Source: an uncultured Porphyromonadaceae bacterium (GTDB lineage: Bacteria; Bacteroidota; Bacteroidia; Bacteroidales; Muribaculaceae). From it: 64,000 bases of DNA. Below, one piece after another: positions 1 through 64,000 of the stretch. Under the pieces are notes generated by a model. The model saw only the letters and a program-made list of their open reading frames with translations. It did no database searches and was not told where the DNA came from. The number at the start of each line of letters is the position of its first letter. Positions within the stretch are counted from its first letter, which is position 1. Both the position numbers and the translations under genes were made by a program. The stretch spans positions 29,832 through 93,831 of the forward strand of contig URTA01000004.1 of assembly GCA_900550645.1 (NCBI GenBank). Direction: 5' to 3'.

Positions 1-2
1 GT

Positions 3-1247
3 ATGAAGGCAGTAAACAATTCTGAAACAGAGCAATATAACGTATTCCGTCTTTCTGGCGGGCTGACTTGTGTGCACCGCCGCCGCATGGGTGCGGTCAG
101 CTACATAGGCATCGTGGTCGGCGCGGGCAGCCGCGACGAGGGAGCAGCCCTGCACGGACTGGCGCATTTCGTGGAACACACTATTTTCAAGGGTACGCGC
201 CACCGCAGCAGCTGGCACATCTCAAACCGCATGGAGAGCATCGGCGGCGAGCTGAATGCGTACACCAGCAAGGAGGAAACAGTCGTGTACACGGCTGCTC
301 CTGCCGGCGAGCCGGCACGGGCATTGGAACTCATTTCCGACCTGGTGCGCTATTCCACATTCCCCGCCGAGGAACTCGAGCGTGAGCGCGAGGTGGTCTG
401 CGAGGAGATAAAGTCATATCTCGATTCCCCCTCTGACGCTGTCTATGACGAGTTTGAGGAACTGGTGTATGCCGGCTCGCCGATGGCTCACAACATACTC
501 GGAAGCACCGACAGCGTCCATGCCCTCACAGGCGCGGATTGTCGCGGTTTCATCGAGGATTTTTACACCCCCGACAATATGGTGCTGTATGTGGAAGACC
601 CCTCGCCGCTGCATACCATAGAGCGTCTTGCGGAGAAGCATTTCGGAGCGTTGCGCCTCTCGCGGCGTGATTCGGGGCGGCAGACACCGCCGCTGGCAGC
701 GCCTTTCGCCGAGAAACGCGACCGAGGCGGTTTCCAGTCGCATACGCTCATGGGTGTGCGCGTATGCAACCGCGATGCCGACGAGCGTTTCCCGCTCTTC
801 CTGCTCAACAATTACCTCGGCGGACCGTGCATGAACTCACGGCTTAACCAGGAGCTGCGCGAGCGTCGCGGATATGTGTACACCGTTGACAGCACCGTTG
901 CCCTGATGAGCGACTGCGGGCTGATGCAGGTGTATTTCGGCTCTGATCACAGCCATGTCGAGAAGTGCCGCCGCCTCGTGATGCGCGAACTCGAAACGCT
1001 CGCGGAAAAGCCGATTTCACCGGTGAAATTCGACCGCATACGCCGCCAGTATGCCGGACAGCTGCTCCTCGGCACGGACAACCGCGAGTCGGTGGCAATG
1101 GCGATGGGGAAGAGCCTGTTGTATTACGGTGAGATACACGATGCGCAGTGGACTTCGGAACGCATCATGGCGGTCACGGCGGAGCAGGTGCGTGCCGTTG
1201 CTGAGGCGTTGCTCGCTTCCGGGTTCTCATCGCTGACGATTTGTTGA
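3..1247 (+). CDS. M16 family (pitrilysin/insulinase-like) zinc peptidase
   Basis: Inverted zinc-binding motif HFVEH (HxxEH) near the N-terminus, with the downstream conserved Glu region; length about 414 aa is typical. ATG at nt 3, so the gene appears complete. Confidence 0.8.
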   Translation: MKAVNNSETEQYNVFRLSGGLTCVHRRRMGAVSYIGIVVGAGSRDEGAALHGLAHFVEHTIFKGTRHRSSWHISNRMESIGGELNAYTSKEETVVYTAAPAGEPARALELISDLVRYSTFPAEELEREREVVCEEIKSYLDSPSDAVYDEFEELVYAGSPMAHNILGSTDSVHALTGADCRGFIEDFYTPDNMVLYVEDPSPLHTIERLAEKHFGALRLSRRDSGRQTPPLAAPFAEKRDRGGFQSHTLMGVRVCNRDADERFPLFLLNNYLGGPCMNSRLNQELRERRGYVYTVDSTVALMSDCGLMQVYFGSDHSHVEKCRRLVMRELETLAEKPISPVKFDRIRRQYAGQLLLGTDNRESVAMAMGKSLLYYGEIHDAQWTSERIMAVTAEQVRAVAEALLASGFSSLTIC

Positions 1248-1327
1248 CGCACGGTGTTGGCAACAGAGGCGTGAAAGTTGTTCTATATAGCGTATTGATG
1301 TTGTTCGTCAGATTTTAATCCCTAAAT

Positions 1328-2326
1328 TTGCAGACAGTTATGAAAATAGGCAGTGTTGAATTTGGTAGCCGCCCGGTGTTCCTTGCGCCGATGGAGGATG
1401 TCACCGACCCGTCGTTCCGGCTGATATGCCGCGAGATGGGTGCGGCGATGGTCTATACCGAGTTCGTGAGCGCAGAGGCGTTGATACGAAACATCGATTC
1501 CACCGTGCGCAAGCTGACCATTGACGACCGCGAGCGTCCTGTGGCTATACAGATTTACGGGCGTGACACCGATGCTATGGTTGAGGCTGCCAGTATAGTG
1601 GAACAGGCCGGGCCTGATGTCCTCGACATCAACTTCGGCTGTCCCGTCAAGCGTGTCGCCTCCAAGGGCGCGGGCGCGGGCATGCTGCGTGACATACCGA
1701 AAATGCTCGACATAACGCGGCGCGTAGTCGATGCCGTGAGCATACCGGTGACTGTCAAGACCCGGCTGGGCTGGGACTGCGAGAACAAGATAATATGCGA
1801 CCTCGGGCCGCAGCTTCAGGACTGCGGCATAAAGGCGATTACCGTCCACGGCCGCACCCGCAGCCAGATGTACACCGGCTCTGCCGACTGGGAACTGATA
1901 GGCCGCCTAAAGGCCGACCCGCGCATGGAGATACCGGTGATAGGCAACGGAGACATAACTACCCCCGAGGGTGCTGCCGCCGCTTTCGACACGTATGGCG
2001 TGGACGGCATCATGATAGGCCGTGCCTCTTTCGGAACACCGTGGATATTTCATGACGTGACCGAGTATCTTGCCCATGGCAGCTATACCCCCCTCAGCGT
2101 GCCGGAGAAAATGTCGCTGCTTCGCCGCCAGGTGCGTGAGAGCATACAGCGCATCGACGAGTACCGTGGCATACTGCACATACGCCGCCACCTTGCAGCC
2201 TCGCCGCTGTTCAAGGGACTGCCTGATTTCCGCCCTACGCGCATACGCATGCTGCGTGCGGAAACCGAGGCCGAGATACTCGAAATCTTCGATGAAATCG
2301 CAGAAAAATATTATCAACAGGTATAA
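1328..2326 (+). CDS. dusB: tRNA-dihydrouridine synthase (DusB-type TIM-barrel flavoenzyme)
   Basis: N-terminal LAPMEDVTDxxFR motif, KTRLGWD segment and a conserved Cys. The true start may be the ATG at 1340 (MKIGSVEF). Confidence 0.8.
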   Translation: MQTVMKIGSVEFGSRPVFLAPMEDVTDPSFRLICREMGAAMVYTEFVSAEALIRNIDSTVRKLTIDDRERPVAIQIYGRDTDAMVEAASIVEQAGPDVLDINFGCPVKRVASKGAGAGMLRDIPKMLDITRRVVDAVSIPVTVKTRLGWDCENKIICDLGPQLQDCGIKAITVHGRTRSQMYTGSADWELIGRLKADPRMEIPVIGNGDITTPEGAAAAFDTYGVDGIMIGRASFGTPWIFHDVTEYLAHGSYTPLSVPEKMSLLRRQVRESIQRIDEYRGILHIRRHLAASPLFKGLPDFRPTRIRMLRAETEAEILEIFDEIAEKYYQQV

Positions 2327-2344
2327 TTCAAATCTATTGCAGCC

Positions 2345-3088
2345 ATGAGAAAGTGGAACGGTATATTGTTGCTGGCGTTGCTGTCCGCTGTATGCGTCGG
2401 ACAGGCAAAGGCAGACTCTGATGTGTATGACTATGAACTGAAAACCGGCAGCTTCAGCAAGCTGCGTGTGGTCAACAATGTAAATGTGGTCTATACGGCA
2501 AGCCTCGACTCGGCCGGCATGGCGGTCTTCCGCGCACCGAAGGAGATGGCGGATTTCTTCATCGTGTCAAACAACAACGGTACGCTCAAGGTCGAGACGC
2601 TGCCGCAGATGAGAGTCATGAAGGGCCTGCCTACGCTGTATGTGTATTCGGAGTTCCTCTCTGACGCGCAGAACGACAGCGACAGCACGCTCTACATACG
2701 CAGCGTGAAGCCCTGCCCGAAATTCAAGGCGGAGCTGATAGGCAACGGACGGCTGATAGTGGACAACATCCGCGCTACGGATGTCGAGTGTTTTCTCAAC
2801 ACCGGCAACGGCACTATCTCCGTAAACGGCGAGTGCAGCAACGCGAAGTTCAAGATGGTAGGTACAGGGCTGATACAGGCCGACGAGCTGATGAGCGAGA
2901 ATGTGAAATGCTCAATCCTCGGCGGCGGCACGATAGGTTGCTGGCCGCGCTTTGGCCTGAACGTCAAAGGCATCGGCTCGACCAAGATATACTACAAAGG
3001 CAACCCGCAGGTCAGCAAGCGCGGCGGCGGAAAGCTGCTGCGCCTCGAGTCTGCCACTGACGACGAAGACGACACCCTTCCCGAATAA
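2345..3088 (+). CDS. DUF2807/GIN-domain lipoprotein (putative auto-transporter adhesin head-like)
   Basis: Signal peptide. Repetitive G(N/T)G..(I/V).V.G beta-solenoid-like motifs typical of DUF2807. Acidic C-terminal tail. Confidence 0.55.
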   Translation: MRKWNGILLLALLSAVCVGQAKADSDVYDYELKTGSFSKLRVVNNVNVVYTASLDSAGMAVFRAPKEMADFFIVSNNNGTLKVETLPQMRVMKGLPTLYVYSEFLSDAQNDSDSTLYIRSVKPCPKFKAELIGNGRLIVDNIRATDVECFLNTGNGTISVNGECSNAKFKMVGTGLIQADELMSENVKCSILGGGTIGCWPRFGLNVKGIGSTKIYYKGNPQVSKRGGGKLLRLESATDDEDDTLPE

Positions 3089-3146
3089 TCCTCCTCCCTC
3101 ATCCCTGGTCAGAGCTCTCCGAGACCTCCGAGATCTCGGGATAGAT

Positions 3147-3181
3147 AAAGCCCCTAAGGCCACAAGGACCTTAGGGGCTTT
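3147..3181. terminator. Perfect 13-bp-stem palindromic hairpin (AAAGCCCCTAAGG / CCTTAGGGGCTTT) between convergent genes
   Basis: Inverted repeat read directly from the sequence. It sits between the stop of 2345..3088 (+) and the stop of 3200..4279 (-). The flanking A/T runs make it a likely bidirectional terminator. Confidence 0.55.
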
Positions 3182-3199
3182 ATGTGAGATGTGAGGTCA

Positions 3200-4279
3200 T
3201 TATTTATCCTCGGCGGGCGGAACTTGGAGGATTACATAGCGGAAGCCGCTTGTTCCCTCTCTGCTCCACTCTACATTGTATGAATGTTCGAGTGTGAACT
3301 CGTGGTGTTCCTTTTTGTCGTTCTCTTTTTCGCACTTGCCAGTCCACTTCATTTCTGGTCCATGGCTGCCTTGAGCCATCGAGAAATTCGCGTAGCCTGC
3401 GTCTTCGCGTTTATGCCCTTCCCAGTATTTCTCATCGTTGGTGACGAACAAGGCGATGCCGCCGACAACACCGCTGAAACGTTGCTTGACAATCTCGATG
3501 CGGCGCACGTCCTTCCAAAAACCGTACATGCCGTAGTTGGTAGCTCCCTGGTTCTTGAGCGTGGCGAAATCAACCTTCTCTCCGAAACGCTCGCTTTCTT
3601 CCTCGTCCATTGCAGTGGTTTTGTATTTCATCTCGATGACGAACCACTCGTCGCCACGGCACAGCACGATGTCGAGGTTGAAATGCCGCTCCCATACGTT
3701 TCCGTTCGTGCCGTCCGGCAGGACTTCCTTGTCGATGAAGTACTCAGTCTGTATCTCATCATACTTGCCGGTATTACGCAGGTATATCGTGAGGTCAACC
3801 TGCATGTCGAGCTCGTTGTGGAACAGTTTTATTTTGTCGGTCTTGTCTTTCTTGGGATTTATCACTGTTTCATCGAGCCACTGGCGGATGTCGGCTTCGA
3901 CTATTGCCGGGAGGGGGAGTGCGCTGTCCTTTTCGCGCTTGTATGCCACGGAATCCAGCATCTGTTTGCGTGTGGTCTGCTTAGGTATGTCTTTCACTCC
4001 CGACAGCGTGATGCCGTCAAGCACTTTCACCCAGTCGTCTGCCGGGTATACTTTCACCTTGAGGTTGCGCTCTTGAAGCATCGATTTCTCGAAGCTGCCC
4101 ACGGTGAGGCTTGTCCGGCACTCGAAAGTGCCAGGGATTGCACCCAGCGACACGAGTGTTACATTAGGGTCTGCTTGGCTGCCGCCTTTGTAGACGCGGA
4201 GTGTGCCGCCTACCAAGTCCCGAAACTGCTGTTTCAGGTCGGCGACTGTGGTCGTTTCATTAATGACGAATTTTGCCAT
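3200..4279 (-). CDS. Hypothetical protein with a C-terminal PD-(D/E)xK-like nuclease core motif
   Basis: Long clean ORF, co-oriented with and 8 nt from the upstream ORF. Motif D(IVLCRGDEWFVI)EMK resembles the D...ExK of the restriction-endonuclease fold. GC content is visibly lower than its surroundings. No recognisable named family. Confidence 0.55.
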   Translation of the reverse strand: MAKFVINETTTVADLKQQFRDLVGGTLRVYKGGSQADPNVTLVSLGAIPGTFECRTSLTVGSFEKSMLQERNLKVKVYPADDWVKVLDGITLSGVKDIPKQTTRKQMLDSVAYKREKDSALPLPAIVEADIRQWLDETVINPKKDKTDKIKLFHNELDMQVDLTIYLRNTGKYDEIQTEYFIDKEVLPDGTNGNVWERHFNLDIVLCRGDEWFVIEMKYKTTAMDEEESERFGEKVDFATLKNQGATNYGMYGFWKDVRRIEIVKQRFSGVVGGIALFVTNDEKYWEGHKREDAGYANFSMAQGSHGPEMKWTGKCEKENDKKEHHEFTLEHSYNVEWSREGTSGFRYVILQVPPAEDK

Positions 4280-4286
4280 TGGCTTG

Positions 4287-5201
4287 TTATTTAGAGAGTT
4301 TTGAATATTCGGTTATTGTGTATGTCTCGCAGATGCCCTTGTCGAGGTATGGCGGGAATTTGCGGCTGCGTGCCGCCACTGCCATTTTGCTGAAGTCTAT
4401 CTCAGCGTCAAGTATCTGCATCTTGCCGCCTGACAGTGCTGTGCGTATCAGCTCTTCCACCTTTTCGCGCCCTTCCACTTCGGGCACGCGGACGCAGTTG
4501 TTGAAAAATACGCCGCAGAAGTCCGGGTCGATGTCGGCAGTGCCGAAGCGCCGCGCTATTGAGCGGAGTATGCGGTCAGCCTCGTTGTCCTCGCAGACGG
4601 CGATGTCGATGTACATCACGTCCCCGCCCGAAAGGCATATCGCCTCTATGCGCTCGCGTGTGCAGCGGTTGTCGGGGTCTATGAGTATCGCCGGGTTGTG
4701 TCGTCCCATCACGTCCTCCTCGAACTGGCGTATGACGACTTCCGCGCCCAGCTCGCGCTCAAAGTATGCTTCTCGTCCCTCTTTGGTCGCAAAACTGAAA
4801 AGCGAACCCATTCGTTTGCCGAGGCCGATTTTGTCCACGATGCGGCTTGCTATCAGGTAATTGCTTTGTTCTGAGCAGTCGCCCAGGTCAACGTGTGAGG
4901 CATAGTCGAGCAGGGTAGCGCGAGCGTCTTCTGCAAGAGTGTACAGGCGGCAAATGCCGTCGCCGCGCTTGGCTATTGCGAAGTCGCCGTGTTCCAGCAT
5001 CTTCCCGTTGGCGAGGGCAAACTCGTCAAGCAGCATTTCTGCCAGCTGTTCCGCTGTGCAGTCGGGAGGGTATGCCATTCCGAGTTCGTCGGCGATACGG
5101 CGCATCTGTGTGCCGTCATCGTCATAGATGCTGTAGACCTTGATGTCGTCAGGATCATTGATTACGACCGCGTATTGCCGTGAGATTGCTATGTGTATCA
5201 T
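4287..5201 (-). CDS. Hypothetical protein (first gene of a two-gene cassette with 3200..4279)
   Basis: 304 aa ORF with no recognisable family motifs. Acidic, with a possible Rossmann-like segment (PAILIDPD ... GGDVMYIDIAV). Upstream is a 320 bp AT-rich promoter region. Confidence 0.5.
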   Translation of the reverse strand: MIHIAISRQYAVVINDPDDIKVYSIYDDDGTQMRRIADELGMAYPPDCTAEQLAEMLLDEFALANGKMLEHGDFAIAKRGDGICRLYTLAEDARATLLDYASHVDLGDCSEQSNYLIASRIVDKIGLGKRMGSLFSFATKEGREAYFERELGAEVVIRQFEEDVMGRHNPAILIDPDNRCTRERIEAICLSGGDVMYIDIAVCEDNEADRILRSIARRFGTADIDPDFCGVFFNNCVRVPEVEGREKVEELIRTALSGGKMQILDAEIDFSKMAVAARSRKFPPYLDKGICETYTITEYSKLSK

Positions 5202-5525
5202 TAGCGTCTTGTTTCATGGTTTCTGATGAGATATATCAAATGCCCCTTGATTTCTCAATGCTGGAATGTTAAATGTGACATTGCTTGCTGAAGCTGCCAG
5301 AAGTCGCGGTTGTGGTTTTGGCGGCTACAACTTGCCAACGCAAAGTTATTGAACATCTGCCGAATTATCTCCCCCCGAAAGGTAAATTGTTGTAAATTGC
5401 GGTTCGTGCTGGCGGTTTTCTGCTGCATAACATATAATTAGTTGCTGCGCGGTGTGTGCCTGCTGTATTGCAAGCGTCGGAAAATCTATGTAATTTTGGA
5501 GTGTCATTCCAAATCTGCATAACTT

Positions 5526-6680
5526 ATGGAGGCGAAATATATACACCGGGACATGGAGGCGACTGTCCGTGAGGCAGCTCGCTATTTCCCCGTAATAACA
5601 GTGACCGGGCCACGGCAGTCTGGCAAGACGACCATGCTGCGGCATCTGTTTGAGCATCTGACGTATTATTCATTGGAGAACCCTGACACGCGGGATTTTG
5701 CCATGGAAGACCCAGTGCGTTTCCTGAACCTGCACGCTGAGGGGATGATGCTCGATGAGGTGCAGAACGTGCCGCAGCTGCTGTCGTACATTCAGGGGAT
5801 AGTTGACAGTGACCCGTCGCGGAGGTTCATCCTTTCGGGAAGTTCCAATTTCTCGCTGCTTCGCAACGTGTCGCAGTCGCTGGCAGGGCGCACTGGCGTG
5901 TTCGAACTCCTGCCGCTGTCGTATGCAGAACTTGGTGACACGGAATATGTGCGAGATGCTGACGGTTTGATGTATGGCGGACTTTACCCGGCGGTGTGCA
6001 GCGGAAGCAATGTCCCGAAGTTCTTGTATCCGGCATACGTGCGCACATACCTGGAGCGAGACGTGCGTGACCTGCTTGCTGTGAAGGACATGCTGCAGTT
6101 CAACACGTTCCTGCGGCTGTGTGCCGGGCGTATCGGCTCGGTGTTCAACGCCAGCGACCTTGCCGGCGAAGTCGGTGTCACGTCCAAGACGATACAGTCG
6201 TGGATTTCGATACTGCAAGCGTCATACATCATCTATCTCATGCCGCCGTATCACGAGAACAGCAACAAGCGGCTGACCAAGTCGCCGAAAATGTATTTCT
6301 GCGACACAGGACTGGCGTGCGCGTTGCTCGGCATTGAGTCGAAGGAGCAGCTTGCGTTTCACAGCATGCGCGGGCATCTGTTTGAGAACCTCATTGTGAC
6401 TGAGTGCCTGAAACGCCGCCTCAATGAGGGCAAGGACGGCAACCTGTATTTCTACCGCGATTCGAACCAGAACGAGATAGACATACTGTTGTGCAGCGGC
6501 GACGGTGTGGAGGCTGTTGAGGTGAAGAGCGCGATGACCTACAATCGCAGCTTCGAGCGAGCGTTGCGGCGCGTAGGCGACTGGGTCAAGGCTGATGTGA
6601 AGCGTCGGACGATAGTCTATACCGGCGAGCTGGAAAGCACAGAGGGGGACATCCGGCTGGTCAACTATACGCATTTCTGA
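5526..6680 (+). CDS. AAA+ ATPase with C-terminal DUF4143 domain (ATP-binding protein family common in Bacteroidota)
   Basis: Walker A GPRQSGKTT and Walker B-like MMLDEVQ. The conserved C-terminal DUF4143 region is itself a predicted PD-(D/E)xK fold. A TAATTTTG -7 box lies about 20 nt upstream of the ATG. Confidence 0.8.
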   Translation: MEAKYIHRDMEATVREAARYFPVITVTGPRQSGKTTMLRHLFEHLTYYSLENPDTRDFAMEDPVRFLNLHAEGMMLDEVQNVPQLLSYIQGIVDSDPSRRFILSGSSNFSLLRNVSQSLAGRTGVFELLPLSYAELGDTEYVRDADGLMYGGLYPAVCSGSNVPKFLYPAYVRTYLERDVRDLLAVKDMLQFNTFLRLCAGRIGSVFNASDLAGEVGVTSKTIQSWISILQASYIIYLMPPYHENSNKRLTKSPKMYFCDTGLACALLGIESKEQLAFHSMRGHLFENLIVTECLKRRLNEGKDGNLYFYRDSNQNEIDILLCSGDGVEAVEVKSAMTYNRSFERALRRVGDWVKADVKRRTIVYTGELESTEGDIRLVNYTHF

Positions 6681-6767
6681 GGCGCAGCCAAAAAGAAAAA
6701 ACAAAAAATGCGGCTGATATTTGCGTGGTCGGGAAAAAGGTATTAACTTTGCAGTCGCTTAGGCACT

Positions 6768-6841
6768 CGGGGTGTAGCACAGTTGGTTAGCGCGCTACGT
6801 TCGGGACGTAGAGGTCGGAAGTTCGAGTCTTCTCACCCCGA
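6768..6841 (+). tRNA. tRNA-Pro (anticodon CGG)
   Basis: Cloverleaf folded by hand. Acceptor CGGGGTG/CACCCCG, D-arm AGCACAGTTGGTTAGCGCG, anticodon stem CTACG/CGTAG with loop TTCGGGA (anticodon CGG), T-arm GGAAGTTCGAGTCTTCT, discriminator A. No encoded CCA. Confidence 0.8.
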
Positions 6842-6844
6842 CAA

Positions 6845-6876
6845 GCAGGTGAAACAGTTTGTTCACCTGCTTTTTT
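6845..6876 (+). terminator. Rho-independent terminator after tRNA-Pro
   Basis: Hairpin GCAGGTGAA...TTCACCTGC (9 bp stem) followed by TTTTTT. Confidence 0.7.
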
Positions 6877-7006
6877 GTTGCCCGAACGGTTGGAGTATTC
6901 CCCGATAACTCGGAGTGTTCGTAGAACTCTGGTGGTGATAACAATCGGTTGATTTAGTGTGATTTGTCCTTCGCGTGCGGCACGCTGTGTCACTGCGCAG
7001 CTGAGG

Positions 7007-7957
7007 TCAGAAGCGGAAGAAGAAATTGTTCTCGGCGTTCTGCAGGTCAGAGATGTAGAAGTCGATGAAGAGCAGCGTGGCGAGGAGCAGGATGCCTGTG
7101 TTGAAGAGCGAGGTGAGCAGCAGGTACTTGCCTCTTTTCAGCTTCTGCATATAGTATGCTGTCGCGGCAGACAGCAGTATGCCGACAGCAAATATCCCCA
7201 CAGGTATCCATTGCATCTGCACCGGGTATATCAGTGATGCGACAACGGTTACAAGCACAGCTATTGCGGAGTTTAGCATCAGCACGATGCGCCCGCCCGG
7301 TTTGCCCATAATGTTTACCAGAGAGTGTTTGTTGTATTGCCAGTCGGTGTCAAATGCCTGGTAGTTGTACATGATGTGCGAGCTGCAGGCGTACAGCCCG
7401 ATTATTATGGCGGCAAATATTGACGGTCCCATGTCGTAGTCGGTAAGCCCTGTTATGGCAGAGTGCCGAGCCATAAGATATGTTGTTGAGATGACCGCTA
7501 CCGGACCAAATGTCAGGAGCACAAGTATCGTTGAAATAGGTGAGCGTGCTATGTGCTTTGTGCCGAGGCATGAGAACACAATGTGAATTAACAGCATTGC
7601 GCCTGGGATAAGAACCCACCATCCTCCGATATACCATATTGCTGCGGCTGCGGCGAGTGCAAGTGTGCCGAGAGACATGATGTATTTGCGCAGGAGATGC
7701 CCTACGCCGTTGTATGGGCGTGTCTGAGTGTATGCCTCAAAGTATTCCGCGCCGATGTCGCCTCCTTGGGCTATGAATGCACTGACGAAAAGGAGGTTGC
7801 TCGTCAGCTGTATGAGTATTGCGAAAGAGAGGCACAACAGGAATGCTGTCATGTCGAAAAAGCCTTGCAGTGCAGCTGTCGCAGCTCCTGCCACTACCCC
7901 GGCTATCCCCAGCGGGAGCGAGGTGAAATCCAAGCTGTTTATTAGGGTTTTGTTCAT
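7007..7957 (-). CDS. Polytopic membrane protein, UbiA/MenA prenyltransferase-like (degenerate Asp-rich motifs)
   Basis: About 9 predicted TM helices. The segment YQAFDTDWQYNKHSL...GKPGG resembles the second D-rich motif of UbiA-family enzymes, but the first NDxxD motif is not obvious. Confidence 0.4.
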   Translation of the reverse strand: MNKTLINSLDFTSLPLGIAGVVAGAATAALQGFFDMTAFLLCLSFAILIQLTSNLLFVSAFIAQGGDIGAEYFEAYTQTRPYNGVGHLLRKYIMSLGTLALAAAAAIWYIGGWWVLIPGAMLLIHIVFSCLGTKHIARSPISTILVLLTFGPVAVISTTYLMARHSAITGLTDYDMGPSIFAAIIIGLYACSSHIMYNYQAFDTDWQYNKHSLVNIMGKPGGRIVLMLNSAIAVLVTVVASLIYPVQMQWIPVGIFAVGILLSAATAYYMQKLKRGKYLLLTSLFNTGILLLATLLFIDFYISDLQNAENNFFFRF

Positions 7958-8209
7958 ATAACTGTCCCGTTATCAGTGGCTTTGGTGACATTCTCTGCCA
8001 CTTGCGCCTATCGTTGAATGTTTTCGGCTGTAAAGTTATAAAAAGTTTTAGGAATGAGCAAGTGTTGTTAGTGTAAAATTTCTGCTGAGCCGAAAAATTT
8101 TGTCGCGGTTGGTTTTTGGGTGTAAAAAAGCCGCCCTGCGCTTGAATAAATGTGTGCTGGACGGATATAAGTGAAGCTGTCACCGCTGGTATGCGGCATG
8201 GCTGTAATG

Positions 8210-9556
8210 TCATTCGAGGTGGATAGCTGCTGGGTGCAGTACCTTCCAGCAGTTGTCCTCGAAAATGGCGGAGCCGGCAGTGTCGGTGACTATGCGAGAG
8301 CAGGACTCTGCGCCGGCGAGAGAGGGGGCTTCACACGCACCGTATAGTGTGGTCTGTGCGTCGAGCGACACAAGAGCCACGACCGAGGGGTCAGACTCGA
8401 CTGTGAATGACCCCGTCAGCCCATTGGTGGTTGTGAGGCGGTACACGGTCTTGCCGGGAGTCACCTGTCGGTCTGCGCGGACGAAAACGCGGTTGCGGTT
8501 AGCGCGGCCGAGGTAGATAACCTTTTCAGCACCCTGTGCCGGCTGCTGGCGTGTCGGCGCTTGTCGCGGCATAGCGGCAGGCTCTGCGGATTTTTCACGC
8601 ATGGACTGCAATTGCTGTTGCAGCTGGCTGATGCGGGAATTGAGCTGGTCTGCTTGTGAGCGGGCTTCCTGCTCGGCGGCTCGGCTGTTGTCGAGGGCGC
8701 GTCGCAGACGCTCGATCTCCTCATTCTTGGCTGCAATGGTGTTGGCATAGCGTGCTTGCATCTCCTCGATCCCGGTATCGGCAGCAGCGGAAGGAGCGTA
8801 TGAAGGCTCTGGTTGTGGAGCATATTTCTCTTCCTGCTCCGAGGGTTCGGCTTTCTTCCGCTTTTCGGGAGATGACTGTTGTTGCTCTGGACCTTTCATA
8901 GCACGCATTGCGTATAGCACGAGCCAGATGACGATGCCGATGAGGACGATGAGCAGGACGACGTAAATCCAGGTGCTTGTTGAGCCCTGGTCTGCTTGCG
9001 CCACCTCTTCTTCGGCTGATGTTTCTGCCGAAGAGGAGTCAACAGCCTGAACTGGGGCTTCTTGTGCAACGGTCTGTTCGGTCGGTGCAGTTTGCGGCTC
9101 TTGCTCCTGCGGCTGTTCCTCTGGTTCGGGCTTTGCCGCAGAGGGTTCAGTGACCGACATCGTGCTGATGCGGGCTTTGATAGTATTGTTGCGGCTCTGT
9201 TCCGCCTTTTTGCTTAGGTTGGCGTTTTGGAAGAAAGTCTTGCTCCAATAGTTTACGAGTTGCTCCTTGCCCCAAGAGGGGTAGTCCTTGCTGACGGGAG
9301 CTGCGAGGAACTGCTTGAGGTTGTCCGCATCGGCTTGGTGTCCTTCGACCATAGAGCGCAGTTCCTTTGTAGACTTTGCTTTTTTGCCGTCGAGGTAGTC
9401 CGACTTGTCGTTGGTGTAACGCAGGTAGACTTGGGCTGCCACGGCGCGTGCGTGGTCCCATTCCTCATCAGTTACGGCATGTGCCGCGAGCGAGGGGAGG
9501 CAGATTGCGGCGGCGAGAAGTCCGCGCAACAGTATTCTTGACGGAGATGTTTTCAT
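8210..9556 (-). CDS. Hypothetical bitopic protein (signal peptide, Q/P/E-rich linker, central TM helix, coiled coil, C-terminal globular domain)
   Basis: Signal peptide MKTSPSRILLRGLLAAAICLPSLAAHA. TM segment WIYVVLLIVLIGIVIWLVLYAM. Heptad-like QLQQQLQ region. No family recognised. Confidence 0.5.
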   Translation of the reverse strand: MKTSPSRILLRGLLAAAICLPSLAAHAVTDEEWDHARAVAAQVYLRYTNDKSDYLDGKKAKSTKELRSMVEGHQADADNLKQFLAAPVSKDYPSWGKEQLVNYWSKTFFQNANLSKKAEQSRNNTIKARISTMSVTEPSAAKPEPEEQPQEQEPQTAPTEQTVAQEAPVQAVDSSSAETSAEEEVAQADQGSTSTWIYVVLLIVLIGIVIWLVLYAMRAMKGPEQQQSSPEKRKKAEPSEQEEKYAPQPEPSYAPSAAADTGIEEMQARYANTIAAKNEEIERLRRALDNSRAAEQEARSQADQLNSRISQLQQQLQSMREKSAEPAAMPRQAPTRQQPAQGAEKVIYLGRANRNRVFVRADRQVTPGKTVYRLTTTNGLTGSFTVESDPSVVALVSLDAQTTLYGACEAPSLAGAESCSRIVTDTAGSAIFEDNCWKVLHPAAIHLE

Positions 9557-9692
9557 GATGATTTGGTCAGTGAATTGTTTTGCGCTGCAAAGTTACATCA
9601 ATGAGTTGAGAATATCGAATGTGTCGTGTAAAAAGTTACGGAGAATGATGATAATCTCCGTAACTTTTTACACGTCTGCCGTAGCGTTTGCG

Positions 9693-10727
9693 TCAGAAAT
9701 AGGTTTCTACAGCAAATAGGAACTGCTCGACGAATATGCGTTTGAAGGCGGCGATATTGTTCTGTTCGTAGAACATCAGCATTGCCTTTTTGTAGTCTAT
9801 TGAGTCTACGGTGCGGAATGAGATAGGGCAGTATCCGTTGGCTATCAGTATGGCGTTACTCGTTATCCGCGCAGTGCGTTTATTGCCGTCGGCGAAAGCC
9901 TGGATGTATGACAGCAGTACGAGGGAGAGCATAGCCTTTTCAAATATGTTCTCCTTGCCGTTGACCAGTGAGCATGTGTCTTCGAGGGCTTCCCTTATCT
10001 GGAACTCGTTGTCGAGCGGGCGGTAGTTTGTTCCGGTTATGCCGACACGGCGGTGACGTATATTGCGGTCTACGCCGAGGTCTTTGGTCAGGAGGGCGTG
10101 GATGTCTTCTATGCGGTGTACGGTGAGCTGCTGCATGTAGTCCGGCGTGTCAAGTACGAAGTCGAGGGTGTCCTTGTGGTTGAGCAGCATTATTGCTTCC
10201 TCCTTGGTCTTGCCCGATGCTGTCAGCCTGTCGCGCAACAGCCGTTCTGTTTCCAGCAGGGAATAAGTATTGCCTTCGATTTGCGATGATTTCCAGGACA
10301 GGTCTACTCCGAGGCGTTCCATCTCTTTGCGGTATTCAGTCTCGGTCATATTGGTGGTGTTTCGCTCGAATTTTTCTTGAGCGGCACGGAGTTCTGACAT
10401 CTCTTCAGAAGTGAACAGCTCCACATTTGGGAGAATGTCGCGTATGAGGTCGAAGTTGAAGAACTGTTGTATTTCGCGATCGTCGATGTCTTTGTCGAAA
10501 TAGGTCGCCATATCGAGTGGCATGGTCAGCTGTGCTTGCGGAGTAAGGCGGTACCTGACAGCCGGGCCTCTGCCGACGGCTTCAGCTTGCCCATTTTTGA
10601 CGACTGCGGCGAGCAGCCTTTTCATGGTGCTGTCGCTTGGCGTGTCTGCAATGCCGCTGGTTATTTCCGCTCGGCTTGACAGCGGGTGGTAGTGCAAAAA
10701 TTGCAGTATCTGTATGTCTGTGTTCAT
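9693..10727 (-). CDS. Fic/DOC family protein with a non-canonical active-site motif
   Basis: C-terminal Fic core with QAFADGNKRTAR in place of the canonical HPFx(D/E)GNGRxxR. N-terminal winged-helix-like region. Confidence 0.7.
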   Translation of the reverse strand: MNTDIQILQFLHYHPLSSRAEITSGIADTPSDSTMKRLLAAVVKNGQAEAVGRGPAVRYRLTPQAQLTMPLDMATYFDKDIDDREIQQFFNFDLIRDILPNVELFTSEEMSELRAAQEKFERNTTNMTETEYRKEMERLGVDLSWKSSQIEGNTYSLLETERLLRDRLTASGKTKEEAIMLLNHKDTLDFVLDTPDYMQQLTVHRIEDIHALLTKDLGVDRNIRHRRVGITGTNYRPLDNEFQIREALEDTCSLVNGKENIFEKAMLSLVLLSYIQAFADGNKRTARITSNAILIANGYCPISFRTVDSIDYKKAMLMFYEQNNIAAFKRIFVEQFLFAVETYF

Positions 10728-10851
10728 GCCGTATGGGTTTTATCGGCTCAAAGGTAGTGCTTTTTGGTGGTTTATCGGCTCAATTTGAGCTGATAAATGC
10801 GGTTTTGGGGGTTGAAATGAGCCGATAGTGGGTGTTGGACGGCGATTCGGG

Positions 10852-12075
10852 TCAGGTGGCGAGGGGTATCTCGATGCGGAATGTAGTGCCTACACCGGGT
10901 TCGGAGTCCTTGACGTATATGCGTCCACGGTGGTAGTCCTCGATGATGCGTTTGACGAGTGTCAGCCCAAGTCCCCAGCCGCGTTTCTTGGTGGTGTAGC
11001 CGGCATTGAAGACATTGCGGAAGTTCTTGCGTGCGATGCCCTTTCCGGTGTCTGTCACGTCGATGTATGCGAAGTTCTTTTCGCTGCCGGTGACGATGTC
11101 GATGCGTCCCTCGCCGTCCATAGCGTCCACGGCGTTCTTGGTCAGGTTCTCGAGCACCCATGCGAAGAGTGGAGGGGAAATCATGACGGGGTGGTCGTCT
11201 TCGCTGGGGTGCAGTTCCATGATGACCTTTCCGGAGAGTCGGCTGCTCATGTATTCCAGGCCTCGGACAGTAGCCTCGTTGATGTATTCGAGTTCCATGT
11301 CGGGGCGCGAGCCGATTTTGGAGAACCTCTCGGCAATCATGGATAGCCGGCGCACGTCCTTGTCGATTTCGGAAACGGTGTCGCGGTCGGTGCCTGTGGC
11401 TTCGAGGTATTGTGACCATGCCATGAGCGAGGATATTGGGGTGCCGAGCTGGTGCGCGGTTTCCTTGCAGAGTCCCACCCACACGCGGTTTTGTTCTGCC
11501 CGCTTGGTATATACGAAAATGCCGTAAATAACGAAAGCCACGACTATCATTATCACAAGCTGAATATACGGGAACTGGCTGAGGCGGCGCAGGAGTATAG
11601 AGTCTTCGTAGACTATGTACTGTCTCGTGTTCTCAAACCCTTTTACCTCGATGAAGTGGTCTGAGGTGGCGGCGGCTGCTGCTATCGACTTGCCGTTGCA
11701 CATTTTGGCGAGGCGTTTCTGCAGATACTCCTTGTTGGTGTCGGAGAGTTCGAAATAGCTTATCTTGTCATGGTCGGCATGGTCGGGTAGGTCAAAGTTG
11801 CGAAATTCGGTGATGTTGCCCCGGCTGTCGGCGACCATGACGGGAATTGTGTTGTTTTGCTGTATGATTTCGAGAATGAATTCGAAGTCGGCATCGTCGC
11901 TTGATGAAGCGAGTTTTTCGGTAGCCTTTGCCCAGATGTTCATCCGCTCGCGTTCCTGACGGGCGAGCTGTTTGACGAGGTTGTTGGAGATGAGCAGGAA
12001 CGCCGTCACCGCTGCGAGCGCAAGGGCGAGGAAAAGGAATTTCCATAGCTGGCGTTTGTCGTAGACTATCCTCAT
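10852..12075 (-). CDS. Sensor histidine kinase (orphan, two TM segments)
   Basis: H-box AHQLGTPISSL. N-box and G-boxes (DTGKGI, GWGLGL). The true start is the ATG at 12075 (MRIVYDKRQLWKF). The Arg-rich extension up to 12360 is an alternative-start artefact. It overlaps the upstream HAD gene stop by 4 nt (ATGA). Confidence 0.8.
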   Translation of the reverse strand: MRIVYDKRQLWKFLFLALALAAVTAFLLISNNLVKQLARQERERMNIWAKATEKLASSSDDADFEFILEIIQQNNTIPVMVADSRGNITEFRNFDLPDHADHDKISYFELSDTNKEYLQKRLAKMCNGKSIAAAAATSDHFIEVKGFENTRQYIVYEDSILLRRLSQFPYIQLVIMIVVAFVIYGIFVYTKRAEQNRVWVGLCKETAHQLGTPISSLMAWSQYLEATGTDRDTVSEIDKDVRRLSMIAERFSKIGSRPDMELEYINEATVRGLEYMSSRLSGKVIMELHPSEDDHPVMISPPLFAWVLENLTKNAVDAMDGEGRIDIVTGSEKNFAYIDVTDTGKGIARKNFRNVFNAGYTTKKRGWGLGLTLVKRIIEDYHRGRIYVKDSEPGVGTTFRIEIPLAT

Positions 12076-12923
12076 TGCTGTCTGTTCATGTCGTCGAGAA
12101 TGAACCGTGCCACGGCATCGGTGTCGTTTGTGTCGATAACGATGTCGGCAGCCTGCCGGGCTTCGGGCACGGCGTTGCCCACGGCTACTGCCACGTCTGC
12201 TATCTCCATTAGCGGCAGGTCGTTGACGTTGTCGCCGAAGGAGATTATCCTCTCCGCGCCGATGTTCCGGGCGAGGCGGCGGACGGCGTTGGCCTTGGTG
12301 GTCTGCGGTCCGAACACTTCGACTATTGACGTTTCCGGCCCGAATATGTCGTGGTAGCAAAGCGGCGTGACCGGCAGGGTCTTGATGCGCTCGTATGCGG
12401 CGCGAGCCTTGTCGTCGGGCTGCATGGCGTAGAATAGCACCACGTCTTCGAGGCAGTTAGGCACGCCGTCGGGCTGGCAGTCGAGGCTCTCAAAATGCTT
12501 GTATGGGTTGTCGATGCGCTCGGCGAGGAACTGCCGCTCTGTTTCTGACATTTCGCCGTAGTGGTATATCTCGATTTTGCCGTTCACGAGACGGTATATG
12601 AAAGTCGGAGTGCCGCATTCGCGGTATATCTCCACCATTCCCCTGACGGTGTCGGCAGGTATGCCGTATATGTCGGAGTAAATGCCTGTCGAAGCATCCC
12701 ATAGGGCGGCACCCGTCATTACCACGGCCGGCAGGGTCATGTGTATGCCGTCAAGCAGCGTGCTGACGGTCGCAGGAGTGCGAGCTGTGGCTACTGTGAA
12801 AAGCGCACCGTCCGCTATAGCGCGGTTGAGCATCTCGCGGCTGCGTGGGCTTACCACGGAGCTGGTGTTGAGCAGCGTGCCGTCGAGGTCGCTGACGTAC
12901 AGTGTCCGTGCCTTGCTGTTCAT
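12072..12923 (-). CDS. Cof-type HAD-IIB family hydrolase
   Basis: DLDGTLL motif I. Cof-like core. C-terminal GDNVNDLPLM motif IV. The likely start is MNSKARTLYVSDLDGTLL. Confidence 0.75.
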   Translation of the reverse strand: MNSKARTLYVSDLDGTLLNTSSVVSPRSREMLNRAIADGALFTVATARTPATVSTLLDGIHMTLPAVVMTGAALWDASTGIYSDIYGIPADTVRGMVEIYRECGTPTFIYRLVNGKIEIYHYGEMSETERQFLAERIDNPYKHFESLDCQPDGVPNCLEDVVLFYAMQPDDKARAAYERIKTLPVTPLCYHDIFGPETSIVEVFGPQTTKANAVRRLARNIGAERIISFGDNVNDLPLMEIADVAVAVGNAVPEARQAADIVIDTNDTDAVARFILDDMNRQQ

Positions 12924-12937
12924 GTCGTGTGTCTGTC

Positions 12938-13342
12938 TTACTTGTCCTTGATTTCTTCCCATTGCACGTCTGTCACTTGCTTTTCGATTATGATGCTCTC
13001 TTCCCCGGTGTCGCTGGTGCGTATGGATGTGTCGCTGCTGTAGTCGCGGTATTCCGTGAACTCCACGTCTTCGGCATATTCACGCGGTATTATCGGTCCG
13101 TCGTGCTGCTCGTAACCGTAGTCGGCATGGTGCGACGACGTGCGGTAGCCGGCGCTGTATGAGGTGTCATCATCCGCCGCGTTGTTGCTGCGCTGTTTCT
13201 TGTCGTGAGGAGGCATTCCCGTTGCCTTGCAAAACATATCCTCGACCTTGCGCTCTAAGGTGCGGTATATCCATTTCCGTATCAGCGGACGCAGCAGCCA
13301 TAGAGCCAATGGTATAAGTATCAGTATTATAAACACTGTCAT
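12938..13342 (-). CDS. DUF4834-like small membrane protein
   Basis: N-terminal single TM helix followed by a disordered acidic tail. It lies immediately downstream of pssA, as in the Bacteroides psd-pssA-DUF4834 arrangement. Confidence 0.55.
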   Translation of the reverse strand: MTVFIILILIPLALWLLRPLIRKWIYRTLERKVEDMFCKATGMPPHDKKQRSNNAADDDTSYSAGYRTSSHHADYGYEQHDGPIIPREYAEDVEFTEYRDYSSDTSIRTSDTGEESIIIEKQVTDVQWEEIKDK

Positions 13343-14061
13343 GGCTTGTTGTTGATTTGTTTGGTGCTAATGTTGTTTGCTATCGAGAGCAGCAGGTATG
13401 CCACTATCACCCACATCAGTCCTCCCACGCCGAGGGTTGCTGTGAGGACAATGGCTGCTGCTATCATTATCCAGCGGATGCGGTTGCCCTGCCAGCGCAG
13501 GTTCTTGAACTTGAGGGAGAACATGGGCAAAGGCAGTACCATAAGGAGGCTCGCTGCTATGATAATGAGCAGCGAGGGGATAAGTCCCAGCGAAGCTGCG
13601 TTGCCGCCGATGATTTCGGTCAGTCCTATCCAGAAAATGGCATTTGCAGGTATCGGCAGCCCAATGAACGAGGAGGTCTGCCGCTCGTCCACATTGAAGC
13701 GTGCGAGGCGCAACGCGCCGCAGACAGCTATGAAAATTGCTGCTGGCGCGAGGGTAGCGGTCTCTGGCGCGGCCTTCATGCACTGGTAGGCTAACATGGC
13801 CGGCGCAACGCCGAAGCTCACCAGGTCGCACAGCGAGTCGAGTTCCTTCCCCATCGGGGAGTAAGCGTGCAGCAGGCGTGCTGCCAGCCCGTCACAGAAG
13901 TCGGCGACAGCGGCGATGCCTATACATATATAAGCCCAATGCCGACAACTGAGACCTGCGCAGCAGGTGTCCGGGGACATTGCGCAGATTATTGCGAGGC
14001 ATCCGGCGATGAGGTTGATGCACGTTATCGTGTTGGGTATGTTGCGTACCAGTATGTTCAT
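13339..14061 (-). CDS. pssA: CDP-diacylglycerol--serine O-phosphatidyltransferase
   Basis: CDP-alcohol phosphatidyltransferase motif DFCDGLAARLL...G...D..CD. Multi-TM protein. Confidence 0.8.
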   Translation of the reverse strand: MNILVRNIPNTITCINLIAGCLAIICAMSPDTCCAGLSCRHWAYICIGIAAVADFCDGLAARLLHAYSPMGKELDSLCDLVSFGVAPAMLAYQCMKAAPETATLAPAAIFIAVCGALRLARFNVDERQTSSFIGLPIPANAIFWIGLTEIIGGNAASLGLIPSLLIIIAASLLMVLPLPMFSLKFKNLRWQGNRIRWIMIAAAIVLTATLGVGGLMWVIVAYLLLSIANNISTKQINNKP

Positions 14062-14101
14062 AGTCGCAGACGTTTGGTCGCGCCGCAGAGGGGCGCGGGT
14101 G

Positions 14102-14842
14102 TCACTGTGCAGCGGCGAAGCGGGCGAGGGGTGTCAGCCCGCCGCTCACCTTGTCGCCGATGTTTATGAGTATCTCGGCATCTGTTGGCAGGTAGATGTC
14201 TACCCGCGAGCCGAACTTGATGAAACCGAGGTGGTTGTCGATGCTTGCCTTGTTCCCCTTGCGGGCATACGTCACTATGCGCCGGGCCATCGCGCCGGCA
14301 ATCTGGCGGACGGTGATGCGCCGCCCCTTAGGGTCGCGTATGCCTACGGTGCTCCGTTCGTTGTCGGTGCTTGCCTTGGGCAGGTATGCCGAGAGGAAGC
14401 GCCCCCGGTGATGGCGGACATATTCGACATCGCCGTCGAGCGGGTACCAGTTGGCGTGCACGTTCAGCGGCGACATGAACACCGACACCATCACGGCTTC
14501 CCCTTTCAGGTACTCGCTCTCCTCAACTCGCTCTATGGCTACGACGCGGCCGTCAACGGAACTGATGACCATGTCCTCGCGCCGCCCGCGGTATTTGCGC
14601 GTGGGGCAGCGGAAGAAGTTGAATATGAAGCCGTAAGTCACCACGGAGACGAGGGAGCATAGCGGCGGAAGCACCAGCGGCGGCAGGTATATCCACGCCG
14701 GGACGTTAACGGCAATGAGCATCAGCGCGAGCACGATTAGTATGTTCGTGCCCTCGCGGTGTATTTTGACGCGCTGCCGCAGCCTGTCTCGCAGCTGTGC
14801 GCGGCGGCGGTGATGCTCTGTGCCTTGGATGTCTGCCTTCAC
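14102..14842 (-). CDS. psd: Phosphatidylserine decarboxylase proenzyme
   Basis: Psd family core with a C-terminal FGS(R)VD pyruvoyl-processing region. The exact start is uncertain and may be an alternative start codon. Confidence 0.8.
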   Translation of the reverse strand: MKADIQGTEHHRRRAQLRDRLRQRVKIHREGTNILIVLALMLIAVNVPAWIYLPPLVLPPLCSLVSVVTYGFIFNFFRCPTRKYRGRREDMVISSVDGRVVAIERVEESEYLKGEAVMVSVFMSPLNVHANWYPLDGDVEYVRHHRGRFLSAYLPKASTDNERSTVGIRDPKGRRITVRQIAGAMARRIVTYARKGNKASIDNHLGFIKFGSRVDIYLPTDAEILINIGDKVSGGLTPLARFAAAQ

Positions 14843-14863
14843 GGTCGGGTGTGTCCGGGTTGC

Positions 14864-17077
<2,214 letters not shown>

Positions 17078-17151
17078 CACACTGAAAAGCCGTTGACAAT
17101 CACTTGCTTGTGATGTCAGCGGCTTTCCTGTTTACGCGGCCAGAGATAGCT

Positions 17152-17187
17152 ATAATAGCCATGACAGCTATTATGGCTATTATTTTA
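17152..17187 (+). terminator. Hairpin ATAATAGCCAT...ATGGCTATTAT followed by TTTT
   Basis: 11 bp perfect inverted repeat read from the sequence, downstream of tRNA-Pro(UGG). A second GC-rich hairpin lies at 17085..17126. Confidence 0.5.
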
Positions 17188-17242
17188 GCGGCAGGGAGGG
17201 GCGATGTGTCGCGTACTCCCTGCCGTGTCTTTGCTGGTCGGA

Positions 17243-18628
17243 TTATTTCTGCTGCAGGTACTGGTCGATGGCCTTTGCGGCGCGTCGCCCTGCGCCCATG
17301 GCGAGGATTACGGTGGCTGCTCCGGTCACTGCGTCGCCTCCGGCGAAGATGCCGGGACGGGAGGTCTGCCCTTCTTCATCGGCTACGATGCAGCCTTTGC
17401 GGTCTGTGTCGAGGCCTTTGGTGGTGGACTTGATGAGGGGGTTGGGGCTTGTGCCGAGAGCCATTATCACCACGTCACATTCTATCTCAAACTCGCTGCC
17501 CTCCACGGGTACGGGGCTGCGGCGGCCAGAGGCGTCGGGTTCGCCGAGTTCCATGCGTATGCAGGAGATTGAGCGCACAGTGCCCTTGTCGTCGCCGTTG
17601 ATGCGCACGGGGTTGGTGAGCATGCGGAACTCGATGCCTTCCTCCTTGGCATGGTGCACTTCCTCGCGGCGTGCCGGCAGCTCGTCCTCGCTGCGGCGGT
17701 ATACGATGAATGCTTCTGCGCCGAGGCGTTTGGCTGTGCGTACAGCGTCCATGGCCACGTTGCCTCCGCCCACTACCACTACGCGGTTGCCGGTATATAT
17801 TGGGGTGTCGTAGCAGTCGTCGTATGCCTTCATAAGGTTGGCGCGTGTGAGGAACTCGTTGGCGGAGAACACGCCGTTGAGGTTTTCGCCGTCAATGCCC
17901 ATGAAGCGGGGCAGTCCCGCGCCCGAGCCGATGAATATCGCATCGTAGCCTTCATCGTCCATGAGCTGGTCAATGGTGACAGTGCGCCCGATTATCACGT
18001 CTGTCTCTATCTCCACGCCGAGGCGTTTAACGGCTTCAACCTCCTTGGCTACGATGCGGTCTTTGGGGAGGCGGAATTCGGGTATGCCGTATACGAGTAC
18101 GCCGCCCACTTTGTGCAGAGCCTCGAATATCTTGACTTTGTAGCCGAGGCGGGCAAGGTCGGAGGCGCAAGCGAGGCCGGAAGGACCTGAACCTACGACG
18201 GCTACTTTCTTGCCGTTCCACTCGGGTAGTTCGGGAGCTTCCTCCTCGTTCTGTATCGCCCAGTCGCCGGTGAACCGCTCGAGCTTGCCGATAGCGACGG
18301 GTTCTCCCTTTATGCCGAGCACGCACGCGCCCTCGCATTGCGATTCCTGGGGACATACGCGGCCGCAGACGCTGGGCAGTGAGCTGTCGCGAGAGATGAC
18401 GCGGGCAGCCTGGCGGAAGTCGCCGTCAGCGACGTTTTTGATGAATGAGGGTATGTCGATATGCACCGGGCAGCGTGTCACGCAGTGGGGCTTGGGGCAA
18501 GTCAGGCAACGAGATGCCTCCAGGCGTGCCTCGTCGGCGTCGTAGCCGTAGCATACTTCTTCGAAATTGGTTGCGCGGACTTTCGGGTCTTGTTCGCGCA
18601 CGGGGACGCGGGGTATCTTGTTAGCCAT
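17243..18628 (-). CDS. NADPH-dependent glutamate synthase small-subunit-like / NfnB-type FAD/NAD(P) oxidoreductase
   Basis: N-terminal 2x[4Fe-4S] Cys motifs (CLTCPKPHC, CPQESQCEGAC). Two dinucleotide-binding GxGxxG regions (VVGSGPSG, VVGGGNVAMD). Confidence 0.8.
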   Translation of the reverse strand: MANKIPRVPVREQDPKVRATNFEEVCYGYDADEARLEASRCLTCPKPHCVTRCPVHIDIPSFIKNVADGDFRQAARVISRDSSLPSVCGRVCPQESQCEGACVLGIKGEPVAIGKLERFTGDWAIQNEEEAPELPEWNGKKVAVVGSGPSGLACASDLARLGYKVKIFEALHKVGGVLVYGIPEFRLPKDRIVAKEVEAVKRLGVEIETDVIIGRTVTIDQLMDDEGYDAIFIGSGAGLPRFMGIDGENLNGVFSANEFLTRANLMKAYDDCYDTPIYTGNRVVVVGGGNVAMDAVRTAKRLGAEAFIVYRRSEDELPARREEVHHAKEEGIEFRMLTNPVRINGDDKGTVRSISCIRMELGEPDASGRRSPVPVEGSEFEIECDVVIMALGTSPNPLIKSTTKGLDTDRKGCIVADEEGQTSRPGIFAGGDAVTGAATVILAMGAGRRAAKAIDQYLQQK

Positions 18629-19475
18629 GGCAGTTGCATTTATGTTTTTCGGGGTCTGTCTTGGGTACGCCTTTGTACATGTTTTGGCGGCGCATAGCCT
18701 CGTCGAAGTCTATCTGGTGAGCGTCAAACTCGGGGCCTTCTACGCATGTGAAGCGGGTCTTGCCGCCGACGGTAACGCGGCACGCGCCGCACATTCCGGT
18801 GCCGTCCACCATGAGGGCGTTGAGCGATGCCATGGTGGGTATGCCGTACTTCTTGGTGGTGAGCGACGCGAATTTCATCATGATCATCGGGCCGATGACG
18901 ACGCAGCGGTCGAAGCGGCGGCCTTCGTTCTCGATGAGGTGTTCCATGAGAGCGGTCACCATGCCGTGGAAGCCTTCAGAGCCGTCGTCGGTGCAGAGGT
19001 GCACGTTTGCCACCTGACGCATTTCCTCGACGTATGTGAAGAGGCTCTTGGTTTTTGCTCCGATTATCACATCGGCTTTCACGCCGTGCTGGGCGAGCCA
19101 TTTGGCCTGGGGGTAGACGGGTGCAGTGCCCACGCCGCCAGCCACGAACAGGATGTTGAGGCGGCTGAGTTCCTCGTCGGAGAGTTCTGTCAGGTCGGAG
19201 GGGAGGCCGAGCGGGCCGGCGAAGTCGGCGAAGCTGTCTCCGGCGTTCATGTCGCATATTTTCTGCGAGGAGATGCCTATGGCCTGTGTGACGATGGTCA
19301 CGGTGCCGGCTTCGCGGTCATAGTCGCAGATGGTCAGGGGGATGCGTTCTCCCAACTCGTCTGTGCGTACTATCACGAACTGTCCGGGCATGGCCGAATG
19401 GGCTACCCTGGGGGCAAGCACCTTCATCTCGGTGATGCGGGGTGCAAGTTCACGCTTGCTTTGGATAGTGAACAT
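18621..19475 (-). CDS. Sulfide/dihydroorotate dehydrogenase-like FAD/NAD-binding subunit (NfnA-type, [2Fe-2S])
   Basis: Ferredoxin-NADP reductase-like fold. C-terminal Cys cluster CGACRVTVGGKTRFTCVEGPEF. It overlaps the NfnB-like gene by 8 nt. Start chosen at MFTIQSK. Confidence 0.75.
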   Translation of the reverse strand: MFTIQSKRELAPRITEMKVLAPRVAHSAMPGQFVIVRTDELGERIPLTICDYDREAGTVTIVTQAIGISSQKICDMNAGDSFADFAGPLGLPSDLTELSDEELSRLNILFVAGGVGTAPVYPQAKWLAQHGVKADVIIGAKTKSLFTYVEEMRQVANVHLCTDDGSEGFHGMVTALMEHLIENEGRRFDRCVVIGPMIMMKFASLTTKKYGIPTMASLNALMVDGTGMCGACRVTVGGKTRFTCVEGPEFDAHQIDFDEAMRRQNMYKGVPKTDPEKHKCNCHG

Positions 19476-19655
19476 AGGTTTTAGGTTTTCTTTTGTGCGT
19501 CGGCGGCGGTCAGGCCGTGTCTGCGTTGTTCCGTGTGTTAACAATTGTCTGCAAAGTTAACACCCTTTGCCGTGATAACCAAATGTCGGCAGTGTTTTTC
19601 TGCTATTTGGTGTGTGCGCGGACGCGTAGGGCTTGGCAGGGACGTTTTTTTTCGC

Positions 19656-19663
19656 TAATTTTG
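19656..19663 (+). promoter_or_regulatory. Bacteroidota sigma-A -7 box TAATTTTG about 5 nt upstream of the tcdA ATG (near-leaderless)
   Basis: Matches the TAnnTTTG consensus. Context is TTCGCTAATTTTGCCACTATG. Confidence 0.35.
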
Positions 19664-19668
19664 CCACT

Positions 19669-20454
19669 ATGATGAATGATGAGACAGCTGATGCTTCCAC
19701 CCGGTGGGATGAGCGCACGCGCCGCCTTTTGGGCGACGACGCTGCCGATGCTCTCTCTCGGGCGCGTGTCCTGGTGGTGGGCGTGGGCGGTGTAGGCGGC
19801 TATGCCGTGGAGATGCTCGTGCGCAGCGGCGTGGGGCATGTCACTGCGGTCGATGCCGACGCGGTGGACGTGACCAACCTTAACCGCCAGATAATAGCTA
19901 CTTGCGACACTGTGGGCATGGCAAAGACCGAGGTCATGGCCCAGAGGGCGCGGAGCATCAACCCGGATGTTGATTTCGAGATGCGGCAGATGTCCGTAAC
20001 CCCGGACAATGCTGCGGAGCTGCTGTCGCCGGGGTATGACTATGTGCTGGACTGCATAGACAATGTTGCCCCGAAAGTCGCGCTGCTGGCTTGCTGCCTG
20101 ACGAACAGGATACGGGTAATCTCGTCGATGGGCGCGGGCGGTCGCACCGACCCTTCGCAGGTGGTATACTGTGACTTGTGGGAGACTCGCGACGACGGTC
20201 TGGCAAGGGCGGTGCGCCAGCGGCTGAAGCGCATGGGGCTGCGACGCCCGCTGCCGGTGGTGGCAAGCAAGGAGCGTCCGCACACAGCGTCGCTCATCGA
20301 GGTGGACACGGCCTACAAGCGCACATCATACGGGACTGTCGCCCCGCTGCCGGCGACTTTCGGCATATTCATGGCGGCAAAGGTGACTAACGACCTCGCG
20401 GCGGTGGCCCGGCGCGGTGGCAACAATCAGGACGACTGTGGTAGAACTGCATGA
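19669..20454 (+). CDS. tcdA: tRNA threonylcarbamoyladenosine dehydratase (ThiF/MoeB/E1-like)
   Basis: GVGGVGGY dinucleotide loop. ThiF-family core. Start chosen at ATG 19669 (MMNDE). Confidence 0.75.
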   Translation: MMNDETADASTRWDERTRRLLGDDAADALSRARVLVVGVGGVGGYAVEMLVRSGVGHVTAVDADAVDVTNLNRQIIATCDTVGMAKTEVMAQRARSINPDVDFEMRQMSVTPDNAAELLSPGYDYVLDCIDNVAPKVALLACCLTNRIRVISSMGAGGRTDPSQVVYCDLWETRDDGLARAVRQRLKRMGLRRPLPVVASKERPHTASLIEVDTAYKRTSYGTVAPLPATFGIFMAAKVTNDLAAVARRGGNNQDDCGRTA

Positions 20455-21145
20455 CATATACAAGAGTTACGGCTCGCTGCGTGTGCTGGACGATATTAAC
20501 CTGACCATACACGACGGAGAGATAATGGCGATAGTGGGCCCGAGCGGCGCAGGCAAAACCTCACTGGTGCAGGTGGCAGGCACGCTCGATGCCGCCGATT
20601 CAGGCACGGTGCTGTATGACGGCGTTGACCTGACGAGGCTGCGTGACCGCCGCCTGTCGGAGTTCCGCAACGCCAACATCGGCTTCATATTCCAGTTTCA
20701 CCAGCTGCTGCCCGAGTTCACGGCTCTCGAGAATGCTGCGTTGCCGGCGATGATAGGCGGCGCGTCGCGGCAGAAGGCGTTGGCGCGGGCCGGCGAGCTG
20801 TTCGAGATGCTCGGCATAGCAGACCGCGCTTCGCACAAGCCGGCGCAGCTGTCGGGAGGCGAGAGGCAGCGTGTGGCGATAGCCCGCTCGCTGGTCAACC
20901 GTCCCAAAATAGTGTTTGCCGACGAGCCTACGGGCAGCCTCGACAGCGCGAACCGCGACGAGATACTCGCCCTCATGGCAGAGTTGAACCGCTCGCTGGG
21001 GCAGACATTTGTCATCGTGACCCATGACCCGGCACTGGCGGCGATAGCGCAGCGTGTGGTGTCGATGCGTGACGGGCGGATTACATCGGTGGAGGAGACC
21101 AATAATGACATAGGCAATGAAGCGCATGAAGGTGATAATGAATAA
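20417..21145 (+). CDS. ABC transporter ATP-binding protein (LolD/MacB-like)
   Basis: Walker A GPSGAGKTS. Signature LSGGERQR. Walker B IVFADEPTGSLD. H-loop. The start may be the GTG at 20417 or the one at 20438. Confidence 0.75.
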   Translation: MATIRTTVVELHDIYKSYGSLRVLDDINLTIHDGEIMAIVGPSGAGKTSLVQVAGTLDAADSGTVLYDGVDLTRLRDRRLSEFRNANIGFIFQFHQLLPEFTALENAALPAMIGGASRQKALARAGELFEMLGIADRASHKPAQLSGGERQRVAIARSLVNRPKIVFADEPTGSLDSANRDEILALMAELNRSLGQTFVIVTHDPALAAIAQRVVSMRDGRITSVEETNNDIGNEAHEGDNE

Positions 21146-21782
21146 TAGGGTTATATGCACACTGCTGTGCAGTATGATGCTGGCTGTGCTGGCTTCTTGC
21201 AACGGCGACGACACCCCGCAGCCCACCCCTGTCAGCTTCACCGACTTTGCCACTGTCGTGACTTCCGGCGAGGGGCAGGACACGCAGCTTGACATACAGC
21301 GCACGCCCTCGTCACCTCTGGTGCGTCTGCGCAGCAGCCAGACACTTGAAGGAGCAAAGGAGGGGCAGCGTATTGTAGTCTGCTGGCAGGCAAGCCCCGC
21401 AGACACCGTTTTGCGCCCCGTGCCGGTGGTGATATGCTCTGCCGCCGCGATACCGTATTGCAAGGTCAAAGCATATTCTATGGACGAGATACGCCGCATG
21501 AGACAAGTCAGCTATAAAGTGCTGTCCGCCGCTCGCGTGGGCGACTACCTGAATATGCAGCTCACGGTGCAGAGCAACGCTCGCGACACGCGCTTCGCCA
21601 TGGTGGCCGACGAGGCTACTCTGGAACAGGAGACCGTAGACTGCTATCTGGTGGGGGAGAACCTCCCCGAAAATGGAGCATACGTCAACCGCCGCACTTA
21701 CGCCTCGTTTGACATAAGCGGGATTGCGCCACGCTCGGGGCAGCAAGTGCGTCTATGCAATATTGACCAAACCGACCAATAA
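21117..21782 (+). CDS. Lipoprotein, possibly NigD-like
   Basis: Lipobox LASC. About 220 aa two-domain lipoprotein. Family assignment is tentative. Confidence 0.4.
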   Translation: MKRMKVIMNNRVICTLLCSMMLAVLASCNGDDTPQPTPVSFTDFATVVTSGEGQDTQLDIQRTPSSPLVRLRSSQTLEGAKEGQRIVVCWQASPADTVLRPVPVVICSAAAIPYCKVKAYSMDEIRRMRQVSYKVLSAARVGDYLNMQLTVQSNARDTRFAMVADEATLEQETVDCYLVGENLPENGAYVNRRTYASFDISGIAPRSGQQVRLCNIDQTDQ

Positions 21783-21799
21783 AACTAATCGCAAGGCAA

Positions 21800-22711
21800 A
21801 TGGCACGAGACCTCTTCTCCCGGTATGTGTGGATAGTAGATACAATAACCCGCTACGGCAGCATTTCACGCGAGCGGCTCAACCAGCTGTGGATGCGCTC
21901 TCACCTGAGCGACGGCAACCCCATACCCGAGCGTACATTCTTCCACTACCGCCGCGCCATTGAGGAGAACTTCCACATCGACATCGAGTGCGGCAAGGAC
22001 GGCGAGTACCGTGTCAAGCGTCCTGCCGGGATGCGCGACAAGGCGTTTTCCAACTGGCTGCTCGATTCATACGCTGTGCGTACCGCCATGAGCGGCGAGA
22101 GCGCGGCGGCAATGGTGATGGTCGATGACGTGCCCTCCTCGCGGCAGTTCCTCTCACGAGCCATCGAGGCAGCGGCACACCACGAGAAAATCATATTCTC
22201 TTACGCCGGCTTCAACCGTTCGCGCGTGGAGCGTGACATACACTACCACCCGTATTTCCTCCGCCTGTACAAGCAGCGGTGGTACATGGTAGGCTTAAAG
22301 GAAGGGGACGACCCTGCCTCCCCCTCTCACGGCATACGCACATACGCCCTCGACCGCGTCAAGGAAATGACGCTCACCGGCGAGGAGTTTGAGATGCCGG
22401 AAGGCACAAGCCCCGAGGGCTTCTTTGCCGATATCATCGGCATAACTTCGTCGCATGCGAGTGTGCGCGACGTGCGTATACGCACATCGCCACGCCAGGC
22501 CAAATACCTGCGTGCGCTGCCGCTGCACCATTCGCAGCAGGAGCAGGTGCATCAGGACTATTCCATATTCACATACCGCCTCAAGCTGAACTACGAGCTC
22601 GTGCATGAACTGCTGAGCCTCGGGGCTGACGTTGAGGCACTCGAGCCGCCCGAACTCCGCGCCATGCTTGCCGACGAGGTGCGGCGGCTCGCCGATGTAT
22701 ACCTGAAATGA
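21800..22711 (+). CDS. WYL domain-containing transcriptional regulator (wHTH-WYL-WCX architecture)
   Basis: N-terminal wHTH-like region. Central segment IFSYAGFNRSRVERDIHYHPYFLRLYKQRWYMVGL, a typical WYL core. C-terminal extension. Confidence 0.6.
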   Translation: MARDLFSRYVWIVDTITRYGSISRERLNQLWMRSHLSDGNPIPERTFFHYRRAIEENFHIDIECGKDGEYRVKRPAGMRDKAFSNWLLDSYAVRTAMSGESAAAMVMVDDVPSSRQFLSRAIEAAAHHEKIIFSYAGFNRSRVERDIHYHPYFLRLYKQRWYMVGLKEGDDPASPSHGIRTYALDRVKEMTLTGEEFEMPEGTSPEGFFADIIGITSSHASVRDVRIRTSPRQAKYLRALPLHHSQQEQVHQDYSIFTYRLKLNYELVHELLSLGADVEALEPPELRAMLADEVRRLADVYLK

Positions 22712-22724
22712 CAACACCCACGAC

Positions 22725-23435
22725 ATGACTCAAGATAACACCCGACTGTTCCCATCGCCGCTTCGTGCCGCCCTCATCGACATGGACGGCGTGCTGTATG
22801 ACTCCATGCCTCACCATGCACTGGCGTGGCAGCGTATGTTCGCTGAAATCGGTGTGAATGTCACCTCCGGCGAGTTCTTCGGCTATGAAGGTATGACCGG
22901 CAGCGCGACCATTGACCTGGTGATGCAGCGCGAGCGCGGCTTGACACTCCCCGACGAGGAGAAGAAGCGGCTCTATGCCCGCAAGACGCAGCTGTTCCGC
23001 GAAATGGGCGAGGTTGAGCTGATGCCTGGCGCTGACCGTATGCTCGCTTCGCTGCAGCGTGCTGGCGTGAGGTGCGTGCTTGTGACCGGCTCGGGACAGT
23101 CATCGGTCATCTCGCGCATTGACCGCGACTATCCCGGCGTGTTCGCTGCGGCCGACCGCATCACCGCTCTCGATGTGACCCACGGCAAGCCGCATCCCGA
23201 GCCGTATATGCGCGGGCTTGCGATAGCCGGCACTGACGCTGCGCATGCCATAGTGATAGAAAACGCGCCGCTCGGCGTGCGGGCCGGCATAGCCGCCGGG
23301 CTGTTCACCGTGGCTGTGACCACAGGCCCCATAGCGCGGCAGGCCTTTGTGGACGAAGGCGCGGACATGATATTCCCTTCAATGGAGGAATTTGCCGACG
23401 CGCTCCCAAAACTTATAGTATCCCGAAAATCATGA
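22725..23435 (+). CDS. HAD-IA family hydrolase (beta-phosphoglucomutase-like)
   Basis: Motif I DMDGVLYDS. Motif II VTGS. Motif IV ENAPLGVRAGIAAG. Confidence 0.7.
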   Translation: MTQDNTRLFPSPLRAALIDMDGVLYDSMPHHALAWQRMFAEIGVNVTSGEFFGYEGMTGSATIDLVMQRERGLTLPDEEKKRLYARKTQLFREMGEVELMPGADRMLASLQRAGVRCVLVTGSGQSSVISRIDRDYPGVFAAADRITALDVTHGKPHPEPYMRGLAIAGTDAAHAIVIENAPLGVRAGIAAGLFTVAVTTGPIARQAFVDEGADMIFPSMEEFADALPKLIVSRKS

Positions 23436-24541
23436 AAGTAACCAGTTGCAACACCTTTGGCCTCAATGAGCTGTCGCGGCATGCAACGGGAGCCTCGATT
23501 GACAGGCTCGTTGTCATCACTGACAGCAATGTCAGTCCCCTGCTGCCTGGCATCATCACACCCGGCGACCCTCTGCTCTCCTCGCCGACTATCGTCATAC
23601 CAGCCGGCGAGCAGAACAAGACTATCGAAACGGCAGAGCATATATGGGCGGAGATGCAGCGTCTCGGCATGACACGCAGCTCATTCGTCGTCAATGTCGG
23701 CGGCGGCATGGTCACTGACATCGGCGGATTTGCGGCTGCCACATACCGGCGAGGCATCCCATTCGCCAACGTCGCCACAACGCTCCTCGGCGCGGTGGAC
23801 GCTGCCGTCGGGGGAAAGACTGGCGTGAATTTCGGCGGGCTGAAGAACCAGGTCGGCGTGTTCGCCATGCCCACGCACACGTACATCCCCTTCGCTGCGT
23901 TCAAAACACTGCCTCACGAAGAGCTGCTGTCGGGTTACGGCGAAATGCTCAAGACGAGCTATATATTCAGCGAAGAGCTTGTACGCAAGATAATGGATGC
24001 AGCTCCTATGCTCGATGACCTTGTCAATGAGGTGCCGGATGTCACGCCGCCGCTTGAAGATCCCGACACAACCTCGCTTGGGTATATGATAGGGGAATGT
24101 TCTCGCCACAAGGGCTTTGTGGTGAGCCAAGACCCCCACGAGCAAGGGATGCGCAAGTGCCTCAACTTCGGGCATACCTGCGGTCACGCTTTCGAGGAGA
24201 TGATGCTCGCCCGGGGCAATGCGCTGCCTCATGGCATCGCTGTGGCGCACGGCATCCTCGTTGCGCTTATTTTGAGCCATTTGCGGCTTGCTCTCCCCTC
24301 TGAGGAGGTATACCGCTACGCGGATTTCCTGAAAGCCGTGTTCCCGAGGATAGCCGTCAGCTGCAACGACTATCCGCAGCTGCTGGAGTTTCTGGCCGGC
24401 GACAAGAAGAACCGGGCTGACGGCAAAATGCTCTTTGTGTTGTTGCGTGGCACAGTCGGCAAGGTAAGTTCTGTCGAACCTGTTGAGCCTCATGAGGTCG
24501 AGGCGGCACTCGATATATACCGCGACTTGACCGGGCAGTAG
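23432..24541 (+). CDS. aroB: 3-dehydroquinate synthase
   Basis: VGGGMVTDIGGFAAATYRRGIPF...TTLL matches the AroB GGGVIGDLxGFAAA core. Conserved metal-binding His residues are present. Confidence 0.75.
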   Translation: MKVTSCNTFGLNELSRHATGASIDRLVVITDSNVSPLLPGIITPGDPLLSSPTIVIPAGEQNKTIETAEHIWAEMQRLGMTRSSFVVNVGGGMVTDIGGFAAATYRRGIPFANVATTLLGAVDAAVGGKTGVNFGGLKNQVGVFAMPTHTYIPFAAFKTLPHEELLSGYGEMLKTSYIFSEELVRKIMDAAPMLDDLVNEVPDVTPPLEDPDTTSLGYMIGECSRHKGFVVSQDPHEQGMRKCLNFGHTCGHAFEEMMLARGNALPHGIAVAHGILVALILSHLRLALPSEEVYRYADFLKAVFPRIAVSCNDYPQLLEFLAGDKKNRADGKMLFVLLRGTVGKVSSVEPVEPHEVEAALDIYRDLTGQ

Positions 24542-24551
24542 CCGCCGGCTG

Positions 24552-25091
24552 TCAGTCGATTGTGTCGGAAATTGAGATGACTATGCGGCATCCGTCCAGC
24601 CCCTCGTCTCCCATTCCCTTAAAGGAGATGTAGCCGTGGTCAGTGCGGTATACGCGCTCCTCGCTGCGGTCGCTGCGGTGGTGGCTCACCATACGCTCGC
24701 GCTTCAGGTCGAGGCAATACGACAGGTAGCCCACCAGGTCATTGCCCACCAGGTCGCCCCCGTGCAGGTTTGTGATTTCGGCGCGTGTCGGCGCGGCGAT
24801 GCGCACACGCCATGTCCCGGGATTGCTCATAGAGTCGATGTACAGCGGCGCTCCAACGCCGTCTGTGAGTATGCCGGTGAAATCGTATGCCGTAGAGTCG
24901 AAAGGCTCGCCCACACGCAGCGCGTCCGTCAGGCTGCGCACCGTCATGCCGATGTCGTTGTCTGCATGAAAAGGCTTTGCCTCATGTGCCTTGCCGTCTT
25001 GCGCGTGTCTGTCGCCGCGTCCGCACGATGCCAATAAGGCCACACACGCCACTGAAACGGCTGAAATCACAACCGCTGCGCGTGCAAACAT
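24552..25091 (-). CDS. Hypothetical lipoprotein
   Basis: Lipobox LLASC after the MFARAAVVISAVSVACVA signal peptide. No family recognised. Confidence 0.5.
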   Translation of the reverse strand: MFARAAVVISAVSVACVALLASCGRGDRHAQDGKAHEAKPFHADNDIGMTVRSLTDALRVGEPFDSTAYDFTGILTDGVGAPLYIDSMSNPGTWRVRIAAPTRAEITNLHGGDLVGNDLVGYLSYCLDLKRERMVSHHRSDRSEERVYRTDHGYISFKGMGDEGLDGCRIVISISDTID

Positions 25092-25225
25092 CTTCAGACG
25101 TATGGAACTTGCCGTTAACATCCCTTGTTGTTGCCGTTAAATTCGCTGTGCAAAATTACTGCCTTTCCACGAAACTGAAAAATTTCTGCGTCCAAAAATG
25201 CACCCATATTTCACCCCTGAAACAG

Positions 25226-26581
25226 TCAGTCGAGCGAGCCGATGACGCTGGAGACGTTGGAGAAGAACATGACGTAATATATCGGCATATATGTGATGCC
25301 TCCTTCGATGTATACGCGCTGCTCGTTTGACAGCACATACGCTCGTTTGACATTGTATTCGCTGACAGACAGGAAGCGGTCGAGTGCGCTGTGAATCTTG
25401 TAGTCCTTGCCCAATTTGACCTCAATGGGTATGTTGGAGAGGCTGTCCGCATCGTCTATCAGGTAGTCCACTTCGCCGTTCTTCTTGTTGTCGTAATAGT
25501 ACAGCGGGTATCCGTGCGCCCTAAGCTCCTGTGCCACAACGGTTTCATAGACTGAACCGAGGTTGATGCCAGCTGTGTCTGTCATCACGGCGTTGATGTT
25601 GTTGCGGAAATAGATGCCCGACAACAGCCCAACGTCGTTCATGTACAGTTTAAGGAGGTTCTTGCCGCTGTTCTCAACAAGCGGGTATGAGGGTTTGCTG
25701 ACGGCACGCACCTCGAGAGCCACGCCCGAGGAAATGAGGTAGTCGAACTCCTCGGCATAGTCGCTGCTGCGTTTCCAGTCTTTGCCTTCTATATCTCTGA
25801 TAACAATCCGTTTCCTGCGGTTTTCGAACACAGAGGGAATCATGTCGTATATCCGCTTGATTTTCAGTCGGCGGTTGCTTTGGTCTTCATATTTTGAGGC
25901 ATCTACTCCATACAAGTCGAGTACTTCACGCTGTATGTCACGCACTTCGACGATGTTTTTGTCTTCGACGTATGAGGCAACGGCTTTAGGCAGACCGCCG
26001 ACGAGCAGGTATTTGCGGAACAGGTTCAGCATCCGTGCGTGTATAGCGTCAGGCAGCGAGGCGTTGCTGTCGAAGCATTCCTTCATGGTCTGCACTGCCG
26101 CCTCGCCTACGCCGTTGGCATACAGGAACTCCTCGAAGTCCATGGGGTACATGTGCTGTACCTTGAGGCTGCCGAGCGGCAGCGACTGTGTCTTGCGGAG
26201 AGACACGCCGAGCAGCGAGCCGCTGGCGATGTAGGTGAAGCGGCGGTCGCGCATCAGGAACTTGACGAGTGTCAGCAAGTGGTCGTATGCCTGTATTTCG
26301 TCGATGAATACAAGCGTTGAGGCGCGGTCTTTCATCTTGTCGCCGGCAACCATGCTGACTGCCAGGTAGAAGTCCTCGACAGTACGTGCTTCGGCAAACA
26401 CGCGGTCGCCGAGCTTGTCCTCCTCCATGTTTATCTCAATGTAGTTCGGGAACATTTTCTGCCCTACGCTGCGTATGATGTATGACTTGCCTATTTGGCG
26501 TGCGCCGTCGATGACGAGCATCCGGTCGGAGTCAGATGACAAATATTCCTCTATCTGCTGGGCTATCTTCCTGTACAGCAT
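25226..26581 (-). CDS. AAA+ ATPase with DUF4143 domain (second paralog in the window)
   Basis: Walker A GARQIGKSY. Same architecture as 5526..6680. Start chosen at MLYRKIAQQ. Confidence 0.8.
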   Translation of the reverse strand: MLYRKIAQQIEEYLSSDSDRMLVIDGARQIGKSYIIRSVGQKMFPNYIEINMEEDKLGDRVFAEARTVEDFYLAVSMVAGDKMKDRASTLVFIDEIQAYDHLLTLVKFLMRDRRFTYIASGSLLGVSLRKTQSLPLGSLKVQHMYPMDFEEFLYANGVGEAAVQTMKECFDSNASLPDAIHARMLNLFRKYLLVGGLPKAVASYVEDKNIVEVRDIQREVLDLYGVDASKYEDQSNRRLKIKRIYDMIPSVFENRRKRIVIRDIEGKDWKRSSDYAEEFDYLISSGVALEVRAVSKPSYPLVENSGKNLLKLYMNDVGLLSGIYFRNNINAVMTDTAGINLGSVYETVVAQELRAHGYPLYYYDNKKNGEVDYLIDDADSLSNIPIEVKLGKDYKIHSALDRFLSVSEYNVKRAYVLSNEQRVYIEGGITYMPIYYVMFFSNVSSVIGSLD

Positions 26582-26629
26582 TGTGTAACGTCGTTGGTTT
26601 GACACTGCAAAGTTAGTGATTTTTATTTG

Positions 26630-26720
26630 GACAGGTGCGTTTTCTGCGAAAAATGACCCTCGAAAAGGTGCGTTTTCCGCGATTTTGAGGGGTTGAAAAG
26701 GTGCGTTTTCCGAAGATGCG
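26630..26720. repeat. Three tandem copies of a ~34 bp unit containing AAAGGTGCGTTTTCCG in a divergent intergenic region
   Basis: Read directly: ACAGGTGCGTTTTCTGCGAAAAATGACCCTCGAAAAGGTGCGTTTTCCGCGATTTTGAGGGGTTGAAAAGGTGCGTTTTCCGAAG. Units also contain a CCCTC/GAGGG inverted pair. Confidence 0.55.
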
Positions 26721-26765
26721 TGGTCGGCTGTGGCGGAAAATGTTGGCTGTTCGGGGGCAATTCGC

Positions 26766-26773
26766 TATATTTG
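26766..26773 (+). promoter_or_regulatory. -7 box TATATTTG 7 nt upstream of the flippase ATG
   Basis: Matches the TAnnTTTG consensus. Context TTCGCTATATTTGCACTGCAATG is nearly identical to the tcdA promoter context. Confidence 0.35.
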
Positions 26774-26780
26774 CACTGCA

Positions 26781-28244
26781 ATGGGAGGCAATACAGACAA
26801 TGCGCCCGGCCAGTCGCTGAAGCAGCGGACGGCGCGGACGCTGAAATGGAACACGATAGACCGTGTGTCGCAGCAGGTGGCACTCGCGGTCATCGGCGTT
26901 GTGCTTGCCAACCTGCTCTCGCGTGAGGACTACGGCCTGACGGGCGTGATAGCCATGTTTCAGGCATTCGCCATTGTGTTTGTTGACAGCGGCTTCGGCG
27001 CGGCTCTGTTGCAGAAGAAGGAGACTGACGAGCGCGACTATAGCACGGTGTTCTGGTTCAACATTGCCGTGGCGGTGGGGATATACATAATCTTGTGGTT
27101 TGCCGCGCCGCTGATAGCCGATTTCTTCCGCAGCGAGCGGCTTGTGCTGCTGTCGCGTGTGATGTTCCTGTCGTTCATCCTCAACGCGCTGGGCATTGTG
27201 CAGACCAATCGCCTGATGAAGCAGATGGAGGTGCGCCAGATAGCGTTGAGCAACCTCGCGGGGCTTGCCGTGTCAGGCGCGGTAGGCATCTGGCTCGCCG
27301 TGACGGGCTGGGGCGTGTGGGCGTTGGTATGGCAGACGGTCAGCCTTGCTTTCGTCAAGACAGCTTGGCTGTGGCTGGCGGTGCGGTGGCGGCCCGTGTG
27401 GGTGTTCAGCCGCGAGTCTATGCGCAGCATACGGCGCGTGGGCATGGGGGTGTTTTCCAGCTCGCTGCTCAATACGTTCTTCCTCAACCTGTACACTTTC
27501 GTCATCGGGCGTTGGTCGCTGGGGATGCTGGGCGTGTACACACAGGCCGACAAGTGGAGCAAGATGGGGACAGCGTCGCTGTCGCAGATTATCACTGCCA
27601 CCTTTGTGCCGCTGCTGTCACGCTTCCAGGACAACGCTGCCGAGTTTGTGCGCTATGTGCGGCGTGTTGACCGGTTTGCCGCGCTGACGGTTGTGCCGCT
27701 CATGGCTGGGCTTGCCATGATAGCCACGCCGCTGTTTCACACGCTGTTCGGCACGAAATGGGACGATGCCATACCGCTGTTCCAGATACTGTCGCTGCGC
27801 GGCGTGTTCATAATCTTCATTTCCGTTTACAACAATTACCTGCTCGCAGCCGGGCGTGCCGGGTCGCTGGTGGTGGTCGAGACTGTCAAGGACGTGACGA
27901 TGCTTGCGGCATTGGCGGTGACGGTTTTCATCGGTACAGTCGAGGCGTTGGTGTGGGGGCAGATGGTCGCCTCCGCGCTGACATGGGTGTACGTGCTGCT
28001 TCTCACCTCGCGCAAGACCGCATGCCGCGTGCGGTATATGCTCGCCGACATGGTGCCGGCGTTGGCACTGAGTGCCGCAGCCCTCGCCGCCGGGTGGGGA
28101 GTGTCGCTGGTGACGGACGAGGCAGCGGTTCAGCTTGTGCTGCGCATTGCGGTAGCTGCCGTGGTGTACGTCACGCTGGCGTGCGCACTGCGCTTGCCGG
28201 AAGTCGCTGATGCCCGCGCATACATCCTCAAACGCCGCAATTGA
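26781..28244 (+). CDS. Oligosaccharide/polysaccharide flippase (Wzx-like, MOP superfamily)
   Basis: About 12-14 TM helices. Typical polysaccharide biosynthesis protein N-terminus (LKxxxxxTLKWNTIDRVSQQ). Confidence 0.7.
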   Translation: MGGNTDNAPGQSLKQRTARTLKWNTIDRVSQQVALAVIGVVLANLLSREDYGLTGVIAMFQAFAIVFVDSGFGAALLQKKETDERDYSTVFWFNIAVAVGIYIILWFAAPLIADFFRSERLVLLSRVMFLSFILNALGIVQTNRLMKQMEVRQIALSNLAGLAVSGAVGIWLAVTGWGVWALVWQTVSLAFVKTAWLWLAVRWRPVWVFSRESMRSIRRVGMGVFSSSLLNTFFLNLYTFVIGRWSLGMLGVYTQADKWSKMGTASLSQIITATFVPLLSRFQDNAAEFVRYVRRVDRFAALTVVPLMAGLAMIATPLFHTLFGTKWDDAIPLFQILSLRGVFIIFISVYNNYLLAAGRAGSLVVVETVKDVTMLAALAVTVFIGTVEALVWGQMVASALTWVYVLLLTSRKTACRVRYMLADMVPALALSAAALAAGWGVSLVTDEAAVQLVLRIAVAAVVYVTLACALRLPEVADARAYILKRRN

Positions 28245-28280
28245 GAACGCATCGTGTTTCCTGGACGGAATTTGACCGGG

Positions 28281-29276
28281 TTATTCCTGTGAGAGGCGCA
28301 GAAGCGGCATCACGTCCAAGTCCTTGGTGTCGAGCGTGTATGTGCCGAATACGCCCACTCCGCCGTCTATGTTGTTGTAGTATTTCATCGGCTCGCTCAC
28401 GCCTATGTCCACCATGCCGCCGTGCAGCCCGTCGGAGAGCGGGTTGTTGTACAGCACACTGACGAGGTATTCGTAGTAGTCACGCGAAATGGCGTACAGC
28501 ATGAACTTGCGCGGCATCTCTACCTCTGTATTGGCGGGCGGAAAAGACCACCCTTCTGTCTGTAAAATCTCCTTCACCAAGAGGGTGTGCGTTTCCCCGT
28601 CAATGCCGTAGTCGGAGAAGGGCAGTCCGTATGGGCAGTACGGCTCCCACCCTGGCACAACTGCGTTGATGCGGCGGGCAAGCTGCTGGAATACATACTC
28701 GTCTGTGAAATCACGCTCCCCCATGGTTATCCCCGGGAGCAAATGGCTGGTCTTGTCGTATTGCAGGAAATAATAGTTTTCCTCGTCTGCCGGGTCGGTG
28801 AACGTCACCTCGTATGAGACGATGTAGTCGGAGCCGGTATACACATACAACGGACCGCGCACCGAAGCGTCGATGCTCTCTATGCTTATCTTGCGCGGGA
28901 TTATGCCTTTGCAGCTGACCGGCTTGTTGTCGTAGACGGTGCGCAGCTCCACTTCATCACCTTCGAGGGGCTTGACTGTTGACATATACAGATGTCTGTT
29001 CTCGTTGTAGGTCAATGTGCCTCGCGACTCGCCGTTGATGTAGAGCGCGATGTCGAGGCCGGTGACGTAGTCATGGTCGGGGTGATCGTCCGAATAGAAG
29101 TAAGTGCGCGTGGCAGCCACCGCGACAGTCGAATCCGGGTTGGCTATCGAATTGAGGGTCAGTATATTTTCGCCCTCCTGTCCCTTGTATTTGTCGAGGT
29201 CTATGTCCTGGTAGCAGCTTGTAGCAACAGCCATGAGCGCGATGCAGGCGGCAAGGCATGGTATTGGGTGTTTCAT
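28281..29276 (-). CDS. DUF4249-like lipoprotein (TonB-receptor-associated)
   Basis: Lipobox ATSC. Size and position immediately downstream of a TonB-dependent receptor match the DUF4249 family. Start chosen at MKHPIPCL. Confidence 0.55.
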   Translation of the reverse strand: MKHPIPCLAACIALMAVATSCYQDIDLDKYKGQEGENILTLNSIANPDSTVAVAATRTYFYSDDHPDHDYVTGLDIALYINGESRGTLTYNENRHLYMSTVKPLEGDEVELRTVYDNKPVSCKGIIPRKISIESIDASVRGPLYVYTGSDYIVSYEVTFTDPADEENYYFLQYDKTSHLLPGITMGERDFTDEYVFQQLARRINAVVPGWEPYCPYGLPFSDYGIDGETHTLLVKEILQTEGWSFPPANTEVEMPRKFMLYAISRDYYEYLVSVLYNNPLSDGLHGGMVDIGVSEPMKYYNNIDGGVGVFGTYTLDTKDLDVMPLLRLSQE

Positions 29277-29280
29277 GTTG

Positions 29281-31542
29281 TCAGAATTCGTATGTGTATG
29301 AAACGGAGGGTATGATGGGCAGGAGGCACAGCTTGCGGAAATTGCGGTCAATCGTGCCATATCCCGTGTCCTCTTTCTTTATCGTTATCGCGTTCATGTA
29401 GCAATAGGCATTGTAGAGGCTGAAGTTCCATATCGAGCGGTGGCCGTTCTTGAGCTTCTTGTAGAGGCTCATGCCGATGTCGAGCCGCTGGTATGCCGGC
29501 AGCCGCACATTGTTGCGCCCCGAGTAGTAGCCGATTCCCTCAGTCAGTGAACTGTCAGACTCATTGGAATTTGTTCCAGTGGTCGGTGCGTCGGGAAAGA
29601 AGTCGCTCGGCTCGTCATAGTTGTAGAGCGCGACGGTCATACGGTTGCCGGTCATGAACGTCCACCCGGCATTGAACTCGATTTTTTCATTCAGGCGGTA
29701 GGTGGCGTTGATGTTTATCTTGTGGCGGTTGTCAAACTTGGCAGGGAATTTCAGCCCGCCATTCAGCTTCTCAAACTTGCGCCAGTTCCACATCAGGCCG
29801 TAGCTGACAGTGCCGCGCACCTTGCCGAACTCCTTGGTTACGCTCAGGTCAACGCCGTAAGCCCACCCCTTGCCGCCGGTGATCTTGTCGTCCCAGTCGA
29901 GCTTCGGGTCGATTGAGGAGATGCCCTCGCGGTATTCCACCAGATTGCGCATCTGCTTGTACCACCCCTCAACGGAGAAGAACATATCGCGGGGGAGGTT
30001 GCCGTAAACGCCCACGGAATACTGGTCGCTGCCCAGCGGCTCGAGGCCTTTGCCCACAGGCTGCCACAGGTCGGTGGGGAGGCTTATGTAGTTGCTCGAC
30101 ACCTGCTGCACATACTGGTTGATGCGTGCATACGAGGCCTTGATGCTGTAGTCTTCGGTCACGTTGACGCGCACTGAAGCCCTCGGCTCGAGGCGCGGAA
30201 AGGAGCGGCCGCCGATGCGGTGGCTTACGAAGCGCAGCCCTGCATCGAGCGATGCCCACTCGCCGAAGTTGAACAGGTTGTCAACGTATGCGAACACCTC
30301 ATTTGACCGCACCTGCGGGTTGCCGTTGTTGTCGTTGCGGTAACTGTCAGCGTCGCGATACTCATTCTCGATGCCGTCGGGGTGGTAGTTGTGGTGGACA
30401 TACCCTGCGCCGAGCTTGAGCAGGTATACCTGCCCGAACTGCTGCATATACTGCGCGTTAACCCCGATGTCGGCGATTGAGTTTTTCGTGCCGTTGATTG
30501 AGTAGCCGTATGTCGAGGGGTCGGAGAGGTCGTTCTGATGCTCCTGCTTCTGGCGGTAATTCGAGAAATAGCGCGTATAGTACACCGAGCCGGTCAGCAT
30601 GCCGCCGCCCAGGCGGTAGTCGGCATTGAGCGACACGCCCCAGTTGCCCCATACGAGGCGGTTGGTGTTCTCGTCAAAGAATTTCGTGTCCTCTTCGACC
30701 GTTGTGGATGAGCCGTCAGGGTCGGGATAGGATGAATAACCGCTGTCGTCGGTCTCAAACTTGCGGTCGCCTATCTTGAGGTAGTCACGGCCGTAATATC
30801 CGATTGCGTATATCTTGCCGTCGCCGACTTTCCAGTCCACGCGAGCGTTGAAGTCCATGAAGTTGTAGCCGGCAATGGTCTTCTTGCCTTTCTTGTGCTG
30901 AATGGCGTTGAAAATGGCGAGCGCGGGCAGCCCCACGATGTCTATCCATGAGCGGCGCACTGCCGCGCTGAAAGCGAGCTTGTCGCGGACTATCGGCCCG
31001 GAGATGTAGCCGTTTGCCGCGAGCAGCCCCACGGTGAACTTGCCGGTGAACCGTTCGAAGTCAGGGGCTTTCATCTTGATGTCGGTGATGCTGGAGATGC
31101 GTCCGCCGTAGCGTGCCGGGAATGCCGACTTGAAGAAATCGACGTTGTGGATGGTCGATACGTTGAACGAGGAGAAGATGCCTCCGACGTGGCTGACATG
31201 GTACAGAGGCAGACCGTTGTACAGGAACAGGTTCTGGTCGTTGTCGCCGCCGTGCACATACAGCCCGGCGAAGCCCTCGACACCCTGTGCCACGCCCGGA
31301 AGCGTCTGCAAAGTCTTGACAACATCCGGCTCGCCGAACAGTACCGGCAGCTTCAGGATAATGTCGCCGCTTATCACGTGGCGACCCATTTCTGCCGCTT
31401 TCAGGTTGCGCTGCGCGTCGCTTGCCGTGACTATTACCTCGTCGAGCGTCTGTGCTGGTACGGAGTCAGAGGGCGTTTGCGCAAAGGCGGGGACAGCCGC
31501 CAGTGCCGCGAAAGCCCCCGCCGCAAGTATGCTTTTCATCAT
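29281..31542 (-). CDS. TonB-dependent receptor (plug plus beta-barrel)
   Basis: Signal peptide. TonB-box/plug region (DEVIVTAS, LPGV). 753 aa. Ends in a C-terminal aromatic (EF), typical of OM beta-barrels. Confidence 0.85.
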   Translation of the reverse strand: MMKSILAAGAFAALAAVPAFAQTPSDSVPAQTLDEVIVTASDAQRNLKAAEMGRHVISGDIILKLPVLFGEPDVVKTLQTLPGVAQGVEGFAGLYVHGGDNDQNLFLYNGLPLYHVSHVGGIFSSFNVSTIHNVDFFKSAFPARYGGRISSITDIKMKAPDFERFTGKFTVGLLAANGYISGPIVRDKLAFSAAVRRSWIDIVGLPALAIFNAIQHKKGKKTIAGYNFMDFNARVDWKVGDGKIYAIGYYGRDYLKIGDRKFETDDSGYSSYPDPDGSSTTVEEDTKFFDENTNRLVWGNWGVSLNADYRLGGGMLTGSVYYTRYFSNYRQKQEHQNDLSDPSTYGYSINGTKNSIADIGVNAQYMQQFGQVYLLKLGAGYVHHNYHPDGIENEYRDADSYRNDNNGNPQVRSNEVFAYVDNLFNFGEWASLDAGLRFVSHRIGGRSFPRLEPRASVRVNVTEDYSIKASYARINQYVQQVSSNYISLPTDLWQPVGKGLEPLGSDQYSVGVYGNLPRDMFFSVEGWYKQMRNLVEYREGISSIDPKLDWDDKITGGKGWAYGVDLSVTKEFGKVRGTVSYGLMWNWRKFEKLNGGLKFPAKFDNRHKININATYRLNEKIEFNAGWTFMTGNRMTVALYNYDEPSDFFPDAPTTGTNSNESDSSLTEGIGYYSGRNNVRLPAYQRLDIGMSLYKKLKNGHRSIWNFSLYNAYCYMNAITIKKEDTGYGTIDRNFRKLCLLPIIPSVSYTYEF

Positions 31543-31970
31543 TTCCTTGATGTGAAGTTTACTACAATCTTCGCTTCATCTGGAATAAATGGACTCCCAA
31601 TAAATTCTCCAGACACATCGTATGTTATACCATCCATCTCGAATACGCCCTCAAAAGTGTCAGGAACATATTCAACCACTACGTCTGTAACTTTATTTTT
31701 CTTCTTAAGTCCTTTTATCTTAAGAGTGCTGCTGTGCCTCTTTTCATCAAGGTTGATAAGTTCGGAAGTAACCCGGATTTCAGATACTGAAGTTTTCTCA
31801 ACACCGTCTATGTAAACAGTCGAATGATTGCTGTCATAAGTCCAGTCGCGCGGTCCGCTATGAGGTGTTATGACGCCCGTGGGTTCATATTTGTCGTCAC
31901 AGGATATGAACAGTAGTGCTGTGAGCAGTCCGATGAGCAGGGCTGTACCTGCACTGAAGATTTTCTTCAT
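31539..31970 (-). CDS. Small hypothetical lipoprotein (first gene of the TonB receptor operon)
   Basis: Lipobox FISC. AT-richer than flanking DNA. Overlaps the receptor start by 4 nt. Confidence 0.5.
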   Translation of the reverse strand: MKKIFSAGTALLIGLLTALLFISCDDKYEPTGVITPHSGPRDWTYDSNHSTVYIDGVEKTSVSEIRVTSELINLDEKRHSSTLKIKGLKKKNKVTDVVVEYVPDTFEGVFEMDGITYDVSGEFIGSPFIPDEAKIVVNFTSRK

Positions 31971-32130
31971 AATTCGTGGTTATTGGTTATTTAGTTGTAG
32001 TGTCGTTGGCCTGAAGGTCTCTGACACATTGTTTACGAGCGCAAAGTTAGTTCGCGATGTCTAAATATACAAGCTGCCGCTGGACTTTAACCTTGATGTT
32101 AAATTTTAACACCGTGATTAACAATCTTGG

Positions 32131-33162
32131 CTATTTGGCTTGGCGGAAAGCGTCCATGATGATGGTGGGGCGGCGGTTGCGGAACGCGCCGAGCTTGTAG
32201 CCGTCCAGCACGCCGTCGGCTTCGGGCGCCCAGTACCATACGCCACGGCATGCGCCGTTGCATTCATCGTGGGCTGCGCGTATCAGCGCGGTGATGAATT
32301 TATTCCCCTCCTCGGGAGAGTTCGCCTCAACGCCGGTCTCAACTATCATGATGTCAGTGCCGTATTTCGCTTTCAGGGCGCGTATGTTCTCCACGGCGCG
32401 GCGCAGCAGTTCCTCCTCGCTGCTGACGCTTCCGTCCTGCATGCTCCAGTAGGGGTAGAGGCTCATGCCTATCATGTCCCATTTCGCGCCGTTGCGCTGC
32501 AAGCCGTCGAAGATGCGGTTGTACAGCTCGCTGTCGAAGCCGCTGTCGAGGTGGACTATCACTGCTGCATCGGGGTATACGCTCTTGACTGCATCATATC
32601 CGGCAGCGGTAAGCCCGGCGTATTGCGGCATCTGCGTCTCGGCACGCGCCATGTCCCATAGCATGCCGTGGGTGGTCTCGTTGCCGACCTGCACCCAGCG
32701 CACATCCACGCCGTGGGCGCGGAGCATCTGCAGCGTCGAGGCGGTATGCTCGCGCAGCGCACCGCGCATTTCCTCATAGCCCATGCCGCGCCAGCGTGCC
32801 GGAATGTTCTGCTTGGCGGGGTCTGCCCACCAGTCGGAGTAGTGGAAATCAACCATTACGGGCATGCCGGCGTCCTTGGCACGCAACGCCATGCGCAGCA
32901 CGTCCTCGGGCGAGCAGAAGCCGTCTGTCGGGGCTACCCATACGCGCAGCCGCACCCCGGCGATGCCGTAGTCTTTCATCAGGCTGTACAGGTCGCGTTC
33001 GCGGCCGGCGGTGTCGTAGAATTTCGCACCTTGGCTTTCAAGGTAAGACACTCCGGAAATGTCTGCGCCGAGGATGAAATCGTCTTCGGCATGAAGAACA
33101 GAAGAAACTGCCGTCAGCAGCGAGGCTGCGGCGCAAATCAGAAATCGGGGAAATCGCTTCAT
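32131..33162 (-). CDS. Glycoside hydrolase family 53 endo-beta-1,4-galactanase
   Basis: Signal peptide. GADIS start of the mature domain. Catalytic VQVGNE (acid/base) and IMIVETG (nucleophile) motifs. Confidence 0.75.
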   Translation of the reverse strand: MKRFPRFLICAAASLLTAVSSVLHAEDDFILGADISGVSYLESQGAKFYDTAGRERDLYSLMKDYGIAGVRLRVWVAPTDGFCSPEDVLRMALRAKDAGMPVMVDFHYSDWWADPAKQNIPARWRGMGYEEMRGALREHTASTLQMLRAHGVDVRWVQVGNETTHGMLWDMARAETQMPQYAGLTAAGYDAVKSVYPDAAVIVHLDSGFDSELYNRIFDGLQRNGAKWDMIGMSLYPYWSMQDGSVSSEEELLRRAVENIRALKAKYGTDIMIVETGVEANSPEEGNKFITALIRAAHDECNGACRGVWYWAPEADGVLDGYKLGAFRNRRPTIIMDAFRQAK

Positions 33163-33172
33163 AATCAGATAG

Positions 33173-34219
33173 TCATTTGGTATTCAACATAGTCTCGGCG
33201 GCAGTCTGCGCATCGGTGATGCCGGCGGCAGCGGCTTGCTCATACCAGTATTGCTGTGAGTTGGTGCGCTGTGTGCCGGGAGGGAGGGCATCGTCGGGTA
33301 TCTGCTGCAATGCGTCGGGGAACATGTCGAGCATCTCGGCGATGACAAACTGCGCCGGGGCGTACCCGGCTGTCGCGGCGCGGTAGAAGTGGATAATCGA
33401 GAGAGTGTGGTCGTATGCCGTGCCCAGTCCACGCGAGCAGGCATCGCCGAGCAGGGCTTCGGCGTGTGCGTTACCCTTTTCGGCGGCTATGCGAAACAGG
33501 AACACGCCGACCGTCGGGCCTCGGCGCAGGTAATGGCGCAACCCGAGGCGCACTGCCTCTTCGGAGGGCAACTGGCGGTAGCTTTTGCCGCGCAGCGCGA
33601 GCAGTTTCAGCTGCGCATCTGCAAGTCCTCGGTCAATGGCGAGAGTGTACAGCGAGTCGGCGCGGAGGGTGTCGCAGGGTACGCCTTCGCCGCATGCGTA
33701 TAGGTCGCCGAGCATGGCGGAGGCGGTAGCCACGCCGCCGTCGGAGGCACGCCGCAGCCAGTATGCCGCCTTGGCATAGTCGCGCTCTACCAGTTCCCCC
33801 TCGGCGAGCAGCCACCCGAGGTTGTTGTAACTGCGCACGTCGCCGAGTTGCGCAGCCTCTTCGATGAGTGCCAGTGCGCGGCGGGTGTCACGCGGCACGC
33901 CCTCGCCACGGTAATACTTGAAACCGAGATAGTTCAGCGCGGCTGGCGACTTCATGTCGGCGGCACGCTGCAGCAGCTGCATTGCCACTGCGCTGTCGGC
34001 AGCAACGCCGGGTACGCCGCGCTCGAAGACGGAGGAGAGACGGAACACCTCGGCGGCATCGGCAGTGTCGGCACGCGCTATCAGGGCGCGGCGCAGCGAG
34101 TCCGTGTCTATCGCGGCAGCAGGGCCGTTGCCCACGGCATGCGTCCGGGGCATAAGCGCGGCTGCTACCACCGCCATCAACAGCAATATGGGACACCTTC
34201 TGCACATGCCGCAGGTCAT
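33173..34219 (-). CDS. Sel1-like repeat (TPR-like) protein, secreted
   Basis: Several Sel1 repeats (ALNYLGFKYYRGEGVPRD, NNLGWLLAEGELVERD, MLGDLYACGEGVPCD). Confidence 0.7.
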   Translation of the reverse strand: MTCGMCRRCPILLLMAVVAAALMPRTHAVGNGPAAAIDTDSLRRALIARADTADAAEVFRLSSVFERGVPGVAADSAVAMQLLQRAADMKSPAALNYLGFKYYRGEGVPRDTRRALALIEEAAQLGDVRSYNNLGWLLAEGELVERDYAKAAYWLRRASDGGVATASAMLGDLYACGEGVPCDTLRADSLYTLAIDRGLADAQLKLLALRGKSYRQLPSEEAVRLGLRHYLRRGPTVGVFLFRIAAEKGNAHAEALLGDACSRGLGTAYDHTLSIIHFYRAATAGYAPAQFVIAEMLDMFPDALQQIPDDALPPGTQRTNSQQYWYEQAAAAGITDAQTAAETMLNTK

Positions 34220-35751
34220 TTCGGGGTCATCGTCACAAGCGGCACGAGCATCTCCTCCATGGATATTCCGCCGTGCTGGAATGTTCCGGTATAGTATTGC
34301 ACATAGTAGTTGTAGTTGTTGGGATAGGAGAAGAAATCCTCGTTCAGGGCATATATGAACTCGCTGGAGACGTTGGGCGAGGGCAGCCCGAAGCGTTTTG
34401 GCTGGTGCATCTCATATACCTGCTTGGCGTTGTATTTCAGGTTTTTGCCCACTTTGTAGCGCAGGTTGGTGTTGGTGTTCTTGTCTCCGACTACCTTGAT
34501 AGGCTTGTCTACACGGATGGTGCCGTGGTCGGTGGTCAGCACCACCTTGTAGCCCATCGAGGCGATGCGGCGGAACAGGTCGAGAGTCGACGAGTGGCGG
34601 AACCATGACTCGGTCAGCGAGCGGTAGGCGGCATCGGAGTTTGCGAGTTCGCGTATCATCTTCGACTCGGTACGGGCGTGCGAGAGCATGTCGATAAAGT
34701 TGAGGACGACGACATTCAGGTCGTTGTCTTTCAGGTCGTTGATGCGTTGCAGGAACTTCTCGCAGGAGACGGAGTCGTTCAGCTTGGTGTACGAATACTT
34801 GTCTTTGCGGCGGAAGCGTGCGAGCTGCGTCCCCACGAGTTCCCCCTCGTGAACGTTCAGCCCCTCGTCCTCGTCCTCTTCGACCCAGTACTGCGGGTAC
34901 ATTGAGGCTATTTGCGCTGGCATGAGGCCTGCAAAAATGGCGTTGCGGGCATACTGCGTCGAGGTGGGGAGAATGGCGGTGTAGAGGTCTTCGGAGATGT
35001 CGAACATCTCCGTCATGAGCGGCTGAACCACACGCCACTGGTCGAGGCGGAAATTGTCGATGAGTATGAAGAAGACTTTCTCCCCCTTGTCGAGCATTGG
35101 GAACAGCTTGTGCTTGAAGATGTCGGGACTCATGAGCGGACGTGTCTCGGCATCGATCCACTCCTCATAGTTGCGCTTGACGAACTTGCAGAAGCCGGTG
35201 TTGGCGTCGCGCTTCTGCATCAGCAGCATCTCGTCGAGGTTGGACTCCGCGACGGTGAGTTTCAGCTCCCAGAATACGAGCTGGCGGTAGACGTCCATCC
35301 ATTCGGTGAGCGAAGCGGCTTGGTTTATCTGCATCGCAATCTTGCCGAAATCCTGCTGGTAGCTTGTCGAGGCCTGAGCCGCCACCAGCTCGGTGCTGTG
35401 CAGGTTCTTTTTGAGCGACAGCAGTATCTGCATCGGATTGACCGGCTTGATGAGGTAGTCGGAAATCTGGTTGCCGATGGCTTGGTTCATCAGGTTCTCC
35501 TCCTCGGACTTGGTAATCATGATTACGGGTATGTCCGGGTGGGCGTGGTTGATGCGCTCGAGTGTTTCGAGCCCCGAGAGGCCAGGCATGTTCTCGTCGA
35601 GCATTATTAGCGAGAATTTCTCGTTGTCGAGGGCATCGAGGGCATCGCGGCCGTTGCTGACGGTCACGACATCGTAGCCCTTGTTTTTCAGGAACAGTAT
35701 ATGGGGTTTCAGCAAATCGATTTCATCGTCTGCCCAAAGGATGCGATCCAT
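34216..35751 (-). CDS. porX: PorX-like response regulator (receiver domain plus C-terminal PglZ/alkaline-phosphatase-like domain), T9SS regulator
   Basis: CheY-like receiver (DDEIDLL...IMLDENMPGLSGLE) with phospho-acceptor Asp. About 360 aa PglZ-type C-terminal domain. 511 aa matches PorX. Confidence 0.7.
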   Translation of the reverse strand: MDRILWADDEIDLLKPHILFLKNKGYDVVTVSNGRDALDALDNEKFSLIMLDENMPGLSGLETLERINHAHPDIPVIMITKSEEENLMNQAIGNQISDYLIKPVNPMQILLSLKKNLHSTELVAAQASTSYQQDFGKIAMQINQAASLTEWMDVYRQLVFWELKLTVAESNLDEMLLMQKRDANTGFCKFVKRNYEEWIDAETRPLMSPDIFKHKLFPMLDKGEKVFFILIDNFRLDQWRVVQPLMTEMFDISEDLYTAILPTSTQYARNAIFAGLMPAQIASMYPQYWVEEDEDEGLNVHEGELVGTQLARFRRKDKYSYTKLNDSVSCEKFLQRINDLKDNDLNVVVLNFIDMLSHARTESKMIRELANSDAAYRSLTESWFRHSSTLDLFRRIASMGYKVVLTTDHGTIRVDKPIKVVGDKNTNTNLRYKVGKNLKYNAKQVYEMHQPKRFGLPSPNVSSEFIYALNEDFFSYPNNYNYYVQYYTGTFQHGGISMEEMLVPLVTMTPK

Positions 35752-35777
35752 AGTAAAAAGCGTTAACGGTTATTATG

Positions 35778-38700
35778 TCATTGTTCAGCCGGAGCAGCTT
35801 CCTCTTCCGGCTGTGTAAGTTTTTGCGCCGCTTCTTGCTGCGGCGTTTCGGCGGGAGTCTCTTGCGGAGCTTCTTCCGAGGGAGTTCCCTCAGCCGGTTC
35901 AGGCGAAGGCTCTTCTGCCGGTGTTTCAGCGGGTTCTGCCGCTTGCTCGGCTGCGGCCTCGGGCGTTGGCTCTGTAGCCGCGTCAGGCTCTGTGGCATCG
36001 TCTGTCGTGCCTACGACAGCCTCCTCGGTCTGCTCGACGGCAGCCTTCTCCTCGTAGCGGAAGTATTCATCGAAAGAACGTCCCTCGCGCAGCAACAGTT
36101 CAAAGTTGGGGCGGCTTATCATTATAGGTCGCACAGCCTCTGGCAATACCGTCTGCGGAGCCTGTGCCAGGACGGTGCGGTAATGCTCCAGCTGGCGCAC
36201 GTTGGCAAAACCTTTGACTATCAGCAGCCCGACGTTGCCGAAAGCCATTTGCTCCAAGTCGAAGTCCTGCGTGGTGAATGTCGAGAAGTTGAAGCGAGCC
36301 ACGTCATAGAGCAGCTGGTTGGCGTTGATGGAGTCACGCGGGAATGCCAGCACGAGATACTGCGGCGAGTTGGGGTCATGCTCGAAATTTGCAGGCTGCC
36401 CATTGGCATCCGTAGGCGTGTCGCCGCCGTCGGCCGTGAGGCGTGTGTCCCAGAGCATGCCTCGGCTGTTGCCCTGGCCGCCCTTGATGGTCATGCCCTG
36501 CTTTAGGTTTTTCAGCATGCCCGAGGCCATTTCGGTCATGTCGGTGTCAGGCCACTTCTCGAGCAGCTCCTGCAGCCGCTCGCGGAACTTCTCGGTGTTG
36601 CCCTCTGTTACGTAGCTCAAAGCGTCGAGGAACACGAATTTCGGCATCAGCGGCGACAGCGGGTATTCCTCCGTCACGTCAGCTACGAGCGAGCGCACGC
36701 GCTTGTTCTCGTTGTTCAGGTACGCCTGGTATGTCTCGGCATACATTTCCTCCTGCCGTATGTACATGCGCCGCAGGTTGTTGAAATAGGAGGGGTCTGC
36801 CATGGCCTTGCCGTAGGTGCTTTCGGCGAAATCAGTCAGTATCTTGCTGCGCCAGCGTTCAGCCTCGGCGGTGTCCTCCTCGCGTACAGCCATGAGGTAC
36901 ATGTTGTAGTATACGTCGAGGCGGTAGATGTTGTCGGGATAATTCTCCTCGAGGCGGTTGAACTCGTTGCGGGCCGAGGGGTAGTCGTCGAGCTTGTCCT
37001 TGAGTATCACGCCCATGTTGTAGAGGCCTTCCTGTATGATGTCGTTGCAGTTCTGTATCTCCTCTTCGGTCTTGGGTATCTGCGCCAGGTAGTACTCTAT
37101 GTTGTGCGGGTCGGAGGCTGCATTGATGCTGTCGGCTGCGGCACGCTCCTCGGGCGAGGCGTTGGCGAGCGAGTCCGGCACTTCGCTGTCGGTGTCTGAT
37201 ATTTCGTCGAGCGAGAACGTATTCTTGTTGCGCCGCCGCCAGTCGTCCTCGAGCTTGCGTGCGCCCCACCGCTTCTGAAACTCCTGTTTGCCGGTGTTCT
37301 TGGCCTGTGTGTTGTAGAAATACCACGACTTGTCGGTATTCATCTGGTACTGCTGTGGGGCGTTCTGGTTGGTGTTCTGGTTGCCCTGGGCGCGTTGCTC
37401 GGCGAGGTATTCCTCGCGTTTGGCGGCTTCCTGCTCCTCCTTCTCGCGCTTCTTCAGCTCGTCCACGAGTTTTTGGCACGCTTTCTCCTGCTCCTCCGGT
37501 GTCATTTTTGCGAGCGTGAGCAGCGAGTCCTGCAGGTGCACGTTGCCGGCGTATGTGCTGAGTTCGTCCAGCACGTCGCTGCGCCGCTTCAGCACCTTAT
37601 AGTCCGGATAGTTGTCATTGAGTTGTGGTATGGCCTCGGAATAAAGCGGCTGCGCCTTGACATAGTCGCCCATGGTGAAGTAGATGCCGCCCAGAGCCAC
37701 CTGCGCCAACGCCTTGTCGATGCCGTTGCGCGTCGATTTCTCGATGGCGAGTGCGTAGCTTTTGATAGCCTCCGTGCTGTCGCGGCGTGACAGGTAGAGG
37801 TTGCCTATGGCGTAGTATATCTGGTCGAGGTACTCGTTGTTGCGGCCGTAGCGGGCCATGCGCCTCAATGCGCTGACTTCGCCCTTGATGTCCGTGCCGG
37901 TGAATACCTCGCTCTGCTTGATGCGTGCGTTGAACTTGGCGCGGTATGGTGTCGATGCGCCTCCACCGGCCTTCTGGTAGGCATAGTAAGCCTTGCTCTT
38001 GTCGCCGAGGCGCGAATATACCTGCCCGAGCAGGAAATACTGTCGGTTGCGCTGTGTGCCGTGGCTTCCCTCGGCAGCGCGTTGCAGGTAGGGAACAGCC
38101 TGCTCCAGCCGGCCGGCGCGGACTGCGAGGTCTGCCTGTACCACGTCATACTGGTGTCGCAGCGACTTGGTTGTCAGCCGCCGCTCATCTATTTTCTGCA
38201 GAATGTTTTCCGCTTCGTACTGCCAGTCCATGGCGCAGTATGACCATGCCTCCCACAGCTGTGCCTCCGTGACCGTCTGCGGCAGCCATGTGAAATGCTT
38301 CCCGATGTAGAAGAAAGTCGCCGCCGCGCCCAGAAAGTCGCCGCCGAGGAACTGGCTCTTGCCCATGAGCATCCACGCATTGTGCAGGAACGGGTTGAAC
38401 TCGTCGCGGGCGCGGAACTCTTTCTCCTTCTTCGAGCCGGACTTTTTCGCTGGCTTTTTCTTGATGGAATGGAGCTGTATGGCCTTCTGCATCTTCTCGA
38501 TAGTGCGCTTGAAATCGCCTTGCGGCTGCGGCAGCTTGCTGTTGGCACGAGCCTCCGCCGGGTGCATCATGACAGTGCGCGTGTAGTCGTCCTCATAGCC
38601 TTGCTCCATGGTTTTGAGCGTCTCTATATAGTGCTGCGAGCCGTTGAAATATACGTTGTAGCGAGTGTTGAACGCCTGCCAGTTGCGCGACATGGCGGTG

Positions 38701-38804
38701 TTCTTCTTCGTGGAACAGGCACACAGACACACCAGCACAGCCGCACACAGCAGTGCCAACGAGGCGTATCGCACACGAAGCGTTCCTCCGCTCATGGTCT
38801 TCAT
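35778..38804 (-). CDS. sprE: TPR-repeat lipoprotein, PorW/SprE-like (T9SS component), with acidic Pro/Glu/Ala-rich C-terminal tail
   Basis: Lipobox CACS followed by TKKNTAMSRNWQAFNTRYNVYFNG, which resembles the SprE family N-terminus. Multiple TPRs. Lies immediately upstream of the PorX-like gene. Confidence 0.55.
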   Translation of the reverse strand: MKTMSGGTLRVRYASLALLCAAVLVCLCACSTKKNTAMSRNWQAFNTRYNVYFNGSQHYIETLKTMEQGYEDDYTRTVMMHPAEARANSKLPQPQGDFKRTIEKMQKAIQLHSIKKKPAKKSGSKKEKEFRARDEFNPFLHNAWMLMGKSQFLGGDFLGAAATFFYIGKHFTWLPQTVTEAQLWEAWSYCAMDWQYEAENILQKIDERRLTTKSLRHQYDVVQADLAVRAGRLEQAVPYLQRAAEGSHGTQRNRQYFLLGQVYSRLGDKSKAYYAYQKAGGGASTPYRAKFNARIKQSEVFTGTDIKGEVSALRRMARYGRNNEYLDQIYYAIGNLYLSRRDSTEAIKSYALAIEKSTRNGIDKALAQVALGGIYFTMGDYVKAQPLYSEAIPQLNDNYPDYKVLKRRSDVLDELSTYAGNVHLQDSLLTLAKMTPEEQEKACQKLVDELKKREKEEQEAAKREEYLAEQRAQGNQNTNQNAPQQYQMNTDKSWYFYNTQAKNTGKQEFQKRWGARKLEDDWRRRNKNTFSLDEISDTDSEVPDSLANASPEERAAADSINAASDPHNIEYYLAQIPKTEEEIQNCNDIIQEGLYNMGVILKDKLDDYPSARNEFNRLEENYPDNIYRLDVYYNMYLMAVREEDTAEAERWRSKILTDFAESTYGKAMADPSYFNNLRRMYIRQEEMYAETYQAYLNNENKRVRSLVADVTEEYPLSPLMPKFVFLDALSYVTEGNTEKFRERLQELLEKWPDTDMTEMASGMLKNLKQGMTIKGGQGNSRGMLWDTRLTADGGDTPTDANGQPANFEHDPNSPQYLVLAFPRDSINANQLLYDVARFNFSTFTTQDFDLEQMAFGNVGLLIVKGFANVRQLEHYRTVLAQAPQTVLPEAVRPIMISRPNFELLLREGRSFDEYFRYEEKAAVEQTEEAVVGTTDDATEPDAATEPTPEAAAEQAAEPAETPAEEPSPEPAEGTPSEEAPQETPAETPQQEAAQKLTQPEEEAAPAEQ

Positions 38805-38839
38805 CTAATGGATAACGGCGCTTGGCGGCTGATTATTGC

Positions 38840-39127
38840 CTACTTTTTGCGCCGTTTGCCGCGTCTGCGGAAATGGTCGTTGTACATCTTGATGCCGAAT
38901 ATGACTGCGCTGCACAGGAATGTTATGGTGTTGGTGACCACCAGCGGGACGTTGCCGATGGCGATGCCCTGGACAGTGAAGAACAGTGCACCGAGTCCCA
39001 TGAGCAGGAACGTCGGCACGGCGATGCTGTCCGTCTCGCGGGTGCGGATAGTGTACACGGCTTGCGGCAGGTATCCGAAAATCATACATACCGCCGCTAT
39101 CGTCCCGGCTACAGATGCAATGTCCAT
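38840..39127 (-). CDS. SemiSWEET/PQ-loop family sugar transporter (3-TM)
   Basis: 95 aa. Three TM helices. PQ motif (YLPQAVYTIRTR). Confidence 0.7.
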   Translation of the reverse strand: MDIASVAGTIAAVCMIFGYLPQAVYTIRTRETDSIAVPTFLLMGLGALFFTVQGIAIGNVPLVVTNTITFLCSAVIFGIKMYNDHFRRRGKRRKK

Positions 39128-39266
39128 TGTAGTTTCAGATTTTGGTATATACCATGTAACGAACCCTTATTCAATATCGTATAGTCCTCCCTTGTTGCAA
39201 GCTGTGTGGCAATCTTGGTTTTTTTGACTATATTTGCAGCGTAAACACAACAACATTTTCTGCGTA

Positions 39267-39845
39267 ATGCCTAAATTAATAACTTATCTACTGACCATTG
39301 GCATGATTGTATTGGTGCCGATACTGTTGCTTGGATATTTGATTGAAGGATTTTGGTGGGTCATTTTGTCAGTTGCTGTAATTGGCGGAATTGTATGGTA
39401 TATAGTACACTTACATGATAAGTTGAAAGAAGAGCGACTATATAATGAGTATTTGATGGCATCTGCTCAAAAAGAAACCAGAGAGGAAGCAACTCAAAAA
39501 CAAATAAGAGAATTGAACAATAAAGTCGGTGAGAAAGGAGACTACATAGAATATTATGATGCGGTTGGCAAACCTCATTTGGTCGGGTTATTTTGGCGTA
39601 CTCAAAATATTCTATTGTTTGATAGGGTCTGCAAATTCGATGATCTTAAATCTATTTCTTGTGGCAAGCAGTTTATGGCATCCAATGTACTTGGTGTTGT
39701 TACTCTGCGTGGAGAAATTCGACTTACAATCTCAAACAAGGAAAAACTAATCGAAATTCACGCCATAATCTCTACTATAATCAAAAATAACAGAGGCTCG
39801 CAGAGTGCAGGAGTTAAGCCGTGTCATCTTCCGTTCACGTGGTGA
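39267..39845 (+). CDS. Hypothetical membrane protein (2 TM, then coiled coil and a small C-terminal domain) in an AT-rich islet
   Basis: ATG at 39267 (MPKLITYLL). Two N-terminal TM helices. No family recognised. Local GC is far below the window average. Confidence 0.5.
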   Translation: MPKLITYLLTIGMIVLVPILLLGYLIEGFWWVILSVAVIGGIVWYIVHLHDKLKEERLYNEYLMASAQKETREEATQKQIRELNNKVGEKGDYIEYYDAVGKPHLVGLFWRTQNILLFDRVCKFDDLKSISCGKQFMASNVLGVVTLRGEIRLTISNKEKLIEIHAIISTIIKNNRGSQSAGVKPCHLPFTW

Positions 39846-40245
39846 CGAGGCTACTCTTCCGACTGAACCTCTATATGGTTTTGCGAAATTGAAAATGTGT
39901 AAATTGTTGCAGGAGGCTGCGAATACAATTTCGGATAAAATTAAAGTGATGAACGAGCGTGATACCATCATCGCATCTTGCGTTGTCTGTAGAAAACGAA
40001 GTGTTGTCAGATGTGAACTGGGCCGTTCTCAAGGCCAATCGACAATTAAGCTCATTGTCTTTTGGGGACACAACGGCTCGACATTCAAAGATACTGGTGA
40101 CTACATAAACGCCCCAGACGTTGCCAAAGTTGTTGTCGGAGGGAGTTTGGAACAAAATAAGGATTCTTCTGTTTTTGTCAAAGGTATTCCGAGGCTATAT
40201 AATTGTCGTTCGGCTGCATCACTGGGTGACCTGTTTCAAATCTAA
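39805..40245 (+). CDS. Hypothetical small protein in the AT-rich islet
   Basis: The ORF track start is a GTG. The true start may be a downstream ATG (MCKLLQEA or MNERDT). No family recognised. Confidence 0.4.
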   Translation: MQELSRVIFRSRGDEATLPTEPLYGFAKLKMCKLLQEAANTISDKIKVMNERDTIIASCVVCRKRSVVRCELGRSQGQSTIKLIVFWGHNGSTFKDTGDYINAPDVAKVVVGGSLEQNKDSSVFVKGIPRLYNCRSAASLGDLFQI

Positions 40246-40246
40246 G

Positions 40247-40792
40247 TCAGTACCCTCGCTCTTTGCGGCGCAATGCATACATGCGCTCTTTGAAGCCCCC
40301 AGAGCGCATGAAATCCGTCTCAAGGCGTTCAAGTTGCCGAAACAGCAGGTAGTCGGCCTGGTTAATCAGGATTATGGTCATATTGGCGACCGTATGGTCG
40401 GGTCTTGTTTCGGCAAGTTGCATGAAATATTCTGCATCGTTGTGAGTGCGTCCGAGCCGGCGCATCGCTTCATATTCGGCACTTCCGCGTTCCCATTGTC
40501 GCATATTGTGCGTTTTCAGGTAGTCCTCGAAATCCTCAAGAAGTTCTTTCAGGCTTGCTTTTGCCACATTCACCAGTTTTATTTCCGTAGCTGCAGACGT
40601 GGCAGAAGCTGCGCATCCCTCGATGATGTTTTGTTTGCCGCTGCGGGCAGCTTGTACCATTTGGTCGATGGTGCGGTCTCCCTTGGCTAGGTATTTGTGG
40701 CAGAAGAAGTAGGTCAACTGGAAAATGGCATCGGCTTTCTGATATGACAGCAACTCCTTGTAATTGCCGCTGTGCCTCACCAGCTCGCCCAT
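40247..40792 (-). CDS. Four-helix-bundle protein (TIGR02436/Avd-like) with C-terminal suffix domain
   Basis: N-terminal YKELLSYQKADAIFQLTYFF pattern typical of the four-helix-bundle (bAvd-like) family. 181 aa fits the variant with a suffix domain. Confidence 0.55.
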   Translation of the reverse strand: MGELVRHSGNYKELLSYQKADAIFQLTYFFCHKYLAKGDRTIDQMVQAARSGKQNIIEGCAASATSAATEIKLVNVAKASLKELLEDFEDYLKTHNMRQWERGSAEYEAMRRLGRTHNDAEYFMQLAETRPDHTVANMTIILINQADYLLFRQLERLETDFMRSGGFKERMYALRRKERGY

Positions 40793-40824
40793 GACGAAAG
40801 ATTTTTAAGATGATTAGTGTGATT

Positions 40825-40851
40825 AAAGTCCTTAAGGTCTCTAAGGACTTT
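40825..40851. terminator. Hairpin AAAGTCCTTA...TAAGGACTTT downstream of tRNA-Gln
   Basis: 10 bp perfect inverted repeat read from the sequence, directly 3' of the minus-strand tRNA. Confidence 0.45.
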
Positions 40852-40872
40852 AAAGACCTTAAAGATAAGTAG

Positions 40873-40943
40873 TTGTCTTACCAGGATTCGAACCTGGACA
40901 AGCAGAACCAAAAACTGCTGTGCTACCATTACACCATAAGACA
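40873..40943 (-). tRNA. tRNA-Gln (anticodon UUG), tentative
   Basis: Reverse complement folds as acceptor TGTCTTA/TAAGACA, D-arm GTGTAATGGTAGCAC, anticodon stem GCAGT/TCTGC (one U-U pair), loop TTTTGGT, T-arm CCAGGTTCGAATCCTGG. The anticodon reading depends on loop register. Confidence 0.55.
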
Positions 40944-41190
40944 ATCCATTACTCCAGCGAACACCTATAAATAATAAAAACGTAAAAAACCAATTCGCTA
41001 AAAGCAGTGCAAAGTTACGGCGTTTTTCCGTCTCCTGCAAGTGCCAGGCGAGGGCTGAGGCTGTTGGTGCTGCGGTATTACGCATTTTTAACGTGGCTCG
41101 AAACATTATGTCGCCGTTATGAACTACTTTTGCAGAGCATAAATGCGCCTGGGCAGAAGCCCTGCGCGTAACACAACTATTTATTTCTAT

Positions 41191-41781
41191 ATGGACAAAC
41201 TGAGTTATTCCTGGGGACTCGCCATGGGTCAGCAGCTGCGCGGAATGGGCGTAAAGGATTTGAACATCGAAGATTTCACCAACGCCGTTAGATGCGTTTT
41301 CGAGAACAAGGAGCCGGAAGTGAAGCCGGAGGAGGCACAGCAGGTCATCAATGCATACCTGCAAGAGCTGGAGGCCAAGGCTACGAAAGTCGCAAAAGAG
41401 GCCGGCGCGAAGTTCCTTGAGGAGAACGCGAAGAACGAGGGCGTAAAGGTGACTGCCTCGGGACTGCAATATACAGTCGAGAAAGAGGGTACGGGCGCGT
41501 CGCCCAAAGCCACTGACGAGGTGACGGTGCACTACACCGGACGCTTGCTCGACGGCACAGTCTTCGACAGCTCCGTAAGCCGTGGCGAGCCTGCAACATT
41601 CCCGCTCAACCGCGTCATCCCCGGCTGGACAGAGGGCGTGCAGCTGATGAAGGAGGGCGGCAAGTATATGTTCTTCATCCCGAGTGAGTTGGCTTACGGC
41701 GCACAGGGAATACCGAACGCTATCCCCCCGCACTCGACTCTGATATTTGAAGTTGAACTCATCAAGGTGATAAAGAAATGA
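41191..41781 (+). CDS. FKBP-type peptidyl-prolyl cis-trans isomerase (FklB-like, no signal peptide)
   Basis: FKBP core [18 protein letters not shown]...[28 protein letters not shown]...[10 protein letters not shown]. Confidence 0.8.
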
Positions 41782-42317
41782 AACGTATGAGCTGTTTTGC
41801 ATTTATCGCAGCCGGCGTGGTGCTGGCGTGGAGCGCGTCTTCATGCGGCAACAAGACCAAAGCTGAAAACGACACTCCGCAGACACAGCAGGAACAGGTC
41901 GCAGAACCGGCGCAGCCGGTTCAGGAAGGCGTGTACAACGCGGCTTACTTCCAGCAGACCGGCGACAGCGTGGGCTACAAGACTACCGCTTCAGGGCTGA
42001 AGTATGTGACTGTGACTGAAGGCACTGGCGAATCTCCCAAGGAGACGGACGAAGTGACCGTGCATTACACCGGCAAACTGCTGGACGGCACAGTGTTCGA
42101 CAGTTCGTACAATCACGGCGGAGAACCGATTTCTTTCCCGCTCAACCGTGTCATCAAGGGCTGGACTGAGGGACTGCAGCTGATGAAGGTCGGCGGCAAG
42201 ACGGTGTTCTACATTCCGAGCAACCTGGCATACGGCGAGCAGGGCATGCCTGGCGCAATACCCCCGAATGCTGACCTGATCTTCGAGGTTGAACTCATTA
42301 AGGTCAACGGAAAATGA
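41778..42317 (+). CDS. FKBP-type peptidyl-prolyl isomerase, lipoprotein
   Basis: Lipobox SSC. FKBP core nearly identical to the upstream paralog. Confidence 0.8.
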
Positions 42318-42529
42318 GAAAGCTGTTTCTCCTGACTGCCGGCATGGCAGTGCTGGCTCTCGCTGCCTCGGGCTGCAAGGGGCGTACCATGGAGAACATG
42401 GTGCCGACCGGCGACACCGTGGAGGTTGACGCGCCTGACGTGCGGGCTGCGGCTGCCGAGGACAGCCTCGCCGCCGTGACCCCCGACACACCGGTGGCGG
42501 CTGACAAACAAATGACACAGACGAAATAA
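42314..42529 (+). CDS. Small hypothetical lipoprotein (71 aa)
   Basis: Lipobox ASGC. Ala/Pro-rich. Overlaps the neighbouring gene by 4 nt. Confidence 0.4.
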
Positions 42530-42541
42530 AGAACAGATATT

Positions 42542-43453
42542 ATGAAACTGAAACTGTTTACCGCAGGAGCGGCCATGTCCCTCCTGCTGCTGGCTTCCTG
42601 CGACGGCGGCAACGTCACAGGCAAGGACATCAAGGAGGCTGGCGTTTCAAACACCACAGACTCGCTCTCATATTATGAGGGTATAAGCGCAGCATACATG
42701 TTTGAGCAGATGGCTCAGCAGGACACCACGCTCAAAACAGATGCCGGCCGTGCTGACTTCATAAAGGGTCTGCGTGCGGCAATGGAAATGTTTGACGGCA
42801 AGTCATAGGCATACATCGCGGGTCTCACTGCCGGAGTGCAGGTGGCTATGACAAACAAGAACTTCAAAAACGAGCTTGAGCTGAACATCAACAACCGCAT
42901 CATGCTGACAGGTCTGGCATACGCTCTTCAGAACGACTCGATAACCAAGGACCCGCAGGTCATGCAGCAGTTCCAGACGCTGATGCAGCGTCTTCAGGAA
43001 GAGAAGATGAAGAAAGACCATGACGCTGCCGTCAAGGAGATGGCTTCTCTCGCACACAAGGGCTATACTGCCAGCGGAGAGGGCATGATGGTCAAGGTGT
43101 CGAAGCCGGGCAGCGGCGAGACCCTGAAAGAGGGTGACCGCGTGAAGGTCAAGCTGGCTGTCAAGGAGATGAACGGCAAGGCTGTAAACCTGCCGCAGCT
43201 CCCAGAGGAGGTGGTCGTAGGACGCTCTTTCGGTTTTGACTCTCCGATGGCAAAGGCTATTGCGACGATGAGGATGGGCGAGACCGCGACATTCGCGTTC
43301 CCCGCAGTGGACATGTTCCGTGGCGGGCAGAAGCAGTACGGTCTCGAGAACAACAGCGTGCTGCTCTTTGAGGTGTCAACCCTCGGGCTTGCTCCCGCAG
43401 AAAAGGATAACGCTGCGCCTCTCAAGGTTGAGCCTGCCAAGCCTGGCAAGTAA
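42542..43453 (+). pseudogene. FkpA-like FKBP isomerase lipoprotein interrupted by an in-frame TAG at 42806..42808
   Basis: ORFs 42542..42808 and 42836..43453 are in the same frame. The N-terminal dimerisation-like segment (SLSYYEG...FDGKS*AYIAGLTAGVQ) continues through the stop into a degenerate FKBP domain. Confidence 0.5.
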
Positions 43454-43475
43454 GCAGCAAGACATACTGATACAA

Positions 43476-43512
43476 CACGAGGGCGTGCCGAAATCACCGG
43501 CATGCCCTCGTG
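43476..43512 (+). terminator. GC-rich hairpin CACGAGGGCGTGCCG...CGGCATGCCCTCGTG after the FKBP array
   Basis: 15 bp near-perfect inverted repeat. No clear U-tract. Confidence 0.4.
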
Positions 43513-43544
43513 CTGTCAGAGCCCTCGGAGAATATTTTGTCGCA

Positions 43545-43575
43545 CAAAAAAGAGCTTGCCATCTCGGCAAACTCT
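43545..43575 (-). terminator. Rho-independent terminator for tRNA-Lys
   Basis: On the minus strand, hairpin AGAGTTTGCC...GGCAAGCTCT followed by TTTTTT. Confidence 0.6.
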
Positions 43576-43603
43576 CCTTTTCTTTTCTTTTATATTACTG
43601 CTG

Positions 43604-43676
43604 TGACCCCGGAGGGGCTCGAACCCTCGACCCACTGATTAAGAGTCAGTTGCTCTACCAACTGAGCTACGGAGTC
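43604..43676 (-). tRNA. tRNA-Lys (anticodon CUU)
   Basis: Reverse complement GACTCCGTAGCTCAGTTGGTAGAGCAACTGACTCTTAATCAGTGGGTCGAGGGTTCGAGCCCCTCCGGGGTCA. Anticodon stem ACTGA/TCAGT with loop CTCTTAA. Confidence 0.8.
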
Positions 43677-43985
43677 TTGCTTTGACCATGTTTCCCTGTC
43701 AAAATCGATGCAAAGTTACTGCCTTATTTCGACATGGCAAAATTTTTCGGCATCTTTTTTTGCTGATTTTTCTTCAGCTTGGTGCATTAATCTGATTGTC
43801 ACTGTATTATGCTTGAAAAATATTTTGCCGATTTTTGCCGCGAAAATTTTTCTCCCCCGAGATTGCGTGTGTGTGAAAAATAATTCCTATCTTTGATGCA
43901 AATATTAAACGCGAGTGTGCGCGTGCCTGTACTATACCTCAGGACAGGTGTGTGCAGCCGCAGCAAAAACAAGGAAACAACAGAA

Positions 43986-45668
43986 ATGAACAAAGGAATG
44001 ATTTGGCTCGGGCTGGCGGCGGCAATGGTCGTCATGACGGGCTGCAACAAGAAGCTGTCAAAGTTTGAAAGTGACTTTTTCAACACCACGCCGCGTCCTA
44101 TCGAGACTGTCGGCAGCAACGTCCCGGCTACCGTGACCGGGCGCATCCCGGCAAAGTTCATGGTCAAGAACGCCAAAGTGACTGCAACCCCGGTGCTGCG
44201 CTGGGACGGCGGCGAGGCTCAGGGCGAGCCTACGGTGTTTCAGGGCGAGGATGTACGCGCCAACGGACAGGTGGTGGGCTATGCTGACGGCGGCGTAGTG
44301 CAGATACCCTACAGCGCGGAGTACGAACCCGGTATGGCGCAGTCTGACCTGTGGCTTCAGTTCCAGGTAGACCAGAAGGGCAAGATGTACGCTTTGCCGG
44401 ATGTCAAGGTGGGCAACGGCGTGATTGCCACTTCCACTCTCGCCTCCGCCAAGACGGTCACCCCGGCTGTCGCCAAGGACAATTTCCAGAAGGTCATCAA
44501 GGAGCAGTATTCTGCCAACATACATTTCCTCATCAACCAGGCCAATGTGCGCACCTCGCAGACATCGTCGCAGCAGTACATCGACCTGCAGAAGGAGCTG
44601 CGGGCTGCCGCTGCCGCTCCTGACCGCGAAATCACGGGCGTGGAAATCAACTCATTCGCTTCTCCCGAAGGTTCGTATGATTTCAACGAGAAGCTGGCTG
44701 CACAGCGCGAGAAAAACACCACCGCAGTTGTGGAAGGTCAGTTGAAGAAGGACAAGATACAGGAGTTCGGCGAGCTGACCTCGTCGTTCACCCCCGAGGA
44801 CTGGGAGGGATTCCAGCAGCTCGTGGAGAAGAGCAACATCCAGGACAAGGAGCTTATCCTCAGCGTGCTGAAGATGTACAAAGACCCCGAGGAGCGCGAG
44901 CGCGAAATCCGCAACCTCTCGTCGGTGTTCAACGAGCTCGCCGACCAGATACTGCCGCAGCTGCGCTACTCGCGCATCGTGGCTTCGGTCAACGTGATCG
45001 GCAAGAGCGACCAGGAGATGGTAGACCTGTTCAACAACGAGCCGTCAAAGCTGAATGTTGACGAGATGCTCTACCTTGCCACCCTCACCAACGACAACAG
45101 CAAGAAAATGGAGGTCTACAACCGTGTTTGCGAGCAGTTCCCGCAGGATTACCGTGGCTTCAACGACCTGGGCATGACACAGTATGTCGCCGGCGACTAC
45201 CGCGCTGCCAAGGCCAACTTCGAGCAGGCTCTGCGCCTCAACCCGCAGTCGAAGGAGGCGGAGATGAACATGGGCCTCATCTCGATGCTCGAGGGCGACA
45301 TGGACGCCGCAGCGCAGCGTCTTGGCGCGGCTGCATCAGTACCGGAGGCCGGCGACGCGCTGGGCGTGTACTACCTCACACAGGGCGACCTGAACAAGGC
45401 GGTGTCCTCATTCGGCTCTGCCAAGACCAACAACGCGGCTCTGGCGCAGATACTCGCCAAGGACTATACCGCTGCCCGCTCCACACTCTCTGCCATCAGC
45501 AACCCCGACGCGACGACATACTACCTCGCCGCTGTCCTGGGCGCACGCACCGGCTCGGAGAACATGGTGATGACCAACCTGCGCCACGCCGTGAAACTTG
45601 ACCCCTCAATGCTGCAACGCGCACGCAAGGACCTCGAGTTTGCCAACTACAGCCTCGGCAGCCTCTGA
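43986..45668 (+). CDS. Lipoprotein with OmpA-like region and C-terminal TPR repeats
   Basis: Lipobox MTGC after MNKGMIWLGLAAAMVV. Central OmpA-like segment (EINSFASPEGSYDFNEKLAAQRE). C-terminal TPRs. Confidence 0.55.
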   Translation: MNKGMIWLGLAAAMVVMTGCNKKLSKFESDFFNTTPRPIETVGSNVPATVTGRIPAKFMVKNAKVTATPVLRWDGGEAQGEPTVFQGEDVRANGQVVGYADGGVVQIPYSAEYEPGMAQSDLWLQFQVDQKGKMYALPDVKVGNGVIATSTLASAKTVTPAVAKDNFQKVIKEQYSANIHFLINQANVRTSQTSSQQYIDLQKELRAAAAAPDREITGVEINSFASPEGSYDFNEKLAAQREKNTTAVVEGQLKKDKIQEFGELTSSFTPEDWEGFQQLVEKSNIQDKELILSVLKMYKDPEEREREIRNLSSVFNELADQILPQLRYSRIVASVNVIGKSDQEMVDLFNNEPSKLNVDEMLYLATLTNDNSKKMEVYNRVCEQFPQDYRGFNDLGMTQYVAGDYRAAKANFEQALRLNPQSKEAEMNMGLISMLEGDMDAAAQRLGAAASVPEAGDALGVYYLTQGDLNKAVSSFGSAKTNNAALAQILAKDYTAARSTLSAISNPDATTYYLAAVLGARTGSENMVMTNLRHAVKLDPSMLQRARKDLEFANYSLGSL

Positions 45669-45807
45669 TCTGACACATACAACCTTACACGCCGGCGGGG
45701 ATGCGCACCGCGCACATCCCCGCTGCTGTAACCACCCTCACCACTCTGACAACCACCGCATATTCTGAGACTAACCCATTTTACTAATAACCCATAATAC
45801 AGTTTTT

Positions 45808-48800
45808 ATGAAAACAAGACTCACTACACTTGTCATGGCCGCCGCTATCACGGCTGCCGGGACGCTCGGGGCGACAGTGCGCTATGTCGCTGCTGACGGC
45901 ACGGGTGACGGCTCTTCGTGGGCAAATGCAATGAGCGATTTGCAAGCCGCGATAGACGCTTCCTCGTCCGGCGATGAAATCTGGGTCAAGCAAGGCACTT
46001 ACAAGCCCACAAGCCTGATCAAATCAAACAAGCCGACCTCCAAGGCTTTCATCCTCAAGGAGGGTGTGTCGCTCTACGGCGGCTTTGCCGGCACGGAGAC
46101 CTCGACCAGCGACCGTGTCCGCAACGGCGATAACGGCTTCAACCTGGCCAACGTGACGGAACTCAACGCTGACGACGACGTACCCGATGTATGGACGCGC
46201 ACCTTCGACGGCACTTCCTACCGCTGGACATGGGAGACTGAAAACGACCAGGTGACCGGCACCAGCGGCAACAGCAGCCACGTGCTCTACTGCTCCTCGA
46301 GCTTCACGGAGCAGACTGTCATTGACGGCTTCACCCTCCGGGGCGCAAACGCCAACGTGTACCAGGCCACGGCTTCCGGCGGCGCGGTATACGCGCTCGG
46401 CAACGTGACCCTGCGCAACTGTACGATGTACGAGAACTCGGCTTATTTCAAGGTCGAAGCCGATAGCAGCAACGCGCTTGGCGGCGCGGTATACCTCAAC
46501 GGCGGCACCATGGAGCAGTGCCTCGTGTCACGCGCTTTCTGCCATTCATCATACGGCAGCGGTGTTGGCGGCGCGGTATATGCCAAGGACGCGCAGATAA
46601 CCGGCTGCATGTTCGTTGACTGCGTAGGTCTCGACGGCGGCGGCGCAGTCTACATGATCCGCGGCTCACTGAGCGACTGCCGCTTCTCCAACTGCTACGG
46701 CAGCAGCGGCGGCGCAATATACAACAACGGCGGCACTATAGAGAACATAACTATCGAGGGTTGCCGCGCTATCAACGGCGGCGGCTTGTACAACGCTTAC
46801 GGCACTGTACGCAATGCGATCATATACAACTGCTATGCCGATGTCACTGAATATTCGTCCGGCGAAATGGGCGGCGGCGCGTTGTGCATGAACGGCGGCA
46901 ACGCTTCCGGCATCGTGGCTTACAACAACACCGCCTTTGCAGGCGGCGGCGTGTACATGAAGGCTGAGACTGCTCGCCTCGTCAACTCGACGGTACTCAA
47001 CAATGCTGTGCGCGAAGGGTCAACTGAGCCGGCCAACATACACATCTCCAACGCCGACAACGTGCTGAACACCATTTGGGACAGCAGCGTCAACCTCGCC
47101 GGCAATTTCGTCAACCCCACCTCATTCTCCGGCTATACCACCGACTGGGACATGACAAACAGTTTGGTCAATGCCAACTGGCAGCTCATCGAGGGCAGCC
47201 AATTCATTGACACCGGCACACCTGTCGAGGGCTTCACCGAGGGCACTGACGCGGCTGGCAACCCTCGCGTCACGGGCAGCTCTATCGACTGCGGCGCATA
47301 CGAGTACACCGACGGCACGCCCGTTGCCAACGCGACACTGCTGTTCGGCGGCGAGTTCAACACCATATACCTCTCTATAGGAACTGTCGGCGACACCCCT
47401 TACCAAGTGGACTGGGGTGACGGCAACTTGGTGACATACACCGAGGCATACACCCCGGAGAGCGACATGTTCAACCAGCGCGAGCTGAAGGGCAACTATG
47501 TCCGCATCTACGGTGATGTCCGCTTGCTGAAACTCATGGGCGGCAACAACTGCACAGGCTTCAGCGCGACGGGAAGCCCCAACCTCGAGATTCTCGCCTT
47601 GCCTTACAACTACATGGGCAATGTGGACGTGGCTTACCTGACGAAACTTCAGGAACTTGACCTCAGCGACAACGACCTGACCTCGCTCACCCTCCCGGCA
47701 ACAAACACCCTCGTCAAACTCGACATTGATGGCAACAAGCTGACAGAGCTGGACTTCTCTGGTGTCCCCAACCTGCAGGAACTTGATGCTGGCGACAATG
47801 GACTCACCTCATTTGACTTGACTGGCCTGTCCTGCCTGACGAGCCTCTCGCTGGATCAAAACAACCTGACGAGCATCGACCTGTCGCCGTGTCCCCTCCT
47901 TACCGAGCTTTCCATGGAGGAAAACGCGCTGACGAGCATCGACCTGTCCTCGCTCCCGCAGCTCAGCACTCTGGAACTCCGCAGCAACAAGCTGACAGAT
48001 ATTGACCTCTCCGGCAACCCGCAGCTGGCGTATCTGGATGTCAGCGAGAACAAACTCACCGAGCTTGACTTGAGCCATACGCCGATGCTCGAAACGGTGG
48101 CTGCAAACCTCAACGAGTTGCCCTCGATCGACTTGACTCCCTGCGCCAGCACTCTACAGAACCTCTCGCTGAGCGGCAACAAGCTGTCGAGCATCAATCT
48201 CGAGGGTCTGCCTGAACTGATGTACCTGGCTCTCGACTTCAACGCTTTCACGAGCATTGACCTCTCTGCTGTCCCCCAGCTGGAGTACATCGGCCTTGAC
48301 AACAATATGCTCACCTCTATCGACTTGAGCGCAAACACGCTGCTGAGCACCGTTTGCCTGACTGGCAACCAGCTGACGAGCCTCGACTTGAGCAACCATT
48401 CCCTGCTCAATGAGGTGTACATTGACTACAACCTCATGGAGGCTGACGCGATACGCTCCGTAATAAGCCAGCTCCCGGAAACGGAGGACTATGCTGTGCT
48501 CGACATCAGCTATATGCCCGGAACTTCAGGCGTTGACATAACCCCGGCAGAAGAGAAGGGCTGGGACGTTACGGCTGACTATGACGAGGAAACGGAAGGC
48601 TCCCTCGCCAGCCTGAACCTGCAGATGCGCACTATCGGCACGGCCACGGAGTACTGCGAATGTGTAATCACATTCACCGACGAAGCCCAGACCCAGTTCA
48701 GCATCAGCAACTTCCAGGGTTCAAGTACCTCACTGAAAGGCACTATCGATGCCGACAACAATGTCAAGATATATCCGCAGGTATTCTATGTGGGCAGCGA

Positions 48801-49500
48801 CATGTGCCTGATGGTCAACGGCGACAACACAACAGCCAACCCCATGGAGGCGCAGTCCACATACGTAAGCGGACACTATGACGGCGAGAAGCTCACGCTC
48901 CAGCCCTGGAACTTCATCAAGGTCTCCTACGACTTCCAGGAGAACCTCGGCACATATTACGACGTGAACCCCGTCTCCACATTCGTCAAGACCAACGCTG
49001 AGATGTCTTACAAGACAGACGGCCAGAGAATGGCAAACAGCCTCTACGCAACTGTAGAAGGCAACACTGTCACCCTCTACAACTGGGCAGGCCTCGGCAC
49101 AGTCCAGATGAAGCGCGACAACCTTAAGTGGTATATCGACGACACGACTCCGCTGTTGACAGAGGGCGAGAACGTATACTACGTGCAGTCACCTGACGGC
49201 GGCCCTGTATACATGGAGTACATGTTCAATCCCCGCCACATCTCCTTTGGCGAATGGTACGTAGTTACCGGCGGCGAGCTGATGATGGGCTTTGATTATG
49301 TCGACCTGCTCTTCCACTTTGACCTGCCGGTCAACACCGATGTTGAGGAGGTTACAGTTGCAGAATCCCCCGTCATCTCGACTGTATACTACAACGCAGC
49401 CGGCATGTCGTCGGCCCGTCCGTTCAACGGTTTCAACATCGTCGTGACCACACACGCCGACGGCAGCCAGCGAGCCAAGCGTGTTATGATAAGCAACTAA
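45808..49500 (+). CDS. T9SS cargo protein with N-terminal 'choice-of-anchor Q'-like beta-helix domain, ~13 leucine-rich repeats and a T9SS C-terminal sorting domain
   Basis: Signal peptide. RYVAADGTGDGSSWANAMSDLQAAIDASSSGDEIWVKQGTYKP matches the choice-of-anchor Q beta-helix start. Many GGAVY beta-helix rungs. 22-residue LRRs (LTSIDLS...). The C-terminus YYNAAGMSSARPFNGFNIVVTTHADGSQRAKRVMISN resembles a T9SS CTD. Confidence 0.7.
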   Translation: MKTRLTTLVMAAAITAAGTLGATVRYVAADGTGDGSSWANAMSDLQAAIDASSSGDEIWVKQGTYKPTSLIKSNKPTSKAFILKEGVSLYGGFAGTETSTSDRVRNGDNGFNLANVTELNADDDVPDVWTRTFDGTSYRWTWETENDQVTGTSGNSSHVLYCSSSFTEQTVIDGFTLRGANANVYQATASGGAVYALGNVTLRNCTMYENSAYFKVEADSSNALGGAVYLNGGTMEQCLVSRAFCHSSYGSGVGGAVYAKDAQITGCMFVDCVGLDGGGAVYMIRGSLSDCRFSNCYGSSGGAIYNNGGTIENITIEGCRAINGGGLYNAYGTVRNAIIYNCYADVTEYSSGEMGGGALCMNGGNASGIVAYNNTAFAGGGVYMKAETARLVNSTVLNNAVREGSTEPANIHISNADNVLNTIWDSSVNLAGNFVNPTSFSGYTTDWDMTNSLVNANWQLIEGSQFIDTGTPVEGFTEGTDAAGNPRVTGSSIDCGAYEYTDGTPVANATLLFGGEFNTIYLSIGTVGDTPYQVDWGDGNLVTYTEAYTPESDMFNQRELKGNYVRIYGDVRLLKLMGGNNCTGFSATGSPNLEILALPYNYMGNVDVAYLTKLQELDLSDNDLTSLTLPATNTLVKLDIDGNKLTELDFSGVPNLQELDAGDNGLTSFDLTGLSCLTSLSLDQNNLTSIDLSPCPLLTELSMEENALTSIDLSSLPQLSTLELRSNKLTDIDLSGNPQLAYLDVSENKLTELDLSHTPMLETVAANLNELPSIDLTPCASTLQNLSLSGNKLSSINLEGLPELMYLALDFNAFTSIDLSAVPQLEYIGLDNNMLTSIDLSANTLLSTVCLTGNQLTSLDLSNHSLLNEVYIDYNLMEADAIRSVISQLPETEDYAVLDISYMPGTSGVDITPAEEKGWDVTADYDEETEGSLASLNLQMRTIGTATEYCECVITFTDEAQTQFSISNFQGSSTSLKGTIDADNNVKIYPQVFYVGSDMCLMVNGDNTTANPMEAQSTYVSGHYDGEKLTLQPWNFIKVSYDFQENLGTYYDVNPVSTFVKTNAEMSYKTDGQRMANSLYATVEGNTVTLYNWAGLGTVQMKRDNLKWYIDDTTPLLTEGENVYYVQSPDGGPVYMEYMFNPRHISFGEWYVVTGGELMMGFDYVDLLFHFDLPVNTDVEEVTVAESPVISTVYYNAAGMSSARPFNGFNIVVTTHADGSQRAKRVMISN
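47650..48420 (+). repeat. Tandem ~66 bp coding repeats (LRR units) inside the T9SS cargo gene
   Basis: Periodic CTGAC(C/G)AGC(A/C)TCGAC(C/T)TG... units translating to LxxNxLTSIDLS. Confidence 0.6.
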
Positions 49501-49747
49501 ACGACCAATCCCCGGCTTATCCGCCGCCCTGACGGCGGCAGTCAGCCCGACAATGGGGCAGGAGGCACGCGCTTCCTGCCCTGATTTTTGCTTGAAACCT
49601 GCGGAAATGTGCCTGAAAAACGGAGATTTCCGCAAGTTTCGTGCATGATTCGATATTTAGAAGCTATGGGTTAGGTTAAAAATCGGGGTTGCGGGGGCGC
49701 GGAATATTTCGTAATTTTGTGGTTTCAAACAGGTAAACTATCCAAGC

Positions 49748-51787
49748 ATGGAAAAGAAATTCAAACGGACTCTCATCACCACGGCGTTGCCCTACGCTAA
49801 CGGACCTGTCCACATAGGACACCTCGCCGGAGTATACATACCAGCTGACATCTACGCACGGTATATGCGCCTGCGCGGCGAGGAGGTCATTCTCATCGGC
49901 GGAAGCGACGAGCATGGCGTGCCTATCACCATCAAGGCCAAGGCCGAGGGCGTCACTCCGCAGGACATCGTGGACCGGTACCACAAAATCATCAAGGACT
50001 CGTTTCGCGAGCTGGGCATCTCGTTTGACTACTACGGACGCACCACCTCAGAGACGCACCGCCGCACTGCTTCCGACTTCTTCCGCCGCCTGTACGACAA
50101 GGGCGCGTTCATCGAGCAGACCTCGGAGCAGCTCTACGATGAGGAGGCCGGGGAGTTCCTCGCTGACCGCTATGTCACCGGCACTTGCCCCCATTGCGGC
50201 AACGAGCGTGCCTACGGCGACCAGTGCGAGGCGTGCGGCACGTCGCTCAATGCCACCGACCTCATCAACCCCCGCTCTGCCATAACCGGCAACGTCCCCG
50301 TCATGCGCGAGACATCGCACTGGTATCTGCCGCTCGACCAGTACCAGGAACGCCTCAGCCACTGGATACTCGACCAGCACAAGGAGTGGAAGCCCAACGT
50401 GTACGGACAGTGCAAGTCATGGCTTGACCTCGGACTACAGCCGCGTGCCGTGAGTCGCGACCTGAAATGGGGCATACCCGTTCCTGTCGAGGGCGCGGAG
50501 GGCAAGGTGTTGTACGTGTGGTTTGACGCGCCGATCGGCTATATATCAAACACCATAGACCTCTGTCCCGACGACTGGGAGAAGTGGTGGAAAGACCCCG
50601 AGACGCGGATGCTCCATTTCATCGGCAAGGACAACATCGTCTTCCACTGCATCATCTTCCCCGCCATGCTCATGGCCGACGGCTCGTTCAACCTCCCCGA
50701 CAACGTCCCCGCCAACGAGTTCCTCAACCTCGAGGACGACAAGATTTCTACCTCGCGCAACTGGGCCGTATGGCTGCACGAGTACCTGCGCGAACTCCCC
50801 GGCAAGCAGGACGTGTTGCGCTATGTGCTGACCGCCAACGCCCCGGAGACAAAGGACAACAACTTCACCTGGTCTGACTTCCAGACACGCAACAATTCGG
50901 AGCTGGTTGCCATACTCGGCAATTTTGTCAACCGCGCCATGGTGCTGATACACAAATACTACGGCGGAGCAGTGCCTCCGCGCGGCGAGTACGGCGAAAT
51001 GGAACGCGACCTGTTTGACACCATCCGCGCTGCCGTGAGCCGCGAGAGCGACAACATCGACCACTTCAAGTTCCGCGAGGCTCTCAAGGACGCTATGGAG
51101 ATAGCGCGTGCCGGCAACAAGTATCTCGCTGACGCAGAGCCGTGGAAGCTCATCAAGACCGACCCGGAGCGCACCGCGACTGTGCTCAATGCCGCTGTGC
51201 AGGTGTGCGCCAACATCGCCGTTGCCTTCGAGCCGTTTCTCCCCTTCATGGCAGAGAAGCTCCTCGCGCAGTTGCGCATGGGCAAGCCTGCATGGGAGAT
51301 GACTGGGCGCGACGACCTGATAGCCGAAGGCACGGTGCTCGACAAGCCAGAGCTGCTCTTCGAGAAGATTGGCGATGAAGTAGTTGAGGCACAGCTTGCC
51401 AAGCTCGCTGAAGCCAAGCGGCAGAACCTCCTGCGCTCTTGGACGCCCGAGCCAGTCAAGAAGAACGTGCCCTTCGAGACATTCGAACAGATGGACATCC
51501 GTGTCGGCACTGTCCTCGAATGCGAGAAAGTCAAGAAGGCTGACAAACTGCTGCGCTTCCTCATTGACGACGGCATGCAACGCCGCACCATCGTCAGCGG
51601 CATCGCCAAGCATTACCAGCCCGAAGACCTCATCGGCAAGCAAGTGTGCTTCATTGCCAACTTCGAGCCGCGCAAGCTGAAAGGCATCCTCTCCGAGGGC
51701 ATGATACTCTCCGCAGCCGCGCCAGACGGGCGGCTTATCGTCATCGGTCCGACAGGCCCGGTAGCTCCCGGCAGCTGCGTAGGCTGA
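49748..51787 (+). CDS. metG: Methionine--tRNA ligase
   Basis: HIGH motif [16 protein letters not shown]-like KISTSR. Zn knuckle CPHCG...CEACG. C-terminal EMAP/tRNA-binding domain. Confidence 0.9.
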
Positions 51788-51835
51788 CCTGGCTACGCAG
51801 CATCTGCTGCGGTTGCGCATTTTTAACGCATTGTA

Positions 51836-52528
51836 TTGTCCCATTGGTCGTATTTGTTTGTATATTTGTCGCCGATAAATATGCAAGCAAATATGGCTGT
51901 CCCCATAATCGAACTACTGAACCATGCTGACGGCGAGGCGATGCTGTTCCTCAACTCTTTCAACCATTCCTCGCTCGACCAGCTGATGTACGCCCTCTCC
52001 GGGCGGTTCACGTGGATGCCGTTCTACATATTCCTCTTCGTCCTGATAGTGCGCCGCTTCGGCTGGCGCAAAGCGGTGTTCAGCCTGTTGCTCATAGCAC
52101 TGACCATACTCCTCGCAGACAAGTTGTGCAACAACCTGCTGCGTCCCATGATAGGGCGGCTGCGCCCGGCGTGCCTCGACAACCCGCTCAGCCGCTGGAT
52201 CCATATCGTCAACGAATACCGTGGCGGACGCAACGGCTTTCCCTCATGCCACGCTGCCAAGAGCTTCGCGCTCGCCGTCTACCTGATACGCACCATGCGC
52301 TGGCGCGGCTACGCCATGGCGGCGATACTCGTATGGGCTGTGCTCATCGCATATACGCGCATATACCTCGGCGTGCATTACCCCGGCGACGTGATAGTGG
52401 GCGGGCTGATAGGCAGCGCGATAGCTTACGGCACCTCAACGCTGTTCCTCCGCAGGGACGCCCTCCGCGCCCTTGCCGTGAAAGCATGGGCGGCATTGCC
52501 GCGCCTCTGGCGGCACACTCGCGCCTGA
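51836..52528 (+). CDS. PAP2 family phosphatase (membrane)
   Basis: KxxxxxxRP (KLCNNLLRPMIGRLRP). PSGH-like FPSCH. SRxxxxxHxxxD-like YTRIYLGVHYPGD. Confidence 0.7.
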   Translation: MSHWSYLFVYLSPINMQANMAVPIIELLNHADGEAMLFLNSFNHSSLDQLMYALSGRFTWMPFYIFLFVLIVRRFGWRKAVFSLLLIALTILLADKLCNNLLRPMIGRLRPACLDNPLSRWIHIVNEYRGGRNGFPSCHAAKSFALAVYLIRTMRWRGYAMAAILVWAVLIAYTRIYLGVHYPGDVIVGGLIGSAIAYGTSTLFLRRDALRALAVKAWAALPRLWRHTRA

Positions 52529-52679
52529 AACGCAGCCTTTATCCGAAAATGTCGCTTTTCGGACTGCAATGCCCGGCTGAATGAGATATTTTATCTAAAT
52601 TCGCGCTGACAAACCCTTGCCGGCTTGCCGACAGGGCAAACATACACCAAACAACACCCAAAACAATAACACCAAACAA

Positions 52680-53954
52680 ATGAGTTTATTCAACCGATCA
52701 TCCTCCAAAGGCAGCGGTCAACAGCCTGACACAAAGCATTGTGATTCCCAGCCCGACTGGTGGGACGCGGCTTTTCTGGTGGACGAAGCCAAGTTCCGTC
52801 ATCAGCCGCACTCAGTGAAACGCTCCTCTCGTGATGACCAAGTCACCCTCGGGTATATCCTCAAGGAAATACTCAATATTGACCCTGCTGACATCGGTGC
52901 TATGACCATTGTCAGCCGCGAAGCCTTTGCCTCAAAGTGTAAAACAGAGACTATTGAAGATCCGTCAGACGTACAGGCGTACAAGCCCTTTGACGCGATA
53001 CTGGATTGCACTCCCGAAGGCGAATGCAAAATACGTGGCGGTCAAAATACCGTCCTCGTCATCTCCTTCCGCCCTTCTCACCTGATTTGCCTCAAATCCG
53101 ACGAGCGAAAGGACAAGTCAAACCAGCACACCGACAATTCTATTATTATGTATCTGCGTGCTCTCGACCCGTTCTCCAAAGGAAGCAAGTATATGCGCGT
53201 GTCGGTGTTGATACCCAACTTCATCGGCTCAGACGACTTCCGCAACCCGCAATCTCCCAACACGCCGTTCTCAGCCAGCTTCATCCTCGTCTATGACACG
53301 GTGCCGCCTGAGAAACGCCTTGAGGAGTATGAGCGCGTGAAGCAGTCGCTTGACAAGGGTTTGGAAGCTGACAGAAGTCTGACGCAAGAGGAACTGGCGG
53401 TACTTGAGGGAATAACAGGCACACAGGGCCTTGCCCGCGAATTGAACTACGCACGCTGGCTTATTAGCCGGAACTGCTATGTCGATGCGCTGCCAAGTCT
53501 GATGAAAGCATACGAACTGATAAGTGTCATGTTGCCAAAGAACTCCGATGAGCTGAAAGAAGCTTTTCAGGAGACCTGTTTCAACATAGGCTTATGCTAC
53601 AACCGTCTGGGGCAGTTTGACCGCGCTGCTTACTACCTCAGGATGGTGCTGGATCGTTCTGACGATGTACACTATGCCGTAGAGTACATCAACGCGCAGG
53701 CCTACAGCGGCGACCCTAGTGCGATGTGGACTGTTGCAAGGTATATCAAAGAATGTGAGGAGGGCAAATGGGATGACGTGCCTGAGGTCGGGGCTTTCTG
53801 CCAGTTCCTCTATCGTCAAATGGTATGCCTGTACATCAAGCATGAAATATGGGACAATGCGCGCGAGCTGCTCGAACAGATGAAAGACTCACCGGCAGAC
53901 CGCGAGTTTGCCCTCGGTCAGCTGGAATACCTCCGCCAGCTCGGCAAGGCATGA
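52680..53954 (+). CDS. Hypothetical protein with C-terminal TPR-like helical region
   Basis: ATG at 52680 (MSLFNRSS). No family recognised. Helical repeat character in the C-terminal third. Confidence 0.5.
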   Translation: MSLFNRSSSKGSGQQPDTKHCDSQPDWWDAAFLVDEAKFRHQPHSVKRSSRDDQVTLGYILKEILNIDPADIGAMTIVSREAFASKCKTETIEDPSDVQAYKPFDAILDCTPEGECKIRGGQNTVLVISFRPSHLICLKSDERKDKSNQHTDNSIIMYLRALDPFSKGSKYMRVSVLIPNFIGSDDFRNPQSPNTPFSASFILVYDTVPPEKRLEEYERVKQSLDKGLEADRSLTQEELAVLEGITGTQGLARELNYARWLISRNCYVDALPSLMKAYELISVMLPKNSDELKEAFQETCFNIGLCYNRLGQFDRAAYYLRMVLDRSDDVHYAVEYINAQAYSGDPSAMWTVARYIKECEEGKWDDVPEVGAFCQFLYRQMVCLYIKHEIWDNARELLEQMKDSPADREFALGQLEYLRQLGKA

Positions 53955-53966
53955 CGCTATTGTCTC

Positions 53967-54419
53967 TCAATCCTCGGAGTTCTCGGAGTCTTCTGAGAAC
54001 TCCGATACTTTATTGTCATGCCAGCGGGAGGGGCGCAGGCGCAGTGCGAGCCAGTAGCCGGCGGCGCATGCCAGCAGGCAGCCGACGACGGTGGCGATGC
54101 CTATCAGCACCCATGCGTTGAAACGTCCCTGCTCGAAGTAGCGCACCGCATCGAGGGTGAAGGTGGAGAATGTTGAGAAGCCGCCGCAGAAGCCGGTCAT
54201 CGAGGCGAGGGCGAATGCGTTGCGTGTGTCGTCGCTCCATGGTGAGGAGTTGAGCCAGCCGGCGATGATGCCTATCGCGAAACAGGCGACGAGGTTGGCA
54301 GCGAGCGTAGGCATGGCTGCGAATACCCCGGTGGACCAGCCGCGAGCTGCGAACAGGCGGACGATGCCGTAGCGGCATATCGCGCCGAGACCTCCGAAGA
54401 GCCATACCGTGAGGTATTT
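53967..54419 (-). CDS. crcB: Fluoride ion channel CrcB/Fluc
   Basis: Four TM helices. GGxxGAxxRY N-terminus. TGFCGGFSTFSTF signature. Start chosen at MKYLTVWLFGGLGA. Unusual acidic C-terminal tail. Confidence 0.75.
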   Translation of the reverse strand, partial: KYLTVWLFGGLGAICRYGIVRLFAARGWSTGVFAAMPTLAANLVACFAIGIIAGWLNSSPWSDDTRNAFALASMTGFCGGFSTFSTFTLDAVRYFEQGRFNAWVLIGIATVVGCLLACAAGYWLALRLRPSRWHDNKVSEFSEDSENSED

Positions 54420-54522
54420 CATCAGTGTTGACATATCTGTTATTGAGTTGAGCCGGTGTTTGTTTCGTTCCTGCATCTCTCAAGGGCGAGCCGATGCGGA
54501 ACGGACGGAGCGGCGGACAAAG

Positions 54523-54558
54523 AAAAAGGCGGTCAGCTCGAGAGCCAGCCGCCTTTTT
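54523..54558. terminator. Bidirectional hairpin (AAAAA GGCGG...CCGCC TTTTT) between the TPR gene and crcB
   Basis: GC stem flanked by an A-tract and a T-tract. Confidence 0.5.
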
Positions 54559-54624
54559 AATAAATACGCAAAAAGTGTTTTATTATTTTTGTGAGTCTAT
54601 TATTCGGTGTCGGTGTGTTTGGGG

Positions 54625-55308
54625 TCACTTGCCGAGGCGAGCTTTCTCGCGCTCGATGTATGCCTCCATAGTCAACCCGTTGAACGAGTAGTTCGGGTTG
54701 CGCTGGTATAACTGCTCGTATATTTCGAGAGCCTTGTCGTATTTCTTTTGCGCGTCGTATACAGTAGCGCATTTGATGAGTGCGAGCGGCACTATCTGGT
54801 CGTTGTCGGCAGCTGCGGTGGCAGCTTTCTGGAACTGGCTGATTGCCTCGTCATATTTTTTGAGGTTGACGTAGCAGTCGCCTTTCATTATTGTGGTGGT
54901 TGCGCTGAGCACCTCGTTGCTTGTGCTGAACTTGTCGAGGTAGTTGAGCGCGTCCTGGTATTTGCCGATTTCGTAGAAATGCTCTGCGGCTTCGATTGCT
55001 GCGAGGTTGGCTGCGTCAGTGCCTTTGTACTGGTCGGCTACTTTCTTGTACTCGTTGGCGTATATTGTGTCGTTGTTGGCGGCCATGTTGTTTATTTCCA
55101 CCTTGCCGTATGCGTCGAAAGCCTTTTCGTTCTCCGGGTTGCGGAGCAAATAGAAATATCCGGCAACGGCGAGAGCTGCAATCACTATGACGCCCACGAC
55201 GATTGCGAGGGGCTTCTTGTTGGCGGCAATTTTCTCGCCCGCGCCTTTGAGGTCCGCGTCGAGGTGGTCTATGGCGTTGCCTTCTTCGTGATGGTTCTTA
55301 TCTGACAT
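54625..55308 (-). CDS. TPR-repeat membrane-anchored protein (YfgM-like)
   Basis: N-terminal TM helix PLAIVVGVIVIAALAVAGYFYLL followed by TPRs. Confidence 0.6.
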   Translation of the reverse strand: MSDKNHHEEGNAIDHLDADLKGAGEKIAANKKPLAIVVGVIVIAALAVAGYFYLLRNPENEKAFDAYGKVEINNMAANNDTIYANEYKKVADQYKGTDAANLAAIEAAEHFYEIGKYQDALNYLDKFSTSNEVLSATTTIMKGDCYVNLKKYDEAISQFQKAATAAADNDQIVPLALIKCATVYDAQKKYDKALEIYEQLYQRNPNYSFNGLTMEAYIEREKARLGK

Positions 55309-55445
55309 TTCTGTGTATGGTTTTGTGTTGTACACGTTTTATGACGTGCAAAAGTACAATTTTTTTCTGACGCGGAAAAATTTCGGGACATATTTTTTCG
55401 CGGCGTGGCAAATTTGTTGTATCTTCGCGTAAAAAAGAACGGAAT

Positions 55446-56900
55446 ATGGCGGCAAAGACGGCAAGGGCGGGTCTTGAGCAGACCCTTGGGCAGCGTATGG
55501 CGCAGGTGCAGATGCAGATGCGCCTGGCGCGTATGATTGAGCTTACCGCCCCGGAGCTGGACGATGCGGTGCAGCGTGAGCTTATCGAGAACCCTGCGCT
55601 GGAGGCGCGTGACGACGACAGCAGTGAGCAGACGGCGACGGACGACGGCGACAAGTTCAGCGAGTCGGGGGAGGAACTGCAGCGCAAGGACTATGCCGAC
55701 CCTGATGACGTGCCTCTTTATCTGCGCCACGCCCGCAACCGCTCGCGCGATGACTACCGCGAGATGCCGCTCCCGGCGGACACGTCGGAGTCGCTGTATG
55801 ACATACTGCTCACTGCACTGGGACAGCGCAAGCTGCCTCAGGAGGTGGCGCAGACGGCGCGTTACATAATCGGCAACCTGGACAGCAACGGCTACTTGCA
55901 GCGGACGCAGACGGGCATTGCCGACGACATGGCCATCAATTATGGCGTGCAGGTGTTGCCGCAGACTGTGGCGGAGGCTGTGCGCCAGGTGCAGGAGCTC
56001 GAGCCTTACGGCATCGGCGCGAGTGACCTGCGCGAGTGCCTTATGATACAGCTGCGGCACTTGCCGGCCTCTAAAGCCCGTGACGATGCAGCTCATATAC
56101 TCGACAAGGCATACGACGCTTTCACCAAAAAACGGTCGAACCGCATAGTGACGCAGCTGCATTTGCCGCAGGAGCGTGTGACGGCTGCGCTGGAACTGAT
56201 ACAGACGCTCAACCCGCGTCCTGGCGCGGGGCTGGGAGGAGAGGTCGGCTCGACGGCCGCCCCGGTCATTCCGGATTTCGACATTGACGTTGAGGACGGC
56301 GAGATAACGGTGTCGCTCAACAACAGCATACCGGATCTTCAGATTTCAGAGAGTTTCGCGGGCGCGGTGCGCATGATGAACGAGAACGCCCGCAAGCGCA
56401 AGGAGGCTCCCGACACCAAATTCATCACTGACCGTTACCGCAGCGCGAAGGAGTTCATAGAGCTGCTGAAGCTGCGCCAGACCACCCTTTTCTCTGTCAT
56501 GACGGCGATAGTGAAGGTGCAGCGCGAGTATTTCCTGACGGAGGACGTGCATGAGCTGCGCCCCATGGGCATCAAGGACCTGGAGGAGATGACGGGCTAT
56601 GACAAGTCGGTCATTTCGCGTGTGACGGCCGAGAAGTATGCGTCGCTGCCGTGGGGCGTGTTCCCGCTGCGGTTCTTTTTCGGCGGCTCGCTGGGCGAGG
56701 GCGGCGAGGAGTATACCGCCAAGGCTGTTGAGGACATCATGCGCCAGCTTGTTGACGCGGAGGACAAGCGGCATCCGCTGAGCGACGATGCGTTGCGTGC
56801 TGAGATTAGCAAGAAGGGTTATGAGATTTCGCGGCGCACGGTGGCGAAATACCGCGACCGCATGAAGATACCCGTGGCACGTCTGCGTCGCGAGATGTAG
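55446..56900 (+). CDS. rpoN: RNA polymerase sigma-54 factor
   Basis: N-terminal Gln/Leu-rich region I. C-terminal HTH and RpoN box ARRTVAKYR. Confidence 0.9.
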   Translation: MAAKTARAGLEQTLGQRMAQVQMQMRLARMIELTAPELDDAVQRELIENPALEARDDDSSEQTATDDGDKFSESGEELQRKDYADPDDVPLYLRHARNRSRDDYREMPLPADTSESLYDILLTALGQRKLPQEVAQTARYIIGNLDSNGYLQRTQTGIADDMAINYGVQVLPQTVAEAVRQVQELEPYGIGASDLRECLMIQLRHLPASKARDDAAHILDKAYDAFTKKRSNRIVTQLHLPQERVTAALELIQTLNPRPGAGLGGEVGSTAAPVIPDFDIDVEDGEITVSLNNSIPDLQISESFAGAVRMMNENARKRKEAPDTKFITDRYRSAKEFIELLKLRQTTLFSVMTAIVKVQREYFLTEDVHELRPMGIKDLEEMTGYDKSVISRVTAEKYASLPWGVFPLRFFFGGSLGEGGEEYTAKAVEDIMRQLVDAEDKRHPLSDDALRAEISKKGYEISRRTVAKYRDRMKIPVARLRREM

Positions 56901-56911
56901 ACGTGTGAGTT

Positions 56912-57637
56912 TCAAGCAAACACCTGCCGCAATATCTCTGTGGAGTTGAGGCGGTCAGCCCCCGGAATGTGTATGGCGTAATACCGTATCAGCCCGGCGA
57001 GCAGTCGCCGTCGCGTGTCGGCGTTCATGCGCAGCCGCCGGCAGTTCACATAGTCAAGTTTGGAGAGCAGCAGGGGCATACGCGCCTCTTCGCCGGCAAG
57101 TACGTCGGCGTGTGGCGGCGTGTGGTCGGTGTACCGCCCTTCGCGCATGTCGAAGCGAGCGTGCGGCGTGTAGTCCCCGGTGTCGGGGTTGATGCCGGCA
57201 TACGCGGTCATGCGCGATAGGAAGGCTATGTGGAAGTTGGCTGCCGCCGGTGTGGTGTCGAGTTCGCGCACTGACGTGTCGAGAAACTGCCACAGCAGGG
57301 GGTCGGGCAGGGCTTCGCGCAAGGTGTTGGATAGGAACTCGGCGATGAACAGTGCCACTGCGCTTTTCGCCGGGTTGCCGTAAATGCCGTTGTTGGGGCG
57401 TGCGAGCGCATAGCGTCCGAGTGTCTGCAGCTCGCGGTCAGGGCGGAAGTTGATTTCTCCCTCGATGACCGACAGAGGCATGGCTGCGGCACGCCGCTGC
57501 CGCGATGAACGCGAGCTGCCGCCGGCGGGTATGACGGCAGCCATGCGTCCATGGGTGTCGGTGTATAGGTGAATGATGCTGACACGGTCGGAGTGCCGCA
57601 CCGTGCCGAGCACTATGGCGTTGAATCGCTGGTGCAT
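56912..57637 (-). CDS. recO: DNA repair protein RecO
   Basis: RecO N-terminal OB-like region, with start at MHQRFNAIVLGTVRHSD. The upstream Ser/Arg-rich extension is an alternative-start artefact. Confidence 0.75.
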   Translation of the reverse strand: MHQRFNAIVLGTVRHSDRVSIIHLYTDTHGRMAAVIPAGGSSRSSRQRRAAAMPLSVIEGEINFRPDRELQTLGRYALARPNNGIYGNPAKSAVALFIAEFLSNTLREALPDPLLWQFLDTSVRELDTTPAAANFHIAFLSRMTAYAGINPDTGDYTPHARFDMREGRYTDHTPPHADVLAGEEARMPLLLSKLDYVNCRRLRMNADTRRRLLAGLIRYYAIHIPGADRLNSTEILRQVFA

Positions 57638-57644
57638 TGGCGTG

Positions 57645-59048
57645 TCACTCCTCTGGCGCGAACATGGGATCCCAGGCGGGCAGCAGCTGCGGCTTCTGCT
57701 TGAGTATCTCCAGCACGCGGGCAGGGGCGTACTTCTTCTCCACCACGAGGCGGAACATGTACTCGTCAAACCAGCGGTCGGTGATGATGACATGTCCGTC
57801 ATTCGCTCCCGGTCCGTAGCTGTTCTCGACCATCCATTTCACGGGCTTGCCGTCCTTGTCGAGGTCAACAGCCATGAGGGTCATGGCGTGTGAGGACGCG
57901 CTGGCGTGGGTGCGTATCCGGTCTGCCTTGGACATCGGGAAGTCCGTGCCCAGCAGGTCGCCGTAGTCGTAGGTCTCCGTGTCGAGATATCCGCGATCGC
58001 GGTCGAAGAACTTGCCCACGTCGCATGAGAAGTACATCATTGTCGAGTCCTTGATAGATTTGATCGCCATCTGCTTGATGTCCTCGATGGGGAGGTTGAC
58101 GTAGGTCCAGTTCTCGCCGTCGTATGTGTGGCGGTCGAAGTCGATTTCATACAGCCTGTAGTACTCGCGAGAGGGGTCGTTCATGAGCATGACGTAGTCA
58201 TGTTTGAGGTCGCCGCCGGCAAACTTGCGGTAGAACTGCTGTGGCGTGTACGTGTCGGTGCTTACGGCGTTGCCATCCTTGTCGCGCAGTGTCCAGGTGA
58301 ACTGCGCGGGCGGCTCGCCGAGTGTCTGTGCAAGTATGCGGTATACGGTCTTGAGCATCTCCTCCTTGCGTGCGGTTATGTCAGCCGCGCTCTGCCCCTT
58401 CTGCTTCATGTCGCGCAGCTCCAGCCCGTACTGGCGCAGCTTGAGCGAGAGCAGACGGTTGAGGCGCGAGGTGTTTTCGCTTGAGTAGGTTTCTGCCATG
58501 GCAGACTGTGGCACTACGCCGTATTTCATGATGTTGTCGGCGATGCCTGTGAACTGTCCGCCGTCGCTGAGAGGGTTGGCAAAGAGCCAGTCCACCATCT
58601 TGTCGTCCATGGGGCAGTCGGCGGTGTCGATGATGCCTTGCAGGAACAGGTTGGACTTCTCGAGCTGGTCGTAGAAGAAGTTGTAGCACTGCGAGAGCAT
58701 CAGCTCGCCCATGTTGTTTTTTGCCATCATCTGCGCCCGGAGCATGTTCAGCCCGGTGAACAGCCAGCACCGCCCGGAGCGTTTCTGGTCGGTGATGCCG
58801 CTGCTTTTTACGCGGTCAGAGAAGTGGGTGTCATATCCGTTGCGGCTGTCGGCGTTGAAGGCGAGCTTGTCGATGTCCTGTGTGGCGAGGGCGTTGCGCA
58901 GGGCGCGGTCGGCGGCAGTAGGTGCGTATGATTCCTGAAGGCGTGAGAGCAATCCGGTGTCGATGCCTCCCCAGCCGCCGGCGTATGCAGTGGCGGCCAT
59001 AGATGCCGCTGCGAGGAGCGAAAGAAGATATTTCTTGTTCATTGTCAT
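57645..59048 (-). CDS. C1B family cysteine peptidase (aminopeptidase C / bleomycin hydrolase-like), secreted
   Basis: Signal peptide. Active-site context QKRSGRCWLFTGLN with the catalytic Cys. C-terminal catalytic His/Asn region. Confidence 0.75.
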   Translation of the reverse strand: MTMNKKYLLSLLAAASMAATAYAGGWGGIDTGLLSRLQESYAPTAADRALRNALATQDIDKLAFNADSRNGYDTHFSDRVKSSGITDQKRSGRCWLFTGLNMLRAQMMAKNNMGELMLSQCYNFFYDQLEKSNLFLQGIIDTADCPMDDKMVDWLFANPLSDGGQFTGIADNIMKYGVVPQSAMAETYSSENTSRLNRLLSLKLRQYGLELRDMKQKGQSAADITARKEEMLKTVYRILAQTLGEPPAQFTWTLRDKDGNAVSTDTYTPQQFYRKFAGGDLKHDYVMLMNDPSREYYRLYEIDFDRHTYDGENWTYVNLPIEDIKQMAIKSIKDSTMMYFSCDVGKFFDRDRGYLDTETYDYGDLLGTDFPMSKADRIRTHASASSHAMTLMAVDLDKDGKPVKWMVENSYGPGANDGHVIITDRWFDEYMFRLVVEKKYAPARVLEILKQKPQLLPAWDPMFAPEE

Positions 59049-59068
59049 GTCGAGTTTTCTTGTTGTTG

Positions 59069-60502
59069 CTATTCTTGAGTGTTGTCCTCCTCCTTAGGCT
59101 CTGTGAATACGTATGCGCCGAGGTCGGGCGTGCCTGTGGCGAGGCGGTCCATTCCGTACCAGTCAAAGCGGCACAGGTCGGTGACGAAGCTGCTGTTGCC
59201 CCGGCCGATAGCCGGCGATTCGGGGCGCAGCCTGTAGTCGAAGATGTAGTCCTCGCGCACGGTATAATATAGCGGGTCTTCGCCCCATACGCAGCTGAGG
59301 AAATGCGAGTCGTCCTCGCCCGAGGACTTGAACAGGACGTTGCGCATGTATACGTCGGAGTCGTCGAGCGTACCCTCGTTGATGTCGCCGCCCAGGCCGT
59401 AGATTATGCAGTTCTCGAATGAGGCGTTCATCAGCGGCACGTCAGGCATACCGTCGGCGGGAAGGCAGTGGTACAGGCTGAGAGCCGCGCTCGATATTGC
59501 GGAGAACAGGTAGTAGTTGGCAATGGTGCAGTGCACGAAGCGGTGGCTGCCGCCGGTGAGCGAGACGGCGGCGTTGGCAGCCTCGGAGAACACACACCCG
59601 TAAGCGTCGACGCGGGCGTGGCGCGAGGTCAGCGCGTTGTATTGTGAATTGTGCAGCCAGGAGTTGACCAGCAGCAGCTTCTGCCGTGACAGGTCTGCGC
59701 ATGAGTCGATGTCGAGGCCTACGCGGGAGGAGCGCATGTTGACGTATTCGAGGCGGTTGTCAAATGACTGTCGTGCTATGCGCACGCCGTGCCATTGCCC
59801 GGCCATGATGTCGTAGCTCACGTCTTTCAGCACGTTGTCGAGGCGGTCGCCGCGCATGTCTATCTTCTTCTCTTTCGTGCCCACTGCCTCGAGCGTGCCG
59901 TATACCACCAGCTTGGCGTTGTCGTGGAACAGCAGCCGTGCCCCGGGGTCTATGCGCAGCCGTGTGCCGGGGGCAACGACCAGCGAGTCGTAGATGACGT
60001 AAGGCTGCTCGTCGGTCATGGTCATGTCCCCCTCGAGCGTCACCGCTTTGAGGCGCGTCACGTTCTGTCCGTAAGCCTCGACGGGGACTTCCTGAAGCAC
60101 GCCGTTGGTGACAAACTGCAGCTGGTCCTCGATGAGCTGCGGCTCTGAGGTGGGCGACTTGGGCGGGTCGCACTCGATGAAGACGTAGATGCTGTCGCCG
60201 CCGCGTATCTCAACGTCATGGAAGTTTGAGCCTGTCTGTCCGTCCACATTGAGGCGGAAGCGCGTGTCTGGGTCTTTGAACCCGATTGCCGAGATGTTCA
60301 CGCCCTTCTTGGCGCGGTTGTAGACCAGCAGACGCGCCGTGGGCGTGCCGGTCTCGGTGATGACTGTGTCGAAACTCACCTTCTCCACCGAGAACGACAG
60401 CACGTCGTCCGGGGAAGTCGTTATGTCGTCGCTGATGCACCCCGCGAGGATTAAACCAAACACGGGGAGCAACATCAAAATCAAGTATCGCGTCTTAGTC
60501 AT
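59069..60502 (-). CDS. Hypothetical lipoprotein with right-handed beta-helix-like region
   Basis: Lipobox LAGC. Repetitive beta-strand-rich centre. No family recognised. Confidence 0.5.
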   Translation of the reverse strand: MTKTRYLILMLLPVFGLILAGCISDDITTSPDDVLSFSVEKVSFDTVITETGTPTARLLVYNRAKKGVNISAIGFKDPDTRFRLNVDGQTGSNFHDVEIRGGDSIYVFIECDPPKSPTSEPQLIEDQLQFVTNGVLQEVPVEAYGQNVTRLKAVTLEGDMTMTDEQPYVIYDSLVVAPGTRLRIDPGARLLFHDNAKLVVYGTLEAVGTKEKKIDMRGDRLDNVLKDVSYDIMAGQWHGVRIARQSFDNRLEYVNMRSSRVGLDIDSCADLSRQKLLLVNSWLHNSQYNALTSRHARVDAYGCVFSEAANAAVSLTGGSHRFVHCTIANYYLFSAISSAALSLYHCLPADGMPDVPLMNASFENCIIYGLGGDINEGTLDDSDVYMRNVLFKSSGEDDSHFLSCVWGEDPLYYTVREDYIFDYRLRPESPAIGRGNSSFVTDLCRFDWYGMDRLATGTPDLGAYVFTEPKEEDNTQE

Positions 60503-60557
60503 ATACGAAAAACGCGGATGCCAACGTACTTATTATATACAGCAAGGCGAGAGACAG

Positions 60558-61721
60558 ATGAAATACATGATAATAGCCGGCGAAGCGTCGGGCGACCTCC
60601 ATGCCTCGGGCGTGATAGAGGCGATACGCCAGCGCGACCCGGAGGCCAAGTTCCGCTTCTTCGGCGGCGACCTGATGGCGCGGGCTGCGCGATGCAACCC
60701 GGTGCTGCACTATGAGGAGATGAACGTCATGGGCTTCAGCGAGGTGCTGCGGTCGCTGCCGCGCATCTTGCGCCACCTGCGCCTCGCCAAAGCCACCCTG
60801 CGCGAGTTCCGCCCAGACACCCTCATACTGGTGGATTACCCGGGCTTCAACCTCAAGATGGCTCGCTATGCCCACCGCCTCGGCATACGCACCGACTATT
60901 TCATCTCGCCGAAGGTGTGGGCGTGGAAGGAGTGGCGCGTCCGCGACATACGCCGATACGTCGATGCAATGTACAGCATTCTCCCCTTCGAGGTCGAGTT
61001 CTACGCCAAGCACGGCATAAAGGTGGAATATGTGGGCAACCCCACGGTGCGCGAAATGGAGAACGTGCTGGGGCATATACCACCCTTCAAGCATTTCTGC
61101 GAGCGGCAGGGGCTGACGGACACGCGCCCGATAATCGCGCTGCTGCCAGGCTCGCGCCGTGGCGAGATACGCAACAACCTGCCGCTGATGATTCAGGCCG
61201 CCAAGCGTTTTCCCGACTACCAGTATGTTGTCGCCGCTGCGCCGGCGATAGGGGAGCGGTTCTACCGCGAGACGGCGCAAGACCCCGGGCTGCCGATGGT
61301 CTTCGGCTCGTCGCAGGTGCTTGCCAAGTATTCCAAGGCAGCCCTTGTCACCTCCGGCACTGCCACCCTCGAGACCGCCCTCATGGGCACGCCACAGGTG
61401 GTATGCTACCGCGCCAACGGCAAGAAGCTGTCATACCGCATCATGGAGAAGCTGCTGAAGGTGAAATACGTGTCGCTGCCCAACCTGATAGTAGGCACCC
61501 GCGTAGTCCCCGAACTGCTGGTGCATGAGTGCACCGTGGCGTCGATAGCCCGCGAGCTGTCGCCGCTGCTGCACCACTCGCCCCAGCGCGAATGGCAGAT
61601 GAACGGCTACCGCTCCATGCGCCGCAAGCTCGGCACGTCTCTCGCCACCGACTACACCGCCGAGCTGATAGTCTCCGCTCTCCGCTCGCGCACTCCCGCC
61701 CCCGACTCACAACCCCAATAA
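60558..61721 (+). CDS. lpxB: Lipid-A-disaccharide synthase
   Basis: N-terminus MKYMIIAGEASGDLHAS typical of LpxB. GT-B fold. ATG at 60558. Confidence 0.85.
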   Translation: MKYMIIAGEASGDLHASGVIEAIRQRDPEAKFRFFGGDLMARAARCNPVLHYEEMNVMGFSEVLRSLPRILRHLRLAKATLREFRPDTLILVDYPGFNLKMARYAHRLGIRTDYFISPKVWAWKEWRVRDIRRYVDAMYSILPFEVEFYAKHGIKVEYVGNPTVREMENVLGHIPPFKHFCERQGLTDTRPIIALLPGSRRGEIRNNLPLMIQAAKRFPDYQYVVAAAPAIGERFYRETAQDPGLPMVFGSSQVLAKYSKAALVTSGTATLETALMGTPQVVCYRANGKKLSYRIMEKLLKVKYVSLPNLIVGTRVVPELLVHECTVASIARELSPLLHHSPQREWQMNGYRSMRRKLGTSLATDYTAELIVSALRSRTPAPDSQPQ

Positions 61722-61734
61722 GCGTCATACACGT

Positions 61735-62997
61735 ATGAAGATTGAGTATATTTGCATCGAAAATTTCAGAGGCATCCGACGGTTCGAGGTTGACAGGTTG
61801 TCTGCCCTGAACGTGATAGCCGGAGCAAACGGCGCAGGAAAAACATCAGTTCTCACTGCTGTCAAAATACTGCTGTCTTGGCTGATAGCGCGACTGCGCA
61901 ATCCTCGAGGACGCGGACTCGCCGTCTCGGACAGCGACATAACTCGCGGAGCGGACTTCTGCACGCTGCGGCTGCGGCTCGACAACGGCGTGGAGTGGCA
62001 GATATACAAGCAGCGTTCCTCCGTGCGCCGCGCCTCGTCGGCCGAGACGAGGCTGGCGGATATGACACAATATGCCAATATTGTTGCGGAACAAGTCGCT
62101 GCATCGCCTGAAACCGCCGACCTGATGCTGATAGACGCTTACGGAGTGAACCGTGTTGTGGACGAAACGCCGATGCGTGTGCGCAAGACTCACAAGCTGT
62201 CGCCGCTGGACGCACTTTCGGTGGAGATGTCTAACAGCGTGAATTTCCACGACTTCTTCACCTGGTACCGCGAAATGGAGGACATCGAGAATGAGCGGAT
62301 GCGCGAGACGGGTACGCTCGTTACGGATCGCCGCCTTGATGCTGTGCGCTGCACCATAACTGATTTCATGGACGGATACGGCGATTTCCGTGTGCAGCGC
62401 AGCCCCAAGGCTTTTGTCATATCCAAAGACGGGGTGAAATTCAATTTCAACGAGTTGTCTGACGGTGAGAAGTCTTATCTTGCGCTTGTGATGGACATTT
62501 CGCGCAAGCTCGCGATGACACACCCTGCAATGGACGATCCGCGCAAGGGCGAGGGCATAATTTTGATAGACGAGATTGACCTGCACCTGCACCCGGCATG
62601 GCAGCGGACTGTATTGGAAAAGATGCGCAAGGCGTTCCCGAATTGCCAGTTCTTGATAACCACACACTCCCCGCTTGTCGTTTCTGGCGTAAACATGATT
62701 GGTGGCGATATTTTGCTGGCTATCAAGGACGGAGATGTGCATGTCATTGAGGAAAACCAGTACGGACAGGAAACGGACATGGTGCTGTCTGACGTGTTTG
62801 GCATGGACAGCCTGCGCCCGCCGGTAGTGCAGCAGCATATCGACCGTGTGTGGGAGTTGCTGAAGGCCGGCGACTGCTCTTCCAGCGACTTTGCCTCGGC
62901 ATTTGGCTGGCTGCAGCAGCACATTGATGCTGCAGACCCGGTGTTCATGCAGGTGCGTATGCAGATGGCTCTGATGAAAAAGAAGGCTGGCAGATGA
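61735..62997 (+). CDS. Septu PtuA-like ABC/SMC-type ATPase (AAA_15/21-like)
   Basis: Walker A GANGAGKTS. Q-loop/signature-like LSDGEKS. Walker B ILIDEIDLHLHP. H-loop ITTHSP. Overlaps the downstream HNH gene by 4 nt. Confidence 0.65.
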   Translation: MKIEYICIENFRGIRRFEVDRLSALNVIAGANGAGKTSVLTAVKILLSWLIARLRNPRGRGLAVSDSDITRGADFCTLRLRLDNGVEWQIYKQRSSVRRASSAETRLADMTQYANIVAEQVAASPETADLMLIDAYGVNRVVDETPMRVRKTHKLSPLDALSVEMSNSVNFHDFFTWYREMEDIENERMRETGTLVTDRRLDAVRCTITDFMDGYGDFRVQRSPKAFVISKDGVKFNFNELSDGEKSYLALVMDISRKLAMTHPAMDDPRKGEGIILIDEIDLHLHPAWQRTVLEKMRKAFPNCQFLITTHSPLVVSGVNMIGGDILLAIKDGDVHVIEENQYGQETDMVLSDVFGMDSLRPPVVQQHIDRVWELLKAGDCSSSDFASAFGWLQQHIDAADPVFMQVRMQMALMKKKAGR

Positions 62998-63626
62998 GGC
63001 ATATCGAAAAGGGCGAGCCGCTGCCCGACTTTGTGCGGTTTGTTGAGAGGGGAAAGCCGCGCCGCTGGGAGGACATACATGACCAGCCCGAATTGTACCG
63101 CGCTTGCCGAGACCGTATTCTCGAGGAGCAAGGTATGCTTGGGGCGTACACCGAAAGGCCGCTGTCAAATTCCCAGTCGCTGCACATAGACCATTTTCGC
63201 AAGAAAGGCATGCCGTGGCAGCATGACATGACATTCGACTGGCGCAACCTCGTTGTTGAGGACAGGTCCAGCGATTTCGGGGCGTGCTACAAGGATAACA
63301 ATACGAGCAAGGTCTCTGATTATGATATGCTTATAAATCCGGTCGAGGAATACCCGGAGCGCATGATGACCTACCTCGCAAACGGCGAAATTACAGCTCG
63401 CGCTGATATGGACGAGCGCGACCGCCAACGGTCGGATTTTACCATATCCCGTTTCAACCTGAACCACGGCAAGCTGGTGAGGATGCGCTCCAGTGTTATT
63501 GAAGTGGTAGCTGCATGCACGCAGCTGACCGACGACGAGATACGCCATGCAATGTCGTTGTCTGGTTTTCCCAGCGTTGTTGAGTGGGCGTTGGATGCTC
63601 GGCGAAAGCTGAACGAACTCAAATGA
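62994..63626 (+). CDS. Septu PtuB-like HNH endonuclease (TIGR02646-like)
   Basis: HNH core SLHIDHFRKKG...WRNLV. 210 aa. Translationally coupled to the upstream ATPase. Confidence 0.6.
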   Translation: MRHIEKGEPLPDFVRFVERGKPRRWEDIHDQPELYRACRDRILEEQGMLGAYTERPLSNSQSLHIDHFRKKGMPWQHDMTFDWRNLVVEDRSSDFGACYKDNNTSKVSDYDMLINPVEEYPERMMTYLANGEITARADMDERDRQRSDFTISRFNLNHGKLVRMRSSVIEVVAACTQLTDDEIRHAMSLSGFPSVVEWALDARRKLNELK

Positions 63627-63734
63627 GGTGAAGTTGGCTGGTCAGGTGTTTCGATATTCGGAATTTTATATTAACTTTGTTTTTTGGAATGTTGCCCATT
63701 TGGGCGAGCATATCCGCGATAAATCTGTAATGCG

Positions 63735-64000
63735 ATGACAATCAATAGTATACAGGATGAAATAATCGAAGAGTTCGAGGATATAGTGGATTGGATGGAC
63801 CGCTATGCGTACATCATCGAGCTCGGAACGTCACTCCCGGCACTGCCCGAAGAGGAGAAAACGCCGCAGAACCTCATCGAAGGCTGCCAGAGCCGCGTGT
63901 GGATAACGGCAGACCTGGACAGCGAAGGCAACATTGTCTTCCGCGCCGACAGCGACGCGCTGATAGTCAAGGGTATCGTCGCGCTGCTGCTGCGTGTGGT
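63735..64000 (+). CDS. sufE: SufE-like cysteine desulfuration protein (3'-truncated by window end)
   Basis: DRYAYIIELG...NLIEGCQSRVW matches the SufE family signature around the conserved Cys. Confidence 0.65.
   Translation, partial: MTINSIQDEIIEEFEDIVDWMDRYAYIIELGTSLPALPEEEKTPQNLIEGCQSRVWITADLDSEGNIVFRADSDALIVKGIVALLLRV

Follow-up and report, generated by a model that had tools for sequence, protein, structure and literature searches.

Genes and features at the locus

The window (the whole 64,000-nt stretch of DNA analysed) contains an AT-rich islet flanked by the core genes for PorX, PorW/SprE, SemiSWEET, tRNA-Gln and FKBP isomerases. The islet comprises the region upstream of the SemiSWEET gene and an orphan gene, here named ISL (Table 1). 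The AT-richness noted in the preliminary description holds: the islet has ~40% GC against 56.6% across the window. The GC content of 300-nt windows between 39100 and 40150 is 0.36-0.44 vs 0.50-0.65 elsewhere, and 39001-40000 is the lowest 1-kb block in the whole 64 kb (GC 0.405, mean 0.566). In codon usage, the GC3 of ISL is 0.356 compared to 0.717±0.071 in host genes (z = -5).

On the left, the islet is bounded by a SemiSWEET gene, as had been proposed. The product reaches 36.4 bits with the PQ-loop model PF04193 (cut-off 22) and has the size of a single PQ-loop unit of ~90 aa. With the SemiSWEET_2 model it attains 55.9 bits, which is under the cut-off of 80 despite an E-value of 3.4e-15. The GC3 of this gene, 0.76, is typical of the host.

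On the right, ISL and the four-helix-bundle (4HB) gene are arranged tail-to-tail with 1 nt separating their stop codons. The earlier assignment of 4HB was confirmed by scores above both curated cut-offs, 30.2 bits for TIGR02436 (cut-off 24) and 72.8 bits for the TIGR04258 suffix domain (cut-off 40). It is this neighbour, and not ISL, that resembles TIGR02436/TIGR04258 proteins. Such four-helix-bundle proteins are relatives of Avd from diversity-generating retroelements (DGRs) and of 23S rRNA IVS proteins. Unlike these, 4HB has neither a reverse transcriptase nor TR/VR repeats nor an rRNA context. No reverse transcriptase is encoded among the neighbouring genes, and no long direct repeats were found in 38700-41300. 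A DGR was rejected, since no TR/VR repeat pair is located beside the 4HB gene, and an IVS identity was likewise discarded on account of the missing rRNA context. The 4HB protein belongs to a set of at least 7,978 clusters; identity among the matches listed is ~75%. The genes of three relatives examined elsewhere follow dnaK, neighbour an MFS transporter gene or belong to type I R-M operons. Because 4HB occurs without ISL in the locus L003 and its relatives sit in such unrelated contexts, it is regarded as a neighbour and not as a demonstrated partner of ISL. The same three contexts led to the rejection of the idea that 4HB-suffix genes are tRNA-linked, cargo-recruiting cassettes.

The tRNA-Gln gene was also recognized correctly, together with its adjacent hairpin (16 bp, -19.3 kcal/mol, z = -3.9). 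This 'perfect hairpin' is due to a 9-nt tandem repeat. The repeat is kept in L002 and L003; the exact hairpin is not. An Rfam scan of 38700-41300 returned the tRNA only. The sequence TAACTTTGCA is located at 41008-41017 on the minus strand, ~65 nt upstream of tRNA-Gln.

Table 1. Positions of the features in and around the islet (coordinates of the window)
Feature	Position	Strand	Description and basis
SemiSWEET gene	38840..39127	-	95 aa; left islet boundary; PF04193 E = 4.5e-9; NF037968 E = 3.4e-15
AT-rich islet	39131..40245		~1.1 kb, ~40% GC; SemiSWEET upstream region and orphan gene ISL; composition
Candidate Bacteroidota-type -7 promoter element (TAnnTTTG)	39229..39238	+	TATATTTGCA; lies 29 nt before the ISL start codon
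ISL 5' half	39267..39845	+	192 aa; matches residues 1-188 of intact P0006 identically
Frameshift site	39831..39832	+	CC in the window; the intact alleles of both species all have one C; alignments
ISL 3' half, +1-shifted frame	39833..40245	+	residues 189-325; identical to the C-terminal part of P0006
4HB suffix-domain gene	40247..40792	-	181 aa; TIGR04258, TIGR02436, PF05635 E = 1.4e-5
9-nt tandem repeat	40823..40865		TTAAAGACC x4.8; between tRNA-Gln and 4HB start; TRF and fold
tRNA-Gln (anticodon TTG)	40872..40943	-	ARAGORN; Rfam RF00005 62.3 bits

A single gene split by a frameshift

The islet had been read as carrying two small genes. The two ORFs, 39267-39845 (192 aa) and 39805-40245 (146 aa, the ORF as delimited mechanically for the 3' half), are halves of one gene. 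As the alignments indicate, the islet contains one gene for an orphan membrane protein of 325 residues, and one inserted base interrupts it in this strain. Other strains and the sister species encode a single protein of 325/326 aa at this locus, and both ORFs are spanned by P0001 and P0006 (325 aa) as well as by P0002 and P0011 (314-326 aa). The synteny is common to L001, L002, L049-L058 and L068-L077. The sole disruptive difference from the intact alleles is one extra C at 39831-39832 (CTTCCGTTC in the window vs CTTCGTTC in relatives), which falls into the linker between the soluble halves. Dropping one C yields a clean translation of 325 codons. The 192-aa ORF comprises a TM hairpin (~5-48), a long charged helix (to ~87), a beta-rich region and four out-of-frame codons followed by TGA. 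A programmed ribosomal frameshift was considered and dismissed: the shift is missing from all other alleles, and the site CAT CTT CCG TTC contains neither a slippery heptamer nor a long homopolymer.

The frameshift allele is also found in L046, L047, L048 and L075. It is otherwise identical to the intact alleles and must, therefore, be very recent. It is reproducible across assemblers; the source assemblies may share biological samples, so that it need not be widespread. An artefact of sequencing or assembly in the source metagenome-assembled genome (MAG), with the gene intact in the organism, is unlikely. It would fit the facts that the window is identical to the MAG GCA_052281175.1 (100% over 6.6 kb), that the indel concerns a single base of a CC dinucleotide and that the other assemblies with this allele might come from the same or overlapping read sets. 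However, the allele is present in at least four separately made assemblies whose record names (ENA scaffold, ENA/NCBI NODE contig, Logan contig, NCBI MAG) suggest different pipelines, and a CC dinucleotide is no long homopolymer. Over 8.2 kb, only two indels distinguish the window from L001, the second of them intergenic. Furthermore, a clean nonsense substitution interrupts a nearby gene of the same strain, in agreement with genuine mutations.

The proposal of a toxin-immunity or abortive-infection pair, in which each ORF would be a small gene in its own right, did not survive this comparison and is now extremely improbable. Two overlapping same-strand ORFs do exist in this strain, the split point is an inter-domain linker, and translation of a second polypeptide might in principle begin at ATG 39895 or GTG 39805. 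Nevertheless, all other alleles in both species are single continuous ORFs of 325/326 codons, and one inserted base in a very recent allele causes the split. Neither half matches PADLOC or any toxin/antitoxin family, and searches of Pfam, NCBIfam and PADLOC gave no toxin, antitoxin or immunity family above noise for either product. The seeming 'module' of two genes is thus a single orphan gene with a frameshift, which annotation pipelines and first-pass readers will divide wrongly.

Coding capacity and architecture of ISL

ISL is a true coding gene, with a 325-codon open frame at 40% GC and a dN/dS of 0.37 between the two species (Fisher p = 1.9e-4). Frame +1 contains 1 stop compared to 13-28 in the other five frames. 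In 20,000 shuffles, an open run of at least 325 codons was never obtained (0/20,000), the longest shuffled run being 176. For the C-terminal half alone, dN/dS is 0.60, a value based on only 21 substitutions and not sufficient to demonstrate selective constraint there. As a whole, ISL is probably under weak purifying selection; it is probably also dispensable and, therefore, now being lost.

The promoter reading of the TAnnTTTG element upstream of ISL relies on the established Bacteroides promoter consensus, which includes this motif as its -7 element. The longer form TAnnTTTGCA has 13 copies in the window vs 1.28 expected. Further copies are located just 5' of tRNA-Pro, tRNA-Gln, tRNA-Lys and an FKBP gene.

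The ISL protein begins with a two-helix membrane hairpin, which is followed by a long charged helix and by ~240 residues that could be assigned to no family. The two transmembrane segments predicted for the first ORF are borne out by hydropathy and by AlphaFold2 (AF2), which assigns pLDDT values of 89-95 to residues 1-50. The hairpin probably anchors ISL in the inner membrane in an N-in/C-in orientation, so that the soluble part of ~240 residues would face the cytoplasm. AF2 was applied to both the full length and the soluble part and was confident for the TM hairpin only. In both runs, the pLDDT of the soluble part is ~33-35, as there are no more than two sequences, nearly identical to each other. 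No duplication was found between the two soluble halves.

Orphan status of the ISL protein

The earlier statement that no family can be assigned was upheld, as Pfam, NCBIfam, PADLOC and PHROG gave nothing credible for both halves and for the isolated domains. In an exhaustive phmmer search of 1.84 billion representative proteins, only the copy of the sister species was recovered, and the matches of a word-indexed search of 5.8 billion proteins were likewise confined to this gene at this locus. One extra match, P0003, is a repetitive low-complexity protein and was discarded as spurious. No ISL relatives were detected in IMG/VR, JGI metagenomes and PDB sequences, and tblastn against phage and plasmid records gave no match. 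In PADLOC-DB 2.0, neither the ISL halves nor the 4HB protein matched any family at E<=1. Housekeeping families, membrane proteins included, showed no homology to ISL.

Weak PHROG similarities (E = 5e-4 to 7e-3, ~17-21 bits) were found to Rz-like spanins and phage membrane proteins in their TM and coiled-coil parts. They are treated as compositional because they are limited to the TM and helical segment. An identity as phage Rz-like spanin or holin (PHROG 214, 785) was rejected: the best match has 20.9 bits and covers only residues 30-85 (TM2 and helix), lysis genes are missing from the context, and viral relatives are missing as well.

PH-like domains had also been suggested. In bPH_2 (YdbS/YdbT-like) proteins, a PH-like domain in the cytoplasm comes after a TM hairpin. 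The PH fold consists of a beta-sandwich of seven strands with a C-terminal helix as its cap. ISL may resemble them, as its hairpin is followed by a predicted beta-rich segment that would end in an amphipathic helix (~90-175); this likeness was judged by eye from low-confidence AF2 secondary structure and from reading the sequence. Support by HMMs was not obtained: the isolated soluble halves from both species matched no Pfam family, including bPH_2 and bPH_3, at E<=10. Unlike bPH proteins, ISL gives no Pfam or NCBIfam match even at this threshold, and it contains two additional elements, a charged helix (~40 residues) and a second soluble domain (~130 residues).

Distribution, alleles and origin of ISL

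Only this species and a single sister species were found to carry ISL. It is missing from L003 and L004, the two nearest other species, whose PorW is 96% identical in protein. The 4HB gene is missing from L004, too. Within the species, three ISL alleles occur: intact, frameshifted (as in the window) and lost through a deletion of 1,558 bp. This deletion (39131-40688) is shared by L070-72, L074 and L076. It takes ISL and leaves a 35-codon stump of the 4HB gene.

In the quartet analysis, 55 sites favour the topology AB|CD, compared to 6 and 4 for the other two arrangements. Between the two species, dS of ISL is 0.136 vs 0.26-0.58 in eight flanking genes (Fisher p = 1.3e-8). By this measure, ISL is younger than its flanks. 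In the 'empty' spacers of L003 and L004, no ISL or 4HB remnants were detected above shuffled controls. These spacers bear no deletion scars, as a gain predicts.

The view of the islet as acquired, strain-variable cargo is thus supported by the deviating GC3, by the two relatives that do not have ISL, by a dS below every flanking gene and by the coexistence of present, absent and broken alleles in one species. The two observations named beforehand as counter-evidence, presence in all close relatives and homology to a housekeeping family, were not made. ISL is an ordinary, probably horizontally acquired accessory gene in decay and not a toxin-immunity pair. The converse, an old native gene of the genus that was lost in L003/L004, is quite improbable. 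Deletion does occur at this locus, one loss on the L003/L004 branch is under AB|CD as parsimonious as one gain, and only four species were compared for the phyletic pattern. Nonetheless, a GC3 5 SD under the host genes implies that no amelioration has taken place, no homologue was found in any other Muribaculaceae or anywhere else searched, the dS of ISL is 2-4 times lower than that of all flanking genes, and the spacers of L003 and L004 are free of ISL remnants.

Acquisition of a single orphan gene that was frameshifted in this strain and deleted in others, i.e. a decaying accessory gene, is probably the best explanation overall. The islet is most likely a ~1.1-kb single-gene insertion of low-GC DNA in a human-gut Muribaculaceae genome, in which ISL has its own putative Bacteroidota-type promoter element. 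The donor could have been an unsampled low-GC Bacteroidota-related source (phage, mobile element or another bacterium). ISL would have passed between the two species after their divergence and would then have been lost by a frameshift in one lineage and by a deletion in another. On a small scale, the locus may cleanly illustrate how an accessory gene comes and goes in an uncultured gut bacterium (gain, spread to a sister species and loss).

In several respects, ISL is similar to small acquired ORFan islets: it is a compositional outlier of narrow phyletic range with relaxed dN/dS, it displays presence/absence and pseudogene polymorphism in the species, and core genes and a tRNA are located nearby. 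In contrast to them, its islet has neither mobility genes nor att repeats nor an identifiable donor, and ISL is single-gene cargo with a host-type promoter element.

Proposed integration at the tRNA-Gln gene

Since tRNA genes had been named as integration targets, the islet, with or without the 4HB gene, could be the remnant of a tRNA-Gln-targeted element (prophage or ICE). This is improbable. An integrative element would agree with the location of the islet on the 3' side of tRNA-Gln, with its AT-rich, strain-variable cargo and with the weak PHROG similarities. However, a second copy of the tRNA-Gln 3' end was not found: its 22-nt segment occurs once in the window at <=3 mismatches. No significant direct repeats of the attL/attR type bound the islet, and no flanking repeats match the tRNA-Gln 3' end. 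Among the neighbours, no integrase, recombinase or other mobility gene was found, and the flanks are the PorX, PorW and FKBP genes. The 4HB gene intervenes between tRNA-Gln and ISL and, as mentioned above, exists without ISL in L003. Relatives are absent from the IMG/VR, phage and plasmid records searched, and the PHROG matches are confined to the compositionally biased TM and helical segment. The suggested tRNA-targeted integration was, therefore, not adopted.

Possible functions of ISL

ISL might be a conflict-type accessory protein, e.g. a membrane effector or sensor that acts in phage exclusion or resembles abortive-infection systems; this is a tentative idea with a rather low probability. 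A fluctuating benefit of such a protein would explain the mixture of intact, frameshifted and deleted alleles. PADLOC found no match, and the flanks are housekeeping genes and not a defence island, which argues against a defence role. Phage-exclusion, Abi and phage 'moron' membrane proteins share with ISL a small, AT-rich, strain-variable single-gene locus that is repeatedly lost as well as a TM anchor with a predicted cytoplasmic part. ISL differs from them in that its PHROG matches are weak and restricted to TM and helix, and it is found in none of the viral collections searched.

A more far-reaching reading is doubtful. ISL would found an undescribed membrane-anchored conflict or defence family of gut Muribaculaceae, and its alleles would reflect fluctuating selection by phages or mobile elements instead of neutral decay. 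Such a family, equally doubtful in its architecture, would combine a TM hairpin with a long helix and a pair of novel cytoplasmic domains. A defence role of ISL, if it existed, would make this protein the first of a new family.

ISL is a single gene split by a frameshift

The orphan gene ISL of the AT-rich islet had been described as two small unknown genes. With the first ORF as query, a 325-residue and a 314-residue protein were found, both of which span this ORF and run on through the second one. Their contigs and the window share the gene order PorW-like TPR protein, SemiSWEET, ISL, 4HB (a four-helix-bundle gene), tRNA-Gln, FKBP. Alignment of CTTCCGTTC in the window with CTTCGTTC in both relatives revealed a single extra C that shifts the ISL frame after codon 188; without it, a clean 325-codon ORF is restored. 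The frameshift site is a low-complexity linker (…NRGSQSAGVKPCHL/RSRGDEATLPTEP…) joining two soluble halves, so that each half resembled a plausible small gene. This contradicts the proposed toxin-immunity or abortive-infection pair. Recognising one gene in place of two is the main value of the analysis.

ISL is a real gene. Its frame has only the terminal stop in 40%-GC DNA, against 13-28 stops in each of the other five frames, and none of 20,000 shuffles yielded a 325-codon open run (longest: 176). Between the two carrier species dN/dS is 0.37, with a synonymous excess (Fisher p = 1.9e-4). TAnnTTTG is the established Bacteroides -7 promoter consensus. The element TATATTTGCA upstream of ISL fits it and is presumably a promoter. 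The window has 13 copies of TAnnTTTGCA where 1.28 are expected (~10-fold enriched), e.g. at 6744, 39229, 41008 (-), 41125 and 43709 (-); copies closely precede tRNA-Pro, tRNA-Gln and tRNA-Lys (three of the four tRNA genes) and several protein genes, an FKBP gene among them. The motif is a handy promoter marker for annotating this genome.

Features of the ISL locus (window positions)
Feature	Position	Strand	Remarks
SemiSWEET gene	38840-39127	-	
TATATTTGCA element	39229	+	29 nt upstream of ISL ATG
ISL, first ORF	39267-39845		192 aa
ISL, second ORF	39805-40245		146 aa
Extra C	39831-39832		
4HB gene	40247-40792	-	above curated cut-offs of TIGR02436 and TIGR04258 "suffix" domain
9-nt tandem repeat TTAAAGACC x4.8	40823-40865		between tRNA-Gln 3' end and 4HB start codon
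tRNA-Gln(TTG)	40872-40943	-	
Third FKBP-domain lipoprotein gene	42542-43453	+	
tRNA-Lys(CTT)	43603-43676		

The ISL product

The ISL product is a predicted inner-membrane-anchored protein. As the preliminary description held, it starts with two hydrophobic helices (residues ~5-48), which are connected by a four-residue loop; AlphaFold is confident solely on this hairpin (pLDDT 89-95). A charged helix follows up to ~residue 87. Judged by how charges are distributed about the hairpin, its topology would be N-in/C-in and the soluble part cytoplasmic. The remaining ~240 residues are predicted to be beta-rich with two helices, at low confidence because only two near-identical sequences exist for structure prediction. 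Neither soluble half is a duplication of the other.

That the product belongs to no assignable family was borne out: An exhaustive phmmer search of 1.84 billion representative proteins returned nothing but the sister-species copy and one spurious repetitive protein. Three scans of IMG/VR gave no match, and neither did JGI metagenomes, GenBank phages, PLSDB plasmids or PDB sequences. Pfam, NCBIfam and PADLOC had no matching family either, even when the isolated domains were searched at E<=10. As alternatives to the conflict-type role considered below, ISL might be a bPH-like envelope or stress protein or a leftover phage moron. The PH-like domain suggested earlier found no HMM support. PHROG matches to ISL (Rz-like spanin with 20.9 bits, and others) are limited to TM2 and the following helix and were discounted as compositional.

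Origin and distribution

The islet is indeed AT-rich: G+C is 36-44% in 300-nt windows between 39100 and 40150 and 50-65% in the adjoining sequence, and no other 1-kb block of the window is as low as 39001-40000 (0.405 vs a mean of 0.566). GC3 of ISL is 0.356 compared to 0.717 ± 0.071 in forty long ORFs of the window (z = -5.1). A second, smaller low-GC stretch (0.42-0.44) at 43600-44000, around tRNA-Lys, resembles normal intergenic and promoter DNA.

The window, 100% identical over 6.6 kb to the NCBI MAG GCA_052281175.1, derives from an uncultured human-gut Muribaculaceae species (A). Four closely related species were compared at this locus, which was traced through the neighbouring PorW/SprE gene. 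ISL and 4HB are present in species A and B (B represented by L002 and L057). Species C (L003) has 4HB but no ISL; only 45 bp lie between the shared motif upstream of SemiSWEET and the 4HB stop codon. Species D (L004) lacks both. No ISL or 4HB remnants are found in the spacers of species C and D. In D, the tRNA-Gln/SemiSWEET spacer (L004, ~9476-9620) is filled by 145 bp of unrelated sequence, which contain a 13-nt inverted repeat (TTACGGCAGATTT / AAATCTGCCGTAA). This unrelated content makes the slot downstream of tRNA-Gln hypervariable, with at least three different contents in close relatives. The quartet topology is AB|CD (55 informative sites vs 6 and 4). In more distant Muribaculaceae, the synteny is wholly absent.

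Between A and B, dS of ISL is 0.136 vs 0.26-0.58 in eight flanking genes (among them PorX, PorW, SemiSWEET, 4HB, two FKBP genes and a 71-aa ORF; p = 1.3e-8 against the pooled right-flank genes), and its dN/dS exceeds the neighbours' values (0.05-0.18) 2-7-fold. ISL is thus under weak constraint and younger than the genes around it. Horizontal acquisition is indicated by the composition, by the low dS and by a host-type promoter element within the insert; ISL is confined to one narrow lineage. On the best reading, the donor would have been low in GC and Bacteroidota-compatible, and ISL would have been shared between A and B after their split, presumably via recombination through conserved flanks.

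The islet is not a recognisable tRNA-integrated element, as had been considered: The tRNA-Gln end is not duplicated, flanking repeats and an integrase are missing, and 4HB stands between tRNA-Gln and ISL. A DGR was rejected because the ISL/4HB locus has neither a reverse transcriptase nor a TR/VR pair. Nor does it lie in a defence island, its flanks being T9SS PorX and PorW/SprE, SemiSWEET, tRNA-Gln and FKBP/BamJ-like isomerases.

The neighbouring 4HB gene and the hairpin

SemiSWEET, the TIGR02436-type 4HB and tRNA-Gln adjoin the islet as described. The hairpin between tRNA-Gln and 4HB is strong (-19.3 kcal/mol, z = -3.9) and a by-product of the 9-nt tandem repeat, whose units include the palindrome CTTAAG. 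Sister species B and species C keep the repeat array but not the exact hairpin. As no TAnnTTTG element lies between tRNA-Gln and 4HB, both may be co-transcribed from the element at 41008-41017.

With at least 7,978 clusters, the 4HB suffix-domain family is very large; it is also well conserved and unusually uniform: ~181 aa and 71-78% (about 75%) identity to the window's 4HB among the matches listed. Relatives elsewhere are located following dnaK, adjacent to an MFS transporter gene or inside type I R-M operons, some of them between hsdS and hsdR with overlapping stop and start codons. This distribution looks mobile; 4HB is present in species C but not in D, despite PorW genes that differ by only 1.85%. 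A working partnership of 4HB with ISL is not supported, since 4HB occurs without ISL in species C and its relatives reside in unrelated contexts.

Decay of ISL in species A

Exact-sequence look-ups disclosed three ISL allele classes in species A: intact, frameshifted and deleted. The intact 325-aa protein (P0006) is listed in 73 blocks of the collection, each time in identical context. The window's frameshifted allele was recovered in L046, L047, L048 and L075, which otherwise differ from the window by 0-6 SNPs; at the least, it is reproducible across assemblers, the source assemblies possibly stemming from overlapping samples. Apart from the extra C it is identical to intact alleles, so the frameshift is recent. 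The deleted allele, found in five distinct contigs (L070-72, L074, L076) with the same junction, lacks 1,558 bp (39131-40688); this deletion removes the SemiSWEET upstream region, the whole ISL and four-fifths of 4HB. A 35-codon 4HB stump is fused directly to the SemiSWEET start codon. SemiSWEET must therefore be transcribed from the tRNA-Gln/4HB side in these strains, and the stump identifies the "empty" state in species A as derived. Among ~22 long contigs, ~10 are intact, 2 frameshifted and 8 deleted.

ISL is being lost by independent routes. Small decaying ORFan islets such as this one are nothing unusual. The window's copy is most likely a pseudogene. Its 192-aa N-terminal fragment, which still includes the anchor, the helix and the first soluble half, could have kept partial activity. 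The favoured proposal on function, put forward with low confidence, is a conflict-type role with fluctuating benefit, e.g. exclusion of phages or mobile elements; alternatively, ISL might have no current function at all.

In the window's strain, an in-frame TAG (GAG to TAG) at 42806-42808 truncates the third FKBP-domain lipoprotein gene. In every other strain of species A (L049-L053, L055, L056) this codon reads GAG, and in the sister species (L057) it reads GAC. Together with ISL, two disrupted genes are located within 3.5 kb.

What the first reader, a model, noticed from the sequence alone, without database searches (positions are those of the whole stretch)
61735..63626. Septu-like two-gene defense cassette (ATPase plus HNH nuclease) inserted between lpxB and sufE
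A 420 aa ABC/SMC-type ATPase (Walker A, LSDGEK signature, Walker B, H-loop all visible) is translationally coupled by a 4 nt overlap to a 210 aa HNH protein (HIDH...N). That is the defining architecture of Septu (PtuA/PtuB). The pair sits in a housekeeping context (lpxB upstream, sufE downstream), as expected for a small defense insertion. The ATPase is shorter than many PtuA proteins, which suggests a compact variant.
Basis: partly seen in the sequence, partly recalled or inferred. Interest (0 to 1): 0.6.

Follow-up and report, generated by a model that had tools for sequence, protein, structure and literature searches.

The report
Septu anti-phage gene pair (ptuA–ptuB)
This is an ordinary, intact member of the known Septu anti-phage defence system (an ATPase plus an HNH nuclease), slotted between two housekeeping genes in a gut Muribaculaceae bacterium and missing from that spot in its closest sister species.

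Summary
Both proteins match PADLOC Septu models over their full length (PtuA E=5.5e-118, PtuB E=6.6e-46). PtuB passes the TIGR02646 cut-off. AlphaFold models of both proteins retrieve only solved PtuA or PtuB chains as significant matches.

No reverse transcriptase or retron RNA is nearby, and PtuA lacks the retron-specific N-terminal extension, so this is stand-alone (type I) Septu.

Two sister species have lpxB followed directly by sufE, so the ~1.9 kb cassette is accessory. Its GC3 is 0.66–0.68, against 0.82–0.83 for its neighbours. Both genes are under purifying selection (dN/dS 0.08 and 0.21). Relatives at ~60% identity lie in defence islands.

The "compact variant" claim fails: 420 aa is the normal length for this subfamily.

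Three things are mildly unusual:
- The PtuB clade lacks three of the four zinc-finger cysteines that are essential in Retron-Eco7 PtuB.
- The cassette has no promoter of its own, sitting 13 nt after lpxB.
- ptuB alleles are swapped within the species.

Verdict: a new member of a known kind, of low interest.

The parts
60558..61721 (+). lpxB (lipid-A-disaccharide synthase), the upstream housekeeping flank and the probable source of transcription for the cassette.
   Evidence: PF02684 on the identical gene in L081-L088. ATG at 60558 and TAA at 61719-61721. 99% amino-acid identity in L001/L002.
61722..61734 (+). 13-nt leader (GCGTCATACACGT) between the lpxB stop and the ptuA start. It is the left edge of the inserted segment and has no promoter or terminator.
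   Evidence: Homology to the empty sites ends at about 61722. The same leader is present in L089. No sigma-70-like site, terminator-like site or TAnnTTTG box lies here.
61735..62997 (+). ptuA: Septu ABC/SMC-type ATPase, 420 aa.
   Evidence: PADLOC PDLC00271 PtuA, E=5.5e-118, residues 1-416 on profile 1-416/421. Pfam AAA_21, AAA_15, SMC_N. PDB sequence hits to PtuA chains. AF2 pLDDT 88.3, and the top 50 Foldseek hits are all PtuA chains, TMq up to 0.82. dN/dS 0.081.
61822..61845 (+). PtuA Walker A (GANGAGKT, K36).
   Evidence: G30, G33, G35 and K36 are invariant in 20 homologues.
62455..62472 (+). PtuA ABC signature motif (LSDGEK).
   Evidence: S242, D243, G244 and E245 are invariant. It corresponds to Ec78 357-LSDGQR-362 (PMC12819146).
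62557..62574 (+). PtuA Walker B (IILIDE, D279/E280), followed by a D-loop.
   Evidence: D279 and E280 are invariant. By motif, E280 corresponds to Ec78 E396, whose E396Q mutant loses defence; I did not make a residue-level alignment.
62659..62670 (+). PtuA H-loop (TTHS, H311).
   Evidence: T310, H311 and S312 are invariant.
62994..63626 (+). ptuB: Septu HNH nuclease (TIGR02646 family), 210 aa. It has an N-terminal HNH domain and a C-terminal helical domain.
   Evidence: PADLOC PDLC00326 PtuB, E=6.6e-46, residues 1-200 on profile 1-196/197. TIGR02646 at 69.5 bits against a cut-off of 52.15. AF2 pLDDT 90.5, and the only significant Foldseek hits are PtuB chains (9nnb_J E=6.8e-11, TM 0.73; Septu 8eea_G E=1.2e-7, TM 0.71). 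dN/dS 0.21.
63183..63194 (+). PtuB catalytic HIDH (D66/H67 correspond to Ec78 E56/H57).
   Evidence: The HMMER alignment to 9vh1_F places H67 on H57. H57A and E56A abolish defence or nuclease activity. H64, I65, D66 and H67 are invariant.
63246..63248 (+). PtuB N85, the Asn of the H-N-H motif.
   Evidence: Invariant in 16 homologues and aligned to Ec78 N73. The equivalent N91 is required in Septu EcB88.
63627..63644 (+). 3' tail of the inserted segment (GGTGAAGTTGGCTGGTCA), the right junction.
   Evidence: Homology to the empty sites L001/L002 resumes at 63640-63645. The junction is shared with L089.
63672..63679 (+). Bacteroidetes-type -7 box (TAACTTTG) upstream of sufE. It belongs to the host flank, not to the cassette.
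   Evidence: Pattern match. It lies within a block that is nearly invariant in both filled and empty sites. That it acts as a promoter is inferred from the known Bacteroides consensus TAnnTTTG.
63735..64000 (+). sufE (5' part; the gene runs off the window), the downstream housekeeping flank.
   Evidence: PF02657 on the identical gene in L081-L088. MTINSIQDE... translation.

Best explanation
The two genes are a stand-alone (type I) Septu anti-phage system acquired horizontally by a gut Muribaculaceae lineage and kept as an accessory cassette between lpxB and sufE.

Likely mechanism, by homology to the E. coli systems that have been studied:
1. PtuA, an ABC/SMC-family ATPase, forms ATP-sandwich dimers that assemble into a higher oligomer.
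2. The C-terminal helices of a PtuA dimer (about aa 347-419) clamp the three-helix C-terminal domain of PtuB (about aa 141-209).
3. While ATP/ADP is bound, the complex is quiescent.
4. Infection releases or activates the PtuB HNH site (D66, H67, N85, with Mg2+ or Mn2+). The trigger is unknown and could be a phage protein, a fall in ATP, or both.
5. PtuB then cuts nucleic acid, either by nicking DNA or by cleaving host tRNA-Tyr in its variable loop. This stops growth of the infected cell and blocks phage production (abortive infection).

Shown here: family membership of both proteins, intact catalytic motifs, predicted folds, tight gene coupling, absence of a retron partner, accessory distribution, foreign base composition, purifying selection, and a defence-island context for relatives.

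Inferred: complex formation and its stoichiometry, ATP control, the trigger, the substrate, and protection against any phage. Expression by read-through from the lpxB promoter is also inferred, from the 13-nt gap with no promoter or terminator motif.
For: - PADLOC: PtuA PDLC00271 E=5.5e-118 and PtuB PDLC00326 E=6.6e-46, both end to end.
- TIGR02646 is above its curated cut-off.
- PDB sequence hits are to PtuA and PtuB of Septu and retron I-A.
- AF2 models (pLDDT 90.5 and 88.3) retrieve only PtuB or PtuA chains as significant matches.
- Walker A, signature, Walker B, H-loop and the H-N-H residues are invariant across the family. They correspond to residues whose mutation abolishes defence: Ec78 PtuA E396Q and PtuB H57A/E56A, and Septu EcB88 K43, D316, H75 and N91.
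- No RT: the neighbours are LpxB and SufE-MFS-LMWPc-TonB-RpsT. There is no Rfam hit within 18 kb.
- Empty sites exist in L001/L002.
- GC3 is 0.66-0.68 in the cassette against 0.82-0.83 in the neighbours.
- dN/dS is 0.08 for ptuA and 0.21 for ptuB.
- Relatives at about 60% identity always have an adjacent ptuB-sized partner gene (PADLOC-confirmed as PtuB in L094). They lie between a type IIG restriction-modification gene (E=0) and GmrSD-like or OLD/AriA-like genes.
- More distant relatives lie on Bacteroides and Phocaeicola plasmids beside TIR/SIR2 genes, and inside a type I R-M operon on an Enterobacter plasmid.
- Mechanism as reported in the literature: EcSeptu forms a 6:2 complex that cleaves DNA and is inhibited by ATP (as cited in PMC12640716). 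ATP/ADP inhibits Ec78 PtuAB nuclease, which cleaves plasmid DNA and tRNA-Tyr in vitro (PMC13376987). Septu EcB88 cleaves the tRNA-Tyr variable loop on T6 infection (PMC13096335).
Against: - No experiment exists on this protein pair or on any Bacteroidota Septu that I could find (one search returned nothing relevant).
- This PtuB lacks three of the four cysteines (Eco7 C43, C46, C78) of the zinc finger whose mutation abolishes Retron-Eco7 defence. Its nuclease domain is therefore stabilised differently, and its activity cannot be assumed to be identical.
- The closest solved relatives by sequence are retron-associated PtuAB, not E. coli Septu. Substrate and oligomeric state differ among the characterised PtuAB systems, so the target here is an open choice.
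- No promoter was found for the cassette.
Confidence: 0.85

Rival explanations
1. The pair is an orphaned effector module of a type I-A retron (Septu type II) that has lost, or is separated from, its reverse transcriptase and msr/msd RNA. It would need msDNA in trans to be held in check.
For: The closest solved structures by sequence and fold are retron Ec83/Ec78 PtuA and PtuB. The second-best PADLOC models are ATPase_I-A and HNH_I-A. The signature motif LSDGEK resembles Ec83 LSQGEK more than the Leu-containing EcSeptu motif.
Against: No RT gene lies within 8 kb on either side in any of the contigs carrying the cassette, nor beside relatives in five other contexts. Rfam finds nothing nearby. 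The retron equivalogs NF041760 and NF041761 score far below their cut-offs (281 against 500, and 89 against 150). PtuA residue 3 aligns to Ec83 residue 63, and the protein is about 120 aa shorter, so it lacks the N-terminal extension. The remaining length difference suggests the internal helical-flap insert that binds RT-msDNA is also missing, but I did not map that. Retron-free Ec78 PtuAB is toxic, yet this cassette is stably kept under purifying selection.
Confidence: 0.03
2. The pair is a housekeeping DNA-repair or chromosome-maintenance ATPase-nuclease (RecF/RecN/SMC/Rad50-like) that belongs with the neighbouring core genes.
For: Pfam SMC_N and AAA_23 hits, and weak NCBIfam hits to RecF, RecN and Rad50 through the N-terminal Walker A region. 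recO lies 4 kb upstream.
Against: RecF scores 47 bits against a cut-off of 172, and only residues 4-120 align, whereas the PtuA model scores 393 bits end to end. The pair is absent from sister species that have 99% identical LpxB and from 78 other Muribaculaceae lpxB loci. GC3 is atypical. Relatives sit in defence islands and on plasmids.
Confidence: 0.02
3. The cassette acts mainly as a selfish addiction or anti-plasmid module, restricting incoming DNA or stabilising itself, rather than as an anti-phage abortive-infection system.
For: Stand-alone Septu PtuAB is reported to nick plasmid DNA, and retron-free Ec78 PtuAB is toxic to its host. Relatives are carried on plasmids. The alleles have higher synonymous divergence than the flanks and ptuB is swapped within the species, which shows the locus moves by recombination.
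Against: Every experimentally tested Septu or retron-PtuAB system gives phage protection that depends on both enzymatic activities. This copy is chromosomal, with no mobility genes or flanking repeats. There is no separate antitoxin component.
Confidence: 0.08
4. The cassette is an inactive remnant that is no longer functional.
For: No promoter of its own was found. The zinc-finger cysteines are missing from PtuB.
Against: Both ORFs are intact, and identical PtuA is indexed in 152 blocks of the assembly collection, with the same gene order in all 22 contigs read. All catalytic residues are invariant. dN/dS is 0.08 and 0.21 over a dS of about 0.5. The Cys-less 'YTE' form is the norm: about 140 of the 182 PtuB relatives examined carry it, so it is a clade feature and not decay.
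Confidence: 0.02

Closest known systems
Septu type I (stand-alone PtuA/PtuB). It was first described in Bacillus (Doron et al. 2018, from my own knowledge). E. coli Septu has structures 8EE4/8EE7/8EEA, and Septu EcB88 is described in PMC13096335.
   Same: It is a two-gene operon of an ABC ATPase and a TIGR02646 HNH nuclease with no RT. It gives full-length PADLOC PtuA/PtuB hits. The folds match 8eea chains (TM 0.71-0.74). The Walker A/B and H-N-H residues needed for defence are present. It has an accessory, defence-island-type distribution.
   Different: Structure-based alignments show only about 20-24% identity to the E. coli Septu proteins. PtuA is 45 aa shorter than 8ee4. The signature motif has Glu (LSDGEK) where EcSeptu is reported to have Leu and to lack ATPase activity. 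The host is Bacteroidota. The cassette has no promoter of its own and sits 13 nt behind an essential gene. I could not determine whether E. coli Septu PtuB has the zinc finger.
Retron type I-A effectors (Retron-Eco7/Ec78 and Retron-Eco4/Ec83 PtuAB, also called 'Septu type II').
   Same: These are the closest solved homologues by sequence (PtuA E=1.4e-43 to Ec83; PtuB E=7.9e-10 to Ec78) and by fold. The catalytic D/E-H, the Asn, the signature motif and Walker B are the same. The PtuA C-terminal extension and PtuB C-terminal helical domain are the same.
   Different: There is no RT or msr/msd. PtuA lacks the N-terminal extension and is about 120 aa shorter overall. PtuB lacks three of the four Zn-finger cysteines (C43→G50, C46→T53, C78 has no counterpart). 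The NCBIfam equivalog cut-offs are not reached.
PARIS (AriA/AriB) and Gabija/OLD-family ATPase-nuclease defence pairs.
   Same: An ABC/OLD-type ATPase is paired with a nuclease effector. There is a weak AriA hit (E=2.3e-27) and PDB hits to AriA and OLD. The logic of an ATPase scaffold holding a nuclease in check is similar.
   Different: The nuclease partner here is HNH, not TOPRIM. The PtuA models score about 300 bits higher than AriA.

Membership tests
Septu type I (PtuA + PtuB) | PtuA: an ABC/SMC-type ATPase that matches PtuA profiles over its full length. | tested here: met
   PDLC00271 E=5.5e-118, residues 1-416 on profile 1-416/421. Foldseek top 50 are all PtuA chains.
Septu type I (PtuA + PtuB) | Intact Walker A, signature, Walker B and H-loop in PtuA (Walker A/B are required for defence in Septu EcB88). 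| tested here: met
   GANGAGKT 30-37, LSDGEK 241-246, IILIDE 275-280, TTHS 309-312. All are invariant in 20 homologues. The requirement is reported in PMC13096335.
Septu type I (PtuA + PtuB) | PtuB: an HNH nuclease of the TIGR02646 family. | tested here: met
   TIGR02646 at 69.5 bits against a cut-off of 52.15. PDLC00326 E=6.6e-46. The AF2 model matches only PtuB chains, TM 0.68-0.75. Pfam itself has no hit.
Septu type I (PtuA + PtuB) | Catalytic His and Asn of the H-N-H motif are present. | tested here: met
   D66/H67 align to Ec78 E56/H57, and N85 to N73. They are invariant in the family.
Septu type I (PtuA + PtuB) | ptuA and ptuB are adjacent, co-oriented and form one operon. | tested here: met
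   ATGA overlap. Adjacency, or outright fusion, is conserved in six other contexts.
Septu type I (PtuA + PtuB) | No associated reverse transcriptase or msDNA-coding RNA (this separates type I from retron I-A). | tested here: met
   The neighbours are LpxB and SufE, and no RT lies within ±8 kb. There are no Rfam hits near the locus (Rfam's coverage of retron RNAs is limited).
Septu type I (PtuA + PtuB) | PtuA-PtuB complex formed through the PtuA C-terminal helices and the PtuB C-terminal helical domain; ATP-inhibited nuclease. | not testable with these tools
   Both C-terminal helical regions are predicted (H347-419 in PtuA; H141-209 in PtuB) and align to solved chains. No multimer prediction or biochemistry is available.
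Septu type I (PtuA + PtuB) | Confers phage resistance. | not testable with these tools
   Only indirect support: accessory distribution, a defence-island context for relatives, and purifying selection.
Retron type I-A (Septu type II) | An adjacent retron RT and msr/msd ncRNA. | tested here: not met
Retron type I-A (Septu type II) | PtuA carries the N-terminal extension and the helical flap (α1-3, α10-11) that bind RT-msDNA. | tested here: not met
   Query residue 3 aligns to Ec83 residue 63, so the N-terminal extension is absent. The protein is 420 aa against 542-552 aa, which suggests the flap insert is also missing, but I did not map it residue by residue. The features are defined in PMC12819146 and PMC13376987.
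Retron type I-A (Septu type II) | NCBIfam equivalogs NF041760 (PtuA) and NF041761 (PtuB) reached. | tested here: not met
   281.5 against a cut-off of 500, and 89.2 against 150.
Retron type I-A (Septu type II) | PtuB CCCC zinc finger (Eco7 C43, C46, C78, C90). | tested here: not met
   G50, T53, no counterpart, and C98 respectively.
PARIS / Gabija / OLD ATPase-TOPRIM systems | A TOPRIM nuclease domain or partner. | tested here: not met
   The partner is HNH. AriA scores only E=2.3e-27, against PtuA at 5.5e-118.
RecF/RecN/SMC housekeeping ATPases | Reaches the equivalog cut-off and has a core, syntenic distribution. | tested here: not met
   recF scores 47 bits against 172, and recN 24 against 408. 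The pair is absent from L001/L002 and from 78 other lpxB loci.

The most novel reading that the evidence does not exclude
This cassette represents a large Bacteroidota-centred PtuB clade. About 140 of the 182 PtuB relatives examined carry an invariant x-x-Y-T-E motif instead of C-x-Y-C-E, and so have dispensed with the CCCC zinc finger that is essential in Retron-Eco7 PtuB. The clade is paired with a short PtuA whose signature motif (LSDGEK) looks hydrolysis-competent. Such a clade could differ from E. coli Septu in nuclease-domain stabilisation, ATP use and nucleic-acid target. In addition, this cassette has no promoter and may be wired into the lpxB transcript, and ptuB alleles are exchanged within the species independently of ptuA. 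That would suggest PtuB, not PtuA, carries the specificity that is under arms-race pressure.
Probability: 0.2. Interest if true: 0.4.

Novelty: new member of a known kind. Interest (0 to 1): 0.2.

Why it matters
It adds little conceptually, because standard defence-system profiles (PADLOC, TIGR02646) recognise both genes end to end. Its value is as a clean natural example with three useful properties:
- It is a minimal 1.9 kb Septu unit with exactly mapped filled and empty sites in near-identical gut Muribaculaceae lineages. That makes it suitable for studying strain-level phage resistance in an abundant but hard-to-culture gut family.
- It is a zinc-finger-less PtuB, which could show what the zinc finger contributes in the E. 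coli retron systems.
- It shows within-species exchange of the nuclease allele alone.

Tried and rejected
- Retron hypothesis. I checked gene content ±8 kb in 8 contigs, Rfam over the whole window and the NCBIfam retron equivalogs. It was rejected.
- Mobile-element signatures. I looked for direct or inverted repeats at the junctions and found only short chance matches. No integrase or transposase is adjacent.
- Promoter and terminator scan. There are no + strand sites around the cassette. The scan uses sigma-70 consensus, which does not suit Bacteroidota, so I added a TAnnTTTG search. That found a box only before sufE, plus two inside coding sequence.
- Synteny beyond the closest relatives. 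In L003-L080, lpxB is not followed by sufE, so only L001, L002 and L089 are informative. I listed the ORFs downstream of lpxB in L003 and L004 but did not pursue them.
- I tried to read Li et al. 2024 (PMC12318543) and Wang et al. 2025 (PMC12240667) for the stand-alone Septu and Ec83 mechanisms. Neither is held, so those facts are cited second-hand from PMC12640716, PMC12819146 and PMC13376987.
- I tried to see the residue-level alignment to E. coli Septu PtuB (8EE7 chain C), to learn whether it has the zinc finger. It never ranked among the alignments shown, so this is unresolved.
- Literature search for Septu in Muribaculaceae returned only irrelevant word-start matches.
- The cluster look-up gave no source annotation names.
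- The 'compact variant' idea was rejected on length statistics.
Full report
**1. Observation**

The ORF scan lists 61735..62997 (+, 420 aa) and 62994..63626 (+, 210 aa). The sequence shows ATGA at 62994-62997, where the ptuB start overlaps the ptuA stop.

- PtuA: Walker A GANGAGKT (aa 30-37), signature LSDGEK (241-246), Walker B IILIDE (275-280), H-loop TTHS (309-312).
- PtuB: HIDH (64-67), W-R-N85, FNLN (154-157).

The upstream gene is lpxB (PF02684; ATG 60558, stop 61721). The downstream gene is sufE (PF02657; starts 63735 and runs off the window).

**2. Identity of the two proteins**

Sequence profiles:
- Against PADLOC, PtuA's best hit is a Septu PtuA model, PDLC00271, at E=5.5e-118 and covering 1-416 of 421 positions.
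- PtuB's best hit is a Septu PtuB model, PDLC00326, at E=6.6e-46 and covering 1-196 of 197 positions.
- Pfam sees AAA_21, AAA_15, SMC_N and AAA_23 in PtuA and nothing in PtuB.

Because PtuB has no Pfam hit, I predicted both structures:
- PtuB: pLDDT 90.5, pTM 0.86. Foldseek against the PDB gives only PtuB chains as significant matches (9nnb_J E=6.8e-11, TM 0.73; E. coli Septu 8eea_G E=1.2e-7, TM 0.71).
- PtuA: pLDDT 88.3. Its top 50 hits are all PtuA chains, with TMq up to 0.82.

RecF scores 47 bits against a cut-off of 172 and RecN 24 against 408, and the fold is HNH.

**3. Stand-alone Septu, not a retron**

The second-best PADLOC models are the retron type I-A effectors, and the closest solved structures by sequence are Ec83/Ec78 PtuA and PtuB. 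I therefore tested the retron alternative, and four results argue against it:
- In 8 contigs carrying the identical PtuA, the gene order is always rpoN, recO, pepC, an unknown gene, lpxB, ptuA, ptuB, sufE, an MFS transporter, LMWPc, TonB_C, rpsT. No RT is present.
- Rfam finds only four distant tRNAs in the window.
- The retron equivalogs NF041760 and NF041761 are far below their cut-offs.
- PtuA residue 3 aligns to Ec83 residue 63, and the protein is about 120 aa shorter than the retron PtuAs. It therefore lacks the N-terminal extension. The rest of the length difference suggests the internal helical flap is also missing, but I did not map that. The structural papers identify these two elements as the retron-binding additions (PMC12819146 and PMC13376987).

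**4. Catalytic integrity and selection**

Alignment of 16 PtuB homologues (34-94% identity to the window protein) leaves H64, I65, D66, H67, N85, K100, D101, F154, N155 and L156 invariant. Using the HMMER alignment to 9vh1_F, H67 falls on Ec78 H57 and D66 on E56. The H57A and E56A mutants lose defence or nuclease activity. My residue count reproduces the published numbering of C43, C46, C78 and C90, which validates the mapping.

Alignment of 20 PtuA homologues (39-91% identity) leaves the Walker A, signature, Walker B and H-loop residues invariant.

Between the window and the sister lineage L089:

| Gene | dN/dS | dS |
|---|---|---|
| ptuA | 0.081 | 0.55 |
| ptuB | 0.206 | 0.47 |
| lpxB | 0.024 | 0.19 |

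. Both genes are therefore maintained by selection.

**5. Insertion**

I searched one genome per species with LpxB and obtained 80 Muribaculaceae loci. The two closest, L001 and L002, have 99% LpxB amino-acid identity and about 93% nucleotide identity in the flanks. In both, lpxB is followed by sufE after about 130 bp, with no ptuAB.

Nucleotide homology to the window stops at 61722, one base after the lpxB stop, and resumes at 63640-63645. About 1.92 kb therefore replaces 30-40 nt of spacer.

A further lineage, L089, carries a 91%-identical PtuA in the same slot with identical junctions: a 13-nt leader GCGTCATACA[C/T]GT and a tail GGTGAAGTTGGC. This points to a single insertion event.

Flank identities give the tree (window, L081), (L089, (L001, L002)). 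There are two readings:
- The cassette is ancestral and was lost in the L001/L002 branch.
- It spread between lineages by homologous recombination through the flanks.

The cassette's synonymous divergence is about 2.5-3 times that of lpxB, which favours allele exchange.

Other observations:
- Cassette GC3 is 0.66-0.68, against 0.82-0.83 in the neighbours.
- No repeats, integrase or transposase flank it.
- More distant Muribaculaceae do not have sufE after lpxB and are uninformative.

**6. Context of relatives**

- PtuA homologues at about 60% identity (P0005, P0035) each have an adjacent 211-215 aa partner gene, which PADLOC confirms as PtuB in L094. They lie between an SNF2 helicase plus a 1650-aa type IIG restriction-methyltransferase (PADLOC E=0) and either two GmrSD-like genes plus Fic or an OLD/AriA-like ATPase.
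- At about 36% identity, the pair is on Bacteroides and Phocaeicola plasmids. In Phocaeicola it is fused into one 616-aa protein beside TIR-SIR2-TIR and RloB genes.
- At about 31% identity, it is nested between hsdS and hsdR on Enterobacter plasmids.

These are typical defence-island settings.

**7. 'Compact variant'**

This claim is not supported. The best PADLOC model has 421 positions, the other PtuA models listed are mostly 400-455 positions, and the complete homologues among the 120 closest are almost all 411-451 aa. The protein is shorter only than E. coli Septu PtuA (465 aa) and the retron PtuAs (542-552 aa).

**8. Mechanism**

What is reported in the literature:
- E. coli Septu forms a PtuA6:PtuB2 complex that cleaves DNA on activation and is inhibited by ATP (Li et al. 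2024, as cited in PMC12640716 and PMC12819146).
- Ec78 PtuAB nicks plasmid DNA and degrades tRNA-Tyr in vitro with Mg2+ or Mn2+, and is inhibited by ATP/ADP (PMC13376987).
- Septu EcB88 cleaves the tRNA-Tyr variable loop on T6 infection and needs Walker A/B and H-N-H residues (PMC13096335).

By homology, I propose that PtuA oligomers hold PtuB through their C-terminal helices in an ATP-bound quiescent state. Infection then activates the HNH site (D66/H67/N85) to cut DNA or tRNA-Tyr, which arrests the infected cell. Everything beyond family membership, motif integrity and fold is inference for this locus.

Expression is probably by read-through from lpxB. Only 13 nt separate the two genes, and they contain no promoter or terminator motif. 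The Bacteroidetes-type -7 box at 63672 lies downstream of the cassette and is conserved in the empty sites, so it serves sufE.

**9. What is mildly unusual**

(a) Zinc finger. Retron-Eco7 PtuB has a zinc finger (C43, C46, C78, C90), and mutating all four cysteines abolishes defence (PMC12673091). Here the equivalent positions are G50, T53, no counterpart, and C98. T53 is invariant in the subfamily. Of the 182 PtuB relatives examined, about 140 carry x-x-Y-T-E and only 8 carry C-x-Y-C-E. This is therefore a large zinc-finger-less clade, not a defect of this copy. The only paper in the library that mentions a PtuB zinc finger is PMC12673091. I could not establish whether E. coli Septu PtuB has it.

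(b) Signature motif. It has Glu (LSDGEK), as in Ec83. E. coli Septu is reported to have Leu there and to lack ATPase activity.

(c) ptuB allele swap. Within the species, L081 has a ptuA that is 100% identical at the nucleotide level, while its ptuB is only 92% identical (dS 0.24) and 3 codons shorter. sufE is again 100% identical. That is a recombinational swap of the nuclease allele alone.

**10. Verdict**

The locus is a new member of a known kind (Septu type I) that standard tools recognise automatically, so interest is low. The most novel reading the evidence leaves open concerns the zinc-finger-less PtuB clade and its possibly different biochemistry.

Noticed in passing
window 63045-63626 (ptuB), compared with L081 9260-9883: Within the same species, L081 has a ptuA that is 100% identical at the nucleotide level, but its ptuB is only 92% identical (dS 0.24) and 3 codons shorter. 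sufE is 100% identical again. This is a recombinational replacement of the nuclease allele alone. At least five PtuB variants (81-100% identity) exist in this lineage, against PtuA variants at only 91-100%.
   Followed up: partly
window 63141-63161 and 63258-63287 (PtuB residues 50-56 and 89-98): This PtuB clade lacks three of the four zinc-finger cysteines that are essential in Retron-Eco7 PtuB (C43→G50, C46→T53, C78 has no counterpart, C90→C98). About 140 of 182 relatives have x-x-Y-T-E, and only 8 have C-x-Y-C-E.
   Followed up: partly
window 61735-63626 compared with L089 6001-7892: Synonymous divergence of the cassette (dS 0.47-0.55) is about 2.5-3 times that of the adjacent lpxB (0.19), although the junctions are identical. 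The cassette alleles are older than, or have been exchanged independently of, the host flanks.
   Followed up: partly
L098 5001-6851 (Phocaeicola vulgatus plasmid NZ_CP096966): PtuA and PtuB are fused into a single 616-aa ORF (36% identity to the window PtuA, with a 'CGYTE...HIDH' nuclease part). It lies directly downstream of RloB and TIR-SIR2-TIR genes and is annotated as 'retron system putative HNH endonuclease', although no RT is adjacent.
   Followed up: partly
L100 2501-4499 (Enterobacter plasmid NZ_CP072963): A ptuA-ptuB pair is nested between hsdS and hsdR inside a type I restriction-modification operon. Its PtuB keeps the canonical C-A-Y-C motif.
   Followed up: no
L094 1-12406 and L092 1-9860: PtuAB relatives at about 60% identity sit between an SNF2 helicase plus a 1650-aa type IIG REase-MTase (PADLOC PDLC03614, E=0) and either two GmrSD/HEC-06-like genes plus Fic or a 621-aa OLD/AriA-like ATPase followed by a gene of more than 2300 aa with no Pfam hit.
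   Followed up: partly
window 59069-60502 (- strand): This is a conserved protein (ORF 477 aa; called as 468 aa) with a signal-peptide-like N-terminus and no Pfam hit. It is divergently transcribed from lpxB and is syntenic with lpxB in nearly all 80 Muribaculaceae loci (53-95% identity).
   Followed up: no
window 61846-63234 (- strand): A 462-aa antisense ORF overlaps almost all of ptuA and part of ptuB. It is most likely a by-product of the G+C-rich coding strand opposite, and no gene was called there in any public contig.
   Followed up: no
window 45808-49500 (+): A 1230-aa protein with leucine-rich repeats (LRR_4/LRR_8) lies upstream of metG. The rest of the surroundings are housekeeping genes: metG, TPR proteins, rpoN, recO, pepC.
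   Followed up: no
window 60845-61244 (inside lpxB), compared with L081: There is a patch of 31 mismatches in 400 bp within an otherwise 99-100% identical region between two strains of the same species. This indicates a second recombination tract, just upstream of the cassette.
   Followed up: no
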